Notes: generated by a model from the letters alone, not told the origin. A stretch of 59,853 nucleotides of DNA, filler included, from Sphacelaria rigidula (GCA_964200075.2; 7 parts of 7 records of this genome joined end to end with filler, not necessarily neighbours in it), one strand, 5' to 3'. Shown: positions 1 through 59,853, numbered from the whole stretch's first letter. Numbers and translations: made by a program.

Positions 1-1190
1 TATTGAAGGATGTGTCACACCTTTTCGCCCCTTTTTTTACGTCCACAAAACTCCCCCCCCCCCCCCCCCCTATCGTAGGATGAGTCATATGATGCAAATA
101 ATTTAGTATACATTAATCCTTTTGGGACTGAAGCTCACTAGCAAGGGCTTCACCATGTGTTAGTAAAATAATAATAATTAAGTCCGGGAACAACTTCTCC
201 TATCAGGGCGAGGCAAAATTTATTGACCACTTCAGAACGACCAGTTGGGGGGGGCTGTCGCCGGGAGTGATGTTACTGCAAAATCGGTGTACCCTGTCCG
301 TGGCCCACAAAAAAGCCTACGGAGCAAAAGAAACCCCAAGTTGTCGGGGCTCGGATTCCCGAAATTGTCATCATTTACTTGCATTTTATGTACGCCCGAC
401 CTCCCATCCCCCAATTTGTTTTTGGGTCACCATCCTACAGTGAACCCTAGTTGATAACACTAACGTAGTTCTCGGGGGAAATTCGGGAATGAATGTACCC
501 TACTATATATGTGGTCATGTTCACAAGGCGACTGAATCTGGCAACGCTGTGGGACGAGAGACGGAGCTAGAGGCATGAGTTCTGGGTATCCCTCTGTCGA
601 AGCGATACAAGCGGCAGTGAGGTCGTATGCAGTCGACGGTAACGAACTTGTTGTGTATAGGCAGCGGATCTCTGTCGCGGAGAACTACCCAGAACACGTG
701 AGGGGGCATGCAGCGGCAGCCGCTGCTGCATTCGGGAAAGCGTGCTGCACTGTACTGTATCTGCGGCGCAACACCCATGTCGTTCGAAGATAATTCGCTA
801 CCTGCAACAAAGAGGGAAATCGCGGCCCACCCCAACCTCACCGGGCTGTGCGGCAAGGTGATGGGGACAATATCCAAGGCCACAAGCGGCGGGCGGCGGT
901 TGCCACATCCTGTTGAAAGCTCCCCACCGCGACTGATACTGCTTGATACATCTGTACATTGCCTGATGCGCATAACACCCGAATTAAAGTACAGACAGTT
1001 TGCACCTGCACCTGAAAATAGATTGGATGAAACTTTCGGTCTTCATCTAACCCTGCTGTCACATACATACGTTGATTTTGAGCAACCTGAAGCCACTATT
1101 TTGTGCATATGCAGGACACGTCATTTCTTACCAGCCTCGTTGGTCGTTCTGGAGGCCCAGTCCCAAAAGGCTCAAGTAGAAGAAGCATAT

Positions 1191-1344
1191 TGTGACAAAT
1201 TAACGCCGTTACGTTAAATTGGTAGTGATGATCTGGATAATGACCGGGGACACTAGGTTGATACCCTGGCGAGTCTAGGAGGCTGTGCCTACGAGGGCAC
1301 TCCTGAATAATGAGAGAATGTTGTAAAGACTGACAGCTGAAACT
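1191..1344 (+). repeat. 5' LTR (3' part missing)
   Basis: Aligns with 5706-5874 (taacgccgttacgtt...ctaggttgataccctggcg...ctgaaact), then diverges. Confidence 0.85.
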
Positions 1345-1637
1345 GCTAGTGCTAGTGTTAGTGCTGGAAACCTGCTGGGAAGGATTTCGGTGGAAGGAGT
1401 TTGGTAGCTGTGGAAACCTGATAACCCACGGACGCGTGGAGAGGGTTCCAGCTGAGGCAGCTGCAGAAAGGCGGCTGGCCTGTGATTGATCCAGACTGGA
1501 GACTTGCTGAGGCTGCGTGCAGCGGGAGTCTGGAGGCTCCTACGACTGTGTGGTGAGGCGACGAAGCAAGGAAAGTGCAATTCGCGAAGGTCCGCTGGCC
1601 TGCAGAGGTTCGCAGGTAGCCGGTTACAGCTACAGCT

Positions 1638-2609
1638 ATGGCTACCGGTTCGCGAGGTACGTCCACCGTGACACCCGTGGTCATGCGGAAAGAGTTGCGA
1701 CCTCCCCAAGACGGGGACAGGTACTCAAAGAGCGCATCTCGCACTTCTTACACGAGGTATTTGGAATACAAGAAGCGCGTAGAGCACGCTAATGCAGGGG
1801 GTGCCGTGCGGCATCAGGTGGTGACAATGGCTCAACAAGTGCCAACTCATGTGCAGAGAGTGTTCGCTCGTTTGGACATAATGAGAGCACTATCACCCCG
1901 CCGCAATTGGTTGCGGCGATCAAAAAGCATGCTGGGCATGCGGCGGGCGCCGAGGTAGATCTGACCCAAGCGTCCGCGGCCGTGGCGAAAGCTGTCGCCA
2001 TGGGTTCTCGGGGGAAAACGATGTTAGAGCTTGTGGAGCCCATCATCTCGGCCGATTTGCAAACATACTTCACGGAAAATCCGAACGTAGAAGTAGTATA
2101 TCGTTCCCCCGATGGTGAGTTCATTCCCAGCCCGGCAGCAGTAATGACTAAGGCTTTGGTGGAGATTGGCACCGGAACATTTCAAGCAAGCCGTGCTTAT
2201 TAAGCTGCAGCACCAAACAGACTGGAAGGCCGACCCTTACCTGGTGATTAGCACCGTCGTGGCCGAGGCCATGGAGTGGCGGAAAATAGAGGTGTTCGGC
2301 CAGGCGTCCACCTCTTCGCCGAAATCTTTGCGCAACCATGGCTCGAAATCGACCGGTTGCGCCGCGAGTATTACTTGCCACCGCTGTGGTCAGGTCGGCC
2401 ATTTCGCGCGGGATTGCCCAATGTCTTCCGGTGGAGAGTCTGGGCAGTCTAGTGCCGCGCGCCATCAGCATCGCCAGCGCAAGGGCAAAAGGCGAAGCAA
2501 TCGTGGTGGCGGCGGCGGATCCTCCGGCGATGGAGGGTCGCAGGCGAGCCCTCAGCAGCAGCTGCAGCAGCAGCAGAACCACCAGCAGCAGCAGGGGCAG
2601 CGGTGTTAG
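1638..2609 (+). pseudogene. gag: gag, frameshifted, with zinc knuckle
   Basis: Overlapping ORFs 1638-1958, 1907-2203 and 2166-2609. CHRCGQVGHFARDC CCHC knuckle and Gln-rich tail. Confidence 0.85.
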
Positions 2610-2939
2610 CATGGGCCTGACTCTGGGTCCGGCGCCGCCGTAGGTGCTGCTGCTCCGCAACGGGCGGTGCAGGTGAGCCCGACTTCTACAGAGTCGAACA
2701 CTGCGCCGGCGCCGGTGGTGGCGCCGGCGGCGACAACGGCAGCAGCGCCAGGCGCGACCCCTGTTGACGCGCTGGTCGGAGGGTCGCCAAATTCTTGGTT
2801 TGCGGGCTGGGGGACGCACCCGCCGGCCGTGCCGTTTGAACCTGCCGGGGCGTCTTCGCTTGCGCAGCTTGCGCAGCTTGCGCAGCCGTGGCGTCAAGTG
2901 GGATCAGCGTCGCATAGGTCAGCGGAAGAAGTTCCCGTG

Positions 2940-5625
2940 GAGCTTGCCGACATATACATTCCGGCGGACTTATATCTTCAGAATCAAGGGCAGCGTGGAG
3001 CCATTGCGGTTTGGTCTGTGTTGGATTCTGGCCCCCATTTCACTAGTCTGCCGGTGAAGATGGTTGAGATGCTGGAGCGACAATTCCCGGGTGTGCCCGC
3101 TGCGCATCCCCTTTCCGCTCGGGGCGTGGCAGGCAGTCACCGCGTCAGGTCAGCATGTTTCAGTCACGGAGCGTTCTGTTCCGTTGCAGCTAGCCTTTGC
3201 CTTCAACACTACTTGGGGGCTGGCGCCGTTACCTCCGATCTCGTTTGCGATTCTGCCAGTGTCGGATGGCGTTGTTCTTCTGGGGCTGCCGACGCTACAG
3301 GATCTAGTAGTCGATCCGTATGAGCGGTTGAAAGACTCCATCAAGACGCGGATGTCTCCACCTGGTCCGCACGTGGAGACGCCCGCCTTTTTGGGCAGTC
3401 GTCGCGTGAGCTTGTCGGTGGATGCTTTTCAGGAGGCTGGAGGGCAGGTGACCGAAGAGCGGGATGCGGTGGTGAAACGCTCGGTAGAGCGCGGCCCGGA
3501 GATGTTAATGATTCCGGCGCATGAGGAATCCGCTCGGAAAGTCGTGCTGGAGGAGAGCGTGACGAATGCTGGGGCGAAAAGCCTCAGCGTCTCAAAAGCG
3601 GAGCGCCTGCGCGGTGTATTGCATTGCCGCGTCAATGCGTTTCGTCGTGCGCTGCGGGGTGATCCCCCTGCCCGCGTGGAGCCCATGCGTGTCCAGCCAA
3701 AACTTGGGGCGTCCGCGGTGAAGACGAAGCCGCGGCGGTACGATCCAGTGAAGTCGAGTTGGTTGACATTATGCATGGCGGCTCTTTTGGCGCTCGGGTT
3801 GGTATTACGGAATATGCAGGCGGGGTGGTCCAGTCCAGATATGGCGTTTCCGAAGAAGGCTGTATCGCAGACGGAGGGCAGGCTGCAGGCGTGGGCGGCA
3901 GCGAAGGATCTGGTGGCTGATGCAGTGACGCTGCTTCATCCCCGTCCTCATTGTCGGGTGTTTTTATGTTTCCGGATGCATCTGAGTGCTTTTGAGGTAG
4001 TTTGGTGATGCAGATGTCTACAGTTGAACTTCAATTGCCTGTTCGCACTGTGGCTGTGTATGGTCCTTGTGAAGCTGATGACTTGATGCCGTTCAAATGT
4101 GTTGTCCGCCAAGCGCAACGAAAAAAACTCGGGGCCGAAGATACGGATGTGCAATCTTTCGAGTTGCACGTCGGCAGTGCTATCTTGGACAATGAAGGTC
4201 TGTTTCGTGTGCATGTGCGTGGCCGAAACGTTTTGTGGGTTCCGAGTTCTGACGAGCAGTTGCAGGTACGTCTGATGATTTGCGCGCACATGCGCGACGC
4301 CGGGCATCGTGGTGTGGCTGCGACGCTCGTGCGCTTGCAAGACTTTTATGTCTGGCAGGGGATAGAAACTCATGTGCACGAATTTGTCCGCTAGTGTCTT
4401 CACTGTGCTGACTCGAGGGCGGGTGATGTTGTTCCCCGCCCGCTCGGTGAAACGGCCCATGGGACCACGCCGAATGAAGTCGTTCATTTTGACTTCTTAC
4501 ACGTGGGCGAGAGTGGCCCGCTAGCTTCCCAAGGTTTGTCGGAGGATGCTGGGTTCCGGTACATTTTGGTCAACATGGATGATTTGCGCAACTTCGTGGC
4601 TCTGGAACCAGTAGACGTGTATACTGCCGAATCGACCGCTGCATCTCTGCTAAATTGGTGCAAAACGTAGGGGGTGCCGTGTGTGTGGGTGAGTGACACC
4701 GCCACGCATTTCAACAATGCGATCTTGGCCCGATTGCGAGAGGCTTTGCGCGTTGATCACCGGTTTGCGGTAGCTGGTCTAACGGTACGTGCGAACGCAT
4801 GGTAAAGGAAGCAGTTCGTGCTTTTCTCTCTATTCTTCTCGAGCAGCGTAGAGCGGTTTCCGATTGGGTGGAAGTGTTGCTGGCGGTGCAATGGGCGCTC
4901 AATACAGCGTATCGTCGTCGTTACGATAGTACGCCGTACCACGTGATGTTTGGTCGTGCCCCTCGGACGTCTTTCTCGGTGCTGGCGTCTTCGTCGGCGG
5001 GGAATGGAAGTGTGATGTTCTGGACGATGTTTAAATTAAGAGTGCATTGCAAGGAGTCTTGGACTTACAAGAACGTTGCCATGTTCAAGTGCAGGAGCGT
5101 GTTGCCGCTGAACGTGCGTGTAGACGTGAGGGGTCCTCGTCGGGGCTGGAATTGCCGAATTTTGAGGTAGGCGACTATGTCGTGTATGCACGTGTGCGTC
5201 GTCCGGGCGTTACGCCCAAGTTGATGACGACGTGGACTGGTCCATGGAGAGTGGTTGGTGCTCACCACCCGCACGTGTTTGAGATTCAGAACATTGTTTC
5301 GGGTCGTGTTCAGACCACCCATGAAGCTCGTTTGCGTTTGTATGCAGACTCGCAGCTTAATGTTACGGCTGACATTAAGGACGGGTTCCAGCATGCTTTT
5401 AATCAGGGGCAATTTCAGATGGCTGGTACTGTCCGAGTGGCAGAAGCAGATGATCGTTCGTAAATCGTGTTGGTCGACTGGGTTGGTTTCGAAGTTGAGG
5501 AGCGTACGTGGGAGCCTTTCAAGGACATTTTTGAGGCCGCTCCGAATTTTCTTACGAAGGAGTTGCGTAAAATGCGCGTGACTCGTGCCGTTGCTGCTCG
5601 CATTCCGAATGAGTTTGGTATTTAG
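2940..5625 (+). pseudogene. pol: pol remnant: protease, truncated RT/RNase H, integrase, chromodomain
   Basis: VLDSG protease motif (~3021). WSSP..FPKK joined directly to the connection region AKDLVADAVTLLHP. FPDAS RNase H start. Integrase HMRDAGHRG...CLHC and VHFDFLHV. KLMTTWTGPWRV. Chromodomain LVDWVGFEVEERTWEP. Multiple stops and frameshifts. Confidence 0.88.
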
Positions 5626-5705
5626 TTGTGACTCACTCATCATTTTTGCGTTTTCTACGTGTCAAGCCTGTCGATCGATTTTTGTCCAACGCGTTTTGGG
5701 GGTGC

Positions 5706-5943
5706 TGTGACGAAATAACGCCGTTACGTTGAGTTGGTAGTGATGATCTGGATAATGGCCGTTGGTAGTGATGTTCTGGATAATGACCGGGGATACTAGG
5801 TTGATACCCTGGCGTGTCTAGGACGAGGGCACTCCTGACTAATGAGGATGTTGTAAAGGCTGACAACTGAAACTGAGGCCAGTAAGACTGGGGAGTCCCC
5901 CAACAGCAGTAATCCAGCAGTTCTTCCACTGGCTGGCATCACA
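5706..5943 (+). repeat. 3' LTR
   Basis: TG...CA termini, preceded by a G-tract (PPT-like). Contains a short internal duplication of ttggtagtgatg(a/t)tctggataatg. Confidence 0.88.
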
Positions 5944-6379
5944 ATATGTACAATGTAGAACTATAAAATAGACCTATATTATATTATATAATATATGAAG
6001 TATAGTTTATCTCATGAAGTATATGAGATATAATGTATGAAATATAATATGTGATGTATAATAAATATAAGGATCTCTATTGTCTACGGCAGCTGACCGC
6101 ACCCGCCAACGCTTCGGCAAAAACCAGGGGACACACGGCTGGGTGTCCCCCCCCCCTTACCCCCCCCCCCCTTCAAAACCTCGAATTTTCGATCTTGGGG
6201 CCTACGTGTTCTGAATTTCTTTTTTCGCTGCCCCCTGGGGAAACTGATATTTTTTTAGGTAACAAAGTTAAATATATATATTTATTTAGAGAAGCTTTCG
6301 GAATAATTCCTCTTTTCGCCCGATGTTCATTTGGGCATTCGGGCAAAAAGAGGAATTATTTCGGAGAGTAGAAGAAGCT

Positions 6380-7290
6380 GTTCGGAATAGGTTCTTTTGT
6401 TGCCCAGTTAAAGTGGGCAAGAAAAGAATCTATCTCGAACAGCTTCATCTGCTACACAAGTCCCATACACATGTACGGGATATGTGGAGCAGATGAAGCT
6501 GTTCAAGATAGACCCTTTTTTTGCCCAATTTAATTCGGCATAAAAAGGATCAATTTCCAACAGCTTCATCTGCTCTATAAACCCCACACACACTGGCAGA
6601 TTTGTAATATATACAGGAGAAAAAGCTCGAAATTAATCCTCACTTTGACCGCTAATTCATCCGGAAATTGGGCAAAGATATAACTTATTGCCAACAGCCT
6701 CAACTGCGCACGTTCCGCACACTGCACTATAACCAGCGGATGGGATCCGAGAAGCAGCAAAGATTGGTTAAAATAATTCATCCTCTTGCCCCCCAATATA
6801 TATATATATATCAATTGGGCTAACTGATAGAGTTCTCAACAGCTTTTGCTGAATACGAATCTCAGACACTGCTTAAGAATGTATGTCCACACGCCTGAGC
6901 TCACTTACGACGCTTTGGCTTTAGACGTGGATGCTGGACTGGAGGTGTATACCTCGCATATCAATGCACATAGTTCATGAAAACCCCGTGGTCCAGTGTC
7001 TACCAATAAAACAAACCGAATTGTGTTTTGGAAAAATAAATCAATCGATCATGCTTTTGTTTATGGAGGTTTTTGCTTGATGTTGATTAGAAGCACAAAA
7101 ATAAACACGATGCCAACAACGAATACGGTAGCCCAGTATATACCTTGTCGTTCTGCCGAGCACAAAAGCTTGAATGCAATACCTACCACTGCCGTTTCCC
7201 GACCGTTTTTTCTGCGAGTAACATGCCCATACATGCTGTGTGGTGGAGTATTTTGTATGTGCGCTGTAAACACTGTACAACAACAATGAA
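6380..7290 (+). repeat. dispersed repeat core shared with 47385-48300 and 53440-54260
   Basis: Shared motifs such as aaa(t/c)ccca.a.a.actgg, gtatgtccacacg and aaaaccccgt. Boundaries approximate. Confidence 0.65.
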
Positions 7291-7308
7291 CAGTACTCGG
7301 GGTGACGA

Positions 7309-7478
7309 AACCCTGTGAAGCATACTGTGCGGCGCGAAGAAAACCCCTACAGCCCAATCCCCGCGACAAACACTGCACGGATATCCTGAAACCCTCTGAA
7401 GCGCGTCCTGTGCGGTGCAAAAAAACATCCTACGGCCAAATCCCCGCGACAAACACAGAACAGTTTCCCTGAACCCTG
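7309..7478. repeat. ~82-bp tandem duplication
   Basis: aaccct.tgaagc...ctgtgcgg.gc...aatccccgcgacaaacac occurs twice. Confidence 0.75.
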
Positions 7479-8104
7479 TAGACGTGCCCCACAAGGTGCC
7501 ATCTGTTCACGTGTGTGGCGTAATGGTCCGACCGTCCCCATTAGGGTGAAGAGAACGATCGAGGCTTCGATTCTCGATGTGTTCGGTTTTTCTTCGTATT
7601 ATCCGATTTCCATCGTGGGAAAAAGCGTGAGAACGTAGTAGATAAACAAAGCAGTCGACTGAGTGTTGACCCATACTCCGCGACAATTCCGCTTTCCGTG
7701 AGATTGAGACAAGAGGATACCATTGAGAGTGAAAAGCGATCAATTAATGAATAAATCGTGTCATTTCCGAAATGCCTCTCTACGACGCCCGAAAAATACT
7801 ATCTGTTGTAGCTTGCCACTGAGGCCTTAATATCCCTGAGTAGGATATCGACGTGTAGCTGTCAACAGACGCCAGTGACACAGGCAAAGAAGAGCACATA
7901 CGGAACAAATGATTGGCTAAGCTGTAGGTTAAAGCAAATGATCAATGCCACCCTCAACCAGCGCTCGATTCTCAATCTCACAAAAACGTTGTTGGCACCA
8001 AAATACGAGGCGTGTACCGAGGGAGCGATATGGGCTGATAGCTCGCATGACCCCACGGACTCAGCCTGCAGAAGGGGAGGGGTTCCAAAAAGCGACAAAA
8101 AAAA

Positions 8105-8360
8105 ACATCCAACAGTGCGGAGAGCGACTATGTCGTGGGTGCGAGTACATACACACAAAAAAGAAACGTCAACGAGTGAAAGGGATTGGTGAAACGCCGC
8201 CCCTCTCGCGAAACGAAATAAGGAGGCAAGTACACCAGAAGGAAGGTGGCACGAAAATAAAAGAAAGAATAAAACACTCCTCCTACTATGTTGGCCTTCC
8301 TCCCGTGTGACCCCGGCTAATTCCCCCACGTATACCGAAGGTGGAGACCGTCCAAAATAA
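8105..8360 (+). mobile_element. SINE body, same family as 12627-13010
   Basis: ccaacagtgcggagagcgactatgtcgtggg and ccttcctcccgtgtgaccccgg...tataccgaaggtggaga match the reverse complement of 12670-12905. Confidence 0.75.
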
Positions 8361-8466
8361 ACAGTGGATCCTGGAAAATGGGATCCATCTCGAAAATGAG
8401 GTTGAAGTGGCATTTTGTTTTTGCACGGATCACGCGAAACACTCACGACCGAGCGAAGCCATCTTC

Positions 8467-8566
8467 NNNNNNNNNNNNNNNNNNNNNNNNNNNNNNNNNN
8501 NNNNNNNNNNTTAATTAATTAANNNNNNNNNNNNNNNNNNNNNNNNNNNNNNNNNNNNNNNNNNNN
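8467..8566. other. artificial contig spacer
   Basis: N run + TTAATTAATTAA + N run, 100 nt. Confidence 0.98.
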
Positions 8567-9140
8567 AACGACGTAAAAGCTCCCAAAAGACACTTTTCCA
8601 GGTTTTTGTTTCTGTCTATTATAAGAAGCGGCCTGAGGGCGTGGAAATCCCATCCACTGTCCGTTTCAGATATTTTTCTCGAAACTTATTTGGCCATAAC
8701 TTGGAAGGCGAAGTAGGAGCCGATGCAGGTATCATTATTCTTGCCTCGATGTTAACTACATGCTGCCCATTTTTCAGCGCAATCGAGCATGAAATCGCGC
8801 ATCTAATATTTTCACCTAACCGCGACTAACGGGTACCGCTACCAGGCCGTATTTCTTGGAATACGTCGAAATGATACGAGTGCCTAGATGGTTGATCAGA
8901 GCCAAGCAGCGCACTCCAGATTAGCTGTACGGCTAACTTGTGTTCCTTTGTACTGCTAGGAGTATTCGTCCCTTTTTGCGCTAGAGACAAATTTTTGTGC
9001 GAAGTACGAAGCCGAGCCTGTGTTGTTCCGAACTGAGGCCTGGCATTGCTGCGTTCATATGTGCAGATGTGTATGATCCAGTATCGCCAGTTGTATGAAA
9101 GAACAATACAGCAGTGGGTGCATCTGGTGACGTCACTCAC

Positions 9141-9530
9141 ATCCACAATAGGCTGATCTAAGAAGTCCAGACCGTAATCCTCGTCGCCCACGGACACGGC
9201 ATAGCAGCCCTCATCTGCCAGAGAACGTAGAATCCTGATTTTATACATCTTTTTTTCGGGACTCATCCTCTTCGCACCGAGCACTTCATTCATCCTTTTG
9301 AGATACTTCTCCATCTTGGGAGTAACTTCCCGACTCTCGTTGTTAGGATTTGTGCTCATCCGTAGGGGCTTGGAACCCCGTCCGGTCCTTCGCGAGGGAA
9401 TGTTCTGCTGGGTGCCAACAGATGGAGTCGTTACTCCGAGAGCAGCCGGTGAAACGATAAACGCAGAGTGGTGTGGTATGAGCATTTCCCCCACGATAGT
9501 CGACAGTACTAAGGTATTGGTGATCTTCAT
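9141..9530 (-). CDS. first exon of a putative plastid-targeted protein of unknown function
   Basis: ATG at 9530. MKITNTLVLSTIVGEMLIPHHSA-FIVSP resembles a signal peptide plus ASAFAP-type cleavage motif, followed by a Ser/Thr/Arg-rich transit-like stretch ending PLRMS. Donor GAT|GTGAGT at 9140, phase 0. Confidence 0.6.
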
Positions 9531-10032
9531 ACTTTTATCTCCACCGTCGGCGCCCTTACCCAAATATTGAATCGGTTTACTGCTGCTGTGTCTGTATATC
9601 CAGATTTCCGCCAGACATTGCGGTGGCTCCTTGTTGAAGGCGGTGGCTGCTGCGGTGCAATTGCTACCTGTTCGCTACCTGTTCTCTCTTCGTTCCAGTA
9701 CTTGGTGCTATGTTGTACCCGATCTTCAATGAGGGAGAAAGGGAGAGAACGACGCGGTGATATAGCAGCGATTTTCGTCGGGAGAGTGCATCCAATGCGT
9801 TCGGCTTTTCAATGAAAAGTTCTTCACTGTCAGCTGTTTCAGTTGGCACGTTCCCTTCCTCTTCACAATGTTTTGCGCATGTTTCACTGAACATACGCGA
9901 CAGCTCTGCACCGAAATTGGGGCGATCATTGCAGCATGGAAATAGATCCCACACGACAAGATATTCACTGGAGGAAAATATATTGCGCAGTCTAAAACCC
10001 CGAAGGCGGAGGTTGAGGAAGTAGGCAGGGCG

Positions 10033-10398
10033 ATGTCGGCCTCTCCGAGTCTCAGCAGCCTGCGATCGGGCGACTGCGGCACCGCCGAGTCAACATCAAC
10101 CGTGAGGGCCAAGAAGCGAACGGTCGTAGTTGTTCGCCGACCGAAACCAAAACCTCATGATATAGATGATCACGGAGGATCTGGGCATGTCTCGAGAAAG
10201 AAAACGCTGATGGTTTCTCGACGACCACGTCTCAGCGAGGGAAGACTTTTCGACAACAGCCCGGGTTCGAGGGGGGGCAAAAGAGTTGGTGTTGTCGAGG
10301 GTAGCAATAACAACCCCACCTTCGGAAATATGAGGTGGTCTACTGATGGCCGTGTACTCGAGCGGAGCATTCTCGGCACCGCAGAAGCGTTCGAACAG
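10033..10398 (+). CDS. MYCBPAP: MYCBP-associated protein-like, exon 1
   Basis: ATG to CAG|GTAACA. Ends ...RWSTDGRVLERSILGTAEAFEQ, which resembles the SILG motif I recall from the MYCBPAP N-terminal region (not database-checked). Confidence 0.6.
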
Positions 10399-11590
10399 GT
10401 AACACCACCCTTGTTGATGAGCTAGACGAGCGGAGACGCATTTCCTTTTACAGCATAGTGTCCTTCAATTGTTAGCTATCGCCAGACGAGGGGCAGCGCA
10501 ATGGTTACAAGCGACTTTTCTGGATGCCCGTAGCAGCCGCGCCAACTGGTATACTATTAGTCAGCAGAGCGGAAGGGTGTGGATTCATGTCCAATAAACA
10601 CGGCGAGGTTTTTCAGCAAAACGTGGTTTCCGCTGTTGAAACACGAGGGCCTGAGTAGCCAAGAGAAATTGACGTGAGTCCACGGGTGCGAGGGACGGAC
10701 CCTACGATACACTTGTGCGGCGGGGAAGTGGACTACGGGGTTGATGAGGGGTGCTCCATCCCCCGTCCCTTTGTAAATAGTAACAGGTCAGGCGAAAGAT
10801 AGGCCGTAAGCTACACTTTAACCGGAATTGACTACCTGAGACATACGCGGTCGTGTTGTTTCATGTCGCTCTGTCCCTCTCTTCCTCTGCCGTTTGAGGT
10901 ATAGTACGAGAGATAGATTGTCCAAGCCACTCTCCCCACATGCACAGCTTTGCATCATAAGGTGAAAATGATGCGCTAGTTGTTGGGTTGGGCACAGGTG
11001 ATTCGCTATGCGGTTTACACCCCGAGTAAGGAAGTATCTCGCGCTTTCGGGTTTGCACACAGTCTTCAATCATTGAATGCTACCATTGACAGTTGCTGGT
11101 GCGACGACTTGACCTTTTTCGTGGACGGGTCAGACTGTGTCTGGACCTTCAGATCGACAGTTACACGAGCAGCTGTACAGTCGCTGAGAAGATGCGCCAG
11201 TTGATGTTGGTTGCACAGGATGTGTGTACCTGTACCGCGTAGTCCATTTCGTTATTTTTCTCCGGTGCTATGATGTATTGTGAAACGATCGTGTTGGTTC
11301 ATCTCGTGTGGTGCTCCATTCTTATTTGAAGACAAGAGTAGCGGACGAGGGCCCACGCACAAGGTTTTGATGATGGAGGCGTGTTTAACCCTATACTGTG
11401 TCTCGACTGAAAACAAGAAGCACCCCCGCAGTAGCAGCAACAGCGGTTGCAACAGTGCAAGTTATTTGTACCCCTTCGCAGTTCCATTATACTGTACCAT
11501 GTCAATCAAACCCCCATCACACTACTTGAGGTCATTTTCATTCTCGATGTCGTGTACGGGACGACGCGGGCGGGCCGGTACACGTAACAG

Positions 11591-11744
11591 ATGGATGGCG
11601 AGCTGGGCCAAGCACGTGCTCCGCCGGCGGACGACGATGAGCCGCTTGATGCAGGGAGCTGTGGGACTACTCGTACGCCGCACACGCAGCAAAGCAGGCA
11701 GGGTCTATTCGACGGCAGTGACGGAACTCGAGACAGCAGTCTCG
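11591..11744 (+). CDS. MYCBPAP: MYCBPAP-like, exon 2
   Basis: AACAG|ATG GAT GGC...CTC G|GTGAAT. Open frame, phase 0 to phase 1, compatible with both neighbours. Confidence 0.5.
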
Positions 11745-12162
11745 GTGAATACAGGTGAAAAACCTTCATGACAATACACCACGCCATCTTCCTTTGAAGA
11801 AATCAGCTCTGAGTCTGGGACGCCTTGTGCGAGAGGGTAGACAGCACCCAGTGTACGTTTACTTTGACTTGTCATATTACCGCACGTTCACGGAATATGA
11901 TCGATCGTTTGAGGTATTTTTTATGAAGAACCAATCTTACAGTCGCCTGGGTCACGGTCCGGGTATGAAGAACGACGAAACCTCGAGTATTGGTCTAAGT
12001 TTCCCCTCCGTGCGTTTCCCCGCCTCGGTGGCTCCTGCGAAGTTTTTCAGTTTCACCACTGTGCAACATGCTTTGCCGCAAGATTATTCCTCCCTGCCGG
12101 TCTTCCCCTTTGAGGTTTCTGACACTCCCGAACTTCCATCGAATGTAAAAGCAATCGGCCAG

Positions 12163-12284
12163 GGACATCGTCGGATGGCCACCCGGGTTTGCACGGCGTA
12201 CAGAGAGATATCAGGCGCTACATGCGACGCATAGTGGAGGCAGAGAAGACCGCAACGAGGAACAAAGCAGAGCGCCGTGTCAAG
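12163..12284 (+). CDS. MYCBPAP: MYCBPAP-like, exon 3
   Basis: CCAG|GG ACA...GTC AAG|GTAAGT. Encodes TSSDGHPGLHGVQRDIRRYMRRIVEAEKTATRNKAERRVK. Confidence 0.55.
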
Positions 12285-12626
12285 GTAAGTGAAGGCAGGC
12301 AATGCGTTTGGTTGAAGTTACAAGTGAACTTTAAACCATGCAATGAGAATTTTGACGCCTGATTGGCGTTTTATTGCCATAAGCTATTTTATCTTCCAGC
12401 GGTTTTCTGCCGTTGCCTTGCGGTGTGCGTCGTGTCTTTTTCAGTTCGTTTTCATGATGTGGACCAATTTCAGAGATGACACCCACGTATGAGTTGTTCA
12501 TATTTTGTAATCGGTAAGTACATATTTCAAGTGAACTTCACTGTTCGTGCGAACTCATGAAGTTCGCCATAGCGCAATAGAGAATCGCGCAACCACAGGC
12601 CACAGTGCAGTGCAGCAGCACGATAA

Positions 12627-13010
12627 TGTGTGTTGTGAGTGTTGTCGTCCCCTCTATTCAGGGCGACGATCTACACCTTTCGGTATATGTGGGCGCACCA
12701 ACTGGGGTCACACAGGAGGAAGGTCAACACTGGAGCCTTTTCTTTTTCATTTGTTTTCAGTACCCGTTTGTTTTCAGTACCCCACCTTCCTTCTACGGTG
12801 CTTGCCTTTATTTTTAATCACGAGAGGGGTTCAGCAGTTCCTTTCCCTCGCCGTTCGTTGAGTCGAATTTTGTGTACCCACGACATAGTCGCTCTCCACT
12901 GTTGGGCATGGTGTGAGAAAAAAATCCCAGATCGCTCCGAGATTTGAACCCACGACCCAACAACCGTCAGAAGGTTTCGAGTTTACCAACCGAGCCACCG
13001 GGGCGACCGG
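12627..13010 (-). mobile_element. tRNA-derived SINE, near full length, intronic
   Basis: Minus-strand head with Pol III A box (TGGCTCGGTTGG), anticodon-like stem-loop AACC-TTCTGAC-GGTT and B box (GGTTCAAATC). The body recurs at 8105-8360 and 35780-35856. CA-rich tail. Confidence 0.85.
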
Positions 13011-13235
13011 ATCTTACAGCACTAAAAAATCGTACAAACATCACATATGTTGAGTTTTCATAGTAGCCATCCGACGTGAGCACAGACATCAACCGTGATC
13101 TTCAGTGCGTGATGGGTAGTCCTCAGTCGTTCCTCACTCCCGTCGGGACGGGGCTATGATTGTGTTGTGTACGGACCGTTTGTGATCCATCTCTCCGTAC
13201 TGTACTTAGCACGGCCTACCAGGAGGTAACCGCAG

Positions 13236-13340
13236 CCGTACAATAATTATGAGCAAATCAAAGAGCGGTACCGACGCAGGGACTCCTTCCAGTACCGTGA
13301 TCTCGGGTCCCGTGGCGGTCACTACTCATTCACCACAAGC
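13236..13340 (+). CDS. MYCBPAP: MYCBPAP-like, exon 4
   Basis: CGCAG|CCG TAC...ACA AGC|GTGAGC. 35 codons, phase 0/0. Confidence 0.5.
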
Positions 13341-13717
13341 GTGAGCTGCGCTATCTCGCTGTCTACGTCGCATTTTTCGAGATTTCCATTACCATAAACT
13401 CTGAGAACCCGCACGGGAAACTTCTACAAAATAATTTCAAACCTTCCCTGGCGATCAGAAGCGGTGGCATCAAAGCCGAAACGTTTCAGTGAATCCTGAC
13501 ACAACAATCCCAAAAAACAGTGTAGAAGAAAGAAGTACTGCACCCCAACCCGATTAACTGTAGCAGCCGTTGCTGTCTTGCACCAGTTCATCATGCTTAC
13601 CCCCCAATTTGTAATGTATGTATCCCTACTATGTATGTCTGGCCTACCTTTCTACTTATGGTGAAGGAGCATGAAATATTTCACTGTCGCAGACTTTCCC
13701 CACGAAATGTGATGCAG

Positions 13718-13855
13718 GATACCAAGCTTCTCGAGCACATAGGATTGACGGAGAAACTTACTTTGGAGCGTGAGGGAAATGCCATGCGACAATGGGAACG
13801 CCGCCAACGCGATTGGCTTCGAGTACGAGAGGACATGGCCACCAAGATAGGAAAG
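13718..13855 (+). CDS. MYCBPAP: MYCBPAP-like, exon 5 (gene continues)
   Basis: TGCAG|GAT...GGA AAG|GTGTGC. EREGNAMRQWERRQRDWLRVREDMATKIGK resembles the Trp-containing coiled segment of MYCBPAP. Confidence 0.62.
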
Positions 13856-14350
13856 GTGTGCACGCTTACTGTTTGTCCTTGTTGTACCTTTCGGACATCG
13901 ACGCTTAGGACGGGCGTGTGGGTGTTCTTTGGCTGCTGATTCATGTATGATGCATTGCCCGGCCATCTTTCATGTAAGGAGTAGCGTTCCTGCAGTGACG
14001 GGCCCTTTGACCCCTGGGAAGCCACACCTACTTTCGGGACAAGATCACCGGCTGGCGTTCAACTCCGGCAACAGCGACGCTATTGCTGAGAAACTCCTCT
14101 CTGTTTGCGAACACCCTCCTAGATGAGAACATCCCGTGTATCCCGTGCACCTCAATCCGCGACTCATGCATATTCTTGACCAAGGAGTTGGTTTTTACGT
14201 GTCCGTAGTGGTAGACCCAGCTTTGATCAGTGATTCTGGTGTCTGATGTGTGAATTCCCTGCACCGTTGAATCGGTTCAAGAGCGTCAAAATAAACAGTG
14301 CGCGAAGTATGTGAGCATGGCATACTACTAGACAACATCTTAGGAACCGC

Positions 14351-14427
14351 GGGTTCTGTACATGCTTACAAGGAGACAGATCGATTGGCTGATGCAACCT
14401 GTCTCCTTGTTACCACGTACGGAAACC
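14351..14427. ncRNA. candidate pre-miRNA-like hairpin
   Basis: 29-bp ungapped stem (25 pairs including 1 G:U, 4 symmetric mismatches), 12-bp perfect core ACAAGGAGACAG/CTGTCTCCTTGT, 19-nt loop. Confidence 0.35.
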
Positions 14428-16957
14428 AGACAGACAAACCCCTTGACTACTAAAACCCTCTGCCATTACTCAGTTCTGTGCGGAAGAATGTGCTGAAGTA
14501 GAACGATGTATAGATCACGTTGCATACATATCCGATAAGATACAGAGAGAAGCTGACATAATGGTTCAGCGGGATGGCTCTCCGGGAAGCTTCAGTGATA
14601 CACCCCTCCCACCAAGGCGCGACGGCAAGAATAGTCTGAGCACCGGGGAGCAAGATTGGCTCGGGTGGTAACATGGATTGACTGTGCAATCACACAGCAA
14701 ACGCGATGCGATTGTGGCTCAGAGCAGTCGGACGAACACACAAGTAACATTTCAGAGCAGACGCTGCACTGGGGTAGCCAGTTTGTGGTACTGGCTTGCA
14801 GGAAAATATCGGGATGCCGCGCCCAACTGCGGTCAGTTTATTTCGTCTCCTGAATAATAGAATATCCATGGAGCCCCGCTCGCCACTGGTGCTACGACGA
14901 AAGTACAGGTATATCTCTGTTTGCGAAGCAGGTCTGTCTGCTGCTGGTTGACACGTAGTGACGCTCAATAGCATAACCGCAAATCCATCCACATGATATC
15001 GTTTCTCTGAATGTAGTTTTTTCCGCAAGTGCACGATGTTATTAAACTTTGCTCTGATGTGATGCCTCCAGTGTACCTCATCGCTCGCACATTATCCGTA
15101 CCGTGAGAACATGTCACGAAGGTTGTGCATGAAGCGACAACTAGGACCGATAAAAGAGGCGCAGCTGTTTCTTTAGGGGCACTCGAACCCACGCACTCGA
15201 CGTAAAAAGCCAGCAAGGCGGGTACGTGCCACCTTCCCGACCAAAAACACTACAACCGAATATCATACACTGTGTTACCGGGCTAACAGACGAGCACTAA
15301 GCGTTCACGCAGAACGGACACTCATTCCACCGTACGTGAGTAGACATCTCTGCACTTGGTTAATGTTTTGTGGCGTGTGAACTGTATACTCGACCATATT
15401 CCAGAAGGACGAGAAAAGGTGCAACCAGGTTCCGAAAAAAATAGCCAAATATAGATTGAATTAACAAAATGCGCCCGGTCGGTTTCGAGTAGAATAAGCC
15501 AAGGACGGAGCATCAAATGACACGATCAAGCATAATCCGTGCGTTGTTATTGGCCGTGGGATATTGTTGCAGGCACCGGAAAACTTGGTCATGTCGACCG
15601 GAGACGATTTCCGCGAGAGAAGGGAGGCTTATCAGCTCATTCAAAGTGCCATTCCCGCCAACGAAAAATTCAGTAGCGACGGGTGAGCCCCGACTTGGTT
15701 GTGTACCGAAGGCAGCAGTGGACTCGCAACAAAGGGAAACCTAATAATAGGCGTGGTTAGCCATGTGTTGTCATGACTTACTTTTTGTTCAACCCTTCAG
15801 AGCCTAAATAGGGTTTTTGACTGGTCGCTAATGGACGATTGCGCATGGCGAAAAAGATAAACTACATCAGCCAAACCTCAAATATGGTGTGGTGTTCGCT
15901 CAATCAGGACTTTTCACAGACGAGTTGACACCTTCACTCAGGAGTTTGCGAGACGGCAGGCGTTGGAAAAAGAAGCAGGTCGTGCTCAGGACACAGCTCC
16001 CAGTTTTGTGTTGTCGGAGCGATACGGAGCAAAATCCCGTTTATCGAGAGGGTGTTATTGACCGCATATGACACGAAAACACGGTTTTGCGACTGTAGCG
16101 CGGTTGACGTAGAAGAAAAAGAAAATGGAAGGTGTACATTGTGCATTGTAACGATCCGAATCGGTTCGGTGGAGCGGAAATAGCAAAGAGCAAGAATCGG
16201 GGGCTGCACACTTGTAGGACCCCAAAGACCGATGAGCTCGTAGAAAAATATGTTTTCCTCAAACTTCATGTCGAATAACCATGTCTGTCGATTCCCAAAG
16301 TTTAGGATCAAACAGAAACCGTGGCGAGTCGTGGCAATCGAAAAAGCTGAAAGATCGCTTCCGGTCGACAATTCAAAGTTTAAGGTGTGACGACTATACT
16401 CACTCAAGCAAAAGAAACGTGCAGACGAGACGACCCATATATACAGAACATGCAGCACAGTACAATACAGCACGATGCAGTACAGAACGGAGTCTTACCG
16501 GCCTGTCTGCATGCGGACATGTTACCGATAGATTTTGATTCCACCACGATGTCGAGGCAGCATCGTCGTGGCTTAGGGGCATTGAGTTGAACTCACGCAA
16601 CCCCGGAACAACAGCCAGCCTATCTGCGCGACATGTACCAGCCGAATCTGTGTTTCCAGGATCACGTGCAGGACACTGTGCTTTGATTGCTAGCGACTTG
16701 TGCAAGCTAGCTGAGTATGGTGGTTAATTGCCCCGACTACGCTGCAAACCTCAACTGGTCATGACACATACTTCCTCTGCCCCACAAGTCAAGGTCGTTA
16801 TGATTACACAGGCCCTTAACGGTGTCCGACGCCGTTGGCGGTATTGTGTTTTTAATCTCGGTACTTTTTCAGTTGGAACCCGTTTTGTTTTTGCACGTAC
16901 CGCCCTGCATGCATAAACGGCCGAAAAAAAGCTGTCGGCCCCAAAAGGACGTTCGGA

Positions 16958-17031
16958 TTAGACACGCATGAGGCAGTGTAAAAGCCGTGGCTGTCTCTGG
17001 AAGTGGCGATACCACAGAATAAAGCAACTCA
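16958..17031. repeat. dispersed repeat at contig end, also at 25551-25596
   Basis: ttagacac.catgaggcagtgtaaaagcc.tggctgtctctggaag lies at the ends of two different contigs. Confidence 0.8.
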
Positions 17032-17131
17032 NNNNNNNNNNNNNNNNNNNNNNNNNNNNNNNNNNNNNNNNNNNNTTAATTAATTAANNNNNNNNNNNNN
17101 NNNNNNNNNNNNNNNNNNNNNNNNNNNNNNN
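17032..17131. other. artificial contig spacer
   Basis: N run + TTAATTAATTAA + N run. Confidence 0.98.
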
Positions 17132-17529
17132 AGTGAAGAACGGTACTCCAGAGAAACTCAGAAAAAAGGACACCTACGAATTCTGAAAGCTTCTGACGCT
17201 GACAACTATACAGTACTATATTCACGTGTGAATCCTACTTGCAGGTTAACTCGCCATCCTGTTCTTTTCCACGAGACATCAATTCAATCCTCATCTTCGG
17301 GATTTCTTCAAACCCCTTCATAATTTGTAGAGAATGATCAGCACAGCCAAGGACGACTTTGATATCGCTTGAGGTAAAAGATACACAACATTGAAAAGAG
17401 CTCATAAACCGTGTACTCATTGCTTACCCTTTCTCCCCTTTTTCTGCACGAGGTATCTCCATGAGGTCTTTCTCTTCATGTTCCTGGAGTACGTCTATCT
17501 TGTGACCAGGGCGAGATACGTCGCGAATC

Positions 17530-18000
17530 CATTGATGATTGGTTGATTGATTGGTTGGTTGGTTGATTGATCGATTTTGGTCGGTTGTCGCACGTTGAGA
17601 ATCCCCGAGGGATTCAGCCATAGTCATTATCCAGAAGATATGGACGTACTGTAGCCAATAGCAAAGGTAAACCAAACGGGAACATTCCATCAGGGGACTC
17701 GACCAAGGGAAAAGACCAGTCAAAGAAGAAAAATGAAAGGATGGAACAGACTGAGAAAACACAGCAAACACGAGAGACAAACAACACCGAAAAACAGAAC
17801 AAAAAGGAACGGGAGAGGAACGGAAAGGAGATTGCGAACCCGAAAAGTGGGCTCCGACGAAAGGAATAGAAAACGATGACAATGACGTCAACATCAACAA
17901 AATGAAAAAACGAAATGGAATACCAAGACCACACAGAGTATGTGAACGAACACAGCTAGGACCATCGCTGATGTTGCAAGTCAAGGAAGAAGTCATTAGC
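17530..18000 (-). mobile_element. LINE 3' UTR/tail fragment
   Basis: On the minus strand a pyrimidine-rich UTR ends GTGCGACAACC...(AATC/AACC)n, the same terminal motif as the LINE ending at 57135. Confidence 0.65.
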
Positions 18001-18578
18001 CGATAAGATAAGAGAGGGATATCAGTTTCTTATTACTGTGATACGATAAATTAATCAGACAATCAATAAACCACCAATCAATGGATACGTGACACGAAAT
18101 TATTCGGATCCCTCAGAACACTCAGAATAGGTAATATCTGCGCTGGAAAACTGGCAATTATAATCTGATCAAACGGTGATCCTTCATCACACGGTGATCC
18201 TTCATCATACAGTAACCTCTTTACTCCAAAGATCACCTTTTGACTGCAAACACGGCGGAATATGTCCTGCAGAAGTAATTGTATATTGCAATCACGTAAA
18301 TAATCGTTTACAACAGCGTAGATTTCGAAACTACTTTTCAGCCAAGGAAGCCGAACGATGACACACTCTTTACGAGGAGCTGCCGATGAGATATATACCG
18401 TGCGACTCGCTGAGCTCCCACTGGCTAAACTCACACGGTCTACAAGTAGCTCCAGACTACGCACGGACTGCGCCCACACGACTCTGCTCTCACGGGATCC
18501 GTTCCGAAGAGCGGCGATCAGCCACATCCTTACCACGCGATAACAAGCACACCATCACCTTCAATGATCCTCACTCAC

Positions 18579-18713
18579 CTGGACACCCTTGATAGCCAGG
18601 TCTTTGCCCGCTCCTACAACGACAGACTCAGAGTCAGGACTCCACGCCAAGGCGTACAAGCTGTGACCCGTCTGCATCAAGGTGGACCGCAGGTTTCCAC
18701 TGCGGGACCAGAT
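18579..18713 (-). CDS. IFT80: intraflagellar transport protein 80, exon 4 (gene continues)
   Basis: GTAG|ATC TGG...GTC CAG|GTGAGT. IWSRSGNLRSTLMQTGHSLYALAWSPDSESVVVGAGKDLAIKGVQ. Confidence 0.93.
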
Positions 18714-19475
18714 CTACGGCACATGGAGGGAAGACGCGATGGTTGTGGCGTTCTTCAAGGACAGAGGGAAGCGTATCAGGAGAGCACTCCCATGGCACTA
18801 CCGACCGGGGGAAACTGTTATGATACCCCTTGTATAACTTGAAAAGTCGGGCTTTTCTGACAACGTGGTCGTAAAACGTGGTGCACGGTGCGGGGGGATG
18901 AGGGACACCGACAGTATTCTTCCGAGAGTCGAAAGCCGATTACATGTTGTAATGCAGATAGAAAAGACGATGTCAATTATCGGCTCCGTTGATGGACTGC
19001 GTAAGCAATGATTTGTTACTCGCATTTCACTGGGTGTTTCGTCCGCAGCTGTTGGCCTTAGCATAGCGAGTGATGGATCCATTATGCACTGTTATCCAGC
19101 ATGTTTCTAGCGGAGCTGTCCCACCCTACGCAAGAACAAGGCCGTGCGTTTCGGAGTTTCATTGAAACAGCATCAAAGGGAGTGGAAGTCAGCACTTGCG
19201 ATCTCCACGTTATCTTGCTTCCGTTCGCAGCTTTGTTGTCACCTCCTGTTCGGCCCACTCAGCACTGAATGCTCGAGAGATGCTGGCCAAGTGTAAGTAC
19301 TACAAATGGGCCGTCTGACAAGCGATATGGATGTCTGCACTCGATACTGCATGGCTGATACGATTTTTATCAAATAGCTAACACACGATTAATACTAGGC
19401 AACCCATTTAGAGGTCCAACTCTCTGCCTGTATCAACGATGCAAAAACAACGCCACGATCGAGTGCGCTTCGCAC

Positions 19476-19565
19476 CTTGACATCTCCGTCTTCTCCGCAA
19501 GAGCAAAGAGCGCTGCCGTCTGGACTCCACCGCACACAAACCACTGCCCCCATGTGGGCTGTGAC
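19476..19565 (-). CDS. IFT80: IFT80, exon 3
   Basis: ACAG|GTC...GTC AAG|GTGCGA. VTAHMGAVVCVRWSPDGSALCSCGEDGDVK (WD40). Confidence 0.93.
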
Positions 19566-20121
19566 CTGTTCAGCAAAGTACGTGATGTTTCATCCTGCAA
19601 AGGTGAATATATCCATGATTTTTCCCGTGTTGTCAAGGTGCATATTTTGAATAATACCCATAGCGCGCGATGTAGCGCAGGTGACGTGATGCAACACCTC
19701 CCGTGCCGACTTAGACCCTGTCCTTGAGAAGCAAGATGTTGCACCCCGAAAAGTTTTGAATTGTTTCCTCCATCAGAAAAACTCGTCTAAACGAACATCT
19801 TTCGTCGACGATGTCACGATAAGTTTCGATCTGGACAAGAAAAGGTGAGCACCAACAGCTTGTAGTACGGAAGTAAAACTGTTAGTGAAACCGAATATAC
19901 GATACTTACAGGTTTCCTGGTAATCCTGATTTTATGGTCTCAAAATGTAACCGACTCTTATTTTCTTGAAGTCATAGAATTTCCAACGTTTATCGTTTGA
20001 AAACAAGTCGTGACCGGGGATGGAACACTGCGCTGTTCATAGTACAGTAGTTTGAGGAGTGTCTCGCCCTCGTGCCGATTTCCCATAGCCTGCTCTCGCT
20101 CTTGTTTCTGCCGCTACTCGC

Positions 20122-20259
20122 CTTTTTCTCTTCCCGTCCAGCCCTGGTTATCAGGCGTACTGTTCCATCGGAACATGCGGCAGCAAAAATGTCCGACGTC
20201 TGCTTGCCGGAGCTAGGAAACCAGCTCACGAATGTCACGTAGGCTTCCAGTCCAGCCAC
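20122..20259 (-). CDS. IFT80: IFT80, exon 2
   Basis: TTAG|GTG...AAA AAG|GCGAGT (GC donor). VSWFPSSGKQTSDIFAAACSDGTVRLITRAGREEKK. Confidence 0.92.
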
Positions 20260-21059
20260 CTAACGCATATGACATATTGGCGTAGGGGGAGTGATGGTTA
20301 AAGCCGGATAGACGACACTTTCGGATGACCTGGCAAATTTGTTTTTACGAGCTCAGGCAGTTCGTGCCTTTCTTTCTGCTAGAAGACGGTGCGTGAATTG
20401 ATGTGGTAGAGTTTGCGCCAGTGATGGTCAAAAACGTCTCACCTACACTGTATTTTTGTTGGCAGGATATTTAGTTTACGATGTCCAGCATCGTACGCAA
20501 TCTACAGCGATGGGTTTCCTGTGGGTAAGTTGGGAAATGACCACAACTACCTTGAGCTAATCTCAGTGATACCGCTTAACGTGGCCGTAACAAGCCAACG
20601 CAGCTGAAGGGCTCGAAGGGCTCGAGAATCGAGGATTTGCCGCAAAACTCGTCGTCGATGTGGGAGCACACATATGTCAAGTGAGTACAGAAATATGCTA
20701 TAGAAAGTTCATGTCTGGTTTTATGTACATTACACACGAGATTCCACGAGGCTGTGTTTTTAACTCAATATACGGTGGATACCACCCCTCCCCTCCCCGG
20801 TGACACATCTTTTGATCCCAAACTTTTTCGAGGGCTTACTAGGCGCTGGTATATCTGTAGTTGGCATCGTTGATAACTTCTCGTCACGATCTAGCTACAT
20901 ATAATATAGCCCTTGTTGGAAGTGAAGAGTCCTCCTTCTGAAGAATGTTCGAACATAAAATATGACCACCTGGCCCTGCAGCCTGCACGTCGCACCTGCG
21001 AGTACGGCACTGGTACGGTATCCGCACTGTATTGGCCAGGATCAATGCTACCAGCTTAC

Positions 21060-21203
21060 CTTTCCTAACGCATTTCCAGATGTATCCCAGCGATGAATCG
21101 TGTTGTCGTCCGAGATGGAGTACAGTGAGTTGTCGGGCGTCCAAGCGACAGCGGTAACCATTTCCTTGTGCACATCCACACAACATTTCACCTCCAGCTT
21201 CAT
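21060..21203 (-). CDS. IFT80: IFT80, exon 1
   Basis: ATG at 21203. MKLEVKCCVDVHKEMVTAVAWTPDNSLYSISDDNTIHRWDTSGNALGK|GTAAGC matches the IFT80 N-terminus. Confidence 0.93.
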
Positions 21204-24200
21204 GACTGTGCCAAGGAGCTGTGTTCTGATAGATGCAAGTGATTCCTTCGGACTAAAAATGCGGAACCTCGAACGTTGTTCGCTGAAGTCAAATATTGAG
21301 GCAAACCGAAACTAATGACAATGCCACACTCGACCATCCTCAGTCCGCCCTTCCCCTCGTCGGATATCCTATCAAATGACATGTACGGTAAAACTGCAGT
21401 AGACCAAAGATCCTTTTTCTCTTCTGAAATTACCATACGGACGATCACCTCCGCGGTTGACAAGATTTCCACACTGGAATATCGATTTTCTCTCAAGTAC
21501 TTGACCAATCCTATCAGTAGTGACGTTCTACTTACTCACATAATATATATATATATATATATTGACAGTGCAGGAGTCTTGTTCCTCCAGAAAGCGACTT
21601 CGAACAACTCTATCCCCCGAGGGAAGTAGGGAGGGGGTGGTATACTCCGTCAAGTACAGTAAGTCAGCGTGAAACGCCTGAGCTAAAGCTTTGTACACGG
21701 ACAGACCCCACCTCAGCCCGCGCACCTATACTTATTATTCCACGGGGAGTACCTAAAACTTGGGCTCGATTGCATAGAATAGCAACTCAGCTGCGAAGAG
21801 TAGCTATTGGCGCTCCAAAATCTGCTCCGGAGTTCGGGACTGCTGCTCCCTTGACCTTCAAGGGCTTGGTTCGCCCAGCCCTGCGGTGTTAGTATCATTT
21901 CACCAGGCATTGACGCGCACTGGGCGATAAGCTACTGTCGGGAGAACTGAGGAAGGCGCAGCTACTGGTCTTGTCTGAAGGTACGCTGATGTTCTTCAAC
22001 TGCAGGTTACTGGGTATGACGTTGAAAGCGGTCATGATGACAGCAGATGATCTTGTATTTGCCGCAAGGGCCCTTTTGGGGGTTGAACCACAATTTTGTT
22101 CGGTGCTTTCTCGGGCCCTTCGCAGATGCCCGAAGAAAGGAGTACAGTAGTGTCAGCACGATCTACTAGTATGGTATGCGCCCCATGTGCCACAAGTCTA
22201 CGTGGAATGCAGTGGAGATGCGGAGTGGTTTGTGCACCTATGTATTATACATGGCTCTAGGTAACACCACGGCCGCGTTTGATCATTGCCGAAACCTATT
22301 GCCTCACAGCATATCGGGTGATCACCGGTTTTTGATGCGTTGGCGTGCTCGACGCTGCGGCCTGATTTTGACAGGAGTTAACAAGAAGACATAGCGCAGG
22401 TATCGGCGATGATGGCTGTAGTATATTTCCACGCTGCACTCTCATGTAGAACAGTGGAAACAAGAGGTAGTGACCGCCTCGCTACGCCATCCGTAGCGAC
22501 GCTTTAGACATGGAGTTTCCCCAGCTTTGCCCCTGATTTAGTGTCACGCTCGTTACCACCCCTCACAAAGCAGCCAACGAACTCGATGGAGCATGGAATG
22601 TCAAAAATTCTACTACCCAACCATAGATCACCTCTACACGTACCTCCTCGAAAAACTCCGACTGGATTCTTCCCTCGACAGAACATAAACTGGCGATGAA
22701 TATCTTCGTAAAGCTGCCCGAAGAGATTATGCACTTACTACAGCATAGAAGCGCGACCGTCATTTTCCATCAGTGATACTAAAAGCGACCCCGCATAGCT
22801 CACGCTGTGCTGTCTCATATATTCTCACTGCACAAACAAGCAAGTTTTTTCTAGCAGCCATCGTTCAAGCCCGAGATTAACCCTTAGACCGCGAGATTAG
22901 TCTTTCTGAATCATGCATACTTTTTGTCACTTGAAATTGATGCCGATTCAACAGAAGACTAACCTCGCGGTATAAGGGTTAAGCTCCTAACCTCACGCAA
23001 TATTGAAATTGCACTGTTCATCGTTTCGTTTTTACTCTTGATTTTCCTTTCGGGATCAATGGTACACTCATCACTTGACTTGGTGAAGTGGTGAAATATG
23101 TATCGTAGCTACAAAATGCAGAGCAAGTACAGTTATCTCAGTTGGAACAACGAGTGTCCGTCGCGTCGTGCCGCGGATCTTTCAGGGCGTTTCCCGTGCG
23201 CAGAGCGGAGCAGAAGTAAAGGCACCCGCTCTGTTGCCTGCGTTTCTTGCCGCAGAATCTGAGCGTTTTAAGGCGCAATATTTCACTTCCTCAAAAGTTT
23301 GTGATTGCCATTTCTCCCCGTCTCATTGTGCAAGAGTGAGTCTGCCTGTGCTTGTACGGATATAAAAATGGGGTCATGTATGTAGGAGGGCTTACCCGCC
23401 GCTCATACCTGCGGCAGGCTGACTTCGTCTCGGAATAAATGTCACGTTGTTTGATTATTTTGTTCCTCATTCTGGAGTCCCTCCCTTGCTCGGGATGGGG
23501 CCGTGGACTTTAGAGATCAGCCCACCGCTTCCCCGGAGAAAGTTGTGAACTCCAGTACCGATAAGAAAGGTTTAATATTTATTGGTACAGTGCACTGTTC
23601 TACAGTTAGGGCACAGGTACATAAAAAAATCCACGGTGCAGGAAGTCAGCGGTGCGACAACATGTCATATAGATGCGTGTCTCCTCCCGCACGGCACGGC
23701 TGTCTGTGGTGTGTGTGTTCACGTCGGGGTATTGTCTTCCATGACACCAACAAGAAAAAGACTCGAGCGGAATTTTTTGGCCCCGAAGAAAACACGCTTG
23801 TCGCGCAGGCCTGTCATGTTCCCCACGGAACGAAATGTACATGTGCAATTCTAAAGCTGAAGATGTGCCCGTACTTTGTTCTTGTGCTAGTGGGCACGAT
23901 TCCAAGGGATTTTGTCCCCGTTCGGGGCCATATCTATTCATGATTGGTATTACTTGATTCGAGTGTGAACAACAAGATTCGAATCTTCAGTGGGGATGAC
24001 AGTCCCAGGTGCTTCCTAGTAGGCGCAGAACGCATTTTTGTCCAAATCGCCGCCATTGGCGCCGATTTGAGGTCTGCCAACGCCCACTTCGCCTAGGTCA
24101 CCGCTTGCACCCCACTTGTCCGAGGTTTCCTGGTCTGCCGCTGGGTTGGGGTCAGGGTCAGCGTTACCATTGATGTACTGTGGTACGGTTGTCCCCCTCC

Positions 24201-25326
24201 TTTCGGAATGGTGGCATTCGTTGTCGGCGAACATCACGTACGTCCATGTCAAGGCACCCCTCCTCAGTTGCCCATCGCTCGGCGCTTACGCGCACCTACT
24301 TGGTCTCGTGGTCAATATTGGGTACACTCAGCGGCCGCCGAAAATCATGGAGAGTGCGTCAGAAGGCTATCAAGGTCACACCGTGGCCGTATCAGTAATG
24401 CCGTGTGAAGTGTAGACATCGGAACGTGATGCACCGCACGCCTGGTTGGTATCAATATTGCGTTTCTTTATTTATTTGTCGTAGACGCTCCAAGGCGTCA
24501 GGTGTACAATAGTCAAAGGGTACGTGTAGCACCAACACTGCTGAGTAGTCTCCGCTACGATACTCGGGTATACGCGACAACGGTTGGGGGTGTGGAGAAA
24601 AACAGACAAGCGCATGGCAGTACCAGGGAGACCGCACAGAATAGAGAATACAGGGATACAGCATACAATACAAAGTATACATTTCATGGCAAAACAGGGC
24701 ATCTTACGGGGCTGTTGCCACTGGGCGCTCGAGAGCATGCGCATTTGGCGACGAAAAGGGCCCGTCGTGGGGTGTTGGCGGTTGGTACACTGTACAAAGA
24801 ATCATCGATTTGCCACCACGACGGACTACTGTGTGACCGCTTCTGGAATAAAGATCGTTCAACGAAGATCGGCCTCTGAGCTGTTGCATCTCAAAGCTGG
24901 CGTTGCTGGCTGTGCAGGTTTAAGTTCATGGTCCGAGTTGGGTTCAGACGACTCTTGAATACACTGTGAAAATAAGCATATTCCTGCGACCTCGATGAAT
25001 TGCTGTGCGGGTGGGTTGTGAAATCGTTTGTCAGACCTCCCATTTTGCTGCAGTAGTTCATGAGTTTATTTCTTGCAGAGCGCTCTTGTGGATTGCTGTA
25101 CACTAGCACCTTGTGGTGGCGCTGTCGAGTCCCCTCTTAGCAGGGCAGAAGCGGCGTGCGAGTGAGGAAGCTATAGATAACGGCGGGCCAGGTTTGAATG
25201 TTTGGAGAAAATCATAAACTCGGCATAAGAAAACGTTGCCTGGTTGTGGGTCGCACACTTGTTCCTGTTGATCTATTGTCGTACATTAACTAGCTCATGC
25301 CCGAGGGGGCCAGCCGTAGTGATGAA

Positions 25327-25596
25327 TTAGATTTGTACCTGAGGAAAACAAAATAGAAACGCTCGATAAAAATGAAGTGAAGGGAAATTAAAAAAAAAAT
25401 AGTATAGAACAAACAAACGGAGTGAACTCAGAAACAAAAAGGCACACAAAAGACAAGAAACAAAATCAAGAAGGAAGAGGACGGATGCATACAAAAATAT
25501 AATGAACAATGGGGTAAGCGTAGAAATGGCCGGCCCCTGCAGCATGCTGGTTAGACACCCATGAGGCAGTGTAAAAGCCATGGCTGTCTCTGGAAG
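25327..25596 (-). repeat. retroposon-like UTR repeat at contig end
   Basis: Pyrimidine-rich on the minus strand. Shares a ~46-bp block with 16958-17003. Confidence 0.55.
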
Positions 25597-25696
25597 NNNN
25601 NNNNNNNNNNNNNNNNNNNNNNNNNNNNNNNNNNNNNNNNTTAATTAATTAANNNNNNNNNNNNNNNNNNNNNNNNNNNNNNNNNNNNNNNNNNNN
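25597..25696. other. artificial contig spacer
   Basis: N run + TTAATTAATTAA + N run. Confidence 0.98.
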
Positions 25697-25907
25697 CCGC
25701 ACGCGAGGTGTTGGTACACAAGCAATGAGAGCGTGCTTATCTCCGCCTTCGCTGCCTACAGCGGCGGCAAGTTGTACATGGGGAATCTGCGACAAATCTC
25801 TACGGCCTCATCATCGACCGTTGTTTCCCACGTGAGGTAGAAAAATGGGCATGTCTCCGCCGCTTCTAGGTATAACGCCGCCTTTGCTTTACACGTCTCC
25901 TCGCCAG

Positions 25908-51289: not shown

Positions 51290-51389
51290 NNNNNNNNNNN
51301 NNNNNNNNNNNNNNNNNNNNNNNNNNNNNNNNNTTAATTAATTAANNNNNNNNNNNNNNNNNNNNNNNNNNNNNNNNNNNNNNNNNNNN
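51290..51389. other. artificial contig spacer
   Basis: N run + TTAATTAATTAA + N run. Confidence 0.98.
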
Positions 51390-51429
51390 CTTTGAGAAAC
51401 TAAGAAATTACGGATTCTGCATACTTCTG

Positions 51430-52473
51430 ACGCTGACGACTGTACACAGTCCCGAACAGCAACACCTCCTGATGGCGGCACACTATCCTCATCAAACACC
51501 CCGCGGCGCAACAGTGGAGACACCGCCGCCATCGCCGCCAAATACGCCAAAGCTGTCTATGTGAACAGCAATGCACACGACCACCCCAGCACCACGCGAC
51601 GCTCGTTGTCGCCGCCCGAATTGTGATCGCTAGCTTCATCACGAGGTTGCAGCTCGCTCTGCGTACCCGCTTGACGCGGGTCACACGCTCCTGTTGTTTC
51701 GTTCATGCAAGACGTGTCCACAGCTACACGCTGCTCCGGTGGCAATTCCGCCTACCCGGCATCCGCCTGTCCTTCAAGCAGACACCCCTGCGAGTCATCT
51801 AAATAAACTCCCGCCGAATCTCTGGAGCAGATAGACTCGCCCCGAGTATCGCAAGCCCCAAGCTTGCTCTGCTCACGCACATCACGAAGATAAGACCCCG
51901 TTGCAGCGGTGGGCATACTCTCCGGGCAACCCATGCAAGGTGTGTCCCCAACCACGCGCTGGTCCGGCGAACACAAGCAACCAGGGCCTTCACCTCTCAG
52001 CGCTAGCTCATCGGAGCAAATTGGCTTCGCGCTTCCAACAGCAGGGGCAGCAGCGGCGGGATCAAATATCCCCGCTTTAGTCACCACCTCCTGCTCAGCG
52101 CACTGCTGAACGGCAACAGCGGCAGCTGAGCTGCCTGTATTCCCTTCGAGCTGCGTGGCATGTCCGCTCACTTCAACAGCAATGCCAGCAGCATCTAAAC
52201 CAATGCTAACTGTGGTACTGTCGGCGGGCGCGCTCTAATGCCTACCCGCTTTGACAGACACGTGCTGTGTCTCCTTCCCGCTCTGCATAGTGGAAACATC
52301 TGCCCTGTATCGTTGCTTCAGACGCGCACTACCGACTGCACGTTCAGCGGGTGCACTGTCGTGCCTGTTCCCTCTGGCAGACACATGTTTCTCGGCTTTC
52401 AGAGTGCAAGCAGCTGCCCTGTATCGTTGTTTCAGACGCGCAGCACCTACTGCACGTTCGGCGGGTGCACTGT
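51430..52473 (-). pseudogene. Gag-derived unit A, 3' part (repeats, Ala/Cys-rich region, hydrophobic segment)
   Basis: One reading frame with isolated stops through the ORFs starting at 52171, 51745 and 51550. Joins 57141 once the LINE is removed. Confidence 0.72.
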
Positions 52474-53275
52474 GCGATCACTGCAGGCTCGTTCGTAATG
52501 TCGCCGTCCACCTTCAACCCCCCAACTCGCCGGACTCTGACCGAAACATCGTGTGCGCCCCAGTACGGCTCCTTGGTCGCTTCGCACACAACAGACCTAG
52601 ACGAATCCCAACTGGGCGTACACCGATCGACAGACGGGCAATAGCATCTGACCCCGTCAGACGTGAGCAGCTCACCCAGCTCATCATCAGCGAGCTCGAA
52701 CAGAGTATACCTGGTGATACAGTCGGCAGCTCACTGGCTACACACTTTGCCGACGTACGCTTGAGTGCCGCTGAAAAGGTGGTACCCCGTCTGACCCGAA
52801 AGCCACGTACACCGGTGTGGTTCGAGGATGCTGAAATCAAAGCGGAAATCGGAATCGCTTGGATGGAGAGATAAAGGGCGAGATCAACAGTGAAACTGGC
52901 GTCATCTCGAGATAAACTCGCATGGCGAACTTTGCGAACAGCATGAAAAAAACAAGTGATCCAAGCTGGGGTTGATAAATATATGGATGTATAGGAAGTG
53001 GGGCGCCGACGGCGCGGAGGGTATATGCTAGAGAACTAGGGGAGCATACCCGAGCGGGGGACATGAGAGAATGGTACAGACATCTCAACGGAGGATGGAG
53101 ACTGTCTGGACGACCAACCGAGAGTGAACAATACATTCGAGATGAGTACGGTAATTTACTGCGGGACAGAGGTTTGATCAGTGGGAGATGGGAACGTTAC
53201 TTTTCTACATTTCTGAACGCCATACCGGCAACTATCGACCGCACCATCATCGAGAAGATTGCTCAACGACCAATA

Positions 53276-54899
53276 CACACGCGGCCATTCGGCTACCTGT
53301 GGAGGATTTTGTAAAACGAAACCCTCCCTAACGTCCGTTTTTAAAATGCCCTCTAGAGGATATTGGGCATTTGTAATCCTCTAGAGGGTTTTCAAGGTTG
53401 GGGTCTCCCTCGAACGTCTGTGTCGAACTCCTCTCGATTTTTTTTGAAGCACGCGCATGCTATGGAAAACGCAATTTGTACAACCTCTGCTGTTCGAAAG
53501 AAATCCTTCATACCCGACGTCGGGCAGAACGGATTTATTTCGAACAGCACAGGCTGTACAAATCCCATATACACTGGTAGGTGATATTTGTAAAGCAAAA
53601 GCTGTTCAAAACAATCTTCCGTTTGCCCATCAATTCATCCTGTAATTGAGCAAAGGAAAGACTTGTTTACGAGCAGCCTCTGCTGCTCAACTCCCACATA
53701 CGAGTGTATGTTCACACGGCCGCGCTATGCAGCACTAGCCGGTGGGTATATGATGGAAGGGGACATACCTTGCTCTTGTATGCCTACAGGTTTTAAAAAC
53801 CCCGTAGTCCGTGGTCTACCAATCGAACATAAACAGCAAAACATGTTTTTCATGCATGTACTTTGATATGACCAAAACGAGAATGAGCACGCGGTTTGGT
53901 GCTGTATATACTGGACTGCGTACAATACCATACAGGACAGCAGTATTATATATCGTGCTTACACATGTACGGTGCAATATACTGCAGAGTTATAGCGTGG
54001 CATATGGGCTACGTATCGCTGTACAGAGTGGATGCTCGTAACTTTGCGTACATGGGGGTGTGTTATATACCATCGGCTACTGCAGTATAGACCACCGCGC
54101 GTGTTCTTGCAGCATGCAATCAACTGCCGTCAGTAGGACGTGAAAGGGAAGCGGACAAAGTATACAGTACAGACAGCGCAGGACTAGGTATGTTTTCTGT
54201 TCACAGTGAGACGTGCAAATGACTTGAACAGCGTGCGCAGCTTTGTCTATGGCTGCACTGTCCATGATTACTCGAGTGTGTACGCAGTAAGCCGCGGTCA
54301 TTCCCCGCACCCTCTGTACCCCGCGTGGTGCCGCCGCCGCGCCTGTGCCCAACCCGTGTTCTTTCCTGCAGGGTTGTGGTGGTAGCTGGGAATAAGGGTT
54401 GTGCGGGGTTTGCATGGTTCGATCTGTGAACGTGNNNNNNNNNNGTGAACGTGGCGCGTAATAAACTACCACAAGATTGCTGGGGTATGCATTTCACAGC
54501 AGCAGCGATATGGTCATGTATATATCGGACTGATTCGGGAAACTCGAGGAGTACTCACTGGAGCATCAGATGCCCTCGAGAGGATTCATTGATGTCCATT
54601 CCAGAGGGATGAAACACCCCTACAGAGTATTCAGACCTCAGAAGTAAGTCACTGGAGCATCAGATGCCCTCGAGAGGATTCGTTGATGTCCATTTCAGAG
54701 GGATGAAACACCTCTAGAGGGTATTTAGACCTCAGAAGTCACTGGAGCTTCAGATGCCCTCCAGAGGATTCGTTTATATCCATTCCAGACGGATGGAATA
54801 CCTCTAGAGAGTATTATACCCTCCAGAGGGTCATTTACCCACCAGAGGATGAAAATCACGATAGAGGATTTCCAAACAGGGGCCGAATGACCGCGTGTG
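53276..54899. mobile_element. non-autonomous DNA transposon with TA TSD (Tc1/mariner-type target)
   Basis: 18-bp TIRs CACACGCGGCCATTCGGC / GCCGAATGACCGCGTGTG (17/18), TA on both sides. Removal restores the LINE frame QRPIASSLEDPP. Confidence 0.92.
54556..54830. repeat. ~90-94-bp tandem repeat, three units
   Basis: cactggagc.tcagatgccctc.agaggattc at 54556, 54650 and 54740. Confidence 0.88.
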
Positions 54900-56797
54900 T
54901 AGCGTCGTCACTAGAAGACCCACCAAGCCTAAGTGAAACTGTGGAGGCTCTGAGAGCTATGCCGAACGGCAAAGCAACCGGTCCGGATGGTATTCCTGCT
55001 GAAATCCTGAAGCTTAGACTCAACGCGGAGGCGTCGGACATTTTGTACCACTTCCACGACATCGTCTCTGCGGTTTGGACATCTGGCGAGGTGCCGCAAG
55101 AATGGAAACATGTCACCATCAAAGTCCTACACGAAAAACAAGATAGGACCCAGTGCAGTAACTACAGAGGTATTTCACTTGTGGCACATACTGCTAAAGT
55201 TCTCCTCAAACTCGTAGCCAACAGGCTCGGTGATTTTTGTGAGGAAACAGATGTCTTCCCGGAAGAGCAGTGTGGATTTAGGCGCCAAAGAACGATCACA
55301 GATATGATGTTCGTAGTACGCCGACTCCAGGAGTTCAAACGGGCGAGCAACATCCCAATAGACATATGCTTTATCGATCTGCAGAAAGCCTACGATTTTG
55401 TAGACTGCACACCCCCGTGGGAACTGCTTGCTCGGTTCAGAGTCCCGTCGCGAATGATCAAGATCATCCATATGTTTCACCACGGTATGCGAGCTTGAGT
55501 ACAGCTAGATAGTGGCGAAACATCAGCGTGGTTCGACGTCTGCCTGGGACTCGGACAAGGTTGCGTTTCGTCTCTACTGTTGTTCCATATCTTCGGAGCA
55601 GGTTTGGTGGAAGTAATCGTCCAACGGTTTGCGGTGGACCCACTCATCGCCTCAGATTTGGTCTTTCTAGATGATGCGCCAAAAGGTGTCGGTGGTGAAC
55701 CCGTGGAAGAGACACCACTGGAAAAGGTGCGACGCGCGGTGTGGGCAATGCTTCATGCGGACGACCCCGGCATAGCCTCGAAGACCTCAGAAGGCCTTGC
55801 TCGAATGATGGCCGTGATAGTGATGACCTGCCAGGAATTTGGCCTGATGGTCTCCGAGACCAAGACAAAGTCCATGCGCCTTTGGTCAGTACCCAGGTCA
55901 ACATAGGCCACCCTGGATATCAGAGCTGCCGGTCAACAGTATAAGCAGACGGGGAGGTTCATCTACGTTGGTGGAGCCATCAGCGCAGATGCGAAATGTC
56001 CACCGAAATCAACCGCCGTATCAGCGCGGCTTGGGTGCGTATCCAAAAATATAGCTCCCAATTCTACAACCGACCCAACGCCGAGCTATCCTTGAAAGTT
56101 CGACTGCTTAAAGCGGAGGTGATGGAAGCTTTGTTGTATAGGTGTGCCACATGAACGCTACGTCCTGAGGACTTCGACAGTCTGCGCACTGCTCATCACA
56201 AGGTCTTGCTGCGAGTGGTTGGATTCCGCAGGAACGATCGTAATGGCTACAAGATTTTTTTCGTACGGAGCGATGCCCGAGATGACCAACTGCGAACGTA
56301 TCGAGACGACTATCCGCAAACGTCAAACCTGGTTCACAGGAGCCCTTGTCCGGCAGAAGGACACACGCCTTCCCAAGCGTGTCATGAACGGTCGGCTTTC
56401 CACACGAGGACCAAAGGAGGTCGGCCGCCCCCCTAAGCAATGGGACGATACCCCAGAGGACAACCTACGTGCGCTAGGGGCTGTCCCGCACAAAAGAGCC
56501 CGACGAAAGTGGTTTGTCTACGGTGTAGAGGTCAACGATGCATACGATTGGGTCACTGCGGCGAAGGACCTGGGCAAATTGCATATTGGAGTCGAAAAGG
56601 GAGCCGAAGAGTTTGAGGACACGTGGCGACGCGCGGACAAGCGAGAATCAGACCGACGTCACAAGCGAGAGGCTGCTACGTCGAGGGCTGCCAGTCGAAA
56701 AATCCTGTGTCCTCTCATATCGGCTGTTGATTACGTCCTTAGTCGGTGGCTCCGATGTGCCCACTGGTGTGTGTCTGTATCTATTCTGCTGCCATGA
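54900..56797 (+). pseudogene. LINE reverse transcriptase, disrupted
   Basis: ORFs 54887-55498, 55580-55906 and 56144-56797, separated by stops and frameshifts. Confidence 0.9.
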
Positions 56798-57140
56798 ATC
56801 CCTTACGCCCCCCCCCTTTTTTTAATCGTTTCATTGTATTTTTTCTGTATTTGCGTTGTACTTTCCTCTTGTTTTCCTTTCTCTTGCTTTAAGTCGGCCA
56901 TTTCTTTCTGTGCTTTGCTTGTGTTGAATTTATTACTTTTTTTTGTCACGACTTAGTCTGCGATATCGTTCTGTTCAACCCCTCTATTTTTTCTGTTCCC
57001 CTTTTTTTCTGTTCCCTTTTTGCTTTTTTTCCTTAGAGCGTGTTTGAATTTGTTTTTCTTGGGTACACCTTTCATGAGACCACGGCTGGACCCGTTGTAG
57101 GTCAGATAAAGTGCGACAACCAATCTTTTAATCAAACTGT

Positions 57141-57640
57141 CGTGCCTGTCCTCTCGGGCAGACACACGCTTCTCGCCCTTCACAGTGCATGCGGGAGCGC
57201 CCTCATGCCTGTCCCCTCCGACAGACACGTGCTGTGTGACCAGTGCGCGCTTCACAGTGCGATGCACCCCACCGGACGGCGCATGCTTGCGCAGCACGAA
57301 AAGCAGCTGCTCCTGCCCAACATCATAAGCATTCTCCAAGAACGTGTCACAAATGTCTCGGCATGAGGTCAGAAACTGCTGTCACCTCAAAGAGGTTTGT
57401 CCACCGTGCGTTCACCTGATCTTCATCTCGCACATACTTCTCGTATTTCCGCAGAACCTCAGCTGATTTCTCACTCGGAAAACTGCGGCCGTAATACGGC
57501 ATCTCCAGCGCCAGTACAGGAACAACACGACCATCGACGATAGCATATTGCTGCGCCTCATCATTTTGAACAGTCGAACAAGCTTTGCCGCTACCTCCAC
57601 GCTTTTCATCAAGCACCGAGCCACCACGACATGTGTACAT
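57141..57640 (-). pseudogene. Gag-derived unit A, 5' part (Gag N-terminal half)
   Basis: LEMPYYGRSF....RKYEKY...VSDLMPRH...LRKHA aligns with LKAPEYGRHF...QKYVEY...VTELVPKH...LGRHA of the gag at 32819. Confidence 0.75.
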
Positions 57641-58384
57641 AGTGGATAATCACAAAGCAGCACCTCAACAGCTCAACAGCGCATCCAGAAAAACCAGCGT
57701 TGTTGCTCAATCACAGAAACAACAAGTTTCCATAGACCAAGACACGCTTGGCCACCAAACGACAACGGCAACAGCGCCTCTTCCTCACGCAGGGTTCACC
57801 ACGTGTTTGAAGTCCTTAGACTCCTTAATGCGGCTGGCCAAGCTTGAGCCAGCCCTTTCGCAATTCTACCCTCTCAAGTAGTAATTGCGCCGCATTTTTT
57901 CTGGCAGACTCTCCCGGCAACCAAGCTGGTGATCAATCGATACCGAAACGCACCCTAGCACTACCTCAGAACCTTCTCGGCTCTACTCCTGCCATCCTCC
58001 TGCGCGCTACCATCCTTCCAGAAGGCTTCTTCCCTTCAGTTGCTTTGGCTTATATGATGACCAGCGCCTCTCTTTCCGCCGCTTCCTTCCCTCCTGTTTT
58101 CCAACGTAAGCGTCACCCGCTTTACAGACTGTGGAGTGCAGCTTCAAAACCTAGATCCAGAAACGACAAATTTCCTGAGTAAACCTTTATTTTGAACCTA
58201 CCTCTCAGCAGAACAAGGTTACAGTGGTGCTCCAGAGGCTTCCTCCCTGTCACGGGCTCTAGAGACTTCAAAGACTCAAGCAGTGAAACACACAGCAGTT
58301 TTCCGTTAACCAGAAGTGGTAACCTTGCACCTCGTGTGCAAACATCGTGCATCACAGAGTCCACCGATCATACTCTCAGATCCT

Positions 58385-59853
58385 TTATCCATCAAACCAG
58401 ACAATAAACGCCTGCCATGGATTCTCTCCACTGCGGTCATGTACTGAATCAAGGTAAAAATGTTGCCCGAAATCTAAATCTCTCGCCATGTCACTGGCGC
58501 AGATAGATTGACCATGAGCACGGCAAGCTCCAAGCTCACCCTGCTCGTTCGCAACACGCGAATAACACCCCCCCGCAGGTTCGAGCATACGAGGAGTATC
58601 TCCAGCTATGCGCTGGTCCGACGGCAACAAGCAACTGGGATCTCCGCCCACCAGTACTTGCTCATTGGCCCATCTAGGCCTCGCCCTCTCAACATCACCA
58701 ACAGCAGCAGTAGTATCAACCATATTCGCTACAGCCGCCACCTCCTGCTCAGCGCACTCCTGAACGGCAACAGCGGCAGCTGAGCTGCCTGCAGCTACTC
58801 GAGCTGCGTGACATATTCGTCTTCTCCAGCAGCAATGCCAGCAGCATCAAAACCAATGCTAACCGTGGTACTATCGGCGGGCGCGCTCTCATGCCTACCC
58901 GCTTTGTCAGACACGTGCTGTGTCTTCTTTCCGCTCGGCACAATGGAAACATCTGCCCTGTATCGTTGCTTCAGACGCGCCCTACCGACTGCACGTTCGG
59001 CGGGTGCACTATCGTGCCTGTTCCCTCTGGCAGACACATGTTTCTCGGCTTTCAGAGTGCAAGCATCTGCCATGTGTCGTTGCTTCAGACGCGAACCACC
59101 TACTGCACGTTCGGCGGGTGCACTATCGTGCCTATCCCCTCGGGCAGACACATGCTGCACTGTGGTGCCTGTCCCCTCGAGCAGACACATGTTTCTCGGC
59201 TTCCACAGTGCAAGCAACTGCCCTGTATCATTATTTCAAACGTGGACCACCTACTGCAAGTTCAGCGGGTGCACTGTCGTGCCTGTCCCCTCGGGCAGAC
59301 ACATGCTGCTCGGCCTTCACAGTGAAATCATCTGCCCTGTATCGTTGCTTCAGCAACGCACCACTACTACATGTTCGGCAAGCGCATGGTCGTGCCTGTC
59401 CCCTCTGGCAGACACATGCTTCTCGGCTTTCAGAGTGCAAGCATCTGCCCTGTGTCGTTGCTTCAGACGTGGACCACCTACTGCACGTTCGGCGGGTGCG
59501 CTATCGTGCCTATCCCCTCGGGCAGAAAGCACATGCTGCACTGTGGTGTCTGTCCCCTCGAGCGGACACATATTTCTCGGCTTTCACAGTGCAAGCAACT
59601 GCCCCGCATCATTATTTCAAACGTGAACCACCTACTGCACGTTCAGCAGTTGCACTATCGTGTCTGTCCCCTCGGGCAGTCACATGGTCCTCGGCCTTCA
59701 CAGTGCCATGCACCCCATTCGACGATGCATGCTTGCGCAAAGCGAAAAGGATTTGCTCGTTCTCAATATCATAATCAGGATCCAAGAACGCCTCACACAG
59801 ACATTTCGCAATATGTTTCGGCATGAGGTCAGAAACTGCTGCCACTTCAAAGA
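58385..59853 (-). pseudogene. Gag-derived unit B (Gag fragment, repeats, Ala/Cys-rich region), runs off the window
   Basis: AVSDLMPKH...LRKHA followed by HVSARGDRHDSAPAERAVGG.RLK repeats and a region homologous to 51800-52250. Confidence 0.75.
58900..59705. repeat. ~114-bp (some ~151-154-bp) tandem repeat, about 6-7 units
   Basis: ctgcc.tgt.tc.tt..ttca recurs at about 58953, 59067, 59218, 59332, 59445 and 59599. Confidence 0.9.

What the first reader, a model, noticed from the sequence alone, without database searches (positions are those of the whole stretch)
51430..59853. Gag N-terminal domain fused to RGD-bearing 38-aa repeats, a Cys-containing region and a hydrophobic segment
Seen: removing the LINE at 52474-57135 joins a minus-strand coding unit, now carrying stops and frameshifts. 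It begins with the N-terminal half of the local Ty3-type Gag (up to LRKHA). In place of the C-terminal capsid half and zinc knuckle come repeats of HVSARGDRHDSAPAERAVGGPRLKQRHRADACTLKAEK (at least five RGD in unit B), an Ala/Cys-rich region with an internal PP(D/E)QRV..DTPCM repeat, and VVLGWSCALLFTWTGLAYLAAMA. Copies lie at 28008-28885, 51430-57640 and 58385-59853. Their stops fall at different codons and an 18-nt indel keeps frame, so the ancestor was probably open. Inference: a retroelement-borne chimeric protein, possibly membrane-anchored, accessory or a Gag decoy. I do not recognise this architecture. Any integrin-binding role for the RGD is speculation.
Basis: partly seen in the sequence, partly recalled or inferred. 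Interest (0 to 1): 0.72.

Follow-up and report, generated by a model that had tools for sequence, protein, structure and literature searches.

The report
Dead copies of Gag-fusion repeat element
This stretch holds broken copies of a multi-copy algal repeat whose ancestor probably carried one long reading frame, starting with the front part of a retrotransposon coat protein (Gag) and running into unrelated sequence, but nothing shows that the protein still works or ever sat in a membrane.

Summary
On the minus strand of the last segment (51390-59853) lie two same-direction copies, A and B, of one unit. It has about 125 codons homologous to the N-terminal part of an LTR-retroelement Gag (hhalign 93.8%, E 1.7e-7, ending at RHA). 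Then come 114-nt (38-codon) tandem repeats, an Ala/Cys-rich stretch with an internal duplication, and a hydrophobic helix. Copy A is split by a 4.66-kb LINE with a target-site duplication. A third, 5'-cut copy (C) lies at 28007-28588.

The functional reading is not supported:
- Differences between copies show no codon-position bias.
- B's array grew as DNA, duplicating a 381-nt block together with its stops and frameshifts.
- RGD is absent from A.
- The only database relative of the tail lacks the cysteines and the hydrophobic stretch.
- No LTRs or element ends could be defined.

The window is seven unlinked pieces, so "local" Gag is not adjacent.

Best reading: a decayed, multi-copy, probably non-autonomous retroelement derivative with a Gag-fusion ORF. 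Moderate interest.

The parts
59696..59853 (-). Unit B: last ~50 codons of the Gag-like N-terminal domain. It runs off the segment end and is intact where A has a 14-nt deletion.
   Evidence: D8/D9: 78-93% identical to 57250-57393.
58812..59695 (-). Unit B repeat array. Units start at 59686, 59572, 59532, 59418, 59305, 59191, 59154, 59040 and 58926, with spacing 114, 40, 114, 113, 114, 37, 114, 114. A 381-nt higher-order block was duplicated together with its two stops (K**) and its +1 partial unit.
58479..58870 (-). Unit B Ala/Cys region. It has a 1-nt deletion, and homology to A and C stops at 58478.
57650..58478 (.). Spacer between B and A: repeated DNA of unknown kind, with the presumed 5' leader of A at its lower end. 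No protein family matched and it has no similarity to the 3' part of the unit.
57250..57640 (-). Unit A Gag-like N-terminal domain, from ATG 57640. A private 14-nt deletion near 57352 shifts the frame.
57136..57249 (-). Unit A first repeats: a 63-nt partial unit and the first 33 nt of the unit split by the LINE.
52476..57135 (+). 5'-truncated LINE inserted into a repeat unit of A. Reverse transcriptase lies at 54707-55903; the target duplication is about GCAC(G)ACAGT.
   Evidence: RVT_1, E 4.9e-11 and 2.3e-6.
52235..52475 (-). Unit A remaining repeats, all in frame with the N-terminal part and with the tail.
51596..52234 (-). Unit A Ala-rich stretch and two PP(D/E)QRV..DTPCM..GACD modules. It has private TAG stops at 52238-52240 and 51752-51754 and an 18-nt in-frame insertion.
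51527..51595 (-). Unit A hydrophobic stretch, broken by a private TAG (51557-51559). Nearly all related contigs read TGG there.
   Evidence: (place 51558).
51447..51526 (-). Unit A tail after the helix. Homology to copy C ends at 51447, inside the codon that is the TGA stop in C.
51390..51446 (.). End of a different high-copy repeat that abuts unit A. Its + strand ends ...CTGTACA, and the same terminus occurs at 17175-17212.
   Evidence: (loose ends at 51444).
28007..28588 (+). Copy C in another segment of the window. It is 5'-cut and covers the Cys modules, the helix (28442-28510), the tail and the TGA stop (28586-28588). One internal TAG in 193 codons.
32819..33555 (+). Reference Gag-like ORF (P0001), 78% identical to P0012, which goes on into a zinc knuckle and a protease.
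1668..5622 (+). Related decayed retroelement in segment 1: Gag-like part, zf-CCHC, protease-like part, integrase H2C2 and a weak chromodomain.

Best explanation
The segment holds two dead, same-direction copies (a third lies in another segment) of a multi-copy repeat unit that descends from a defective retroelement.

In the progenitor, the 3' half of gag and all of pol of a chromovirus-like Ty3-type element had been replaced by foreign sequence joined in frame. This gave one ORF of roughly 500 codons: Gag N-terminal domain, then 38-codon repeats, then an orphan Ala/Cys-rich tail ending in a helix.

Shown:
- The Gag homology.
- The order of the parts in several copies.
- The multi-copy state.
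- Lesions that are private to each copy.
- An open frame in the common ancestor of the copies.

Inferred:
- The unit could not move by itself and was copied by proteins of autonomous relatives.
- The 5' gag piece survived because retroelement RNAs carry packaging signals there, and perhaps because a Gag N-terminal domain lets the product join the helper's particles.
- The 114-nt array now behaves as a plain minisatellite, and the RGD, cysteines and hydrophobic helix are not maintained features.
For: Gag homology:
- Profile-profile match of the unit's N-terminal family to the Gag family: 93.8%, E 1.7e-7, 90 columns, ending at RHAKCW.
- P0012 carries the same N-terminus followed by zf-CCHC (E 1.1e-4) and a weak aspartic-protease match.
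- The segment-1 relative has Integrase_H2C2 (E 5.3e-7) and a weak chromodomain.

Family trait and copy number:
- A, B and P0007 share the order N-terminus, repeat, Ala-rich stretch.
- Tens of distinct contigs per position in three DNA-type runs at 80-99% likeness.
- Only 10 of 1.84 billion representative proteins match the N-terminus at E <= 0.001. All are 57-242 aa, and none is a polyprotein.

Ancestral ORF:
- No stop is shared in this frame between A and C (193 codons) or between A and B (185 codons). Each of the other five frames has 1-8 shared stops.
- A composition-matched null gives P = 0.0007 for any stop-free frame over 942 nt.
- At A's TAG in the helix, 56 contigs carrying 31,904 of 32,391 depth units read TGG.
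- Indels of 18, 3 and 3 nt keep the frame.
- GC1 > GC2, as in the window's true element ORFs.

Decay and DNA-level growth of the array.
Against: - No LTR pair, primer-binding site or polypurine tract was found in the 8.46 kb, so the class of element and the way it moves are not shown.
- Neither end of the unit is defined: A is abutted by another repeat, and B runs off the segment.
- Only three copies could be compared. No whole genome was available, and scans of public contig collections found nothing.
- Each copy's own stop count is within chance (P 0.24-0.31), so the ancestral-ORF argument rests on stops not being shared.
- No autonomous element with a closely related N-terminus was found, so the helper is hypothetical.
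- In P0007 the one repeat unit is read in another frame than in A and B.
Confidence: 0.55

Rival explanations
1. Working accessory protein. Master copies elsewhere in the genome still encode the Gag-N-terminal/repeat/Cys/helix protein. It acts on retroelement particles (decoy, dominant-negative or hitch-hiking adaptor), possibly tethered to a membrane by the C-terminal helix.
For: - Ancestral open frame of about 500 codons.
- The ATG and the N-terminal motif are conserved in several outside ORFs.
- A confident single helix at residues 57-89 of the copy C ORF (pLDDT 80-93).
- Truncated Gag proteins that inhibit their own element are known: Ty1 p22 (abstract in the listing).
Against: - No third-position excess in differences between copies: 37/25/30, 49/51/50 and 38 of 115 at third positions for B-C. 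The same holds among repeat units: 16/11/15.
- The cysteines and the hydrophobic stretch are absent in P0013.
- RGD is absent in A.
- Hydropathy is 1.48 in C, below the usual 1.6.
- No signal peptide-like start, and no intact copy among the three.
Confidence: 0.1
2. Never a gene. The unit is non-coding repeat DNA (a 5' gag remnant plus a minisatellite plus filler), and the long frame is a by-product of GC-rich, repetitive composition.
For: - Per-copy stop counts are within chance.
This shows that composition alone makes long frames here.
- The array duplicated its own stops.
- No codon-position bias.
- No protein family matched any part of the tail.
Against: - P = 0.0007 for such a frame under a dinucleotide-matched null.
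- The frame is continuous with a bona fide Gag-homologous start.
- Three of four indels between A, B and C are multiples of 3.
Confidence: 0.17
3. A host gene family derived from a domesticated Gag fragment, multiplied by tandem or segmental duplication. The copies seen here are its pseudogenes.
For: - A and B lie head to tail, about 2.4 kb apart.
- No LTRs were found.
- The N-terminus is only 26-34% identical to the retroelement Gags of the window.
Against: - Tens of diverged contig variants per position, in the same range as the LINE next to it.
- Copy C is a 5'-cut fragment in an unrelated context.
- All database relatives are short ORFs on short contigs.
Confidence: 0.08

Closest known systems
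TR-GAG elements of plants (non-autonomous LTR retrotransposons that keep only a gag ORF; PMC4350172, abstract seen in the listing)
   Same: A short, multi-copy retroelement derivative without pol that keeps a gag-derived ORF and must rely on helpers.
   Different: TR-GAGs keep a whole GAG and have clear LTRs. This unit keeps only about the first 110-125 residues, has no zinc knuckle, is fused to unrelated sequence, and shows no LTRs.
Gag-fusion ORFs of defective transducing retroelements: maize Bs1 (passage and reference title in PMC7264820; the Bs1 paper itself is not held) and Gag-onc proteins of acutely transforming retroviruses (recalled)
   Same: The N-terminal part of Gag is joined in frame to foreign sequence in an element that has lost pol.
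   Different: In those cases the captured host gene is identifiable and copy number is low. Here no source of the tail was found, and the family is multi-copy.
Ty1 p22 and other truncated Gag inhibitors (PMC4599808, abstract in the listing)
   Same: A partial Gag that could interfere with particle assembly.
   Different: [quoted passage not shown] Here it is the N-terminal part, on a separate decayed unit, with no functional evidence.
env-like additional ORFs of Ty3-type elements (PMC7264820, passages)
   Same: A retroelement-borne ORF with a predicted membrane-type helix.
   Different: Those are separate ORFs between pol and the 3' LTR of autonomous elements. Here the helix is at the end of a Gag fusion, is borderline in hydropathy and is not conserved.

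Membership tests
Ty3/Metaviridae-type Gag | Sequence homology to the capsid-like N-terminal region of a retroelement Gag | tested here: met
   hhalign 93.8%, E 1.7e-7. tblastn 34% identity, E 1.5e-4. Pfam itself has no model that hits either family.
Ty3/Metaviridae-type Gag | Nucleocapsid zinc knuckle (CCHC) downstream of the capsid part | tested here: not met
   No zf-CCHC in any ORF of units A, B or C. It is present in P0012 and at 2148-2606.
Ty3/Metaviridae-type Gag | The reference Gag belongs to an element with protease, RT/RNase H, then integrase (Ty3 order) | tested here: inconclusive
   The protease match is weak (E 8.4e-4, below Pfam's cut-off). Integrase_H2C2 and a weak chromodomain occur in segment 1, but no RT was detected there.
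Ty3/Metaviridae-type Gag | Capsid fold | tested here: inconclusive
   The AlphaFold model of P0001 is all-helical but of low confidence (pLDDT 54, pTM 0.26). Foldseek against the PDB gave no match at E <= 0.001.
Non-autonomous LTR retrotransposon (TR-GAG / LARD type) | Long terminal repeats flanking the internal region | tested here: not met
   No direct repeat other than the 114-nt array and the A/B paralogy in 51390-59853. Only 8.46 kb is available and both ends of the unit are cut, so absence is not proven.
Non-autonomous LTR retrotransposon (TR-GAG / LARD type) | Primer-binding site and polypurine tract | not tested
   No tRNA gene in the window to compare with. By eye there is no purine run before 51447.
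Non-autonomous LTR retrotransposon (TR-GAG / LARD type) | Many dispersed copies without pol | tested here: met
   Contigs of three runs cover every part at 80-99% likeness. There is a third copy in another segment, and there is no pol domain between the N-terminus and the tail.
Transduced host gene fused to Gag (Bs1-like) | An in-frame junction between gag and the foreign part | tested here: met
   A and B read from LRKHA straight into the repeats in one frame.
Transduced host gene fused to Gag (Bs1-like) | An identifiable cellular source gene | tested here: not met
   No Pfam family. The only protein relative is P0013, a member of the same repeat family. Nothing in metagenome or viral contigs. 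The host genome could not be searched.
Membrane-anchored (env-like) retroelement protein | A conserved transmembrane helix | tested here: not met
   KD19 is 1.48 in C, 1.92 in A (with a stop inside the stretch) and 0.98 in P0013. 20% of 87 control ORFs reach 1.6. A helix is predicted in C.
RGD adhesion motif protein | RGD conserved across copies | tested here: not met
   7 RGD in B in local, shifting frames. None in the units of A, nor in the last full unit of B (RGN).

The most novel reading that the evidence does not exclude
Master copies of this family encode a protein that uses a Gag N-terminal domain to enter or poison the particles of chromovirus-like elements. A variable repeat spacer and a C-terminal helix tether the protein to a membrane. 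That would be a transposon-borne, membrane-anchored Gag decoy or hitch-hiking adaptor, of a kind not described for Ty3-type elements.
Probability: 0.08. Interest if true: 0.7.

Novelty: new variant of a known kind. Interest (0 to 1): 0.3.

Why it matters
If the progenitor ORF was real, this shows that an algal retroelement lineage produced and amplified a Gag-N-terminal fusion. That is the same route that gives Gag-fusion genes in defective retroviruses and in maize Bs1. It would offer a natural test of whether a Gag N-terminal domain alone is enough for a parasite element to ride on, or interfere with, its helpers.

As it stands, the copies are debris. The main practical value is for repeat annotation: the 114-nt array and the tail should be masked as one family, not called as genes.

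Tried and rejected
- Whole genome: none is held for this window, so genome-wide copy collection was impossible.
- The search for homologous proteins with P0007 (near lengths) found only P0007 itself. With the copy C ORF it found one relative.
- Metagenome contigs: a protein-pattern scan gave 524 pattern matches with 0 confirmed, and a 21-nt exact pattern gave 0. Viral contigs: 0.
- Earlier findings of this scan: nothing by place, sequence or words.
- Sequencing runs: no RNA holder is listed. One run guessed to be RNA (X11) has contigs over the stretch at 80% likeness or more, but DNA carry-over cannot be excluded, so there is no statement on expression.
- Loose ends at 51444: I first read them as the unit's own 3' end. 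Checking the direction convention against the loose end at 57052 showed that they belong to the neighbouring repeat, so that reading was dropped.
- Structure: both AlphaFold models have low confidence. Foldseek on the P0001 model gave only chance-level rows.
- ESM Atlas on P0005: best score 0.76, which is no lead (the first try, did not complete).
- PDB sequence search with P0012 hit only nucleocapsid zinc knuckles.
- Rfam found 0 families and ARAGORN 0 tRNAs in the window.
- The Bs1 paper is not held.
- I looked for a target-site duplication around copy C by eye and found none convincing.


Full report
**Setting.** The 59,853-base window is not contiguous. Pairs of 44-N runs around TTAATTAATTAA occur every ~8,565 bases and cut it into seven pieces. 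The finding is exactly the last piece, 51390-59853. The copy at about 28,000 and the 'local' Gag at about 32,800 lie in another piece. No whole genome is held for this window.

**Anatomy, read on the minus strand.**
- Unit B enters from the segment end at 59853. It holds the last ~50 codons of an N-terminal domain, a repeat array (59695-58812) and an Ala/Cys-rich stretch. Its homology to the other copies stops at 58478.
- After an 830-nt spacer, unit A starts at ATG 57640.
- A's first repeats end at 57136, where a LINE on the plus strand is inserted. RVT_1 lies at 54707-55495 (E 4.9e-11) and 55499-55903 (E 2.3e-6).
- The insert is flanked by an imperfect 10-nt duplication (57136-57145 / 52469-52475). 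Removing it joins codon to codon, because 57381-57136 is exactly 82 codons and the frame resumes at 52468.
- From 57381 to 51447 unit A is therefore one frame with three TAG stops. Upstream, a 14-nt deletion relative to B separates it from the first 97 codons (D8/D9 offsets 2446 and 2460).
- Copy C (28007-28588, plus strand) covers the last 193 codons with one internal stop and ends in TGA.

**The N-terminus is Gag-derived.**
- tblastn links residues 42-100 of A to ORF 32762-33403 (P0001) at 34% identity (E 1.5e-4).
- P0001 also matches 1695-2161, just upstream of a zf-CCHC ORF.
- P0012, an 880-aa database protein 78% identical to P0001, carries zf-CCHC (E 1.1e-4) and a sub-threshold aspartic-protease match with a DSG motif.
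- A profile of 11 unit N-termini against a profile of 6 Gag sequences gives 93.8% probability, E 1.7e-7 over 90 columns, ending at RHAKCW.
- The Ty3 assignment is indirect. The segment-1 relative has Integrase_H2C2 (E 5.3e-7) and a weak chromodomain (E 3.4e-4), but no RT was detected.
- A structure model of P0001 is all-helical but unreliable (pLDDT 54), and it found nothing in the PDB.

**The repeats.**
- TRF finds periods of 114 and 381 nt.
- In B the unit starts are spaced 114, 40, 114, 113, 114, 37, 114 and 114 nt.
- Two copies of a 381-nt higher-order block share the same pair of stops (K**) in the first unit and the same +1 partial unit. The array therefore grew after the frame was already broken.
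- I found eight full-length units. I left out the 113-nt unit and the one split by the LINE. Among the remaining six 114-nt units, variable columns fall 16/11/15 over codon positions (p = 0.61).
- RGD occurs in 7 units of B, each in its local frame. A's units read GGD, RED and RGN.
Frame length inside the array therefore says nothing.

**Was the ancestor open?**
- Copy by copy, the best frame is no more open than composition-matched random sequence (P 0.24-0.31).
- The lesions, however, are private. The other five frames have 4, 8, 3, 2, 2 and 1, 6, 2, 1, 2 shared stops.
- A stop-free frame over the 942 nt from 52387 to 51446 arose in 0.07% of 3,000 first-order Markov sequences.
- At the TAG inside A's hydrophobic stretch, 56 contigs of run X1 (31,904 of 32,391 depth units) read TGG, as copy C does.
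- Indels of 18, 3 and 3 nt keep the frame and one of 1 nt does not. A 3-nt deletion at 51474 is common among contigs.
- GC by codon position (0.65/0.53/0.56 in C) has the GC1 > GC2 shape of the window's real element ORFs.
- I take this as fair evidence for a progenitor ORF of roughly 500 codons.

**No sign of maintained function.**
- Differences between copies are spread evenly over codon positions: A-C 37/25/30 (p = 0.32), A-B 49/51/50 (p = 0.97), B-C 37/40/38 (p = 0.93). The B alignments include some non-homologous tail.
- That pattern is expected for copies that decay after insertion, so it neither proves nor excludes selection on the master.
- The only relative of the tail among 5.8 billion clustered proteins is P0013 (56% identity, from a 2.2-kb assembly contig). 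It has F, R, R and Y where A and C have cysteines. It has a charged stretch where they have the hydrophobic one, with a best 19-residue hydropathy of 0.98 against 1.48 in C.
- 20% of 87 window ORFs of 100-130 aa reach 1.6 by chance.
- AlphaFold gives one confident helix (residues 57-89) and an otherwise low-confidence chain for the C ORF.
- No Pfam family matches any part of the tail.

**Family and spread.**
- phmmer of the 100-aa N-terminus against 1.84 billion representatives finds 10 proteins at E <= 0.001. All are 57-242 aa, several share the start M(M)Y.C.GG, and none is a polyprotein.
- P0007 runs from the N-terminus through one repeat unit (in another frame) into the Ala-rich stretch, so the order of the parts is a family trait.
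- Contigs of three runs cover every bin of the segment at 80-99% likeness, with 20-60 distinct contigs at listed positions, similar to the LINE. Two of the runs carry one coded organism label and one is labelled algae metagenome.
- Public metagenome and viral contig collections hold nothing.

**Ends and class.**
- Homology between A and C stops at 51447, which is exactly where another very abundant repeat ends (51390-51446). The same terminus occurs at 17175-17212, and contigs diverge there.
- That repeat therefore abuts or is inserted at A's end, inside the codon that is TGA in C. The true 3' end of the unit is unknown.
- No long direct repeats other than the array and the A/B paralogy exist in the segment, so LTRs are not shown.
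- Rfam and tRNA scans are empty.

**Interpretation.** I favour (0.55) a decayed, multi-copy and probably non-autonomous derivative of a chromovirus-like element. Its progenitor carried a Gag-N-terminal fusion ORF. The copies seen here are dead, and the repeat array is a minisatellite.
- Retention of the 5' gag piece fits the known placement of packaging signals in the 5' end of retroelement RNAs (Ty1 TIPIRT; abstract in the listing). This is an inference, not a result.
- Rivals are a still-working accessory or decoy protein (0.10), a sequence that never coded (0.17) and a host gene family (0.08). The remainder is unassigned.
- The closest known things are TR-GAG elements, Bs1-type and retroviral Gag fusions, Ty1 p22 and env-like extra ORFs. 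The unit fails at least one defining feature of each.
- The searches behind 'not described' are only, and no repeat library could be compared by sequence.
- Supplements of the Ectocarpus transposable-element paper (PMC12477816; passages read) were not opened and may list such families.

Noticed in passing
window 8467-8566, 17032-17131, 25597-25696, 34162-34261, 42726-42825, 51290-51389: The window is not one contiguous stretch. It is seven pieces of about 8.46 kb joined by identical linkers (44 N, TTAATTAATTAA, 44 N), so distances and neighbourhood across pieces mean nothing.
   Followed up: yes
window 30864-32237 and 32819-33555 (+): Two Gag-like copies of the P0012-type element lie one after the other in segment 4. 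The first stops at about residue 404 of P0012 and the second starts afresh. This may be a nested or tandem insertion.
   Followed up: partly
window 1668-5622 (+): A decayed chromovirus-like element with a Gag-like part, zf-CCHC, a protease-like part, integrase H2C2 and a weak chromodomain. No reverse transcriptase was detected between the protease and the integrase.
   Followed up: partly
window 28414-31000 (-): A chain of long minus-strand ORFs (161, 163, 145, 129, 90 and 161 aa) in a stretch with strong GC skew (0.27). The only family hint is a weak Med27 match at 30262-30531. It overlaps the 3' part of copy C on the other strand.
   Followed up: no
window 51390-51446 and 17175-17212: A very high-depth repeat whose terminus (+ strand ...CTGTACA) sits at the start of two different segments. 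It looks like an LTR end.
   Followed up: partly
window 54555-54829 and 53474-53563: The LINE carries three 91-94-nt tandem repeats just upstream of its RT and a perfect-spacing 45-nt palindrome.
   Followed up: no
This is a composition effect of the repeat unit, not evidence of a gene.
   Followed up: yes
window 44291-44477; 45517-45800: Long G runs (29 and 80 nt) next to a 10-N gap, and a 142-nt tandem duplication.
   Followed up: no
proteins P0003, P0005-P0007, P0011: Outside relatives of the N-terminal domain carry internal duplications: a 14-residue VQQYV..DG block, and a whole second domain in P0003. The N-terminal part itself is therefore prone to tandem duplication.
   Followed up: no
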